Source of the DNA: a virus
DNA: 40,449 nt
IMG/VR virus record: IMGVR_UViG_3300045988_160722
Strand: one strand, 5' to 3'
Part shown: positions 1 through 40,449 of the stretch, piece by piece
Layout of the letters: every line of letters starts with the position of its first letter
How positions within the stretch are numbered: position 1 is the first letter of the stretch
Made by a program: the position numbers and the translations under genes
The notes under the pieces: generated by a model
The model's database searches: none
Seen by the model: only the letters and a program-made list of their open reading frames with translations
Told to the model about the DNA's origin: nothing

Positions 1-55
1 GCTTTAATATCAACATTGGTGTGATTTTGTAACATTGAACCTCCTAAGAAGTGTA
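1..55. repeat. Left copy of perfect 55-nt terminal direct repeat (attL core candidate, or circular-contig overlap)
   Basis: gctttaatatcaacattggtgtgattttgtaacattgaacctcctaagaagtgta is identical to 40395-40449. It lies next to the integrase gene. Confidence 0.85.
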
Positions 56-65
56 GAATAATAAA

Positions 66-100
66 GAAAGCCCTGTAGCAGTAGTGCTACAGGGCTTTTA
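66..100. terminator. Bidirectional rho-independent terminator downstream of int
   Basis: 10-bp stem GCCCTGTAGC (70-79) / GCTACAGGGC (86-95) with a 6-nt loop. An A-run precedes it and a T-run follows, so it can work on either strand. Confidence 0.7.
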
Positions 101-120
101 TGTGTGGCTATTAAACTTAA

Positions 121-140
121 GAAGGGACAAAAAAGGGACA
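121..140 (+). promoter_or_regulatory. Tandem pair of putative integrase arm-type binding sites
   Basis: GAAGGGACA (121-129) and AAAGGGACA (132-140), 11-bp phasing. The same motif pair recurs at 40294-40313 on the other side of the 55-nt repeat. Confidence 0.45.
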
Positions 141-143
141 GTT

Positions 144-1301
144 TTATTCAAAATTTTGTATAGCTTCATCGAATTCTAAGTGTTGTTTATGGGTAACGTG
201 TAAATAAATTTTTCTTGTAATATCAGAATTGGCATGACCAACTCTATCGGTAATTAAACTTAATGGATATCCTTCCTCTGCAAGTTTGGAAACGTGAGTA
301 TGACGGAAGATATGTGAAGTAGCTTTCTTCTTCCACTTCTGTTCATTTACAAACTCTCTTAGAAATCTACTTACAGCTGATGTATTTATCGGTCCATTAG
401 TATTACTGTATTTATTATGAAATAGGAAATCATTAGAGTTTTGTCCCTTAGAAAACTCTTTATATATCACAACTGCTTCTTTAGGCAAAACAATAGTTCG
501 TTGGCTAGAGGATGTTTTGGTAAACTCTTGTCTTTCATTCCGATGTCCTTCAGTACTAATTAAAGTGCCTGAAATATTAACATACCATAGCTTTGTTTCT
601 TTATCTTGAAATATATTCTTTACGAGCACCCCACATCCTTCTCCTACACGCATACCAGTAAGGTATAGCATTTTGAATAAAGCATAAAAATCAGTTCTCT
701 TTTTTTCTAAACAATGGTTAAATAATTTGCTCAGTTCTTTATCGGTAAGATACCAGTTTTCTACTCGATCTTGCTTCTTAGCACGTTCATTTTTAAAATT
801 AATTTTTACTTTTAAAGCTGGATTCTTTTTTGCATACCCAAATTGAATTGCAAAATCAAAAAGTTTTGTAAAAACCACATGATATTTATGTGCAGTAGCA
901 TTAGATAATTCATCTTTATAAAGAAGATTATTAATGTATGTATTAAGTTCAATAGTAGTAATAGAATCAGCCGATCTTTTTCCGAAAGTCCTAGAAATTT
1001 TACTAAGGCAAGCAAAGTAAGTATCTAAAGTTTTAGGTGCTAAGCCCTGATTAGACATATTAGTTTGTAAATCTTCAATAAGTTTATTCATCGTAATTTG
1101 TTTAATAGATTGAATATTTAACTTATCTTGGATCATCTTTTTGACTTTCACATCAGCTAAATTTCGAGCCTTAGCAGTGTTTTTTGTAATCGTGGTAGAA
1201 CTTTTGTGCACACCAACAAAAGAGGGATCAGTATATCTAATTGAATATTTAAACTTACCATTCTTTAAAGGTTCTACTTGAGGAGTATAATATTTGACCA
1301 T
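144..1301 (-). CDS. int: Tyrosine recombinase, phage integrase
   Basis: 385-aa ORF with the C-terminal catalytic signature HIFRHTHVSKLAEEG...GHANSDITRKIYLHVT (R, H-x-x-R, H, Y). SD AGAGGT upstream. Adjacent to the att-like repeat. Confidence 0.95.
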   Translation of the reverse strand: MVKYYTPQVEPLKNGKFKYSIRYTDPSFVGVHKSSTTITKNTAKARNLADVKVKKMIQDKLNIQSIKQITMNKLIEDLQTNMSNQGLAPKTLDTYFACLSKISRTFGKRSADSITTIELNTYINNLLYKDELSNATAHKYHVVFTKLFDFAIQFGYAKKNPALKVKINFKNERAKKQDRVENWYLTDKELSKLFNHCLEKKRTDFYALFKMLYLTGMRVGEGCGVLVKNIFQDKETKLWYVNISGTLISTEGHRNERQEFTKTSSSQRTIVLPKEAVVIYKEFSKGQNSNDFLFHNKYSNTNGPINTSAVSRFLREFVNEQKWKKKATSHIFRHTHVSKLAEEGYPLSLITDRVGHANSDITRKIYLHVTHKQHLEFDEAIQNFE

Positions 1302-1509
1302 TTTAAAATTACCTCTATTTCTGATAAAATAGGGTATGCAAAAAGCATTTTTTCTTTCTAGGTTAAATGTTTAATATCAGCCAATCAGCAAACCCGTGAA
1401 GTGTTACCAGCGCTTTGCGGGTCTTTTTTTATTGCTTGGCTTGATATTAGACTGTAGCATATAATTTTGAATAGCGGTACGGTAATCAAAATTCTGCTAG
1501 AATATGAGT

Positions 1510-1576
1510 TAGGATCACGTGTGCCCAGTTTTGGGCTAGGCTTGTAAGATAATTAATATCTTGCGAGTCTTTTTTA
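1510..1576 (+). ncRNA. Candidate small RNA (extended -10 promoter plus intrinsic terminator)
   Basis: TGCTAGAAT extended -10 at 1495-1503. Hairpin GCCCA/TGGGC at 1523-1536. An 11-bp stem (1541-1551 / 1557-1567, two G-U pairs) is followed by TCTTTTTT. No ORF. Confidence 0.25.
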
Positions 1577-1629
1577 TTATTAAGCTGCGCGATCGGGACG
1601 AGCGCGCAGCTAGGGCGCCCGCGGTCAGA

Positions 1630-1695
1630 TTATCTCTTGTTGATTTCGTGAATCAAAAGAAGTAAGATGATTAATGTAATAATTGTTTGGTTCAT
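1630..1695 (-). CDS. 21-aa hydrophobic peptide, type I toxin-like (MNQTIITLIILLLLIHEINKR)
   Basis: ATG at 1695 with GGAGG SD 8 nt upstream. One hydrophobic helix plus a charged tail. The SD lies within an imperfect inverted repeat, and the ORF is bracketed by a 12-bp GC-rich inverted repeat. Below the ORF-track size cutoff. Confidence 0.4.
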   Translation of the reverse strand: MNQTIITLIILLLLIHEINKR

Positions 1696-1813
1696 GTTTG
1701 TCACCTCCGAGTGACATGGGCACAGCTTGCTGTGCTAAACTCAGGAGAGTGACATAACATGAAAGAGCGGGCGCCCTAAGAGCTTTTAACTTCTAGGGAT
1801 GCCTGCTTTTTTT
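1675..1813 (+). ncRNA. Candidate cis-antisense RNA covering the SD/start of the 21-aa ORF (antitoxin-like)
   Basis: TTGATT (1640-1645)-N17-TAAGAT (1663-1668) promoter-like element on the + strand. A long imperfect hairpin (1766-1807) followed by a T7 run forms an intrinsic terminator. Confidence 0.3.
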
Positions 1814-1856
1814 ATTTCAGCTTTTATAGTCGCCAGCCGTTTAGACTAAGTTTAAT

Positions 1857-2837
1857 TTATTTACTTAAAAAATCAGCATTGAGTTCTGCTTGATTACAAA
1901 TAAACTCTTTTTCATCAGGATAAAGTTCAAGATATCTTTTAATGTAAAAACTAATACCACCACTTAGCTCATTGTATGCGGTTCGATCTTGTGAAAATTC
2001 TAATGTATTAATTAATGTACCTAGACGACTTTGACCTTTACCATTTCTATAATCAGCTGGTGAAATTTTAAGAAGACCATGGATTATAGGATTATATGGA
2101 ATTGCATGCTTTTTAGAAAAATGATTATAGATTCGTCCACCATGTGCTGATGTGTTTCTATAGTCTAAGTATAAAGATAGCAAGTTAACATATCCTTGTT
2201 CAAAAGCATTAATCTGCTGTAACAATGCCTCATCTAATCCTGTCATACGAGAAGTTACACTTCTTTTTTGTGGAGTTTTAAGAAGTCTGTACCACCAAAT
2301 TAAATTTCCAAAGTTAAGTTTCTTAACAATTATCCAAGGTGGAATGTTATGGTGATCATTTCGGTAGTGGCTATATGGTTCAGACTTAGCATGCGTAATA
2401 CCTTTTAGAATACTTAGCAGAGCATCAATAGGATAAACCATTTTATGAAGGGATTTATTGTATTGCTTTTTACCTGTAACGTAATTTTTTCGGTTTAAAT
2501 ATATTGTTTGGTCTTCAGATATTTGTTCTGCTACTGTATATGCTAATGCCTGTCTTAGGTTAGCTTCAAAAATTTCGATAGCAGACATAACTTCAGATCT
2601 TATTTTTCTATCTAAAGTAAATAATTGAAAAATATGTTCAAAAGTAATTCCAGCCTTGAATTTGTCTTCTGAATCTAATGGATTAGCTAAAAAACAGTCT
2701 TTATAGCCATTAATAATTTCATAATAGCCGTAACTCAATAAATCTTTTTTGGCTGCTTCTTTATTTTGAAATAACAGACCACGTTGTTCTAGTAATTCTA
2801 TTTGTTTATCAATAGTTAAAAAAGGTTTGGTATTCAT
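1857..2837 (-). CDS. Abi_2 family abortive-infection protein (AbiD/AbiF/AbiD1-like)
   Basis: The N-terminus MNTKPFLTIDKQIELLEQRGL...SYGYYEIINGYKD matches my recollection of the Abi_2 family. Start set to ATG 2837 (GGAGAA SD). The longer track ORF would run into a hairpin. Confidence 0.7.
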   Translation of the reverse strand: MNTKPFLTIDKQIELLEQRGLLFQNKEAAKKDLLSYGYYEIINGYKDCFLANPLDSEDKFKAGITFEHIFQLFTLDRKIRSEVMSAIEIFEANLRQALAYTVAEQISEDQTIYLNRKNYVTGKKQYNKSLHKMVYPIDALLSILKGITHAKSEPYSHYRNDHHNIPPWIIVKKLNFGNLIWWYRLLKTPQKRSVTSRMTGLDEALLQQINAFEQGYVNLLSLYLDYRNTSAHGGRIYNHFSKKHAIPYNPIIHGLLKISPADYRNGKGQSRLGTLINTLEFSQDRTAYNELSGGISFYIKRYLELYPDEKEFICNQAELNADFLSK

Positions 2838-2853
2838 TTTAATTCTCCAACAC

Positions 2854-2887
2854 AAAAAGGACATGTATCAAAACACATGTCCTTTTT
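2854..2887 (-). terminator. Terminator-like hairpin in the 5' leader of the Abi gene
   Basis: 13-bp stem AAAAAGGACATGT (2854-2866) / ACATGTCCTTTTT (2875-2887). On the minus strand a U5 run follows it, and it ends about 15 nt before the Abi SD. Confidence 0.55.
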
Positions 2888-2926
2888 GGTACGACCGCAC
2901 AGCGGTCACTTAAATTGATTAACTAA

Positions 2927-2956
2927 ATCTTATCAGGTAAAAGGGCAATGTGTCAA
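2927..2956 (-). promoter_or_regulatory. Candidate promoter for the Abi gene
   Basis: Minus strand TTGACA (2956-2951)-N18-TAAGAT (2932-2927), with TGn immediately upstream of the -10. Confidence 0.5.
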
Positions 2957-3094
2957 TCAAAAATGTATTTTTTTATACATTTTTGTAACTAGTAAGTTGA
3001 ATTGTATTCTTTTTATACAATTTCCTAATAGTCTAAAAAGAAAATAATTTTTCTTTTCATTTTCATTCTCCATGACCGTCCGAGAGGGCGGTTT

Positions 3095-3496
3095 TTATTT
3101 TGCAACATATTTCAAAAGCTCTTCACGAACTTCGTCAAAATTGTTAATGCCTAGACCAACGGCAATATTTACGTAATTTGCTTCATCTGGTTCATTACCT
3201 AATGCTACATATTGTTTGATTTTTTCGTGAACCATGAAATTATTAGCTCCATGTTCACTGCAAGAATGGGCTGAACCAATATATTTATAATTTCCCACAA
3301 TTGAGGGATCATTCTTTGCGTGTCCAATTTCGTGTAAGATGACCTTTTCTGTCTCTTCATCAGATAGTCCTTCTTTAACCATTAAGAGGTCAGGAAAGCT
3401 AGCGGGAGTTCTAACAATGCATCCCTTTTCGTGGGAAGGACCATATTGAAGATGCAAATTGTATTTTTTAAGCAAGTATATTAAGTGACTATCCAT
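3095..3496 (-). CDS. ImmA/IrrE-like zinc metallopeptidase
   Basis: HEIGH (HExxH) motif, small size. It lies directly downstream of and co-oriented with the XRE repressor. ATG 3496 preferred (AAGGTGA SD) over GTG 3505. Confidence 0.75.
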   Translation of the reverse strand: MDSHLIYLLKKYNLHLQYGPSHEKGCIVRTPASFPDLLMVKEGLSDEETEKVILHEIGHAKNDPSIVGNYKYIGSAHSCSEHGANNFMVHEKIKQYVALGNEPDEANYVNIAVGLGINNFDEVREELLKYVAK

Positions 3497-3511
3497 AATA
3501 CTCACCTTGAA

Positions 3512-3853
3512 TTATTTATTAAGAAGGGCGTTTAAATATTGCCTAATAAGTTCACGGTCATGGTCATCTAGTGGCTTGCCATCGTAAGAGTGGGCATTGT
3601 CTAGCATTTCGTCTAAATCAGCTTCTGTTACTGTAGGCTTGTCAGGGATGCTTGGGTCGTCAGTTCTACCTAAAAGATAATCGGTAGTAGTGTCAAATAA
3701 ATTGGCTACTTTCTCAACCTTATCAATTGATGGATTACTCTTTTTCCAAGTAGAAATAATTCCATTTGAAAAGCCTAATTTTCGTTCTAATTCTGCTAGA
3801 CTCATTTTTTTAAGCGCCGTTAAATCCGTGATACGACTATAAAGCACCGACAT
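3512..3853 (-). CDS. XRE-family HTH repressor (CI-like / ImmR-like)
   Basis: N-terminal HTH LAELERKLGFSNGIISTWKKSN..VEKVANLFDTTTDYLLGR. Divergent from the cro-like gene. SD GGAGGT. Confidence 0.85.
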   Translation of the reverse strand: MSVLYSRITDLTALKKMSLAELERKLGFSNGIISTWKKSNPSIDKVEKVANLFDTTTDYLLGRTDDPSIPDKPTVTEADLDEMLDNAHSYDGKPLDDHDRELIRQYLNALLNK

Positions 3854-3890
3854 TTTTAGATTACCTCCGAAAATATTTTATAAAATTATA

Positions 3891-3919
3891 TTGACGCCGA
3901 ATATTATCGGTGCTATATT
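3891..3919 (+). promoter_or_regulatory. Early lytic promoter candidate with operator in the spacer
   Basis: TTGACG (3891-3896)-N17-TATATT (3914-3919) with TGc extended -10. The near-palindrome CCGAATATTATCGG (3897-3910) fills the spacer. Confidence 0.6.
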
Positions 3920-4004
3920 ATAAATGTGCTTGAGATAAGCACAGAAAAAAAGCTATTTTTTTGCACCGAGTATTTGATAATAACGGGCTATTTAGTACGC
4001 TCTT

Positions 4005-4033
4005 ATAATAGAATATTTTCGGCATTAATGCAA
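4005..4033 (-). promoter_or_regulatory. Candidate repressor-side promoter (face-to-face with the lytic promoter)
   Basis: Minus strand TTGCAT (4033-4028)-N17-TATTAT (4010-4005). Half-site GCCGAAAATATT lies in the spacer. Confidence 0.4.
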
Positions 4034-4083
4034 CAGGAATAGTTTATTTTCTAAGAAAATATTTTATTGTGAGGTGAAAGCGA

Positions 4084-4287
4084 ATGTCATTATATACGGC
4101 TATCAAAGAGGTAGCACATAAAAATGGAAAATCTATTTATCAAATTGAACGTGATTTGAATTTATCAAATGGATTAATCAGCAAGTGGAACAAAAACATG
4201 CCGAGAGCAGATTACTTACAAGATGTAGCTGATTACCTAGGTACAACTACACAATACTTGTTCTATCTGTCACGTAAAGATAAATAA
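4084..4287 (+). CDS. Cro-like XRE-family HTH regulator
   Basis: 67 aa. HTH IYQIERDLNLSNGLISKWNKN...VADYLGTTTQYL. SD GAGGTGA. First gene of the rightward operon. Confidence 0.8.
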   Translation: MSLYTAIKEVAHKNGKSIYQIERDLNLSNGLISKWNKNMPRADYLQDVADYLGTTTQYLFYLSRKDK

Positions 4288-4306
4288 GCAGGAAGGAGTG
4301 TTCGAT

Positions 4307-4495
4307 ATGGATGAAACAATGATTGAAATTAATGCCGTGATTGATCAATTAGCATCTAAATTAATTCAAAAAGATGAATTTGATTACGACATTAAAGATG
4401 CACTTATTTCAATGCTAGAAGCAAAGGAAAATTATTCACTAGCATTAAAAAAGCCAAAACTAGAAAATAATCTAGTTTTGACTAGTCAAGATTAA
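4307..4495 (+). CDS. Hypothetical protein
   Basis: ATG 4307 with GGAAGGAG SD 8 nt upstream (the track uses GTG 4298). Acidic, helical. Confidence 0.55.
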   Translation: MDETMIEINAVIDQLASKLIQKDEFDYDIKDALISMLEAKENYSLALKKPKLENNLVLTSQD

Positions 4496-4647
4496 TGATT
4501 AGATGATTTCACCTGGCTTAAAACACGCTTATAAATTCTAAAATACTCAGTTACCGCAGACAACGAAGTATTAGAAGTATTTTTCTTTTGAGCACTTGCT
4601 ACAGCCAAGGCAACAGCTATATCATGAGCGATTTGTTCATCTGTCAT
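4492..4647 (-). CDS. Hypothetical 51-aa protein on the minus strand (MTDEQIAHDIAVALAVASAQKK...)
   Basis: Below the track cutoff. Strong SD GGAGGTG 7 nt before ATG 4647. The stop overlaps the converging + ORF by 4 nt. Confidence 0.5.
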   Translation of the reverse strand: MTDEQIAHDIAVALAVASAQKKNTSNTSLSAVTEYFRIYKRVLSQVKSSNH

Positions 4648-4706
4648 AAAATTCACCTCCATTTACAGGATGAATTAATTATATCTCATAGAAAGGAATG
4701 CTTATT

Positions 4707-5432
4707 ATGGTAAATAATCTTCAATTATTTAAGTTTGAAGGGAAAGAAGTTAGAACTTTAGAAGTTAATGGTACACCTTGGTTCGTAGGAAAAGATTTGA
4801 CCAATATATTGGGATATAAAAATGGATCAAGAGATATTAATTCTCACGTTGATGAAGAAGATAAGCTGAGGTACCAAATCAGTACCGCAGGTCAAATGAG
4901 AGAGCAAATTCTTGTTAACGAATCAGGAATGTTTAGCTTAATTCTTTCAAGTCAATTACCCAGCGCTAAGAAATTTAAGCATTGGGTAACAAGTGAAGTT
5001 CTTCCAGCCATTCGCAAGACTGGATCATATCAATTACCACAAACACCAGAAGAGCGTTTGAAACTAGCAATGGAAGCTACCATTCATTTGGACGAGCGAA
5101 TGACTAACGTAGAAAAAGATGTTGATTTTATTAAAAATACATCTGAAATTGATTCAAGCCAACGATTTAAGCTGCGAAAGGCAAGAGATAGAAAATCGGT
5201 AGAAGTTTGCGGCGGTAAGAAGAGTAATTTTTACAAAAATAAAAATAAAAGACGCAAAGTTTTTCGTCAGTTAGAGCATGATTTCAAAGACTCGTTTGTA
5301 ATTTCAAGATATGAGGATTTATCAAAGAAAGACTTTGATCGAGCAATTAATTTTATTAGTAATTGGTATCCATCATATCCGCTACAACAGGATATTCAAC
5401 AAATGAATGCACAGACTGATTTAAACCTATAA
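4707..5432 (+). CDS. Phage antirepressor (BRO N-terminal domain plus ORF6C-like C-terminal domain)
   Basis: LQLFKFEGKEVRTLEVNGTPWFVGKDLTNILGY...NESGMFSLILSSQLPSAKKFKHWVTSEVLPAIRKTG is a typical BRO-N. ATG 4707 has better SD spacing than 4698. Confidence 0.8.
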   Translation: MVNNLQLFKFEGKEVRTLEVNGTPWFVGKDLTNILGYKNGSRDINSHVDEEDKLRYQISTAGQMREQILVNESGMFSLILSSQLPSAKKFKHWVTSEVLPAIRKTGSYQLPQTPEERLKLAMEATIHLDERMTNVEKDVDFIKNTSEIDSSQRFKLRKARDRKSVEVCGGKKSNFYKNKNKRRKVFRQLEHDFKDSFVISRYEDLSKKDFDRAINFISNWYPSYPLQQDIQQMNAQTDLNL

Positions 5433-5458
5433 CCGATGTAGGAATTGGAGAAATAATT

Positions 5459-5677
5459 ATGAACTACGAAAATGTTAAAGATGCACTTAAAGAATTAGTT
5501 GCTTTGAATAGCCCTGGTACAACTTTTGGCAAAGTTTCAACAATTACTGATTCAGGGGTAAAGACTGGAGAACGAAAGTTTGAAGTAAAGGATCTCCAAG
5601 AATCTAATTATGAATTGTTGGCCAATGTATGTGACTTACTTGGTTTGAGTGACATTTATCTTGATGAGGAAGAGTAA
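5459..5677 (+). CDS. Hypothetical protein
   Basis: 72-aa ORF with GGAG SD. It ends in DEEE-stop inside the repeated 16-mer. Confidence 0.55.
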   Translation: MNYENVKDALKELVALNSPGTTFGKVSTITDSGVKTGERKFEVKDLQESNYELLANVCDLLGLSDIYLDEEE

Positions 5678-5678
5678 A
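5663..5678 (+). repeat. Copy A of the 16-nt junction repeat GATGAGGAAGAGTAAA
   Basis: Exact 16-mer, also present at 6474-6489 and 6972-6987. Confidence 0.8.
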
Positions 5679-5715
5679 TTGGGGACAAAATAAAAAGCAG
5701 ATCTAAATAGATCCG

Positions 5716-5943
5716 CTATCTCTTGAAGTTACCTGCAATCGTAGCAACGTCAGTAGCCTTAAACTTGTTTGCAAAGGATGAGGCAAATGGCATTTCCTTG
5801 TTAAAGTTAAATGTCATTGCGCTCATTCCCTTCATATTATCAAACTTAGTATTAATCTTAGTTGCTAAATGATTTTGTTCATGTAAGTTTTTAGCAATTT
5901 GTGCAGTGTTAATACCTTCAAACTTAAATGCTGGTTTCTTCAA
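5716..5943 (-). CDS. Doubtful hypothetical ORF
   Basis: 75-aa ORF with a TTG start and no convincing SD. It sits in a ~550-bp stretch otherwise lacking good ORFs. Confidence 0.25.
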   Translation of the reverse strand: MKKPAFKFEGINTAQIAKNLHEQNHLATKINTKFDNMKGMSAMTFNFNKEMPFASSFANKFKATDVATIAGNFKR

Positions 5944-6222
5944 TTTGTTACCGCTAAAGCTTTTTATCCTTAGCCTCTACAAGTTTCCTAGTAGTTCAGC
6001 ATATATGTTCAACTCAAAGAGTTGCTGGGCGCTCGTGGGTTAAAAAATAAACCTATGCGTTGCACTTTCTTCAAATTAGAAGTTTAGCTCAGAGTTGCCA
6101 TGCCCTATGGTTTAGTTTTTCTCTGAATTCACCCAGTACAAAAGATGATTCGCATCATCAATGGGCAACTGAAAATATTATAACACAGTATATCGTGGGA
6201 ACAAAGGTGCGAGATACAAAAT

Positions 6223-6432
6223 ATGTGGAATGAAATTGAAAAAATCTTAAAAGAAAAACATATGTCAATATATCGTTTAGCTAAGGAAAGCGGAGTTAAC
6301 GAGAACACATTACGCAATTATAAAAAGAATTATTCGAATCCTGACGGTGTTGATCCGAGTTTTAAAAATGTATGCAAAATTGCTGATGCTTTGAATGTTT
6401 CTCTTGATGATTTACGAGACAAAGAAAGGTAA
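6223..6432 (+). CDS. XRE-family HTH DNA-binding protein
   Basis: MSIYRLAKESGVNENTLRNY...CKIADALNVSLDDL is a classic HTH_XRE pattern. 69 aa. Confidence 0.7.
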   Translation: MWNEIEKILKEKHMSIYRLAKESGVNENTLRNYKKNYSNPDGVDPSFKNVCKIADALNVSLDDLRDKER

Positions 6433-6473
6433 CCGACAAAGGCCAGCAATACTTTATTAATAAGTTTTTGAGA

Positions 6474-6497
6474 GATGAGGAAGAGTAAATGAAAAGA
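6474..6497 (+). repeat. Copy B of the junction repeat (GATGAGGAAGAGTAAATGAAAAGA)
   Basis: The 16-mer is exact. It extends to 24 nt with one mismatch versus copy C. Here TAAATG forms the start of the 6489 ORF. Confidence 0.8.
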
Positions 6498-6671
6498 TAC
6501 ACAGTGACATCTAAGCCTATTGAAGCAACTGAAACACTTAAACAAATTCCAATAGCTAAAGAAGTTATTGCTGTTTTAAGAAGCCATGATCTTAATTATG
6601 AAGATGCAAAAAAAGCACTTGATTGTGCAAACCAAGTACTTTTGAATTATTTGCTTGACAAAAAGATTTAG
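6489..6671 (+). CDS. Hypothetical protein
   Basis: 60 aa. GAGGAAGAG SD-like sequence (part of the junction repeat) lies 8 nt upstream of the ATG. Confidence 0.5.
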   Translation: MKRYTVTSKPIEATETLKQIPIAKEVIAVLRSHDLNYEDAKKALDCANQVLLNYLLDKKI

Positions 6672-6916
6672 TTGTTATTAAGCCAATCTTTTACGTTTTG
6701 TCCAGCATTTTTAGTTTTCTCTTGTTCTTTTTGATACTCAGCATATTGTTCAGCATTAGCACCGACTACATAGCTCGTTTCATAGTCAGCTGGTTCATCT
6801 GAATTTACTAATTTAGTACCTACATGAAGAAGCGTCCAACCCTTTTGTAGATGTTCATTAGCGTGCTCGTTTGAGTAAATATCATCAAATTCAAGAGTAA
6901 AAACAATGTTTTTCAT
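6668..6916 (-). CDS. Hypothetical protein, minus-strand accessory gene (cassette 1)
   Basis: 82 aa. AAGGAG SD. Preceded by the conserved 34-nt leader R1. Confidence 0.6.
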   Translation of the reverse strand: MKNIVFTLEFDDIYSNEHANEHLQKGWTLLHVGTKLVNSDEPADYETSYVVGANAEQYAEYQKEQEKTKNAGQNVKDWLNNN

Positions 6917-6929
6917 GACTTAATCATCT

Positions 6930-6963
6930 CCTTATTATCAGATGATTTCAGTTTAGCAGAAAG
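6930..6963. repeat. R1: conserved 34-nt intergenic leader CCTTATTATCAGATGATTTCAGTTTAGCAGAAAG
   Basis: 33/34 identical to 7768-7801. The ends are shared with 8684-8722. Confidence 0.85.
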
Positions 6964-6971
6964 TAATGAAT

Positions 6972-6995
6972 GATGAGGAAGAGTAAAAGAAAAGA
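6972..6995 (+). repeat. Copy C of the junction repeat (GATGAGGAAGAGTAAAAGAAAAGA)
   Basis: The 16-mer is exact, and 23/24 matches copy B. The ATG of copy B is AAG here. Confidence 0.8.
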
Positions 6996-7016
6996 GCAGC
7001 TTGAAAAAACTGCTCC
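6981..7016 (-). terminator. Rho-independent terminator of the 229-aa minus-strand gene
   Basis: GAGCAG (6994-6999) / CTGCTC (7010-7015) stem. On the minus strand it is followed by TTTTCTTTTACTCTT. Confidence 0.55.
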
Positions 7017-7078
7017 GACAGAAATAAGAGAAACAGATAATGTTTATCTCTTAATTGTGGTAATTATCCTAATAACTA

Positions 7079-7768
7079 TTATTCTTTGTTGCCTTTTTCA
7101 TATTCCTTTTGATCTGGTTGCATTTCTGCTTTCTCTCCTAGTATTTTTTGCCATCCGTTAATATGATAAATAATTTTATATTTTTCGTATTTATGTGGGT
7201 GGAAGAGACGGCGCTTGGCTATTCGAAAAGAGATTCCGATAGAAGTGATTGAATTTAATTGCTCTTTATTAGTAATCACAACAGGTAAATCGAATCTAGT
7301 AAAAGAGTTGGCTTTAAAAATTCCGGATTTTTGATCAGGAATGTCAAGTTTATAAAATGTATCACCTACAACATGAATAATATCTTTTTCTTTTGAATTT
7401 ATATAAGTCTTTTTAGTTAAAAGAGATAGGGAATTATCAGTTGCAGGATCAAAAGCATAAAGGTTGAAAAAAGCTAGATCGTTTTTTGAAGGATTTATAA
7501 CAGTAATATTAGCAAGAAAAACTTGATTGTAGGGTGCTATAGGCTGAAAATCTTTATCCATGGCCATAACGGTAGAATCTTGAACGGGAACAATATTCGG
7601 GGCCCAATTAATCGATAAAACTTGTCTGTTTGACCAAAGCGTATAGAGAGAAATTAGGAAAGAAGAAATGGCAAATATATTATCTCCGATCCATGGAAAA
7701 ATATATTTTGATATAGCTCTACAGATACTAGCTGCATTTTGAAGAATATTCTCTATGATTATCACCAC
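7079..7768 (-). CDS. Membrane-anchored hypothetical protein (cassette 2), candidate superinfection-exclusion/defence factor
   Basis: 229 aa. N-terminal TM (IFAISSFLISLYTLW) followed by a beta-rich domain. GTG start with poor SD spacing, so the exact start is uncertain. Preceded by leader R2. Confidence 0.6.
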   Translation of the reverse strand: MVIIIENILQNAASICRAISKYIFPWIGDNIFAISSFLISLYTLWSNRQVLSINWAPNIVPVQDSTVMAMDKDFQPIAPYNQVFLANITVINPSKNDLAFFNLYAFDPATDNSLSLLTKKTYINSKEKDIIHVVGDTFYKLDIPDQKSGIFKANSFTRFDLPVVITNKEQLNSITSIGISFRIAKRRLFHPHKYEKYKIIYHINGWQKILGEKAEMQPDQKEYEKGNKE

Positions 7769-7801
7769 CTTATTATCAGATGATTTTAGTTTAGCAGAAA
7801 G
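7768..7801. repeat. R2: second copy of the conserved 34-nt leader
   Basis: CCTTATTATCAGATGATTTTAGTTTAGCAGAAAG, one mismatch versus R1. Confidence 0.85.
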
Positions 7802-7816
7802 CGAGGTGAACGAAGT

Positions 7817-8026
7817 ATGGAAGAAAAGAATGATATTTCGATTTTAAATTTAATTGAGAAAAACATAGGCAAAATAAAAGCTTCACATAATGTTGAAGCA
7901 AAAAGTTTCTACATTTCTACAATTGAAAAGTTATGTGAAGCATACGATCAACAGATTAGTGCTGAATTAATTAATTCAACAAAAGAAAAGACACTAGCTG
8001 ACAAGCCAATGTCTGAAGAACAATAA
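7817..8026 (+). CDS. Hypothetical protein (MEEK... family, paralogue of 8732..8959)
   Basis: 69 aa. GAGGTGA SD. Shares the conserved 5' UTR, the MEEK start and a YISTI motif with the 8732 ORF. Confidence 0.6.
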   Translation: MEEKNDISILNLIEKNIGKIKASHNVEAKSFYISTIEKLCEAYDQQISAELINSTKEKTLADKPMSEEQ

Positions 8027-8094
8027 GATGAATTCTTTAAAAATGCTGGGATTTTACCCAAGCGAGAATTTTTGGATAAAAAGGAAAGTAAAAA

Positions 8095-8253
8095 ATGATT
8101 GAACTAGCTGTAGTAGCAATGTGGGTATTTGGATTAATAATTGTAACTTTGATGAGTTATGAGAAAACAAAAAACACCACATTGAATGTAGTGTCGGTAA
8201 TTTTAATTCTCATAGTTACAACAATTATTGTTGCTTCTTTAAGTCATAGTTAA
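8095..8253 (+). CDS. Possible 52-aa two-TM membrane peptide
   Basis: Below the track cutoff. AAAGGAAAG SD 7 nt upstream. MIELAVVAMWVFGLIIVTLM...VVSVILILIVTTIIVASL. The 3' end overlaps the converging 148-aa gene by 29 nt. Confidence 0.35.
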   Translation: MIELAVVAMWVFGLIIVTLMSYEKTKNTTLNVVSVILILIVTTIIVASLSHS

Positions 8254-8671
8254 ATGCTCTCAAGGTAGCAAGAACAGACTCATTAGCTGTATCAAAATCG
8301 TTTCGATCAGCCCCATATTCACCAGCTTTAGCGATTTTTGACAAAGTATCGTTAACTAATTTTTTCTCTTCTGAATTACAAATTGGTAATACTTGACCAG
8401 CTGATTTTTGCGCTTGTCTTAGATTGTTTATGTCATCAAATTGGTTAAGGCAAGAAGCTAAATCGCCTAGAAAATTAGAAATTAAATTATTTTTGAAATC
8501 TTGCATCGCTTGATTTCTCTTAAGTTTTTCATTTTCTTGCGCAAACTTTTGCTTGGTCAATTCTAACTCTTTAACAGTTTTGTTATTACTTCGATTATTC
8601 AGAAAAGTAACAACAGAGGCTACTACAGCAACAATGATGCTACCAATTTGACTAATTAATGCCCAGTTCAT
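8225..8671 (-). CDS. Membrane-anchored coiled-coil hypothetical protein (cassette 3)
   Basis: 148 aa. N-terminal TM (ISQIGSIIVAVVASVVTFL). AAGGAG SD. Preceded by the partial leader R3. Confidence 0.65.
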   Translation of the reverse strand: MNWALISQIGSIIVAVVASVVTFLNNRSNNKTVKELELTKQKFAQENEKLKRNQAMQDFKNNLISNFLGDLASCLNQFDDINNLRQAQKSAGQVLPICNSEEKKLVNDTLSKIAKAGEYGADRNDFDTANESVLATLRAFNYDLKKQQ

Positions 8672-8683
8672 TTAACTATATAC

Positions 8684-8722
8684 TCCTTATTAATTCTATT
8701 GAAATTATAGCAGAAAGCGAGA
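8684..8722. repeat. R3: partial third copy of the conserved leader
   Basis: CTCCTTATTA...TAGCAGAAAGCGAGATGA shares both ends with R2 (CCTTATTA and TAGCAGAAAGCGAGGTGA). Confidence 0.6.
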
Positions 8723-8731
8723 TGAGCAGGG

Positions 8732-8959
8732 ATGGAAGAAAAGAAAATTAGCATAGATAAAGAAATATTAAAAATGATAGAACATACTGCTAACATTGCT
8801 GCAATGACTGGTAGCAGGAAGAATTATGGAATTTATATTAGTACAATTTCAAGCTTATCAAATGTACTTACTGTTTTAGGTAATTTAGAAAAAGAGCCGT
8901 CGAATAAAATTAAAGTTTATGGTAGCGGTCAAATATCAGCTGAAATTGAAGATAAATAA
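8732..8959 (+). CDS. Hypothetical protein (MEEK... family paralogue)
   Basis: 75 aa. Conserved leader and N-terminus shared with 7817..8026. Weak SD. Confidence 0.5.
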   Translation: MEEKKISIDKEILKMIEHTANIAAMTGSRKNYGIYISTISSLSNVLTVLGNLEKEPSNKIKVYGSGQISAEIEDK

Positions 8960-8994
8960 ATCACAATCGGAGGTAATAAAAGAGGTATCCAGAT

Positions 8995-9315
8995 ATGAGT
9001 TTATCAGAAGAAGATATTAAACGAATTGCTAATGAAGTATATGAACTACAAAAGCGAGATAAACAATTTACTGTCAAAAAACCAGTATATAGCAAAGAAT
9101 GGATCAAGTTGAGCAAAGAGATTGATGCTTGGTGCCATGAAAATAAAGATGGTTATGGTGCTGGATATCAAACGTTGCACGATCAAATTTATGGAGCAAT
9201 TAGATTTGTAACTGGTTGTAGTCGTATTAAGAGTTTAACTAAATATGATATACCGGCAGCTAGATTTATCTTTGAGCAAATGACATCTGAATTTAAGAAA
9301 AATAGAGGTAAATAA
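8995..9315 (+). CDS. Hypothetical protein
   Basis: 106 aa. AGAGGTA SD. Confidence 0.6.
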   Translation: MSLSEEDIKRIANEVYELQKRDKQFTVKKPVYSKEWIKLSKEIDAWCHENKDGYGAGYQTLHDQIYGAIRFVTGCSRIKSLTKYDIPAARFIFEQMTSEFKKNRGK

Positions 9316-9317
9316 AA

Positions 9318-9434
9318 ATGGATGAAGAATTTATCAATGCCTTACGTGATTACACATTAAAACAAATGAAAGAAGAGAAGTCACCAGTATTAATCAGCAA
9401 GTTAGTTGCTGAACTGATGGAGTTGCAAAGGTAG
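9318..9434 (+). CDS. Hypothetical 38-aa protein
   Basis: Below the track cutoff. GAGGTAA SD 6 nt upstream. Fills the gap between flanking genes. Confidence 0.4.
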   Translation: MDEEFINALRDYTLKQMKEEKSPVLISKLVAELMELQR

Positions 9435-9444
9435 GTGAGCAGAG

Positions 9445-9696
9445 ATGGCTATAAAAGGTGCAATAAAAGATATGTCTAAAATGGGCGATATTTTAACGCC
9501 TAAGGAAGTTGAAAAGAAGTATAGCTGGTCATACTCAACGTGGCGAAGAAGACGCGAGGAGTGCTTAGTTTCTCCATATAAAGATGCAATTGTAATGGAG
9601 AGCCAACGAAGATGTCATGTTAAGGCTAAAAGGTTTGAAGAGTTTCTAGATTGGAAGTCACAACAAATTTATAATGAGCAGTTTGGGTTAGTTTAG
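9445..9696 (+). CDS. Putative DNA-binding protein (excisionase/MerR-like HTH)
   Basis: ILTPKEVEKKYSWSYSTWRRRREE resembles excisionase-family HTH. Weak assignment. Confidence 0.35.
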   Translation: MAIKGAIKDMSKMGDILTPKEVEKKYSWSYSTWRRRREECLVSPYKDAIVMESQRRCHVKAKRFEEFLDWKSQQIYNEQFGLV

Positions 9697-9706
9697 GAGT
9701 TTAAAA

Positions 9707-9877
9707 ATGTATAAAACAGATATTTTAATTTCAAAATGGTTTAACAAGAAGGTCAATGATTTCTTCAAAACAAATTTGAGTACAAGAGAAAGTGACATCT
9801 TCATGTTCACTGGAATCTTTTCAACATTAGTAATTTTCATGATTCTCTTCTATTGCGTAATCATGCCGAACTTATAG
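9707..9877 (+). CDS. Hypothetical 56-aa protein with C-terminal TM
   Basis: Below the track cutoff. AGGAG SD 7 nt upstream. C-terminal hydrophobic segment FTGIFSTLVIFMILFYCVIM. Confidence 0.45.
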   Translation: MYKTDILISKWFNKKVNDFFKTNLSTRESDIFMFTGIFSTLVIFMILFYCVIMPNL

Positions 9878-9887
9878 GAGGGATGAA

Positions 9888-10085
9888 ATGCTCAGTATTA
9901 AAACAATGAATAAGCTTGTTCTAAACTCTAATGTTTATCAAATAAAGCAGCCGATTCAAAAAGATAGATATACAGTGCTGTTTGAAAAAGAGTTAGAAAA
10001 AAGCCCATCGCTAACGGTAATTAGTGATGGACTTACAAAAAATGAATTTCATATTGATTATAGCATGTGCACTATCAGGCGGTGA
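9888..10085 (+). CDS. Hypothetical protein
   Basis: 65 aa. GGAGGGA SD. Confidence 0.55.
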   Translation: MLSIKTMNKLVLNSNVYQIKQPIQKDRYTVLFEKELEKSPSLTVISDGLTKNEFHIDYSMCTIRR

Positions 10086-10090
10086 ACAAG

Positions 10091-10813
10091 ATGGTACGGA
10101 TTAAAAAGGTTTATGACAAAAATTATACCGTTATTGGAAACACTTCTATAAATGATAGCGGGTTGTATTTAGCAGATAAGGGAATGCTTGAATATTTGTG
10201 GTCAAAGCCTGACGATTGGGATTTCTATGCAAGAGAAGTAGCAAAGCATCAGAAGGACGGGATAGATGGAGTAAATACTGCATTACGTCACTTAGAAGAA
10301 AATGGTTATTTATATAGGGGTCGAGTTAGAAATGAAAAAGGACAGCTTAAGGGAAGCAAGTGGCTTTTATCAGAAACTCCAAAAAAAGAATGGAGTGAAT
10401 ATTATCAAAAGAAATGCGAAAAAAGAAAGAAAAAGCCTAAAGTGGAAAAGCCAATACAGGCTAAACCTAAACAGGAAAATCCAGAACTACTAAATACTAA
10501 CCAAACTAAATACTCATCTAACAAAATAAAGAACTTTACTAAATCTCTCTCTAAAGAAGAGAAAGAGAGAGACCAAGAATTAATTGAAATATTAATCAAT
10601 TATCTTAATGAGTTTGCTAACAGATGGCGTAGAGAACCAATTACTTTCTCAGAAAAAGAATATGACAAGTTAGTTAAAGCTGTTCATGGTAAAGATGTTG
10701 GATTACTAAGAAAAGCAGCAGAAAAAACAGTTATTTATAGTGAGCAATATCCACAGGGCTATCTGCTGAACTGTATCAAGAATTTACCAGATATGAAAGA
10801 AGAGAGTGCATGA
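10091..10813 (+). CDS. Putative replication initiator / replisome organizer (winged-helix N-terminal domain)
   Basis: YTVIGNTSINDSGLYLADKGMLEYLWSKPDDWDFYAREVAKHQKDGIDGVNTALRHLEENGYLYR resembles plasmid/phage initiator winged-helix domains. Lys-rich linker with DNA repeats. ATG 10091 preferred. Confidence 0.45.
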   Translation: MVRIKKVYDKNYTVIGNTSINDSGLYLADKGMLEYLWSKPDDWDFYAREVAKHQKDGIDGVNTALRHLEENGYLYRGRVRNEKGQLKGSKWLLSETPKKEWSEYYQKKCEKRKKKPKVEKPIQAKPKQENPELLNTNQTKYSSNKIKNFTKSLSKEEKERDQELIEILINYLNEFANRWRREPITFSEKEYDKLVKAVHGKDVGLLRKAAEKTVIYSEQYPQGYLLNCIKNLPDMKEESA

Positions 10814-11160
10814 TGGATAAATACATTTATAGCAAGTCATGGTATGGACGCCGAATAGTAGTTAAGCAGCTTGCTTATAAGGATATAGGACCGTACTTTG
10901 CCGGATACATTGAATTAAAGAAAGATGATCCTAAGGATTGGTTGAGACATGCTGGGGTGGGAGATCAGGATTATTTTTATGGAGTTGATCCTTTTACTGC
11001 GTTTCCAGGATGTCCTACATTTGCTGGACATCTATTAGATGATGAACATCATATCTACGTTGGATTTGATACGCAAGAATTCGCAGCTGCATACGACAGG
11101 GATGACTGCATTGAAATTTTAAAAGAGGTAGCAAAAAAATTAGCATCCCTCAATAAATAG
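10810..11160 (+). CDS. Hypothetical protein
   Basis: 116 aa. The start overlaps the upstream stop (ATGA). Confidence 0.55.
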   Translation: MMDKYIYSKSWYGRRIVVKQLAYKDIGPYFAGYIELKKDDPKDWLRHAGVGDQDYFYGVDPFTAFPGCPTFAGHLLDDEHHIYVGFDTQEFAAAYDRDDCIEILKEVAKKLASLNK

Positions 11161-11186
11161 AAATTAAGAAAGGCAAGAAGAAAAAA

Positions 11187-11519
11187 ATGGGAAGATACAA
11201 TTTTAAAAATTATGAATACAGCAGAAAAGACAATTTAAACAGTAATTTAGATATTAATAAGCTTTCTAAAGAGCTAGTTAACAGGCCGTTAAACTCATCA
11301 TATCGAAAGAATGATTCTTACAAAGTGGGAGTTGTCTTATATTTTATGAGTGGCCAAACATATAAGACACCAGAATTTACAGTTGACGATATTTATGATG
11401 CACTGCAACGAAATAAACGCTGGCTTGATCAAGAAAATGGCGGAGCAATTAATCTAGGCTATGTTGTAAGATACAGTCCTTATAAGTTTTATGAAAGGTC
11501 AGAACATGGTAGAGCTTAA
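11187..11519 (+). CDS. Hypothetical protein
   Basis: 110-aa ORF in the operon frame. Confidence 0.5.
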   Translation: MGRYNFKNYEYSRKDNLNSNLDINKLSKELVNRPLNSSYRKNDSYKVGVVLYFMSGQTYKTPEFTVDDIYDALQRNKRWLDQENGGAINLGYVVRYSPYKFYERSEHGRA

Positions 11520-12165
11520 GTTTGCATGGAGAAAAGAAAAGCGTGAGGGTTTACCTAAAGAAGATCAGGAAGATCTTAGTTTAGATCATCAGAAAAGGCA
11601 TATTGATTTTCTTAAAAGACTTGACCGAATTATCAAAGTGGAAAAGAAAAATGGCTCTTTAGTAAATGTACCAGATAGTAATAAAGATTTAGTTGAAATC
11701 CAGCGTGAAAATAATATGTTTTTTGACGATAAAAGGGAAAGTAGCCTTGATCCAGAAAAGCTAGATGCCATTATAGACTGTATCACTAAAGGCTTTTCGC
11801 TCACTGATACAACTCATTTAGCGCATTGCAGTGCGACTACTGTTAAACATGCTATGTGCAATGCTGGGCTCTCTCTTAGACCTCCACTTAGATATCGACT
11901 TAAAGCTATCCAAAATGGAAAAATTGACTTCTATGCAAGAAACACTAGGCAATTAAGCAATTATACTGATCTAAGCTTTCACAAGTTGAAAAACAAAGAG
12001 CTATTGAAGCTAAAAGGATATCGTTTAAGCAAAATTCATAAGCTTTGGTATCAAATTCCAAATAATGTTTTTTATTCAGCAAATAATTCAGAGACTATTT
12101 ATTTGAAAAAAGGCATTAATAGCTTTGAAAATAAAGAATTTATAGTTCAAAAAGAGGTGAGATAA
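11506..12165 (+). CDS. Hypothetical protein, possible HTH
   Basis: ATG 11506 with AAAGG SD. KGFSLTDTTHLAHCSATTVKHAM resembles a short HTH. Confidence 0.5.
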   Translation: MVELKFAWRKEKREGLPKEDQEDLSLDHQKRHIDFLKRLDRIIKVEKKNGSLVNVPDSNKDLVEIQRENNMFFDDKRESSLDPEKLDAIIDCITKGFSLTDTTHLAHCSATTVKHAMCNAGLSLRPPLRYRLKAIQNGKIDFYARNTRQLSNYTDLSFHKLKNKELLKLKGYRLSKIHKLWYQIPNNVFYSANNSETIYLKKGINSFENKEFIVQKEVR

Positions 12166-12426
12166 TTGCCGAGCAAGATAAGGCACATAAAGTTTTATAA
12201 ATATTTCAAGGAATGGGTGGACACGTATAAAGTAGGACAAGTTCGACCAGTAACTCTAAACAAATATTATTTAGTTGAAAGGCGCTTGAAGGAACTTGTG
12301 CCTGATTTAGATCTTGGAGACATGACTAGAGCTGACGTTCAAAGATTAATCAATGAATATGGTAAAACGCATGAATATCCAGCTGAAATTAAAAATTATA
12401 TGGAAGCTTTGACTATTAGAGAATGA
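12166..12426 (+). pseudogene. Integrase N-terminal (SAM-like) domain fragment
   Basis: FKEWVDTYKVGQVRPVTLNKYYLVERRLKELVPDLDLGDMTRADVQRLINEYGKTH matches the N-terminal arm/SAM-like region of phage tyrosine integrases. TTG start. No catalytic domain follows. Confidence 0.55.
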
Positions 12427-12441
12427 GATGCAGGTGATTGA

Positions 12442-12642
12442 ATGATGCTTTGCAGTGCAGTTGCCTTTGTAGAAGGCTATGATCCTAAAATTAAACTAAG
12501 TCAAAAACAGTTACTTAATATGGTGCATCAAATTAAGCCTAATGAGCCTTTACCAAAAGAAATAGATGGCTATAAGGTTAAACCTTGCGATGATTATTCG
12601 AAAAGATATTTAATTTATATTTTTTACAGATTGGAGAACTAA
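12442..12642 (+). CDS. Hypothetical protein
   Basis: 66 aa. AGGTGA SD. Confidence 0.5.
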   Translation: MMLCSAVAFVEGYDPKIKLSQKQLLNMVHQIKPNEPLPKEIDGYKVKPCDDYSKRYLIYIFYRLEN

Positions 12643-12649
12643 ATATAGA

Positions 12650-12844
12650 ATGCTAGCAACAGATAATAAATGTAAATACTGTCAAGGTAATGAACCGCTG
12701 GTAAGTTTTGATGATACTCCAATACAAATTTACATGGGTTTCAATGAAGATTCAGCTTTATCGGTTGATGTGGATTCTGCAATTTACAATTTAACTTTTG
12801 AAATTCAAGCAATTTATTTCCCAATGTGCGGGAGGAAACTGTGA
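12650..12844 (+). CDS. Hypothetical protein with CxxC...C motif
   Basis: 64 aa. CKYC ... PMCG. Confidence 0.5.
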   Translation: MLATDNKCKYCQGNEPLVSFDDTPIQIYMGFNEDSALSVDVDSAIYNLTFEIQAIYFPMCGRKL

Positions 12845-13020
12845 AAATTAGAGTTTATTGGGAATATCCAGATTTTGCTACGCATTTAGGCGAACAAAAT
12901 TACGAAGATATTGAATTACCAGATGATTACACCGAAGAAGAAATTGAAAAAGAAGTTGCAGAAGTAGCGTTAGAACACTTTGGCTGGAGCGATGAAATTT
13001 TGACTAAGGAGAAAAAATAA
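12841..13020 (+). CDS. Hypothetical acidic protein
   Basis: GTG 12841 with GGAGGA SD, preferred over GTG 12826. Confidence 0.5.
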   Translation: MKIRVYWEYPDFATHLGEQNYEDIELPDDYTEEEIEKEVAEVALEHFGWSDEILTKEKK

Positions 13021-13310
13021 TGTTTTTAAGTGGCGAAGATTGGAAATGTCCTAAATGTAAAACTGAAAATTATATTGGAGATAGTGTAAACGATGTGGCT
13101 ACATCAAAAAGTTTAGAATATCTTGAAAATTATAATATTGAAGTACCATTTATTTGCGATAAGTGTGGTTTTAAAGAAGTATTACTAGTTGCGTATGACT
13201 TAGCTAAAAACCGTTACAAAGTTGATTATGAAGATACGGCATTTTGTAATAAAGACAAAAAATGGAGAGATAGATTATTAAAAGAAGCTGGGTTAATTAA
13301 GGAGAATTAA
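13020..13310 (+). CDS. Hypothetical zinc-ribbon protein
   Basis: CPKC...CDKC pairs. AAGGAG SD. Confidence 0.55.
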   Translation: MFLSGEDWKCPKCKTENYIGDSVNDVATSKSLEYLENYNIEVPFICDKCGFKEVLLVAYDLAKNRYKVDYEDTAFCNKDKKWRDRLLKEAGLIKEN

Positions 13311-13314
13311 ATAA

Positions 13315-13425
13315 ATGACAGTACATGAATTAAAAATTTTACCTAAGTACTTTAAAGCACAAAAAGATGGCTATGTTGTGCTAGGAACCAAGTTGGCAGA
13401 ATTAAGACTAGGTCTAAAAGAATAG
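13315..13425 (+). pseudogene. Truncated DUF3850/ASCH-like N-terminal fragment
   Basis: MTVHELKILPKYFKAQKDG resembles the conserved N-terminus of DUF3850 (HELKIxPxYF). The ORF stops after 36 aa. Confidence 0.35.
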
Positions 13426-13463
13426 CAGCAAAAATAATGGCATAAAAGGAGTAAATAAAGCAT

Positions 13464-13691
13464 ATGAAAGATTTACCTGATGTCTATGGTTGGAATGATC
13501 CATACGATATTTTAAATGCGTTTGATACAAATATTTATAAAGATAAATTTGGAGTTAAATATGTGACTTCTGCAAGTGAGCAAATGCTTTTATTTAAAGT
13601 TAATGGACGCTATGTGCTTCCTCATAAAAATGATTTGGTTAAGTACAAAGGCAACGGAAAATGGGAGATGGGCTGGAGCGATGAAAGTTAA
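13464..13691 (+). CDS. Hypothetical protein
   Basis: 75 aa. AAGGAG SD. Confidence 0.55.
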   Translation: MKDLPDVYGWNDPYDILNAFDTNIYKDKFGVKYVTSASEQMLLFKVNGRYVLPHKNDLVKYKGNGKWEMGWSDES

Positions 13692-13848
13692 AACAATTGG
13701 TGAGATAAATACATGTACTTTAGATAAGCAAATAAATGAATTTATTAAAGGAAAACATGTGATTGACATTAAATTCAGTAGTTTCTTTGATGAAATAGAA
13801 GGTGCCAGTTTTTCAGCGCTTATCATGTATGAAGAAATAGGGATTTAA
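13681..13848 (+). CDS. Cse60-like small protein
   Basis: MKVKTIGEINTCTLDKQINEFIKGKHVIDIKFS...SALIMYEE resembles the Cse60 family pattern. Start taken at the internal ATG 13681 of track ORF 13576..13848. Confidence 0.4.
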   Translation: MKVKTIGEINTCTLDKQINEFIKGKHVIDIKFSSFFDEIEGASFSALIMYEEIGI

Positions 13849-13941
13849 CTGTGTATGATTGGATTTTCGCAGCAGTATTCTTAATTCTGCTAGGTGTAGT
13901 GATTTTGTACGTGGGGAATTTATAGAATAGGGAAACAATAT

Positions 13942-14265
13942 ATGTATCAACTTAAAGATGAAAAACTAAAACATGAATTAAAAAATAGTTTAGATAAAAT
14001 TTTAACTACTAATAAGATAAAAGATATTGAGTCTATTACTTATGAGGGTTCTAATATTGTTGCGACTAGCGATCCTGCTTATTTTGATATCAGTATTAGA
14101 ATCAAAGGACATTTGGAAGAAAAAGAAACAGTAATAAAACTGGGAGAATTAAAATTAAGCCAATCTTTATTAGACAAAATTAATCAAGATAAAGAAAAAC
14201 ATGGATATAAAGAAATTGAAACTATGATTACTGATGCCTTAGATAACTATTACGAGGGATGCTAA
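13942..14265 (+). CDS. Hypothetical protein
   Basis: 107-aa ORF. Confidence 0.55.
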   Translation: MYQLKDEKLKHELKNSLDKILTTNKIKDIESITYEGSNIVATSDPAYFDISIRIKGHLEEKETVIKLGELKLSQSLLDKINQDKEKHGYKEIETMITDALDNYYEGC

Positions 14266-14574
14266 ATGAAAATTAAATCAATTATATGTTGTCGCCGATT
14301 TGAAAAAGATCCAGAGACAATTGCATATAGTCCAGCTAATGTAGATGAAGTAGCAAATTTGATACAAACACAGAAGAATAATAACGAAATGCTTGTTTGT
14401 TTACCTGTTTATGTAACAAGCGCGTATGTGCTTTATGATTTGGATTCTAATATAACTTACGGCTCAAATTCTTATATCGTAAATACTAAACCATTTGGAT
14501 TCAGCAAATTTTATATTCCAGTAAAAGATGTGACTTTAGTCCAGGAGGCAGACATTGACTTGGACCATCATTAA
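14266..14574 (+). CDS. Hypothetical protein
   Basis: 102 aa. GAGGGA SD. Abuts the upstream stop. Confidence 0.55.
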   Translation: MKIKSIICCRRFEKDPETIAYSPANVDEVANLIQTQKNNNEMLVCLPVYVTSAYVLYDLDSNITYGSNSYIVNTKPFGFSKFYIPVKDVTLVQEADIDLDHH

Positions 14575-14824
14575 TTCAATTATGTCAGCAATTCTAATAC
14601 CGGTAATTATTTATGATAGTTATGTCGAAAGAAAAACGCAGAAAATGCTAAATGATGCAGAATTAGAAGTGAAAAAATATCTAACTGAAGTAGAAAAATC
14701 ATTTGAAAAACAGGATAAAATTAATGATGAGCAAGCTAAGTTTAATGATGCAGCAACAACTAATTTCATACGTCATGAAGATGCATTGAGAGTTATTGTA
14801 AATCACATTAAAAATGCTGAATAG
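14555..14824 (+). CDS. Hypothetical protein with N-terminal TM
   Basis: TTG start with AGGAGG SD 6 nt upstream. TM IINSIMSAILIPVIIY. Confidence 0.55.
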   Translation: MTWTIINSIMSAILIPVIIYDSYVERKTQKMLNDAELEVKKYLTEVEKSFEKQDKINDEQAKFNDAATTNFIRHEDALRVIVNHIKNAE

Positions 14825-14850
14825 ATAAGTTGAATTTGAGGAGTGGGAAT

Positions 14851-15327
14851 GTGAGTTTATTATTTAAAGAACTAGATTGCGATAAGACGTGCGATAGAGT
14901 TGACGAATTTTTAACTGATGACTTAGAAAAATTAATTCTAATGTCTGGTCGTAATCTTACTGACTTACGTTCTCCTAGCTTATCGTTAGCACCTGGTCAC
15001 TCTAATGGGACTAATCATGCTGAAGCTAGCATAATTCGTGGTCTTGATGCAGAAGCTGAAATACGAGCAATCCATCATACAATTTATCATTTGCCCGAAA
15101 TGTCAAAGATAATAATGCGCGATCTTTATATCTATCAGATGGAGAGTTGGCAAGTAGCCGATGCAATTAGATATGGTCACACTCAATACAATGCGTTAAG
15201 ACGGCGAGCACAATTATTCTTTGCTGATAGTTTTGATCATTGGCAAAGGTATATGAATTGTGAACCAATCATTGATTTACATCGATATAAAAAAGACCGG
15301 AATCATACCGGTAATTTAGCGGAATAA
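14851..15327 (+). CDS. arpU: ArpU-family phage late transcriptional regulator
   Basis: Family-typical sequence ...SPSLSLAPGHSNGTNHAEASIIRGLDAEAEIRAIHHTIYHLPEMSKIIMRDLYI... Located just before the packaging genes. GTG 14851 with AGGAG SD. Confidence 0.7.
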   Translation: MSLLFKELDCDKTCDRVDEFLTDDLEKLILMSGRNLTDLRSPSLSLAPGHSNGTNHAEASIIRGLDAEAEIRAIHHTIYHLPEMSKIIMRDLYIYQMESWQVADAIRYGHTQYNALRRRAQLFFADSFDHWQRYMNCEPIIDLHRYKKDRNHTGNLAE

Positions 15328-15545
15328 TAGTGATGGTCGAACGGCTAGAATATAAGCTATAGTAGTACTGTGAGTTAAATCGGAATACATAATGCTCACA
15401 CCACTCCTTAAATATAAATATGTAAGGCTGGTAATGGTTCGACTCCATTATCAGTCATCAGATATCGCAAGCATCAATTTTAATTGTTATATTTTTATTT
15501 AGGTCATTTACAATTTACATGCTTTATCTGCTTACGATATCGCTG

Positions 15546-15586
15546 GAGAGTTTGCTTATGGAAACAGCAAGCTCTCTTTTATTTTG
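15546..15586 (+). terminator. Strong rho-independent terminator separating the early/middle genes from the late operon
   Basis: 11-bp stem GAGAGTTTGCT (15546-15556) / AGCAAGCTCTC (15566-15576) with one G-U pair and a 9-nt loop, followed by TTTTATTTTG. Confidence 0.75.
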
Positions 15587-15613
15587 CTCTAAGAATTATG
15601 TGGAGATGATAAA

Positions 15614-16126
15614 ATGCCAAGAGTTAGACGGTGTAAGTATAAGGGATGTCATGGGTTTGCCATGATGCCTAATTACTACTGCACCAAACATATTAAGTAT
15701 GAAGCAGAGTATAGAGCGGAACGTGAGAAGTATCGCAAGCGTCAAGCTTCACGCTCTACTACTTGGCATTACAATCATGTCACTCGCTATCGTAACTCCG
15801 TTAAGTCAGAGCAGAATAAGTTCTATCACTCTCGTGAGTGGCAGTCACTTCGTGCTCTCGCTCTTCAACGTGACTTTAACTTGTGCAAATATTGTCGGAT
15901 AAATCCTGGAAACATTGTTGATCACATTGTTCCTATTGAATGGGATCAAAACAGAATGAAGAATGCAGATAATTTGGTAACGTGTTGTAGGGACTGTCAT
16001 GCCAAGAAGACACGCTGGGAGCAGAAGTATTATGGTACTGGTCTACATAATTCTTTAAAAGATGTACCAGCCATTACGGATATTGAAATAATTAATAAAT
16101 TGATGAATGCACGAGATGACAAATAA
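15614..16126 (+). CDS. HNH endonuclease (terminase-associated)
   Basis: CKYCRINPGNIVDHIVPIEW...NLVTCCRDCHAKKT HNH motif. Immediately upstream of terS/terL. Confidence 0.9.
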   Translation: MPRVRRCKYKGCHGFAMMPNYYCTKHIKYEAEYRAEREKYRKRQASRSTTWHYNHVTRYRNSVKSEQNKFYHSREWQSLRALALQRDFNLCKYCRINPGNIVDHIVPIEWDQNRMKNADNLVTCCRDCHAKKTRWEQKYYGTGLHNSLKDVPAITDIEIINKLMNARDDK

Positions 16127-16190
16127 CTGCGATCTAAGACGATTTAATTTTTAATGAGCGATCATACTCAAATGAAAATTAAATCAATTT

Positions 16191-16212
16191 TATCCCCCGC
16201 CTAGTGGCGAAA
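16191..16212. other. Candidate cos site
   Basis: An isolated GC-rich tract TATCCCCCGCCTAGTGGCGAAA in the AT-rich HNH-terS intergenic region. An 11-bp inverted repeat (16141-16151 / 16175-16185) lies just upstream. Confidence 0.3.
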
Positions 16213-16290
16213 ATGGAAGAGCCACACCATAGCCGTCATCTTGCGTGAAATATTAAATTTTGAAACTTTTTGAAAGCGGGGTGAAACCTA

Positions 16291-16740
16291 ATGAACGTTG
16301 ACTTAACTAAACCAAAAGTTCCAACGCAAGCGCCGAAATGGCTGGGAACTTACGGCAAATATTTGTGGCCCAAATTGACCGCATATTTGAATAAAAGCAA
16401 TAAGATTATTCGTGCAGACGAGTATTTAATTCAGCAATATTGTTCTGCATATGATATTTACAGACAGGCTTATGAAGATTTACAAAAAAATGGCATTCAG
16501 CAAAAGGTTTATAAAACTTCTCTCTCTCCTGTAGATGGTTCAGTGGTCAGTCGTGATTTTCAGGGTTTCAAGAAAAATCCTGCTTACAATATGATGTCTG
16601 ATTCTTTAGGAAGACTTAATACAATTGGTAAACAACTGGGTCTAAGTCCACAAGCTAGAAATAAGCTTATGGAACTTTCAGAGCCAGACACAGAAAAGAA
16701 ATCAGTTGCTGAATCAATGAAGGAGTTCTTTAAATCATGA
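16291..16740 (+). CDS. terS: Terminase small subunit (P27 family-like)
   Basis: 149 aa. PKWLGTYGKYLWPKL...YCSAYDIYRQAYEDL...GKQLGLSPQARNKL fits the P27-family pattern. Position upstream of terL. Confidence 0.75.
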   Translation: MNVDLTKPKVPTQAPKWLGTYGKYLWPKLTAYLNKSNKIIRADEYLIQQYCSAYDIYRQAYEDLQKNGIQQKVYKTSLSPVDGSVVSRDFQGFKKNPAYNMMSDSLGRLNTIGKQLGLSPQARNKLMELSEPDTEKKSVAESMKEFFKS

Positions 16741-18617
16741 AAATTGATCTTACACAAACTCATGATGTAATCGGTGCTTTTAAAAGTATTGATTGGTCAG
16801 ATATTAAGGCTAAATATCGTGAACCTGCAACTTTATACGCATTTTCTGTTTTAAACTGTGAAAAAACGACCGGATACATGGAAAAGTTGCATGCTTTTCG
16901 TCATTTAATGGACCTAACTCGCCAAAACACAAAAGACTTTCTATATCACTATGATGTGGAAGAGGCTAATAAAGCTTTAACAATTGCATCTGTAATTCCT
17001 GATGTTGATACTCATAAAATAATGCCGTTAATGGACTGGCAAAAATTTATTTTATGTCAAATTAATGGTTGGAAAGATGAGAATAATGAAAGACGATTTA
17101 CTGATATTCATATTTCAGTTGGACGTGGCCAAGGTAAGACTCAAATTGCAGCCGTTCAATTGTGTAAGGCATTCTTAGTAGATACTTTGGGCTACACAAA
17201 TAAGGACTTCTTGGTTACTGCTAACACTTCTGATCAATCAAGTAAATTATTTGGTTATGTTAAAAAGATGATGAAGACGGTTATTTCAATTGAACCATTT
17301 AAAACATTAGCTAAGAAAACTCAACTTGAAATCCAAGCTAACCAAATTATTCAAAAGAAAACTAACAATAAAATATGGAAGATTTCTTATGAAGCGGATA
17401 AATACGACTCCACTCACAACGTTTTGGCAATTTATGATGAAGCCGGAGCACTTAAGTCATTTGACCGTCTGACAGATATTCCAGACGGTCAGTCTCAGGT
17501 AATTCCATATCATCAATTTATTAAAATCAGTTCTGCTTATCCTGATCCAACAAGCCCATTTCATGATGAGCAAATAAAAATGCAAAATATCATGGAAAAG
17601 GACTTTGAACGTAAAGGAGATAACTCTCTCTGTCTTGTGTGGATGCAAGATGATCTAGATGAGACTTACAAACCTGAAACTTGGGTTAAAAGTAATCCTT
17701 TAATTGCTTTATCTGATAAAGAAAGAGAACGTAGAACAGGAAATTTAATTAAGCAAAGAGATCAAGCAATTCTTAATAACACACTTCATAAATTTCAAAA
17801 CAAAAACTTGAATCTATGGTTAAAACAATCAATTGCAAGCTATCTTAATTTGAAAGATGTTGAAGATGCTGTAGATAATGATTTTAAAATTGATGGGCGA
17901 GAAGTATTTATCGGTTTTGACTATTCAATGTTTTCAGATAACACCGCTATCGGTTTTGTTTATCCATATGGAGACGGCCAATTCCGCTTAGAACAACACA
18001 GTTTTATTCCGTGGCAACATGCAGGAAACATTGAGACTAAAGAAAATCAAGATGGAATTGTTTATCGTCAATATCCTGAATATTGCACAATTACAGCGCA
18101 CCCACAGGGTATTATCAATCCGGAGCAGATTTATAGATGGCTGCTTAACTATGTTGAACAGCACCAATTGAAAGTTAAATTCTTTGGTTATGATCGATTT
18201 GGTTCTTATCAAGTTAAAAACATTACCGAATCACTTAATGTAAATACCAACTGGTACATTATGGATATTCAGCAAAGAACATCAGCTCTTGCGAATCCGA
18301 CTAAATTTTTGCAAGAGCTTTTTGTTACGCATAAAGTAAGTATTCCTAATGATCCAGTAATGCAAAAGGCTTTACTTAATGCAGTAGTTAAGGCTGATAA
18401 AATTGGCATTCAAGTAGATAAAGACAAGGCAACGTTGAAAATTGATGTTGTGGATGCGTTAGTTGATGCACTATTTCAAGGGATGTATTACTTCGATGAA
18501 AATGCTGATTTAAATAATAAAGATACTGAAATTGATAGGATGACAGAACAACAAGTTCTGGATTGGTTTAAAAATCCTAATTCAGGACTACTAGGAGGTG
18601 AGCACGCTGGTCACTAA
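16737..18617 (+). CDS. terL: Terminase large subunit
   Basis: 626 aa. Walker A-like VGRGQGKT and Walker B-like AIYDEAG. C-terminal nuclease region. ATGA overlap with terS. Confidence 0.9.
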   Translation: MKIDLTQTHDVIGAFKSIDWSDIKAKYREPATLYAFSVLNCEKTTGYMEKLHAFRHLMDLTRQNTKDFLYHYDVEEANKALTIASVIPDVDTHKIMPLMDWQKFILCQINGWKDENNERRFTDIHISVGRGQGKTQIAAVQLCKAFLVDTLGYTNKDFLVTANTSDQSSKLFGYVKKMMKTVISIEPFKTLAKKTQLEIQANQIIQKKTNNKIWKISYEADKYDSTHNVLAIYDEAGALKSFDRLTDIPDGQSQVIPYHQFIKISSAYPDPTSPFHDEQIKMQNIMEKDFERKGDNSLCLVWMQDDLDETYKPETWVKSNPLIALSDKERERRTGNLIKQRDQAILNNTLHKFQNKNLNLWLKQSIASYLNLKDVEDAVDNDFKIDGREVFIGFDYSMFSDNTAIGFVYPYGDGQFRLEQHSFIPWQHAGNIETKENQDGIVYRQYPEYCTITAHPQGIINPEQIYRWLLNYVEQHQLKVKFFGYDRFGSYQVKNITESLNVNTNWYIMDIQQRTSALANPTKFLQELFVTHKVSIPNDPVMQKALLNAVVKADKIGIQVDKDKATLKIDVVDALVDALFQGMYYFDENADLNNKDTEIDRMTEQQVLDWFKNPNSGLLGGEHAGH

Positions 18618-18804
18618 ATTAAAACAACAGCTGTGGAAGTATATTGATGTAATTTTCTACTTTACGGGACTTGCGGGAATTACTTTTGGAGCTTTTAAAA
18701 TTAATGAACCATTAGGTTACATCGTTGGCGGTGTAGCCTTTTTAATTTCTGGATATTTAGTGGAGCTTATCGCAGCAGGCGGTGAGAAAGGGGGTGGTAG
18801 CTAA
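18598..18804 (+). CDS. Small membrane protein (hypothetical)
   Basis: 68 aa with two hydrophobic segments. The start codon is uncertain because GTG sits inside the SD. Confidence 0.45.
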   Translation: MSTLVTKLKQQLWKYIDVIFYFTGLAGITFGAFKINEPLGYIVGGVAFLISGYLVELIAAGGEKGGGS

Positions 18805-20000
18805 TGCCTCTGCTTAAACTAAATAAATCTCACTCTCAAGGCTTTTCCTTAAATGATCCTGACTGGGTGACTTTTTTAACAGGTGGGGAAGCTCAAAAAT
18901 ATGTTTCTGCTGATACTGCATTAAAGAACTCTGATATTTTTTCTTTGATTATGCAATTATCAGGAGATTTAGCTATGGTTCGCTATACGGCTGATTCTGA
19001 TAGGTCTCAATCAATTATTAGCAATCCGAGCGTAACCACTAATGGCTATAGTTTCTGGCAAGGGATGTTTGCACAGCTCTTATTAGATGGAAATTGCTAC
19101 GCTTATAGGCACAAAAATGCAAATGGCGTTGATTTATCTTGGGAGTATTTAAGACCTTCGCAAGTGCAACCAATGCTATTACAAGATGGCTCAGGATTAA
19201 TCTACAACATTAATTTTGATGAACCATCAATCGGATATATGGAAAATGTATCAGCTTCTGATGTAATTCATATTCGCTTGCTTTCTAAAAATGGCGGTAA
19301 AACTGGTGTCTCACCACTCTCTGCTCTAGTCAATGAACAGCAGATCAAAGATGCTTCTAATCAATTGACTTTAAAGGCTTTAAAGCAGTCAGTTACTGCA
19401 AGTGCTGTCTTAAGTATTCAACATGGTGGTTTACTTGATGCAAAAACCAGAATTGCTAGATCAAAAGAGATTTCTAAACAAATCCATGAGTCAGATGGTC
19501 CAGTAGTAATAGATGCTTTGGAAGAATACAAGCCATTAGAAATGAAAGGCAATATTGCTAGTCTTTTAAATCAAGTTGATTGGACTAGAGACCAAATTGC
19601 TAAAGTCTATGGAGTTCCCGACAGTTACCTAAACGGTCAAGGGGATCAGCAATCTTCAATTACTCAAATTAGTGGTCAGTATGCGAAATCTCTTAATCGA
19701 TATGTTCAAGCAATTATTGGCGAACTTAATTCTAAGCTTCATGCTCATATATCTGCAGATATCCGTTTTGCAATTGACACAATGGGAGATCAGTACGCAA
19801 GTACTATTTCTAACTTGGTAAAAGGTGGAACAATAGCTGGCAATCAAGCTCAATTTATTTTGCAAAATTCAGGATATTTACCTACTGATCTACCTGATCC
19901 AGAGAAGAAACCACAACAAGCAATTCAACTAATTCAACAACAAGAGGGAGGTGATGATGATGGTAACAATTCAGATGAACGGGGAAGTGATTCCGAGTGA
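18804..20000 (+). CDS. Portal protein (HK97 family)
   Basis: 398 aa. Position after terL and before the ClpP-type protease. Acidic C-terminus. Confidence 0.85.
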   Translation: MPLLKLNKSHSQGFSLNDPDWVTFLTGGEAQKYVSADTALKNSDIFSLIMQLSGDLAMVRYTADSDRSQSIISNPSVTTNGYSFWQGMFAQLLLDGNCYAYRHKNANGVDLSWEYLRPSQVQPMLLQDGSGLIYNINFDEPSIGYMENVSASDVIHIRLLSKNGGKTGVSPLSALVNEQQIKDASNQLTLKALKQSVTASAVLSIQHGGLLDAKTRIARSKEISKQIHESDGPVVIDALEEYKPLEMKGNIASLLNQVDWTRDQIAKVYGVPDSYLNGQGDQQSSITQISGQYAKSLNRYVQAIIGELNSKLHAHISADIRFAIDTMGDQYASTISNLVKGGTIAGNQAQFILQNSGYLPTDLPDPEKKPQQAIQLIQQQEGGDDDGNNSDERGSDSE

Positions 20001-20673
20001 TTACGCTGACGTTTATGATTACTTAGGCTATGAGAGTATTAATCCTAGGGCTGTTAAGCAAGCTTTGAATGACGCAGATGGATCAGACGTGACGCTTGAA
20101 ATAAATTCTCCTGGTGGCTATGTGGACGCAGGAAGTGAAATTTATACTGCACTTAAAGAGTATCAAGGAAGAGTTACGGCGAAGATTACTGGTCAAGCTT
20201 GTTCTGCTGCTTCATGGATTGCACTTGCTGCTGATCGTGTCGAAATGTCGCCAACTGCTCAAATGATGATCCATAGAGCTTCTACAATCTCAATGGGTAA
20301 TAGCGATGACTTATCTAGTGCATTGAATGCTTTAGATTCACTAGATAAATCATTTGTTGATCTGTATAGTCAACGCACGGGCTTAGACAAGCAAGAAGTT
20401 TACAGATTAATGTGCAATACAACTTGGATGAATGCTAAACAGGCCGTAGATAAAGGCTTTGCGGACGAGATTATGTTTCAAGATCAAGAACAGCCTGCAT
20501 TAGTAAATGCAGATGGTTCTCTATCAGTAAAGCCAGATATGATCAATAAAATTAAGAATTTACTTCGTAATCAATCGACCCAGAATGTCGTTAAACCTCT
20601 ACCAAAAGAAGATAAAAAGAATAATGGTCAACTTCAAAAGAAGCTGGCTATTTTATTTGGAAAGGGAAATTAA
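19951..20673 (+). CDS. ClpP-like head maturation protease (S14)
   Basis: INSPGGYVDAGSEIYTALKEY...GQACSAASWIALAADRVEMSPTAQMMIHRAS ClpP fold motifs. The start may be any of the tandem ATGs at 19951-19960. Confidence 0.9.
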   Translation: MMMMVTIQMNGEVIPSDYADVYDYLGYESINPRAVKQALNDADGSDVTLEINSPGGYVDAGSEIYTALKEYQGRVTAKITGQACSAASWIALAADRVEMSPTAQMMIHRASTISMGNSDDLSSALNALDSLDKSFVDLYSQRTGLDKQEVYRLMCNTTWMNAKQAVDKGFADEIMFQDQEQPALVNADGSLSVKPDMINKIKNLLRNQSTQNVVKPLPKEDKKNNGQLQKKLAILFGKGN

Positions 20674-20678
20674 GATTA

Positions 20679-21884
20679 ATGAATATCAATCAATTAAAAG
20701 ACGCGTTTGATATGGCAGGTCAAAAGGTACAAGATTTAGAAGATAAGCGCGCACAAATTGTTGTTGATCTTGGTAAAGATGAATCTTCCCACTCTGTAGA
20801 TGAAGTTGCCAAGTTAAATGAAAGTTTAAAGAATGCCAAGATGAATCAAGAATTAGCTAAGTCAGCTTATGAAGACGCTAGAGCTAACTTGAATGCTGAA
20901 CCAATTAATAAGAAACCATTGCCAGTAAAGGAAGATGGTAAAGCTGATATTAAAGCAATTAAGGACCAATTTGTTTCAGATTTTAAGAATTTAGTATCAT
21001 CTGGAACTACTGGTGCTGGAAATGCAGGTTTGACTATTCCAGAAGATATTCAATTACAAATTAGAACCTTAACGCGTTCATTTGTATCTCTTGAAAGCTT
21101 AGTCAATGTTGAAAATGTTTCTACTTCTCATGGTTCACGAGTTTACGAAAAATTGAACGATATTACGCCATTGAAAGATTTAGATGACGAAACTGCAATC
21201 ATTGGCAATAATGACGATCCAGAATTGACAGTAATTAAATACTTAATTCATCGTTACGCTGGAATTACTACTGTAACTAACACCTTATTAAAGGATACTG
21301 TAGACAACATCATTCAATGGTTAGTTAACTGGGTAGCTAGAAAAGACGTTATTACTCGTAATGCTAAGATTCTTGAAGTTATGGGCAAAGCTCCTAAGAA
21401 GCCAACTATTTCTAAGTTTGATGACATTAAGGACTTAGAAAACAACACTCTTGATCCAGCAATTGAAGCAAGTTCAAGCTTTATCACTAACCAATCTGGA
21501 TATAACATTTTGAGTAAATTAAAGGATGCAGAAGGTCGCTACTTAATGCAGCCAGATGTAACTAATCCAGATAAGTACATGATTGATGGCAAGCCTGTAG
21601 TTCGTATTGCTGATAAGTGGTTGCCAGATGTTTCCGGTTCACACCCTCTTTACTTTGGCGACTTAAAGCAAGGAATTACTTTATTTGACCGTCAACAAAT
21701 GCAAATTGACACTACTAATACTGGTGCTGGTTCATTTGAAAGCGACAGTACTAAGCTTCGTTTCATTGATCGATTCGATGTTGAATTAATTGATGATGGA
21801 GCTTTTGCTGCTGCATCATTTAAGACCGTTGCAGATCAAGCCAAAGGTGTTGCTGATACTGATAAGCAAACTACTTCAAAATAG
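20679..21884 (+). CDS. Major capsid protein (HK97 family) with N-terminal delta/scaffold domain
   Basis: 401 aa. Coiled-coil N-terminus followed by a capsid fold region. Position after the protease. Confidence 0.85.
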   Translation: MNINQLKDAFDMAGQKVQDLEDKRAQIVVDLGKDESSHSVDEVAKLNESLKNAKMNQELAKSAYEDARANLNAEPINKKPLPVKEDGKADIKAIKDQFVSDFKNLVSSGTTGAGNAGLTIPEDIQLQIRTLTRSFVSLESLVNVENVSTSHGSRVYEKLNDITPLKDLDDETAIIGNNDDPELTVIKYLIHRYAGITTVTNTLLKDTVDNIIQWLVNWVARKDVITRNAKILEVMGKAPKKPTISKFDDIKDLENNTLDPAIEASSSFITNQSGYNILSKLKDAEGRYLMQPDVTNPDKYMIDGKPVVRIADKWLPDVSGSHPLYFGDLKQGITLFDRQQMQIDTTNTGAGSFESDSTKLRFIDRFDVELIDDGAFAAASFKTVADQAKGVADTDKQTTSK

Positions 21885-21900
21885 TTAGAGGTGATTCTTA

Positions 21901-22281
21901 ATGGCCACTTATCTTAAGATCACTGATGGCCTTAAGAGGTCATTAGGATATCTTGATGAAGATGATTCTTTAGACGATGGTTTAAAGAATAAAATGTCAA
22001 ACGCCTTAATTGCCGCTGAAAGTTATGTTCAGCATGCAATTGGTACTGATGTTAAAGACTTCTATATTTCTGAAGAAAATAAACCACTATATACGTTAGT
22101 TTGTAATGCTTTAGCTGCTTCTTATGTGCAAAATCCAGTAAGTATTACTTCTGGTGCTGTAGTTAATGTTGACATAGTGACGAATGCCATTATTGGTCAA
22201 TTAAGAGGAAGATATGCTAAAGAATTGGAGGATCAAGATGGTCAGAATACTAAATCCCAGTCGTCAGACTCAGAGAATTGA
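21901..22281 (+). CDS. Head-tail connector protein (gp6-like)
   Basis: 126 aa. YLKITDGLKRSLGYLDEDDSLDDGLKNKMSNALIAAESYV is a typical gp6-like N-terminus. Confidence 0.6.
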   Translation: MATYLKITDGLKRSLGYLDEDDSLDDGLKNKMSNALIAAESYVQHAIGTDVKDFYISEENKPLYTLVCNALAASYVQNPVSITSGAVVNVDIVTNAIIGQLRGRYAKELEDQDGQNTKSQSSDSEN

Positions 22282-22594
22282 GTTTGGCAAAGAATCTGAT
22301 GAACCAGAATACGACCAAAACGATAATCCCAAGCCTACAATAACCGTTCTGTGGACGACTTTAGCAATCCCTTATACTTTGAATACAACTCAAATTATTC
22401 AAGCGCAGGGGCTTAATTTAGCTGACCAGCGAATGTATGCAGTTCGTCATCGCTTAGATAGTTTCTGGGATCAAATCTCAAGAGCTATAGTTAATGGCGA
22501 GATGTATGAGGTTGTTCATATAAATCCAGATGAAAAGAACTCTCCCACAAGTTATGATTTAGTAACGGTTAAGAAGGTTGAAGATCATGGCTAA
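22238..22594 (+). CDS. Head closure / head-tail adaptor protein
   Basis: ATG 22238 with GGAGGA SD. Size and position are typical. Confidence 0.55.
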   Translation: MVRILNPSRQTQRIEFGKESDEPEYDQNDNPKPTITVLWTTLAIPYTLNTTQIIQAQGLNLADQRMYAVRHRLDSFWDQISRAIVNGEMYEVVHINPDEKNSPTSYDLVTVKKVEDHG

Positions 22595-23066
22595 AGATAT
22601 GGGAGAGTTTTTAGATAATTGGATTGATTCAGTAGAGCAGAGTATGAAGTTATCGCCTGAAGATAAGGCCAAGATAACAGGAGCAGGTGCCGAAACTTTT
22701 AGTCAGGTGTTGCACGACCACACGCCACGAAGTAATGAAATCTATAGAAGAGGGCGCTCTGCGGGTCATGCTAATGCTAAGCATCATAATCGGCATCGAA
22801 AGACTAAACACTTACAGGACAGCATTACATATAAATCTGGTTATACTGCTGATAAATTGCATACGGGCGATACCGATGTGGGCTTTGAAGGCAAATATTA
22901 TGATTTTTTAGCAAAAATCATTAACAACGGTAAGCATAAGATGTCTGATAAAGAATTAGCTAATATGCATTTTGTTGATAAGGCCCAACAAGGAGCTAAA
23001 AGAGCAGTTGAAGAGGCAGAATTGAAAGCATATAAGGAAGTGATGAACCATGACAGCGATAAATGA
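22587..23066 (+). CDS. HK97 gp10-like tail/neck component
   Basis: ATG 22587. Size and synteny. Confidence 0.5.
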   Translation: MAKDMGEFLDNWIDSVEQSMKLSPEDKAKITGAGAETFSQVLHDHTPRSNEIYRRGRSAGHANAKHHNRHRKTKHLQDSITYKSGYTADKLHTGDTDVGFEGKYYDFLAKIINNGKHKMSDKELANMHFVDKAQQGAKRAVEEAELKAYKEVMNHDSDK

Positions 23067-23421
23067 CGCATATCAAGCTATTTTAAATAAAGTGCCCGGC
23101 GTAGATCGTTACTATAAAAAGCGAATAACAGGGAAAATTGATAACACTAAAACTGATTTGCTAATCACTCCAGTTATTGGAAGCTATGCCGGTTATGGTT
23201 CAAACATCCCCACTGTGGAAGTTCAAGAAATAGAAGTCCAAGTTTTTATTGGAAATGAAAATAAAACAGCTAATTTAGACACAATCAAAAACTCAATTGT
23301 GTCTTTTTTAGTGCCCAAATGGAGAGTGACATATGGACCTGATGAAGGTTTTGATCCAGAAACTGGAGAGAATATACTCACCCTTCATTTTTTACGTAAT
23401 TATGAAAGGAATTTAACCTAA
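23050..23421 (+). CDS. Tail completion protein (gp11-like)
   Basis: 123 aa. Synteny immediately upstream of the major tail protein. Confidence 0.45.
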   Translation: MTAINDAYQAILNKVPGVDRYYKKRITGKIDNTKTDLLITPVIGSYAGYGSNIPTVEVQEIEVQVFIGNENKTANLDTIKNSIVSFLVPKWRVTYGPDEGFDPETGENILTLHFLRNYERNLT

Positions 23422-24071
23422 TGGAATTAAACGGTTTTGCAAGAGCATTAATTGCTCCTGAAGACGATAACGCAAGATTAAAGAGCGTTGATGAATTTAA
23501 GAAGTATGGTCGATACAAAGCACAAGGTATTTTTCAAGCCGATCTGCAAACTGCTAAAGGTACTACTCAAAGTAATATCACAGGTTTAAATCCGACTATT
23601 CAAAAAGTTTATGGATCTAACACCGTTGCCGAAAGTGAAGTTGGTATTGAAAATATTTCTGCAACCTTAGCAGTGAACGACATGCCTTTTGATATTAGTT
23701 CATTATTGCAAGGCATGTATAAAGATGAAACTCATGGTGGTTATAAGCGCGCAGATAAACGCTTATTTAAAGGTGCTTATATTGCAATTTCTGAAAATCA
23801 TGGATTTCCAGTATACTATGCATTCCCTTACTGCACATTCACACCTGGTACTGGTGTAAACATGCAAACTGATGCAGCTTCTCCAGTAACTGTTCACGAT
23901 ATATTTACTGTTACTCCACAAGCACGCCCAACTGACAATTTGCTTTATCAAATTTTCGTTGGAGATCCTGATCGTGATCCGGCTTGGAAAAATGAGGAAG
24001 CAATGTTGGCTTATATTGTTGACGGCTTTCAACAGGCCTCTACGCCGGCTGGACCTGGAACTGGACATTAG
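23421..24071 (+). CDS. Major tail protein
   Basis: 216 aa. Synteny, with a strong terminator/attenuator directly downstream. Confidence 0.7.
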   Translation: MELNGFARALIAPEDDNARLKSVDEFKKYGRYKAQGIFQADLQTAKGTTQSNITGLNPTIQKVYGSNTVAESEVGIENISATLAVNDMPFDISSLLQGMYKDETHGGYKRADKRLFKGAYIAISENHGFPVYYAFPYCTFTPGTGVNMQTDAASPVTVHDIFTVTPQARPTDNLLYQIFVGDPDRDPAWKNEEAMLAYIVDGFQQASTPAGPGTGH

Positions 24072-24102
24072 CAAGAGCAGGGTGGGAGAGGTAGGAACAA
24101 AT

Positions 24103-24130
24103 GAAGCAGGTTCGAATCCTGCTTTTTTTA
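24103..24130 (+). terminator. Rho-independent terminator/attenuator after the major tail gene
   Basis: AGCAGG (24105-24110) TTCGAAT CCTGCT (24118-23) followed by a T7 run. Confidence 0.75.
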
Positions 24131-24149
24131 TATGAAAGGAATTTAGATA

Positions 24150-24701
24150 ATGACTCAAATAACTGTAGATGCAAAGGAATTAGGATTAGGTTCAATTGAA
24201 GTAGATCATAGTTTTGGAATGAAGCGTAAAGCTGGTGAACTTAATAAGGATATTTCCCAAATTCAATTAGATGCACAACGTAAGTTTTCAAGTGCAGTTC
24301 GTGACATGAATATTTTGCAAAAGCTTAATAAATCCAAGGCGGAAGATGAACGGACTCTAGAACGATTAGAAGACAAATATGGAACTGGATTTGGTTCTAT
24401 TGATCCTGATTACTGGGATATGCGTGTTGAATCAGTGGCCTTGGCAATTAGTCCTGAAATTAATCAAGTTACTTTAACTGCTGGAACAGAATTAAAAATC
24501 ACTGAAAAATATTTAGCTTTTATTGAAGATTTAGCAGGCATTAATACTAAAGCTAGAAAGCAAAAATTTGAAAGTGGCGATTTAAGCACTGATGCTATTG
24601 CAGAAGTAGCTAAGAAATTAACTTTTGCCATTTTGGATATTAAAGAAGATTCGGAGGCTTCTGAATCTGATAAGAAAAGTAACTCTGTGGGAGATAAATA
24701 A
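24150..24701 (+). CDS. Tail assembly chaperone (gpG-like)
   Basis: 183 aa, acidic C-terminus. Position between the major tail and tape measure genes. Confidence 0.7.
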   Translation: MTQITVDAKELGLGSIEVDHSFGMKRKAGELNKDISQIQLDAQRKFSSAVRDMNILQKLNKSKAEDERTLERLEDKYGTGFGSIDPDYWDMRVESVALAISPEINQVTLTAGTELKITEKYLAFIEDLAGINTKARKQKFESGDLSTDAIAEVAKKLTFAILDIKEDSEASESDKKSNSVGDK

Positions 24702-24921
24702 GTTCTGGTCAGAATTTGTTGAAGATATTGACTACACTGAACAAGATGCAATTGTTAACGGGCATGTTTCGCCTAATGAAATAGAAGCATTTGATACAGA
24801 TCGTTGGGCACAAATTATGGAAGCCCAAAGCCGTAAAGAACGCCCAGTAGATGCTAGTGAATATGCTTTAAGTCAATTAGCGCAAGGAAAAACTAGAAAG
24901 GAGGTAAATAATGGCAGGTAA
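24625..24921 (+). CDS. Tail assembly chaperone extension (gpT-like), probably expressed as a frameshift fusion with 24150..24701
   Basis: The open frame overlaps the chaperone 3' end and lacks a credible independent start (TTG, no SD). It lies in the +1 frame relative to the upstream ORF. Confidence 0.5.
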   Translation: MPFWILKKIRRLLNLIRKVTLWEINKFWSEFVEDIDYTEQDAIVNGHVSPNEIEAFDTDRWAQIMEAQSRKERPVDASEYALSQLAQGKTRKEVNNGR

Positions 24922-27900
24922 AATTCCGGTTGGAGATTTTAATACACGAATATCATTAGATGGCGAACAGCCGATTCAAACGCTTAAATCTTTAAAGAAT
25001 GAAGTATCATCTGCTACTAGTGCATGGAAGGCACAAGTTGCTGAATTAAAGTCAGCTGGGGATCAATTAGGTGCAGCTAAAGCTAAATATGAAGGTTTAG
25101 GCGATACTTTAAAGAAGCAACAGTCTTTATTAGAACGCAATAAATCTGAATTAAACAGCTTAAAAGAAGCTCAAGCCAAAGTTGATACAACTACAGAAAA
25201 GGGTCGCAACGAATACGAAAGATATTCAAAAGAAATTGCTACTGCTGAACGTAATGTTGCTAATGCTACTACTAGAATTGCTAAATTAAGTCAGCAACAA
25301 GAAAAAGCTCGTAACTCGCTTGATTACTACAAGTCAGGATTAGCAAGCGCACAAAGCGAACTTAGAAAAATTACTGAGTCAAGTAATGCTTATGTTGGAA
25401 GACTTGAAGCAGAAGGCAAGCATGAGGAAGCTAATAAGGCTAAATTATCTGGTTTATCACGTGAATACGACAAACTAAATCAAGTTTACAAAATTCAATC
25501 TAATGAATTATCTAAGATTGCTTCTGAAGCTGGTAAATCTAGTGAAGCATATAGACGTCAGAAGGTACGTGTAGATGAGACAGCCACAAGCTTAGCTAAA
25601 ACCAAATCTGAAATGTCGGGCTTATCTTCAGAGATGAAGAAAGCCAATCCATCAATTTTTGATCGATTTAAATCTAAAATTACTGGAGTCAATGGAGAAG
25701 CTAAACAGACGCATTCTTTGTTTAAAAAGATTTTTAGTGCAAATCTTTTAAGCAATGCTGTTTCTTCGGGTTTTAGTTCATTAACTTCTGGACTAAAGTC
25801 AACTATTACATCAGGTATGCAGCTTGATGGTGTAATTGGTAAAGTTCGAGCACAGTGGGCTGGATTAGGTAAAAATAAAAATGATACTCAGATCTTAGTA
25901 GATCAAATGGGCTATTTGAAGTCTAATACTGCAATGACTGGGGACGAAGTTCATCAGCTACAGTTAAATATGAATCGTTTAACTAATGGTAATTTGTCGC
26001 ATACTTTAGCTTTGTCTAAAAGTATTGCAACCATTGGGGATGCGACTAAGATGACTTCTGGAGAAATGGTTGGGCTATCAAGTGCGATGGCTAGGGCTCT
26101 TAGTGGCTCTAAAGTTTCAGCAATGCAATGGCAAAGAATGAGTAAGCAAGCGCCGGGATTAGGTGCGGCTTTGTCTAAAGCAGCTGGAATGTCAGAAGAA
26201 GCATTTGGTAAGATGGTTGCTTCTGGCAAAATGTCAACTAAACAATTTGAAGAGTTAGTTGAAAAAGCTGGTCAAGATGGTGGTAAGGCTTTTGAAGCTT
26301 TTAGAAAAACCCAAGGCGGAGCTGCAAAGTCAATGCAGGATTCGTGGAATAGCTTAAAAGCTAAAATGGCCCAACCATTATTTGATGCGAAGACATCAGG
26401 AATGCAACAGTTAGCTGACTTAATGCAGTCAAAGCCAGTACAAGATGGTGCTGAAATGCTTGGTGTAGCAATTCAAAAAGTTGCTAAACTTGGAATGCAA
26501 GCATTAGGCTACATTGCCAAGCATAAAGGCGATATTGTAGGTATTGGGTCTGATCTTATGTCCATTACCAAAGATATTGCAATAGATACTTGGAAGACTC
26601 TTTCTAAAATAATTGTTGATATTGCTGAAGCCTTTGGTTTAACTAGTAAGAATGCTTTAAAGTCGAAAGACCCTCTGAAACAATTAAGAGTGGTATTAGA
26701 TAATTTAGCTAAAAATAAAGAAGCGATTCAATGGATTTCTAAGGCAATTATTGCTATTGCAGCAATTAAGACTTTGAAACCAGTTACAAGTGGTTTATTT
26801 TCAATTGCTAGTGGTAGTGTTAAAGCTTATAAAGGGGTTAAGGCACTTCATGCAGGCTTTAAGGGTTTAGATACAATTAAAGAACTGAAAGGACCAGAAG
26901 CCGCATTAGCTAAATTAGGTTCTACTGCTTCAACTGTTTTTGGCAAAATTAAATCTTTAGCTGGCAATGCGTTATCTGGTAAGTCTTTTGGCGGTGCATT
27001 TCAATCTTTAAAATCTGCTGGTGGATTTGGTGGCTTGTCAACAGCTGGTAAAGTTGCTACTGGTGCAGCAGGTGTGGGGGTTGCTTTAGATGCTGGTTCA
27101 TCTATCCTTTCAGCATTCAAAGATAAGAAAGGATCAATGAAGCAATACCAAGATGCAGGAAAAGGAATAGGTTCTGCAATTGGTGGCGGTATTGGTTTAT
27201 TCTTTGGTGGTCCTGCTGGTGCAGCAATCGGTTCTCAGATTGGTAAGGTAGCTGGTGGCTGGGGCGGTAAAGCAACCAAAGAATTTTTGAATGGTTGGAA
27301 ATCTAAAAAGCCGCCTAAAAATTTCTGGTCGCTTGAAAACTTAGGCTGGTCTACTAAAGATGCTTTCGGCAAGATGAGCAAGGGCATTGATTCTTGGTGG
27401 AAAGGCATTAAAAAGTCTAACCAAAAATCTCAAAAAGAATGGCAAAAAATTGATAAGCTTAGAGAACAAAACCAAAAGAAACAGCAAAAAGCTTGGAATG
27501 ATTACTGGAAAAAAGTTGGTAAAGGCTTTGAAAAATTTGGTAAAGATTCTAAGAAAAACTTAGATAAAACAGTTAAAAACTCACAGAACTTTATAAAGAA
27601 ACTTGGACCTAATATTAAGAAAGGCTACGATAACTTTCTGAAAAATGGTCACAACTTCTTTAAGAAGTTTTACAAGAATTTTGGCGATACCTTTAAGAAG
27701 TTATCTAAGAACAAGTACGTTAAAGCTTTTCAAAAGGGTAAGTTATTCCAAACCGCTTATAAAGATATTCAAAAGAAGACTAAGAAATGGACTAAAGATT
27801 TTGGTAAATCTTGGAATAATCATTGGAAAAATACTCAAAAAGCTGTTTCCAAATGGTCTAAGAATACCAAGAAAAATTATGATAAAGGGACTAAGTCTTT

Positions 27901-30274
27901 ACAAAAAAGCTTTAAATCTTGGTCTAAGAATGCAAAAAAGACATGGGATTCTCATTGGAACAATCTTCATAAGTCAGTGGGAGATTTTTGGACAAACTCC
28001 AAAAAAATAGCTAGTGAAGGCACGAAAAAACTTTTAGGACAAGATAAAGAGTATAGGGATAAATCTGGCAAAGAGTGGTTGAAACACCATAGTTATGTAA
28101 CTGATATTTCTAATGATTTCCAAAAAAACTTAAAGAAGAATCATGGCAATATGCTAGATGCTTTAAAACAGACTACTGGAGATCAATTGCATAAAATAGC
28201 CCATAATTTTGCTGATAAATGGGATTCAATTAAGCGTGATACAGCTAAAAAATGGTCAGATATGAAGTCAAACGCTTCAAAGTGGGGAAGTAATATGCAT
28301 TCCTGGTTTGATGGCTTTAATAGAAAATGGCGAACAGGCTGGTCTAACTTAGGCAAAGGTATTCAGAATATTTTTTCTGACATGTGGAAGTCAATGCAAA
28401 AGCTTGGTAAGAATGCCATGAATGGGTTAATTGACATTGTTAATGGCGGTATTGGTGCCGTTAACGATGTAATCTTCTTCTTCGGTGGCGGTCATTCTAC
28501 TGTCAAAAAGCTCCCCCACTTTGCTACTGGTACTGGCTATTTTGGATCTCAGCGTAGAGCGATTACTGAACCAACATTAGCAATGGTTAATGATGGTAAT
28601 GATTCACCAGAAACTGGCAATAAGGAAGCTCTTTATCGTCCAACAACTGGAGAGTTTGGTATTTTCCAAGGTCGAAATACTACTACAATGCTTATGCCTG
28701 GTGATGAAATTCTTAATGCAACTGATACTAAGAACTTAATGAATGCTATGGGGATTGCTCGCTTTGCAAATGGTGGTATTGGTAGTTTCTTTAGCAATAT
28801 TGGCAAGAACGTAGGTAACTTCTTCGGTGGCATTGGTTCATGGGCTAAGAACACTATGGATGGCATGAAGAAGTTCTTTGATTTAGCTAAAAAGATTGTC
28901 TCTGGTCCACAAAAGTACTTAGATGGTATTTTTAAATGGACTGGTGTTAAAGGCCTATCTCGTGGTGCATTTCATACTATGATTACCAAAGGATTTGATA
29001 AAGGTAAGAAACAAGTAAGTGCCTTTTGGAAAACTCTTTGGAATATGGTATCTAGTTCTCTTGATGGAGAAGCAGAAGGTGGATTGCTTGGAGCAGTTGA
29101 AAAATATGGTAAAGGCAAACCATACGTATGGGGTGCAGAAGGTCCAGATGCATTCGACTGTTCAGGATTAGTTAAATATGCATTAGAGAAGGCCTTTGGT
29201 AAGAGTTTTCCTCACTATTCAGGCGACCAATATTCTTCTTCACGTGGAGTTAAAGATCCACAAATTGGAGACTTAGTATTCTTTGGACCAGGTGGACGAA
29301 ACCACGTTGGTGTTTATGCTGGCAACGGTAAAGTATGGTCAGCTATGAATCCAAGCTCTGGTATTGGAATGGCTAATGTTTCAGACTTCCACGAGGGTGA
29401 AGTAAGCTATCGTCGCGTTCCAGGGTTAAAAACTGAAGGTGGAGGCGGCAATGTTAAAGCAAACTCTAACTTAGAGAAGTTTATTAAAGGGCTACCTGGT
29501 ATGGATGGCTTTTTTAAATTCATTAGTAAAATTGGAGATTTGTTTGGCATTGCAGCTGATGCAAAAGATCCTGCTGGTATGGGTGCTGATCGTTGGGGCG
29601 AAGACATTAAAAAGGCTGCTGAAACAATGCATACCTCAGTTACTCCAACAGAAATCAGAAAGATTATTTCAATGATTGCTGGTGAATCTAGAGGCAATCC
29701 TAGCGCTGTACAGCCAGGAGCTGATCCAGATGGTGACGGTTCTGGTCCAGCTCGTGGATTATTGCAATATAAGACAAGAACTTTTAATGCATATAAAGTT
29801 AGAGGCCATGGAAATATTTATCATGGCTGGGATCAATTGCTTGCTTTATTCAATGATTCTAATTGGCGCAATGATATTCACTTTGGAGCAGGTTGGGGAC
29901 CAACTGGTCATGCAAGATATGCAAATGGTGGAATTGCTAACCAACCTTCTATTTTTGGCGAAGCTGGACTAGAAATGGCTATTCCATTATCAGCAGTTAA
30001 ATCTAGTCGTTCTTACGAATTGCTTGGCAAGACTGCTGCAATTGTTGCAGCTAGAGACAATATTCAACCAACTACTGTGAATACTGGAAGTTTAGGCGAA
30101 AAGCTTGATAAGATTATCGATTTACTTACTGCTATTCTTACAGCTCCCGCAACAGTTGAAACTAGCATAAATGTAGATAAACAAGCTTTTGGTAATTCAA
30201 TTACCGAAGTTGTAAATGCAAGAATGCGATTGAATTCAATTAATAGAAAGAAGGGTATAAGTGTCATTAGGTAG
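24911..30274 (+). CDS. Tape measure protein with C-terminal NlpC/P60 peptidase and SLT lytic transglycosylase domains
   Basis: 1787 aa. Coiled-coil N-terminus, Gly-rich TM-like segments, K/W-rich repeats. GKPYVWGAEGPDAFDCSGLV...HVGVY (NlpC/P60). IAGESRGNP...GLLQYKTRTFNAY (SLT). Confidence 0.9.
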   Translation: MAGKIPVGDFNTRISLDGEQPIQTLKSLKNEVSSATSAWKAQVAELKSAGDQLGAAKAKYEGLGDTLKKQQSLLERNKSELNSLKEAQAKVDTTTEKGRNEYERYSKEIATAERNVANATTRIAKLSQQQEKARNSLDYYKSGLASAQSELRKITESSNAYVGRLEAEGKHEEANKAKLSGLSREYDKLNQVYKIQSNELSKIASEAGKSSEAYRRQKVRVDETATSLAKTKSEMSGLSSEMKKANPSIFDRFKSKITGVNGEAKQTHSLFKKIFSANLLSNAVSSGFSSLTSGLKSTITSGMQLDGVIGKVRAQWAGLGKNKNDTQILVDQMGYLKSNTAMTGDEVHQLQLNMNRLTNGNLSHTLALSKSIATIGDATKMTSGEMVGLSSAMARALSGSKVSAMQWQRMSKQAPGLGAALSKAAGMSEEAFGKMVASGKMSTKQFEELVEKAGQDGGKAFEAFRKTQGGAAKSMQDSWNSLKAKMAQPLFDAKTSGMQQLADLMQSKPVQDGAEMLGVAIQKVAKLGMQALGYIAKHKGDIVGIGSDLMSITKDIAIDTWKTLSKIIVDIAEAFGLTSKNALKSKDPLKQLRVVLDNLAKNKEAIQWISKAIIAIAAIKTLKPVTSGLFSIASGSVKAYKGVKALHAGFKGLDTIKELKGPEAALAKLGSTASTVFGKIKSLAGNALSGKSFGGAFQSLKSAGGFGGLSTAGKVATGAAGVGVALDAGSSILSAFKDKKGSMKQYQDAGKGIGSAIGGGIGLFFGGPAGAAIGSQIGKVAGGWGGKATKEFLNGWKSKKPPKNFWSLENLGWSTKDAFGKMSKGIDSWWKGIKKSNQKSQKEWQKIDKLREQNQKKQQKAWNDYWKKVGKGFEKFGKDSKKNLDKTVKNSQNFIKKLGPNIKKGYDNFLKNGHNFFKKFYKNFGDTFKKLSKNKYVKAFQKGKLFQTAYKDIQKKTKKWTKDFGKSWNNHWKNTQKAVSKWSKNTKKNYDKGTKSLQKSFKSWSKNAKKTWDSHWNNLHKSVGDFWTNSKKIASEGTKKLLGQDKEYRDKSGKEWLKHHSYVTDISNDFQKNLKKNHGNMLDALKQTTGDQLHKIAHNFADKWDSIKRDTAKKWSDMKSNASKWGSNMHSWFDGFNRKWRTGWSNLGKGIQNIFSDMWKSMQKLGKNAMNGLIDIVNGGIGAVNDVIFFFGGGHSTVKKLPHFATGTGYFGSQRRAITEPTLAMVNDGNDSPETGNKEALYRPTTGEFGIFQGRNTTTMLMPGDEILNATDTKNLMNAMGIARFANGGIGSFFSNIGKNVGNFFGGIGSWAKNTMDGMKKFFDLAKKIVSGPQKYLDGIFKWTGVKGLSRGAFHTMITKGFDKGKKQVSAFWKTLWNMVSSSLDGEAEGGLLGAVEKYGKGKPYVWGAEGPDAFDCSGLVKYALEKAFGKSFPHYSGDQYSSSRGVKDPQIGDLVFFGPGGRNHVGVYAGNGKVWSAMNPSSGIGMANVSDFHEGEVSYRRVPGLKTEGGGGNVKANSNLEKFIKGLPGMDGFFKFISKIGDLFGIAADAKDPAGMGADRWGEDIKKAAETMHTSVTPTEIRKIISMIAGESRGNPSAVQPGADPDGDGSGPARGLLQYKTRTFNAYKVRGHGNIYHGWDQLLALFNDSNWRNDIHFGAGWGPTGHARYANGGIANQPSIFGEAGLEMAIPLSAVKSSRSYELLGKTAAIVAARDNIQPTTVNTGSLGEKLDKIIDLLTAILTAPATVETSINVDKQAFGNSITEVVNARMRLNSINRKKGISVIR

Positions 30275-31004
30275 ATTAATTTATCATGGAACAGGTTCTG
30301 ATTACTATGGTGCTATGGTAGTTTATCCATTAGTTCAAGCTACTACCAAACGGAATGTTTCACTTACGTCAGTTGTGGGAGTAAATGGTTCATATATCAA
30401 TGATAATTTGAGCTATACAGACATAACCCAACAAATTACTTTTGTTGTTCAGCGCCCGACTTTCTATAAAGATTGGTTTACTTGGGGCATGGACTTCGGA
30501 GACTGGCTGACTTGTAAAGATAAATTTGTAAAGTATGAGCCATTTTACTTTGAACCGTTTAAAGGCTGGCACTGGGAAGCTTTTGTAAGTGAAAGCCCTG
30601 TTGTTACTCCAACTAATGAAACTTGGGCTAACGTTACTATGAGCTTAGCATGCAAACCTTTTTTAATTAATGATGAAGCTATTAATTATCAAAACGTACC
30701 AAGTAGTCCAGTTTATAATCCTACTAAATGGAATTCACTACCTATTTTTCATATCGTAGGTAATGGGGACTTTACTTTGACGATTAATGGTTTAGCTTAT
30801 CAATTTAAAGATATAGATAATGAATTATTTATAGATAGTGAGAAATGTTTGGTTTACAAATCAATGACAGAGTTGCGAACTAGTAGAGCAATCTTGCCAA
30901 ATCATGAGTACCCTGAATTAATACCCGGTAAAAATAGTATTTCACTATCAGGTAATTATTCTAAGTTTGAATATCAACCAAGATGGAGGCGAGCAATTGT
31001 ATGA
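30261..31004 (+). CDS. Distal tail protein (Dit)
   Basis: 247 aa. GTG start with AGAAGGG SD. Synteny directly after the tape measure protein. Confidence 0.65.
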   Translation: MSLGRLIYHGTGSDYYGAMVVYPLVQATTKRNVSLTSVVGVNGSYINDNLSYTDITQQITFVVQRPTFYKDWFTWGMDFGDWLTCKDKFVKYEPFYFEPFKGWHWEAFVSESPVVTPTNETWANVTMSLACKPFLINDEAINYQNVPSSPVYNPTKWNSLPIFHIVGNGDFTLTINGLAYQFKDIDNELFIDSEKCLVYKSMTELRTSRAILPNHEYPELIPGKNSISLSGNYSKFEYQPRWRRAIV

Positions 31005-33799
31005 TTCCTCGACTTTATGAAACATATATTTCTGACTTTAATACTGAAGGTCTGGGATCACTTAAGGATTTACTTACTATTTCAATTACTAAAAATAGAA
31101 ATCAGATACCTACTTTAGCAATGACTTATCCGATTAATGCATCTTTAAGCAAAGACATAACTGAGGGCATGGTAATTGTGGCTGATATGGGACTAGAAGA
31201 TGATGAAAGAAATCAACAATTTAGAATTGTAGACGTATCTAAGAGTATGACTTCAATTTCAATTACTGCTAATCATGTCTGGTCTGATTTATCGAATATT
31301 CCTCTCAAAAAGGATATCAGTGAAGCACATGCTGGGCCGAATAGAGCATTTGATTTAATTAGCGATGCTTTGGCATGGCCTGTTTCAGGGTTAGGTTTTG
31401 CTAGTGATATTCCTACCGTTGCAAACTTAGGCTGGAACTTTAAAGAGTTAGGTAATGCTAATGCTGCTATTTTTGGAGCTGACCAAGCTGGGGATCAAAC
31501 CACTAACACAATGGAAGCTTTATACAATGGAGAATTTAGGTTTAATAACTATTATCTAACAATGCTGAAACATGCAGGTAAAGATAAAGGAGTAGTAATT
31601 AAGTATGGTCGTAATATGCAGTCAATCACTAGGGATGAAACAATTAGTGACACTTACAATGCAATCATGCCCTATGTTACCTATTCTCCTGAAGAACAAC
31701 CACAGCCAGACGGAGAACCATTTGATGGAAAAGCCACAGTTCAATATTTGGCTAACGGTACAATTAACCTTTTTAGTACCCCATATAAAGGACACACCCC
31801 TGTAAACAGTATCAGGAATGGCGAATACTTAAAGTTTGTTGCGAAGACTGATAAGCAAACGCTCAATAATGATATCTGGTATAAGACTGATACAGGTGGT
31901 TGGGTTGAAGCCAGTTTGATTACATTTGACAAGTCAGGTAACTATGTAGTTAATAAGATCACTGCTCAGGGAACTCTTGAAGTGGGTGATGATATTCAAG
32001 GCATAATTGTTAAGAATGACGGTGTTGGTACGGTTTCATACGCAGGTCCTGGTCAAGTGCCACTTTATACTTCACCTTTTGGAGGTCATAAGAGCGGACA
32101 ATACTTGAATAATGGCTCTAGCTATAAGATTTATTGGAAGGCTAAAGATATCGATGGAACTGTTTGGTACAATTTAGGCAATCGAGATACGCAATGGATT
32201 TCATCTCAATATTTTGTCTTATCAAAGACTGGGGACTATGCAACGCAAAAAGCCTATGGCCGTTTAAGCATTAACGGTAATGTAACAGTGATGTCGGGTC
32301 CTGGTGGGACAGGAAACGTAATTAGCTGGAATAATAAAGGTCAATATCCGATTTATGATATTTCAACTGACTCTGAAGGCACTAAGTGGTATCACATTGG
32401 TCAGCAGAATGGCCATCAGCTTTGGGTTAAATCTGGCGATAATGTTAGCTTTAAAGAACCTGGAACAGTTGAATATAAAGAAGATGATGCAGAAAAAGCT
32501 AATATTCAGCAAACTGCACAAGTTCCTGTATATAGTGATCCAAGTGGTATAAGTCCAACCGGAAAATACTATAGCTTAGGTAGTTTACTAAGAATTACAG
32601 CGCAGTCAACTAGTCAAGGTAAAACCTTTTATGAAGTTGGAACTAATCAATGGATTAATTCAGATTTCTTCAGTTTCGCTCATGCCACAGATGTAGCACC
32701 AGGTGAAGATGATTCGAATGCTGAGCCTGAGGTATCAGAACAAATTTTAGAATTAGACGAAACAGTGCTAGTTTCTGAATATGCACGGATTACTAACGCA
32801 CCTTTGAGAGTGCAAGCAGTAGATTTATCTTCTTATGGAATTGGTAATGATAAGAACAAGTTGCTAGCAGTTGCTAAAGCTTATATGAAAGAATACAGGA
32901 TCGGTTACCCAAATATTTCGCTTACTGTTTCATATGAGCAAATGCAAGGCGAGTATCAAAAATTAACTCAAGTTGACTTATATGATTATGTGAGTGTGTT
33001 ATTCGATGAGGTAGGAATTTTTGAAAAAGCTCAATGCACTTCCATAACTTGGGATCCAGTTAGAGAAATTGCTACCAGTATTACGATCGGTCAATTACCT
33101 ATCAGCTATGATCATGCCTTAAACAATTTTGTAACTAATATGGTAGCTAAAAATACGACTACAGCTACTAAGAGAGCAACTCACTTGTTTGGGGAACTAA
33201 AGCAAGTTATGGAAGAAAAGGATCAAGACCAGAAAGCGGGATTGCTTAAATTAACTAGGCAACTTAGTATTGACGATCAAGCTTGGAGAGATAGCTATGA
33301 TCGATTGCAAAGCATGATTACTTCCATAAACACGACGGTTCAAGACGTCCACAACTGGATTGCCGGTGGTGGCGGTGGTGAAATCACTGCGTATCCTAAC
33401 TGGCAGAAGCCAACTGAACTAAGAGCTTTGAGTAATGGAGGAGGTTATCTCCGATTTAATGCTGAAGGCTTGGAATACGTTGGACGCGATGGAGTTGCTA
33501 GAAGTGCCATAGACAGTCAAGGTCGGCTAATTGCTGAAAGAATTACTGGTGGTACGATCACAGGTGTTAAGCTTGAAGGTATCACAGTAGATGGGGATTC
33601 TTACATTCGTTCAATTGGTGGCGATGGAAAAGTTGCAGTTATGTCGGGCGACCATGGCTTTTCTTGCACAGCACCTGGCAAAGAAAAAGTTGCTCTTGAT
33701 TGGGATCAAAATTGGGGAGTGCTCAGGATTGGAAATCAATACTTATATGCTTCCGACATTGCTTGGATACGTCAACAACGTGGTGGTCGAATTCATTAG
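31001..33799 (+). CDS. Tail-associated lysin-like / prophage tail endopeptidase family protein (Tal) with four SH3b-like repeats
   Basis: The MIPRLYETYISDFNTEGLG N-terminus is typical of the siphovirus Tal family. ATGA overlap with Dit. Internal repeats with G..WY..G...W motifs. Confidence 0.75.
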   Translation: MIPRLYETYISDFNTEGLGSLKDLLTISITKNRNQIPTLAMTYPINASLSKDITEGMVIVADMGLEDDERNQQFRIVDVSKSMTSISITANHVWSDLSNIPLKKDISEAHAGPNRAFDLISDALAWPVSGLGFASDIPTVANLGWNFKELGNANAAIFGADQAGDQTTNTMEALYNGEFRFNNYYLTMLKHAGKDKGVVIKYGRNMQSITRDETISDTYNAIMPYVTYSPEEQPQPDGEPFDGKATVQYLANGTINLFSTPYKGHTPVNSIRNGEYLKFVAKTDKQTLNNDIWYKTDTGGWVEASLITFDKSGNYVVNKITAQGTLEVGDDIQGIIVKNDGVGTVSYAGPGQVPLYTSPFGGHKSGQYLNNGSSYKIYWKAKDIDGTVWYNLGNRDTQWISSQYFVLSKTGDYATQKAYGRLSINGNVTVMSGPGGTGNVISWNNKGQYPIYDISTDSEGTKWYHIGQQNGHQLWVKSGDNVSFKEPGTVEYKEDDAEKANIQQTAQVPVYSDPSGISPTGKYYSLGSLLRITAQSTSQGKTFYEVGTNQWINSDFFSFAHATDVAPGEDDSNAEPEVSEQILELDETVLVSEYARITNAPLRVQAVDLSSYGIGNDKNKLLAVAKAYMKEYRIGYPNISLTVSYEQMQGEYQKLTQVDLYDYVSVLFDEVGIFEKAQCTSITWDPVREIATSITIGQLPISYDHALNNFVTNMVAKNTTTATKRATHLFGELKQVMEEKDQDQKAGLLKLTRQLSIDDQAWRDSYDRLQSMITSINTTVQDVHNWIAGGGGGEITAYPNWQKPTELRALSNGGGYLRFNAEGLEYVGRDGVARSAIDSQGRLIAERITGGTITGVKLEGITVDGDSYIRSIGGDGKVAVMSGDHGFSCTAPGKEKVALDWDQNWGVLRIGNQYLYASDIAWIRQQRGGRIH

Positions 33800-33815
33800 A
33801 TATGAGGTGAAATAA

Positions 33816-34025
33816 ATGAATAATGATGCTGTTTTAACAAAAGCTCTAAACGAAATTGCTCGGTTAGAGCTTTTAAATTTCAGAAAAGATGTTGTGATTG
33901 AGGAACTACAACATGAAATTAGAATGCGGGATCAGTTGAAAGGAGGCGAACAGAATGCTCCAAGCAGTAACGCTCAGCACGAACAAACAAACAACCAATC
34001 TAAGTCGAGTGGAGGTAAGAGATAG
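33816..34025 (+). CDS. Hypothetical small coiled-coil protein
   Basis: 69 aa. GAGGTGA SD. The 3' end overlaps the next gene by 71 nt. Confidence 0.45.
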   Translation: MNNDAVLTKALNEIARLELLNFRKDVVIEELQHEIRMRDQLKGGEQNAPSSNAQHEQTNNQSKSSGGKR

Positions 34026-36777
34026 TGATAAAGGTGAAATACTAGAATCGTTTATTCTCAATCCTGGCGGAACACCATACGATTTAACAAATAAATCTCT
34101 CGTCTTTAATGAAAATAAAGATGGTAATAAGTTTGTTTCAGATGATAACGTCAAAATCGTGGATGAAAGAATAGGGCATATTACTTATCAGTTACACGAT
34201 CAAGTTCATTCTGCAAGAGGTACGGCTTGGTTTGACATTATTGATAAATCTAATGGGTCGAAGATTGATTCAACTACTGACTTCTACATTGAAGTTAGAG
34301 ACAGCTTAAAGTGTACGGTTTACAATACGACTTACATTGCAGACCTTGAAAAGTTAAAGCAACAGATGGAAACCTTGCTTAAACAAGCTGATGGTGAACT
34401 TCAGGCTGAATTGCAAAAAGCGGAACAGCAACTTGATCAAGAGTTGCAGAACTTCCGTAATCAATACAATTCTTTAAGTGCTGATTTTCAAAATCAATTT
34501 AAGGCTGCACAAAATGCTCGTCAGCAAGACTACACAAATCAAAAGAATGCTATTAACCAGGACTGGACGAATAACAAGAACCAGATATGGGGTCAGTGGA
34601 ACGGTGATAAAGCTAACATTGATAAACAAGCCCAAGACACTATCCAAGCAATCAAAGACAATGCGAAGCAAGTGCTTGATAAAGACCAAGCTGATTGGAA
34701 TGCAAAACAGCACTCTTGGGATGATACTTTTAGTCGAATTGTTAAAGAATGGCAGGTTAAAACTAATAGTTTAAATAATACTGTTCAGGATTTAACAACT
34801 AAATTTGGCAATATTATCAATGAGTTAACCGACTTGATGAATAAGAAGTTGCCAGATATGAATGTTAAAACCGATGCAGTTCAAGCCAAGGTAAACGAAC
34901 TAAGAGCAAGTCTAGGCCAAATAGATTGGACTAGTTTTGCTAAAGATTTAGAACTAAAAAAATGGATATTTAATTCTGAGCCAGGTTGGGTCCAGCTTAA
35001 ATCTAATATGACTCAGTGGGGGAATAGTAACGAAATGATCGCTGCTGCTAGAATATCTTATGATGATGTTAGTCGAATGAATATCTATGACTATACTGGT
35101 GTTGCTGGTATTGAAAGATCAATGCTAGAAGTTAGCGACTTGACACCTAATACCTTGTATAGATTGTTCTTTGAATGGGAAAATTCAAAGCAATTAACTA
35201 AGATAGCTGATAATGATTATAAGTTTAGAGTGTCAGTTTATGATAAAAATAATACTGATAATATTTTGGCTTATCAAGATTTGCCAGCTGATCCAGTCAA
35301 TAAAGAATTGTTTTGCCTTACTTTTGATACTAATAATGTCACTGACGTGTTCATTGAACTAAACACTGGCGGATTAAATGATGGCATCCACTTTACTTGG
35401 AAGATTGGTAATTGGCTTTTAAAACCCGTTCAAGAGCATGTACCAATAGTAGCCATAAAAAATAATACTGATCTCAATACCATAAAGACTCCAGGAATGT
35501 ACCATGCTAGGGGAACTGATGGAATAGCTAATTCTCCAATACCAGCATGGTTTGATATAACGGTAAACTCAGATGGCATGCAAAATGGAACACAAATGCT
35601 GCATGCTAAAAAGGAAAATCAGGTATATGTTCGTAGCTGGTACAATGGCAATACCTTTACTGACTGGCAACGAATCACAAATGCTGGCGATTTAGCTACT
35701 AAATTGTCATTATCTGGTGGCAACATGCAGAAGGGAAGCTGGATTAATTGGGATGCGCAAAGTCCCTATAATGCTCATGAGGGCAATATTGGTGGAATTC
35801 AATGGAATGGCGTTTCTGATAGCATCAAGATTTTTGGAGATAACAACGCCAGCGACAATCTAGATCTAGCTATTCAATTAGGTGATGATGATTCTAATCA
35901 TATTTCTTTTAGACGTGCTAATGGTGACGAAGTAGCTGCAATTAATATGGATGGATACTATACGGGATCAGTAGGTTGGAATAATATTAGAAGTAAGCCT
36001 GATGTAGCACAAAAAAGCGATCTAAATGTGAATGTTATTAGAGACTATAATATTGAAACCGATCAGCCAGGTCCTACGACAGTAGAACAGGCTGGAAAGC
36101 CTGGGCTAGTAGATCAAGCAACATTAGCTACTTTTGCCAGAGCTTATCGAGATCTTCGAAACCATACCGATTATCGCTATCCAACAGGAATCGATCAAAA
36201 CACGGCTGTTAATTTAAACTCAAACACTTATGGGGAAACTGGTATATATAAATTTATAAATTGTGTAGCTATAAATGGCCCATGGGCCGATTTAAATCAA
36301 CGGCAATACTTTTACATGAACGCCATTAGGTATGATAATAATAGTATTTATCAGTTGATTTTTCGAGGAGCAGAAGTTTATGCTCGAACAGTATCTGAAA
36401 AAACAAACTCCTATCCGGGATGGAGTACGTTTGCTATGATGAATAGCGTTACGGATCTATCTGATAGATTGCAAGGCTTTACCATGCAACAAACTATGTT
36501 TCAACACCGCGTTGACTATGATAGCCCATCAGGAACTATCAGCAATCAAACCGTAGACTGCAATGCTTATAGAGAAACAGGAATTATAAAGTTCGTTAAT
36601 TGTCTTATTCAAAATGGGCCGTACAAAACAGACAATCGTCACACAATATTTTTGAAGGTCACTAATTTAGATGGTCAAACTCAATATCAAACTGTATATG
36701 AGGGAGATGACCTTTATGGCCGTAAGCTTTATAATGGGTCCGGTCAATGGCATAAGTACACTAACACACCGATTTAA
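33955..36777 (+). CDS. Baseplate upper protein (BppU-like N-terminus) / receptor-binding tail fibre with tandem knob domains
   Basis: AAAGGAGG SD. The N-terminus ...GGTPYDLTNKSLVFNENKDGNKFVSDD...GHITYQLHDQVHSARGTAWFDI fits BppU_N. Q/N-rich coiled coil. Duplicated C-terminal domains. Confidence 0.7.
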   Translation: MLQAVTLSTNKQTTNLSRVEVRDSDKGEILESFILNPGGTPYDLTNKSLVFNENKDGNKFVSDDNVKIVDERIGHITYQLHDQVHSARGTAWFDIIDKSNGSKIDSTTDFYIEVRDSLKCTVYNTTYIADLEKLKQQMETLLKQADGELQAELQKAEQQLDQELQNFRNQYNSLSADFQNQFKAAQNARQQDYTNQKNAINQDWTNNKNQIWGQWNGDKANIDKQAQDTIQAIKDNAKQVLDKDQADWNAKQHSWDDTFSRIVKEWQVKTNSLNNTVQDLTTKFGNIINELTDLMNKKLPDMNVKTDAVQAKVNELRASLGQIDWTSFAKDLELKKWIFNSEPGWVQLKSNMTQWGNSNEMIAAARISYDDVSRMNIYDYTGVAGIERSMLEVSDLTPNTLYRLFFEWENSKQLTKIADNDYKFRVSVYDKNNTDNILAYQDLPADPVNKELFCLTFDTNNVTDVFIELNTGGLNDGIHFTWKIGNWLLKPVQEHVPIVAIKNNTDLNTIKTPGMYHARGTDGIANSPIPAWFDITVNSDGMQNGTQMLHAKKENQVYVRSWYNGNTFTDWQRITNAGDLATKLSLSGGNMQKGSWINWDAQSPYNAHEGNIGGIQWNGVSDSIKIFGDNNASDNLDLAIQLGDDDSNHISFRRANGDEVAAINMDGYYTGSVGWNNIRSKPDVAQKSDLNVNVIRDYNIETDQPGPTTVEQAGKPGLVDQATLATFARAYRDLRNHTDYRYPTGIDQNTAVNLNSNTYGETGIYKFINCVAINGPWADLNQRQYFYMNAIRYDNNSIYQLIFRGAEVYARTVSEKTNSYPGWSTFAMMNSVTDLSDRLQGFTMQQTMFQHRVDYDSPSGTISNQTVDCNAYRETGIIKFVNCLIQNGPYKTDNRHTIFLKVTNLDGQTQYQTVYEGDDLYGRKLYNGSGQWHKYTNTPI

Positions 36778-36784
36778 TATTTTT

Positions 36785-36816
36785 AATCCTTAACCAAATG
36801 GTTAGGGATTTTTTTA
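36785..36816 (+). terminator. Rho-independent terminator after the receptor-binding protein gene
   Basis: 11-bp stem AATCCTTAACC / GGTTAGGGATT (one G-U pair), loop AAAT, followed by a T6 run. Confidence 0.75.
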
Positions 36817-36831
36817 TGGAGGAATTTAACT

Positions 36832-37332
36832 ATGACAGAAGAAACTGCAAATGCACAAAACGTAACAGAAAATGTTCAACCAGTTACTACACCAGCAACT
36901 AATACAGAAAAAACATCAGCTGTAACAATGAAGACTTATTATTGGTCAAACGATGATGTGCCTTTTAGGGTAATTACATCAACTGATGAAATTACAGCTA
37001 ATCAATATCCTTTAGTAGTAACTCCACCTGATCCAAACTTGAAGTCTCCAAAATATGATTGGATGAAAGGCGAATGGTACGACATCAGCGAAGAATCTTA
37101 CGGACAACGTTTGACAGCAGTTACCGAAAGCTTGAAGACCCTTGAAGGAAGTATTACTAGCTTGCAAGAAGCTCACAAAGACACTCTGCAAAGTGCGGAA
37201 GCCAACGATAAGGTTATGGATCAACTTCAAGCCTCCGTTAAACAAACTAACAGAATGGTGGCTAACTTAAGTGCAATAATGGTTGCCTTGGGTAAAAGAT
37301 CTCAATCCAGCAATACTGAAGTATCAAAATAG
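36832..37332 (+). CDS. Hypothetical protein (tail/lysis junction)
   Basis: 166 aa. GGAGGA SD. Confidence 0.6.
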   Translation: MTEETANAQNVTENVQPVTTPATNTEKTSAVTMKTYYWSNDDVPFRVITSTDEITANQYPLVVTPPDPNLKSPKYDWMKGEWYDISEESYGQRLTAVTESLKTLEGSITSLQEAHKDTLQSAEANDKVMDQLQASVKQTNRMVANLSAIMVALGKRSQSSNTEVSK

Positions 37333-37344
37333 GAGGATTTTAAA

Positions 37345-37560
37345 ATGGATTTACAAGCAATGATCGCAGAAGTTCAAAGAGAGCTAATTGAATCATGGAA
37401 GAATCAATATAACTGGGGATGGTTTGGCAAAAAAGAAGAAGCCAACTTAACTTTTCGAAGCTATGTTCAACAAGGCATTCTTAGCAAAGAAGAATATAAA
37501 GAAATCACAGGTGAGGACTATGGCCAAGCTGAAACGGTACTTAGTCAACCTCAAGCTTAA
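37345..37560 (+). CDS. XkdX-family-like small protein
   Basis: The C-terminus YVQQGILSKEEYKEITGEDY matches the XkdX family signature. AGGAGG SD. Confidence 0.5.
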   Translation: MDLQAMIAEVQRELIESWKNQYNWGWFGKKEEANLTFRSYVQQGILSKEEYKEITGEDYGQAETVLSQPQA

Positions 37561-37909
37561 TGACCTTCAGGTAATTATTGCAATAACTATGATCGCTATT
37601 GGCGGCTCACTTTGGTACGATCGTCATTATTTTTTTTGGCCGCCTAATTTGCAAAGTGCGCTCAATGACTGGCGAATAGATATTTTTATTTTGCTAGTTG
37701 GCATAGTATTATTTTTTGCTACTGCATTTAGACCTGACGATACCTTATTAATTCGTACGCTTTTAGTAGTATGTGGAGGTATTGTATTAGGCTTGGCATT
37801 CTTGCAATTAGGACACATTATCTTTACATCTGAATTCAGAATGGGACACACCGTCATTGGCGATGTAGTCCTTTTTCTTTTGATTTTGCATGTAGCTCGT
37901 GATCGCTAG
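37520..37909 (+). CDS. Four-TM membrane protein (holin-like or accessory lysis protein)
   Basis: Start chosen at ATG 37520 inside track ORF 37463..37909. Four hydrophobic helices. Position just upstream of the holin. Confidence 0.5.
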   Translation: MAKLKRYLVNLKLNDLQVIIAITMIAIGGSLWYDRHYFFWPPNLQSALNDWRIDIFILLVGIVLFFATAFRPDDTLLIRTLLVVCGGIVLGLAFLQLGHIIFTSEFRMGHTVIGDVVLFLLILHVARDR

Positions 37910-37921
37910 GAGGTGTTTCGC

Positions 37922-38122
37922 TTGCATATAGACCTAATTATCGGTGCTCTTGGAACATTTTTGGGAGTGCTAATAACTGCATATAACGCATATCACAAAA
38001 ACAAGCGAGATACTTTTCAAGAAATTGTCGAGGAATTAAAAAGCGAACGTGACGATTACAAGAAACAGGTTAAGCATCTACAAGAAGAGAATGAAAAATT
38101 GAGAGAGGAATTACGAAAATGA
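37922..38122 (+). CDS. Single-TM coiled-coil membrane protein
   Basis: TTG 37922 with AGGAGG SD 8 nt upstream. TM LIIGALGTFLGVLITAY followed by a charged coiled coil. Confidence 0.5.
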   Translation: MHIDLIIGALGTFLGVLITAYNAYHKNKRDTFQEIVEELKSERDDYKKQVKHLQEENEKLREELRK

Positions 38123-38556
38123 GATTAGACATTAATTTAATTTGGGCAATTGTAGTTTTATTAGTAGCTGGGATGGCTACTGCTTACAGCATGAATAAGC
38201 AGAAATTAGAAAAATTAAAGCTCACTCATCCTAAGCTTGCGACAGTTTTAGAAACGGCAGGCGAATTAGCTTTAAAGGCAACTACTTATCAAGCATCCCT
38301 TGATGATAAAGCAGGCTCAAAGAAGTTAACTGACGCGACTGATGAAGTCTATAGTCAATTAGCTAAGCTATATCCAAATGTGCCAATTAGTCGCGATACA
38401 GTGCGCAATTATGTACAGCACATGTATGACAGCGAAGTAAAAAACGCTGGTCAAACTAATGTGGTTACAAAAATTGATAGCAATAAAATAGCTGAACAAA
38501 CTAGCACAGCTATGGTTAATGGACATATTGATGCTAGTAAATTAGAAACTAAATAG
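38119..38556 (+). CDS. Holin, LL-H family-like
   Basis: 145 aa. N-terminal TM IWAIVVLLVAGMATAY plus a long hydrophilic C-terminus. Directly upstream of the endolysin. Confidence 0.6.
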   Translation: MRLDINLIWAIVVLLVAGMATAYSMNKQKLEKLKLTHPKLATVLETAGELALKATTYQASLDDKAGSKKLTDATDEVYSQLAKLYPNVPISRDTVRNYVQHMYDSEVKNAGQTNVVTKIDSNKIAEQTSTAMVNGHIDASKLETK

Positions 38557-38613
38557 CTATGTACACCTATAATCAATATATTTTTAATTCATTCAAGAAA
38601 GGAAATCATAAAC

Positions 38614-39561
38614 ATGGCAAGAGAAATATTTGTCGACTTATCAAGCTTTCAAAAAGATCTAACAGTAGACGACTACAAGAAGTTAGGGGTCAAGAAAGCA
38701 ATTGTAAAGATTAGCGAAAGCACTAATTACGTAAACCCATACATTCATGATTTGGTTGATAAATCAGCAGCAGGTGGCGTTAATGGCTTTGCATTCTATC
38801 ACTTTGGTCGTTTCACTAATGATGCGCAAGCTTCTAGTGAAGCTAAGTACTTTATTGATAGTGCCAAGAGCCAAGTTAATGTAAAGCCTAATACTTTAAT
38901 GATTCTTGATGCCGAAATTAAAGGAATGCCAACGAGCGCAGTAATTGTATTTTTGAAAACTTTAAGAGACGCTGGTTTTAAACCTGGTTTTTACACTTAC
39001 AAATATTTATTACCAAGCTTTGACCTTGAAGCAATTAAGCCTTATATGGATTGGTTCTGGTTAGCAGCATACGTTAAAGCTAATGGCGCACCAGATGACA
39101 AGAATCCAGACTTCAATTACTTCCCATCTGCAAAATACGTAGACGCATGGCAATACACCGATAACCTTTTAGATTTTAAGATAGATGGATCAATTACAGT
39201 AACAGATAATGGCAACAACTTATTTAATGCTAGCGAGAACGTGTCTCAATCCAATAGTGGTAAGCCAGCTTCTCAATCTGTTCCATCTTCTACACAAGAG
39301 AAAACATGGACTGATAGCTTAGGCATGACTTGGCATGAAGAACAAGGCACTTTTATCACTGGTGGAGCTATTAACTTACGCTGGGGTGCTACTACACAAA
39401 GCTCAATTATTGCTCAATTACCAGCGAGTGTAGAAGTTAAATATAATGCTTGGGCTAGAGATAATGCTGGACGTGTATGGTTACAACAACCACGCGAGAA
39501 CGGGCATGATGGATACTTAGTTGGTCGAGTTGGTACAGAAGCATGGGGAACATTTAAATAA
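38614..39561 (+). CDS. Endolysin: GH25 muramidase plus C-terminal SH3b cell-wall-binding domain
   Basis: The N-terminus IFVDLSSFQKDLTVDDYKKLGVKKAIVKISE... is GH25-like. The C-terminus WTDSLGMTWHEEQGTF...RVWLQQP is SH3b-like. Confidence 0.85.
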   Translation: MAREIFVDLSSFQKDLTVDDYKKLGVKKAIVKISESTNYVNPYIHDLVDKSAAGGVNGFAFYHFGRFTNDAQASSEAKYFIDSAKSQVNVKPNTLMILDAEIKGMPTSAVIVFLKTLRDAGFKPGFYTYKYLLPSFDLEAIKPYMDWFWLAAYVKANGAPDDKNPDFNYFPSAKYVDAWQYTDNLLDFKIDGSITVTDNGNNLFNASENVSQSNSGKPASQSVPSSTQEKTWTDSLGMTWHEEQGTFITGGAINLRWGATTQSSIIAQLPASVEVKYNAWARDNAGRVWLQQPRENGHDGYLVGRVGTEAWGTFK

Positions 39562-39663
39562 TTTGATATAATGGATTTGGGCAAGCTAAGAAACTCTACG
39601 TGAGCTTAGCTAACGTAATCTAGTTTAGTAGGACTGGCTAGGTGCGTTCTAAATCCTACACTA

Positions 39664-39704
39664 ATAGCCACTCTGGAGATTTCTCTGGAGTGGCTATTTT
39701 TTTG
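39664..39704 (+). terminator. Strong rho-independent terminator ending the late operon
   Basis: 10-bp stem ATAGCCACTC (39664-39673) / GAGTGGCTAT (39688-39697) followed by a T7 run. Confidence 0.8.
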
Positions 39705-39725
39705 TATTATTTTTTATGATTTTTA

Positions 39726-39754
39726 TTGACAATGTACGCTAAAGCGTGTATTAT
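39726..39754 (+). promoter_or_regulatory. Near-consensus sigma70 promoter of the attR-proximal moron
   Basis: TTGACA (39726-39731)-N17-TATTAT (39749-39754). The palindrome ACGCTAAAGCGT lies inside the spacer. Confidence 0.6.
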
Positions 39755-39802
39755 AATAATTGAAAGGAGGAAAACGATACAGGATAGAAAGGAGAATTTA
39801 AG

Positions 39803-39901
39803 ATGAAGAAAAAAAGGCATAAGAAAAAACCAAGAATAAAGATGCACTTCAAAATCAATCTTTGGTTCTTGGTTTACGAAATTTCCATTGAATGGAACTA
39901 A
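39803..39901 (+). CDS. Hypothetical 32-aa peptide (MKKKRHKKKPRIKMHFKINLWFLVYEISIEWN)
   Basis: Below the track cutoff. AAGGAG SD 8 nt upstream. Followed by a G/C-rich hairpin and a T-rich tract. Confidence 0.35.
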   Translation: MKKKRHKKKPRIKMHFKINLWFLVYEISIEWN

Positions 39902-39977
39902 TAATTGAAGAGGGAGGGAACGGAACTCCCTTCCCTTTCTATATCTTCATTTTACTAAGCAAAAAGGAATTTTACAA

Positions 39978-40106
39978 ATGAAAAATCTAAAAATTCAGAA
40001 GAAATATAACAATAAAGAGATAAAATTTGAATTTTATCCAAGAAGGTTTTTAATTGTTTTAGGTACAATAATAACTTTACTGGTTCTCTGGAAGGTGGTG
40101 TTTTAA
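39978..40106 (+). CDS. Hypothetical 42-aa membrane peptide
   Basis: Below the track cutoff. AAGGA SD. C-terminal TM FLIVLGTIITLLVLW. The stop overlaps the next start (TAAATG). Confidence 0.4.
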   Translation: MKNLKIQKKYNNKEIKFEFYPRRFLIVLGTIITLLVLWKVVF

Positions 40107-40292
40107 ATGGCTAAAATTACAGAAGCAAGAGCTAAGGCTAATAAAAAATGGGACGAAAAAAATAAAGCTAGAAAATTATACATCAATAAACGTTCAACTG
40201 CTAAAAGCTTCATATTGAATTTAGCAACTGAAGAAGACCTAAAAAATATAAAGCAGTATATTGCTGATCGAGAAAAGCAATTAGACATCTGA
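40107..40292 (+). CDS. Small basic protein, possible ribbon-helix-helix-like DNA binder
   Basis: 61 aa. GAAGGTGG SD. AKITEARAKANKKWDEKNKARKLYINKRS resembles the N-termini of small RHH/CopG-like proteins from Firmicutes plasmids. Weak assignment. Confidence 0.5.
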   Translation: MAKITEARAKANKKWDEKNKARKLYINKRSTAKSFILNLATEEDLKNIKQYIADREKQLDI

Positions 40293-40293
40293 A

Positions 40294-40313
40294 AAAGGGA
40301 CAGAAAAGGGACA
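40294..40313 (+). promoter_or_regulatory. Tandem pair of putative integrase arm-type binding sites (right side)
   Basis: AAAGGGACA at 40294-40302 and 40305-40313, 11-bp phasing, same orientation as the 121-140 pair. Additional TAGTGGCA x2 at 40317-40324 and 40337-40344. Confidence 0.45.
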
Positions 40314-40394
40314 AACTAGTGGCAATAATTGACATTTAGTGGCATTTGATGACAACTAGTCAACATCTAAAATTGTTGATTTATCAATGGTTTT

Positions 40395-40449
40395 GCTTTA
40401 ATATCAACATTGGTGTGATTTTGTAACATTGAACCTCCTAAGAAGTGTA
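40395..40449. repeat. Right copy of perfect 55-nt terminal direct repeat (attR core candidate, or circular-contig overlap)
   Basis: Identical to 1-55. The repeat is truncated by the window edge, so its true length may be longer. Confidence 0.85.

What the first reader, a model, noticed from the sequence alone, without database searches (positions are those of the whole stretch)
1857..2956. Prophage-encoded Abi_2 (AbiD/AbiF-like) gene behind a terminator-like leader
The 326-aa minus-strand gene has the characteristic Abi_2 N-terminus and sits in the lysogeny module, which is typical of prophage-borne defence against heterologous phages. A candidate promoter (TTGACA-N18-TAAGAT with TGn, 2956-2927) is followed by a leader of about 80 nt with two hairpins. 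The second hairpin is a 13-bp stem plus U5 (2887-2854) ending about 15 nt before the SD. It would terminate or mask most transcripts. In Lactococcus, abiD1 expression is known to be held off by mRNA structure and switched on by a phage protein. This leader could be an analogous infection-triggered switch.
Basis: partly seen in the sequence, partly recalled or inferred. Interest (0 to 1): 0.6.

Follow-up and report, generated by a model that had tools for sequence, protein, structure and literature searches.

The report
Prophage AbiF toxin with RNA antidote
A Lactobacillus prophage carries a known kind of anti-phage "suicide" RNase gene (AbiF/Abi_2 family), and the hairpin "leader" in front of it is most likely a separate small RNA gene that makes the toxin's antidote; this toxin/RNA pairing was worked out in 2025, so this is a new example, not a new mechanism.

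Summary
A 326-aa minus-strand ORF (2837-1857) is a clear Abi_2/AbiD-F protein with an intact HEPN motif (RNTSAH). Its only significant solved-structure match is PbAbiF bound to its ncRNA (PDB 8VZ6).

The interpretation needs changing. The "leader" behaves as a conserved small-RNA gene, not a regulated attenuator. Promoter, RNA (~2920-2850), terminator and gene move together as a ~1.18-kb cassette (2983-1807). The RNA is more conserved than the coding sequence. Hairpin 1 shows compensatory changes, and a 13-nt 5' tail is nearly invariant. No antiterminator fold exists. 46 of 47 homologue loci examined have a terminator hairpin just before the start codon.

This matches the published AbiF type III toxin-antitoxin design (PbAbiF-AbiFr, AbiFCd-RCd22, lactococcal AbiD1). 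The RNA does not match Rfam abiF (RF03085), although a phiC2 positive control does. Two orphan RNA copies without the toxin gene exist elsewhere.

The scan already holds about 49 notes mentioning AbiF with an ncRNA in other genomes.

Verdict: new member of a known kind, with modest interest.

The parts
2927..2956 (-). Sigma-A type promoter of the module: -35 TTGACA (2956-2951), 18-nt spacer, TG (2935-2934), -10 TAAGAT (2932-2927)
   Evidence: Consensus scan gives 10/12 with TG. The -35 TTGACA and a -10 at the same distance from the RNA start are conserved in homologues although the spacers differ.
2850..2920 (-). Predicted ~67-71-nt small RNA, the candidate AbiF-type RNA antitoxin. The start at about A2920 is inferred, 7 nt after the -10. 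The 3' end lies in the U-tract 2858-2854.
   Evidence: Covariance model R1 matches 2849-2920 at 93.4 bits and finds only one copy in the window. The RNA is 75-96% identical to homologues, against 64-80% for the CDS and about 50% for the flanks.
2908..2920 (-). Conserved single-stranded 5' tail AAUCAAUUUAAGU
   Evidence: Twelve of its 13 positions are invariant across 10 sequences whose proteins are down to 52% identical, and the seventh is nearly so. It is recognisable as AAUCAAnUUAAAU in homologues of about 40% identity. It is predicted unpaired in the terminated RNA.
2893..2907 (-). Hairpin 1: GACCGC-UGU-GCGGUC (6 bp, -9.8 kcal/mol)
   Evidence: 100% paired, with 3 of 6 pairs changed on both sides in A1. 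In the 14-sequence alignment A4 it is 89% paired against 60% in shuffles, with a covariation score of 0.789 against 0.219 and 0.05-0.27 for slid controls.
2854..2887 (-). Hairpin 2: intrinsic terminator. The core is GGACAUGU...ACAUGUCC, extended by A5/U5 to 13 bp plus wobble pairs, at -17.6 kcal/mol. It is symmetric and so potentially bidirectional.
   Evidence: Fold results. 96% paired, with 3 pairs changed on both sides. A terminator hairpin lies within 60 nt of the start codon in 46 of 47 homologue loci.
2843..2848 (-). Shine-Dalgarno GGAGAA, 5 nt upstream of the AUG
   Evidence: Read directly from the sequence. It is conserved in close homologues.
1857..2837 (-). abi gene: a 326-aa AbiF/AbiD-family (Abi_2) HEPN protein, the candidate RNase toxin
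   Evidence: Pfam Abi_2 E=1.5e-33. PADLOC AbiD E=9.5e-39. PDB 8vz6_A by sequence, E=3.9e-9. The AF2 model has pLDDT 91.5. Foldseek returns 8vz6_A as the only significant hit, E=4.2e-8, TM 0.64/0.70. The exact sequence occurs on 550 public contigs.
2142..2159 (-). HEPN catalytic motif R-N-T-S-A-H (residues 227-232; RphixxxH)
   Evidence: R227, N228, A231 and H232 are invariant in the 16-sequence alignment A3. The motif aligns with RNSCCH of PbAbiF. The motif is as defined in PMC12373285.
1807..2983 (-). Extent of the mobile cassette: promoter, RNA, terminator, abi and about 50 nt of 3' tail
   Evidence: blastn homology to L008 and L015 runs 2983/2964 to 1807 and stops there, with unrelated flanks. 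In phage vB_Lga_AB1 the slot 1818-3054 holds other genes.

Best explanation
This is an AbiF-type (AbiD/F, Abi_2) type III toxin-antitoxin / abortive-infection cassette carried as a moron in the lysogeny module of a Lactobacillus gasseri-group temperate phage.

Proposed mechanism:
- A strong constitutive promoter (2956-2927) starts transcription at about 2920.
- Most transcripts stop at the intrinsic terminator (2887-2854). This yields an abundant ~67-nt RNA made of a conserved single-stranded 5' tail, a 6-bp hairpin and the terminator hairpin.
- A minority of transcripts read through and are translated from the SD at 2848-2843 into a 326-aa HEPN RNase.
- The small RNA binds the HEPN protein and blocks its active site. 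By analogy with PbAbiF, this would be one RNA per monomer of a dimer.
- The terminator sets a large excess of RNA over protein.
- When a superinfecting phage disturbs this balance, the RNase is freed and arrests the cell, which protects the lysogen population. The disturbance could be transcription shut-off, RNA decay or a trigger protein. The same logic can make the prophage addictive.

Shown here:
- Family membership of the protein, its HEPN motif, and its fold match to PbAbiF-ncRNA.
- The RNA's conservation and covariation, and its co-mobility with the gene.
- The same promoter-RNA-terminator-gene architecture across homologues.

Inferred: that the short RNA exists and is abundant, that it binds and neutralises the protein, that the protein is toxic, and that the cassette has anti-phage activity and a trigger.
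For: Protein:
- Abi_2 at E=1.5e-33 and PADLOC AbiD at E=9.5e-39.
- Sequence hit to 8vz6_A, E=3.9e-9, with RNTSAH aligned to RNSCCH.
- AF2 pLDDT 91.5. Foldseek against PDB gives a single significant hit, 8vz6_A 'PbAbiF dimer bound to ncRNA', prob 1.00, TM 0.64/0.70 over 315 columns.
- R227, N228 and H232 are invariant.

RNA:
- One R1 hit in the window (2849-2920). R1 also finds the region directly upstream of homologues of about 40% identity (L237, L239, L241, L242; E 1e-4 to 4e-3).
- Covariation in hairpin 1 and in the terminator.
- RNA 75-96% identical against CDS 64-80% and flanks about 50%.
- Cassette boundaries at 2983-1807.
- Terminator within 60 nt of the start in 46/47 homologue loci. 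Promoter and terminator in order in 37/47, against 20/176 control ORFs.
- Same layout in Streptococcus phage phi5218.
- No competing antiterminator fold.
- Orphan RNA copies persist without the gene.

Literature:
- AbiFCd-RCd22 has one promoter, a leaky terminator, an RNA that neutralises the toxin in cis and in trans and binds the protein, and loss of toxicity in R/H mutants (PMC12373285).
- In PbAbiF-AbiFr, the ncRNA blocks the HEPN site (PMC13064643, PMC12737573).
- abiD1 makes a 50-nt transcript that stops at a terminator just before the gene (PMC2661086).
- Lactococcal abiF and abiD-like showed antiphage activity only when cloned with their own upstream promoter and terminator, as reported earlier for abiD1 (PMC11381338).
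Against: - There is no expression, binding, toxicity or plaque data for this locus.
- The RNA does not match Rfam abiF RF03085 even at E<=10 in a 141-nt search, whereas phiC2 does at 37.6 bits. RNA homology to the characterised antitoxins is therefore not shown, only the same architecture.
- There is a single RNA copy, not the two motifs of RCd22 or the tandem repeats of ToxI.
- The TSS is inferred from the promoter.
- A purely cis role for the RNA cannot be excluded from sequence alone.
Confidence: 0.75

Rival explanations
1. The leader is a purely cis-acting attenuator or translational switch. The terminator, or a structure masking the SD, holds abi off, and a phage-encoded factor relieves it on infection, as Orf1 does for abiD1 translation. 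The short RNA has no function of its own.
For: The terminator sits in the 5' UTR, 5 nt before the SD. In abiD1, translation is activated by phage Orf1 and by cold, through an RBS-sequestering stem-loop (PMC2661086). RCd22 also lowers abiFCd expression in cis (PMC12373285).
Against: No alternative antiterminator pairing appears at any transcript length. Only weak U-rich pairing touches the SD in the read-through form. The 5' tail and hairpin 1 are conserved with compensatory changes, although termination does not need them. The RNA is more conserved than the CDS. Orphan RNA copies persist without the gene. abiD1 full-length mRNA does not rise on infection, and removing its terminator did not raise expression (PMC2661086).
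Confidence: 0.12
2. Hairpin 2 is simply the terminator of the upstream cI-ImmA operon or an insulator between cassettes, and hairpin 1 is incidental. The abi gene is expressed only by read-through or from a weak internal promoter (TTGATA-18-GAGAAT, 2871-2842) as a leaderless mRNA.
For: The hairpin is symmetric (A5 and U5 on either side), so it could stop transcription from both directions. The scan lists TTGATA-N18-GAGAAT at 9/12.
Against: Homology with cassettes in unrelated contexts begins upstream of the -35 at 2983/2964, so the promoter and RNA belong to abi and not to ImmA. Downstream of the ImmA-like ORF's stop, the only terminator-like hairpin the scan reports is on the + strand (3074-3093). 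The internal TTGATA lies in the terminator loop, which differs in homologues such as L017, L018 and L020.
Confidence: 0.05
3. The cassette works mainly as a prophage-stabilising addiction module or stress-responsive toxin-antitoxin, not as a defence against other phages.
For: Saunier et al. could not demonstrate anti-phage activity for AbiFCd and raise prophage maintenance as a possible role (PMC12373285).
Against: Lactococcal AbiD, AbiD1 and AbiF give measured phage resistance (PMC13064643, PMC11381338). The slot between integrase and ImmA holds different accessory genes in a related phage, which is typical of defence morons. This rival concerns biological role and is compatible with the same molecular mechanism.
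Confidence: 0.08

Closest known systems
PbAbiF-AbiFr (Prevotellaceae AbiF with its ncRNA; PDB 8VZ6; Zilberzwige-Tal et al., Cell 2025, as summarised in PMC12737573 and PMC13064643)
   Same: It is the only significant solved-structure relative, by sequence (E=3.9e-9) and by fold (E=4.2e-8, TM 0.64/0.70). The HEPN R-x4-H motifs align. A short cis-encoded ncRNA lies directly upstream of the gene.
   Different: About 20% identity. Dimer formation and RNA binding are untested here.
AbiFCd-RCd22 of C. difficile phi027/phiC2 prophages (Saunier et al. 2025, PMC12373285; RNA = Rfam RF03085 abiF)
   Same: Prophage-borne. One sigma-A promoter drives a short RNA that ends at a leaky Rho-independent terminator, with the Abi_2 gene expressed by read-through. 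No separate promoter for the gene. RNxxxH HEPN motif.
   Different: Protein about 23% identical. RCd22 carries two RF03085 motifs, each a hairpin with a conserved asymmetric internal loop GCUCAAAU. The window RNA has one simple 6-bp hairpin preceded by a conserved single-stranded tail and does not match RF03085. AbiFCd lies in the lysis module, and this gene lies in the lysogeny module.
Lactococcal AbiD1 / AbiD / AbiF / AbiD-like (AbiD/F group; PMC2661086, PMC11381338, PMC13064643)
   Same: Same protein family, from lactic acid bacteria. A strong promoter drives a ~50-nt transcript that stops at a terminator just before the gene. The upstream region is more conserved than the gene and is required for function.
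   Different: Those systems are plasmid-borne. abiD1 has an additional RBS-sequestering stem-loop and activation by phage Orf1 or cold, for which there is no counterpart evidence here. I could not fetch the lactococcal leader sequences for direct comparison.
ToxIN / AbiQ-antiQ (classical type III toxin-antitoxin)
   Same: A promoter, an RNA antitoxin, a terminator and a toxin gene in that order, with the terminator setting the antitoxin:toxin ratio. Abortive-infection role.
   Different: The toxin fold is unrelated (ToxN/AbiQ, not HEPN). The ToxI and antiQ antitoxins are tandem repeats processed by the toxin, whereas this RNA is a single copy with no repeats.
Cas13 (type VI CRISPR effectors)
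   Same: HEPN RNase held in check by a bound hairpin RNA. AbiF is the proposed ancestor (PMC12737573).
   Different: No CRISPR array, no spacer and a single HEPN per chain. Foldseek gave no significant Cas13 hit.

Membership tests
[quoted passage not shown] | Match to the Abi_2 profile above the gathering score | tested here: met
   117.1 bits against a cut-off of 25.6, E=1.5e-33, profile positions 3-184 of 184. PADLOC AbiD E=9.5e-39.
[quoted passage not shown] | HEPN catalytic motif R-phi-x-x-x-H (phi = N/H/D) | tested here: met
   RNTSAH at residues 227-232. R, N and H are invariant in 16 homologues. The motif aligns with RNSCCH of PbAbiF.
[quoted passage not shown] | AbiF fold | tested here: met
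   The AF2 model (pLDDT 91.5) hits 8vz6_A only, at prob 1.00 and TM 0.64/0.70.
AbiF-type type III toxin-antitoxin (protein toxin + cis-encoded ncRNA antitoxin) | Short structured RNA gene immediately upstream, with its own promoter and a terminator before the toxin ORF, and no separate promoter for the toxin | tested here: met
   Met by sequence prediction only: promoter, hairpins, conservation and covariation, and the architecture in 46/47 homologue loci.
AbiF-type type III toxin-antitoxin (protein toxin + cis-encoded ncRNA antitoxin) | The short RNA is actually made and outnumbers the read-through mRNA | not testable with these tools
AbiF-type type III toxin-antitoxin (protein toxin + cis-encoded ncRNA antitoxin) | The protein is toxic, and the RNA binds and neutralises it in trans | not testable with these tools
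   This needs expression, co-purification or EMSA experiments.
AbiF-type type III toxin-antitoxin (protein toxin + cis-encoded ncRNA antitoxin) | Confers phage resistance (abortive infection) | not testable with these tools
   This needs plaque and ECOI assays.
Rfam abiF RNA (RF03085) | Match to the 37-position covariance model at or above 37 bits | tested here: not met
   No RF03085 hit in window 2820-2960 even at E<=10, nor in related records. Positive control: phiC2 scores 37.6 and 19.5 bits for its two motifs.
Classical type III toxin-antitoxin (ToxIN/AbiQ) | Antitoxin made of tandem direct repeats | tested here: not met
   No repeat array in 1700-3200 beyond trivial short ones. The RNA model finds a single copy.

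The most novel reading that the evidence does not exclude
The window RNA may define an uncatalogued class of AbiF antitoxin RNAs in Lactobacillaceae (and perhaps Streptococcus) prophages. The class would have a conserved single-stranded 5' tail (AAUCAAnUUAAGU), a variable 6-bp hairpin and the terminator, and it does not match RF03085. The copies that persist without a toxin gene may not be scars. One is stacked in front of a different Abi_2 module (L131) and one lies on a L. johnsonii plasmid record (L266). They could be kept as spare antitoxins or decoys that give cross-immunity against incoming AbiF cassettes of the same class.
Probability: 0.2. Interest if true: 0.5.

Novelty: new member of a known kind. 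Interest (0 to 1): 0.3.

Why it matters
- It assigns a likely function to an unannotated ~70-nt RNA gene in a very common L. gasseri-group prophage. The exact protein sequence occurs on 550 public contigs.
- It corrects the annotation: the "5' UTR" is probably the second component of a two-part defence system.
- It has a practical consequence. Cloning the abi ORF without its upstream 130 nt should be toxic or inactive, as was found in Lactococcus.
- It shows that Rfam's abiF model covers only part of the RNA partners of Abi_2 genes. Every Lactobacillaceae, Fusobacterium and Streptococcus locus examined has the same promoter-RNA-terminator layout but a different RNA sequence.
- That variety is useful raw material for studying how AbiF proteins and their RNAs co-evolve, the step proposed to have led to Cas13 guide RNAs.
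- The mechanism itself is not new.

Tried and rejected
1. Rfam. Nothing relevant in window 1-5000 or in the leader alone at E<=10. The weak hits to ncr1015 and Ref64 only reflect the terminator. RF03085 was also absent from 30 homologue loci and 5 viral records.
2. Riboswitch-like antitermination. Stepwise folding shows hairpin 1 and then the terminator with no competitor, so I rejected it.
3. Pairing of the 5' tail (AUCAAU) with AUUGAU at codons 9-10 in the read-through fold. The tail and those codons do not co-vary in L008 and L015, so I treated it as chance.
4. Internal promoter TTGATA-18-GAGAAT giving a leaderless mRNA. It is not conserved.
5. ToxI-like repeats. None found.
6. A second inverted copy of the hairpin at the stop codon, as earlier scan notes describe for other subfamilies. 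R1 finds none in the window.
7. The exact 16-mer scans of the viral and metagenome collections mostly returned chance matches or an unrelated marine-virus hairpin. Only near-identical cassettes, L051 and L131 were informative.
8. Public RNA-seq.
9. Fetching pIL105 (abiD1, AF116286) for a direct leader comparison. It is not in the collections.
I used the family of the L. johnsonii genome G007 instead.
Full report
**Observation**

An ORF from A2837 to the stop at 1857 encodes 326 aa. It matches Pfam Abi_2 (PF07751) at 117 bits against a gathering score of 25.6, E=1.5e-33, covering profile positions 3-184 of 184. It also matches PADLOC's AbiD model at E=9.5e-39. NCBIfam has no model for it.

Upstream lie TTGACA (2956-2951), an 18-nt spacer ending in TG, and TAAGAT (2932-2927). 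Next come a 6-bp hairpin GACCGC-UGU-GCGGUC (2907-2893) and a 13-bp A5/U5-extended hairpin (2887-2854), followed by GUGUU and the SD GGAGAA (2848-2843). The leader folds at -32.3 kcal/mol (z=-4.9; 0 of 200 shuffles fold as well).

The only correction is that the U-tract ends 5 nt before the SD (16 nt before the AUG), not 15 nt before the SD. The tool's terminator scan missed hairpin 2, probably because it extends the stem into the U-tract. Promoter-like sites are not enriched in this region (12 against 12.5 expected), so the promoter rests on conservation (see "The leader is a conserved RNA" below).

**Context**

The window is a Lactobacillus gasseri-group temperate phage. Integrase (144-1301), an ImmA-like HEIGH protein (3095-3505), a cI-like HTH (3512-3853) and a cro-like HTH (4084-4287) form the lysogeny switch.

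Phage vB_Lga_AB1 shares the integrase region (99.5%), a 240-bp stretch at 1580-1817 and the switch. Between 1818 and 3054 it carries other genes, including a DUF2513 protein. The abi unit is therefore an exchangeable accessory cassette in a variable slot.

**The protein**

phmmer against all PDB chains gives one hit, 8vz6_A, at E=3.9e-9 over residues 4-239, with RNTSAH (227-232) aligned to RNSCCH. 8VZ6 is the cryo-EM structure of PbAbiF bound to its ncRNA (PMC12737573).

An AlphaFold2 model built on 16 homologues has mean pLDDT 91.5 and pTM 0.87. Foldseek against the PDB returns a single significant match, "PbAbiF dimer bound to ncRNA" (E=4.2e-8, prob 1.00, TM 0.64/0.70, 315 columns). The next hit has E=0.47.

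R227, N228, A231 and H232 are invariant across homologues down to 23% identity. They fit the HEPN RphixxxH motif, whose R and H are required for AbiFCd toxicity (PMC12373285). The exact protein sequence is found on 550 public contigs.

**The leader is a conserved RNA that travels with the gene**

I fetched homologous loci from viral contigs, GTDB genomes and 401 Lactobacillaceae genomes.

In close relatives (52-81% aa identity; L. johnsonii, L. rodentium, L. hamsteri, L. agrestimuris, Lactobacillus sp. LL6, Limosilactobacillus equigenerosi), homology with the window starts just upstream of the -35 (2983/2964). It ends about 50 nt after the stop codon (1807), and the flanks are unrelated.

Across these relatives the RNA segment is 75-96% identical to the window's. 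The CDS is 64-80% identical and the flanks about 50%. The -35 TTGACA is invariant while the spacer changes, and the -10 keeps the same distance from AAUCAA, which places the start near A2920.

Twelve of the 13 positions of the 5' tail (AAUCAAUUUAAGU) are invariant, and position 7 is nearly so.

Hairpin 1 changes by compensation: GACCGC/GCGGUC becomes GAUCGC/GCGAUC, GGUUGC/GCGACC and GGUUGC/GCAACC. It is 100% paired, with 3 of 6 pairs changed on both sides. The terminator is 96% paired with 3 such pairs.

A covariance model of the 10 sequences (R1) finds exactly one forward copy in the 40-kb window (2849-2920, 93.4 bits). It also detects the region directly upstream of Abi_2 genes only about 40% identical (L237, L239, L241, L242; E 1e-4 to 4e-3).

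Adding those and similar leaders gives a 14-sequence alignment. In it, hairpin 1 is 89% paired against 60% in column shuffles. There are 24 doubly changed cells against 6.5, and the covariation score is 0.789 against 0.219, with 0.05-0.27 when partners are slid.

**Generality of the layout**

I examined 47 Abi_2 loci from Lactobacillaceae, Fusobacterium, Peptoniphilus, Phascolarctobacterium and Acetatifactor, plus Streptococcus phage phi5218 and C. difficile phage phiC2.
- 46 have a hairpin plus U-tract within 60 nt of the start codon.
- 37 also have a TTGACA-type promoter upstream of it, against 20 of 176 control ORFs in the same loci.

The RNA sequences fall into several unrelated-looking subclasses. 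All share the design of promoter, short tail, hairpin, terminator and SD.

**Not a regulated attenuator**

Folding the nascent transcript at ten lengths shows hairpin 1 and then the terminator forming with nothing competing. In the read-through form only weak U-rich pairing touches the SD.

- a 50-nt transcript ends at a terminator just before the gene;
- full-length mRNA does not increase on infection;
- removing the terminator does not raise expression.

Lactococcal abiF and abiD-like showed antiphage activity only when cloned with their own upstream promoter and terminator, as had been reported for abiD1 (PMC11381338).

In 2025 the upstream RNA was shown to be a type III antitoxin that binds AbiF and blocks its HEPN site. 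This was shown for PbAbiF-AbiFr and for C. difficile AbiFCd-RCd22, where the RNA acts in cis and in trans (PMC12373285, PMC13064643, PMC12737573).

**Relation to the catalogued RNA**

Rfam's abiF model (RF03085; 37 positions; gathering score 37 bits) is not matched by the window leader even at E<=10 in a 141-nt search. It is also not matched in any of the homologue loci tested.

As a positive control, the region upstream of abiF in phage phiC2 gives 37.6 and 19.5 bits for the two RCd22 motifs.

RF03085 is a hairpin with a conserved asymmetric internal loop (GCUCAAAU). The window RNA is a plain hairpin with a conserved single-stranded 5' tail that contains UCAAU. Both share a UCAA(A/U)U element, but I regard that as a lead only. 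There are no ToxI-like repeats.

**Orphan copies**

Two loci carry the window-type RNA without its gene.
- In metagenome contig L131, homology to the window covers 2984-2842 only. It is followed by a second promoter, a different hairpin RNA and a different 379-aa Abi_2-like ORF next to an integrase.
- On L. johnsonii G2A record NZ_CP040855.1, an R1 match of 73.6 bits has a decayed SD and no ORF, and lies upstream of a RelBE pair.

In Limosilactobacillus equigenerosi the gene is frameshifted while the RNA keeps compensated pairing.

These cases fit an RNA with value of its own, or recombination at the RNA/gene junction. They do not prove either.

**Verdict**

The best explanation is an AbiF-type type III toxin-antitoxin / abortive-infection cassette whose "leader" is the RNA antitoxin gene, with a constitutive leaky terminator setting the RNA:protein ratio (confidence 0.75).

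Nothing about transcripts, binding, toxicity or defence could be tested.

The scan's notebook already holds about 49 notes mentioning AbiF together with an ncRNA in other genomes, and the mechanism is published. I therefore rate this a new member of a known kind, with an RNA class that Rfam does not cover.

Noticed in passing
L131 6885-7181 (minus strand), with the ORF at 5741-6880: A window-type promoter and RNA (R1 92.9 bits) lacks its own abi gene. It is stacked directly in front of a second promoter, a different hairpin RNA and a different 379-aa Abi_2-like gene (HEPN RNTLAH), next to an integrase. This gives two antitoxin-type RNAs in tandem before one toxin.
   Followed up: partly
L266 1806-1877 (= NZ_CP040855.1 about 87480-87559, L. 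johnsonii G2A): Orphan copy of the window-type RNA (R1 73.6 bits). It has an extended -10, a decayed SD and no abi ORF, and lies upstream of a RelB/RelE pair. It is either a scar or a retained antitoxin.
   Followed up: partly
window 1495-1815: A 21-codon hydrophobic ORF (MNQTIITLIILLLLIHEINKR, about 1694-1629, minus) has its SD buried in a stem, GC-rich complementary segments at both ends of the putative mRNA (about 1786-1770 and 1622-1608), and convergent plus-strand promoter and terminators (1436-1465; 1392-1422; 1538-1570). This layout is like a type I toxin-antitoxin. The scan already has a note on it (e1-3781937).
   Followed up: no
window 3074-3093 (+ strand): A terminator-like hairpin works only on the + strand, because its G-U pairs become A-C on the minus strand. 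It has a U-tract running into the 3' end of the ImmA-like gene. No + strand gene is evident between 2960 and 3074 that it would terminate. Variants in L002-L007 keep the pairing (CCGUCC-GAAA-GGGCGG).
   Followed up: no
window 2964-2979 and 3003-3019: Two TGTAT-N6/7-ATACA palindromes lie upstream of the -35 (also noted as e1-3781939). The proximal one lies inside the region homologous to L008 (TGTATACAAAATACA) but is replaced by other AT-rich dyads in L015 and L016. It could be an operator or an UP-like element.
   Followed up: partly
L021 (Limosilactobacillus equigenerosi), abi at about 2992-3964: The abi gene is split by a frameshift into two pieces (residues 3-126 and 122-322). The upstream RNA keeps a fully compensated hairpin 1 (GGUUGC/GCAACC).
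   Followed up: partly
L028, L034, L070, L071, L074, L075 and about 12 more viral and metagenome contigs: An unrelated conserved element was picked up by the 16-mer scan: ...GGCUCUCCAGGAGCUUAAUCAAUUUAAGUGGGGGAAAnnnUUUCCCCCACUUA..., a strong hairpin in a set of environmental viral contigs. The shared 16-mer with the window RNA is probably coincidence.
   Followed up: no
L264 470-600 (Streptococcus phage phi5218) and 38 Streptococcus phage or satellite records: Abi_2 homologues (27-43% identity) are common next to the integrase end of streptococcal prophages and satellites. phi5218 shows the same TTGACA-17-TACAAT promoter, tail, GCUCCC/GGGAGC hairpin and terminator before the gene. None of the RNAs is annotated.
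   Followed up: partly
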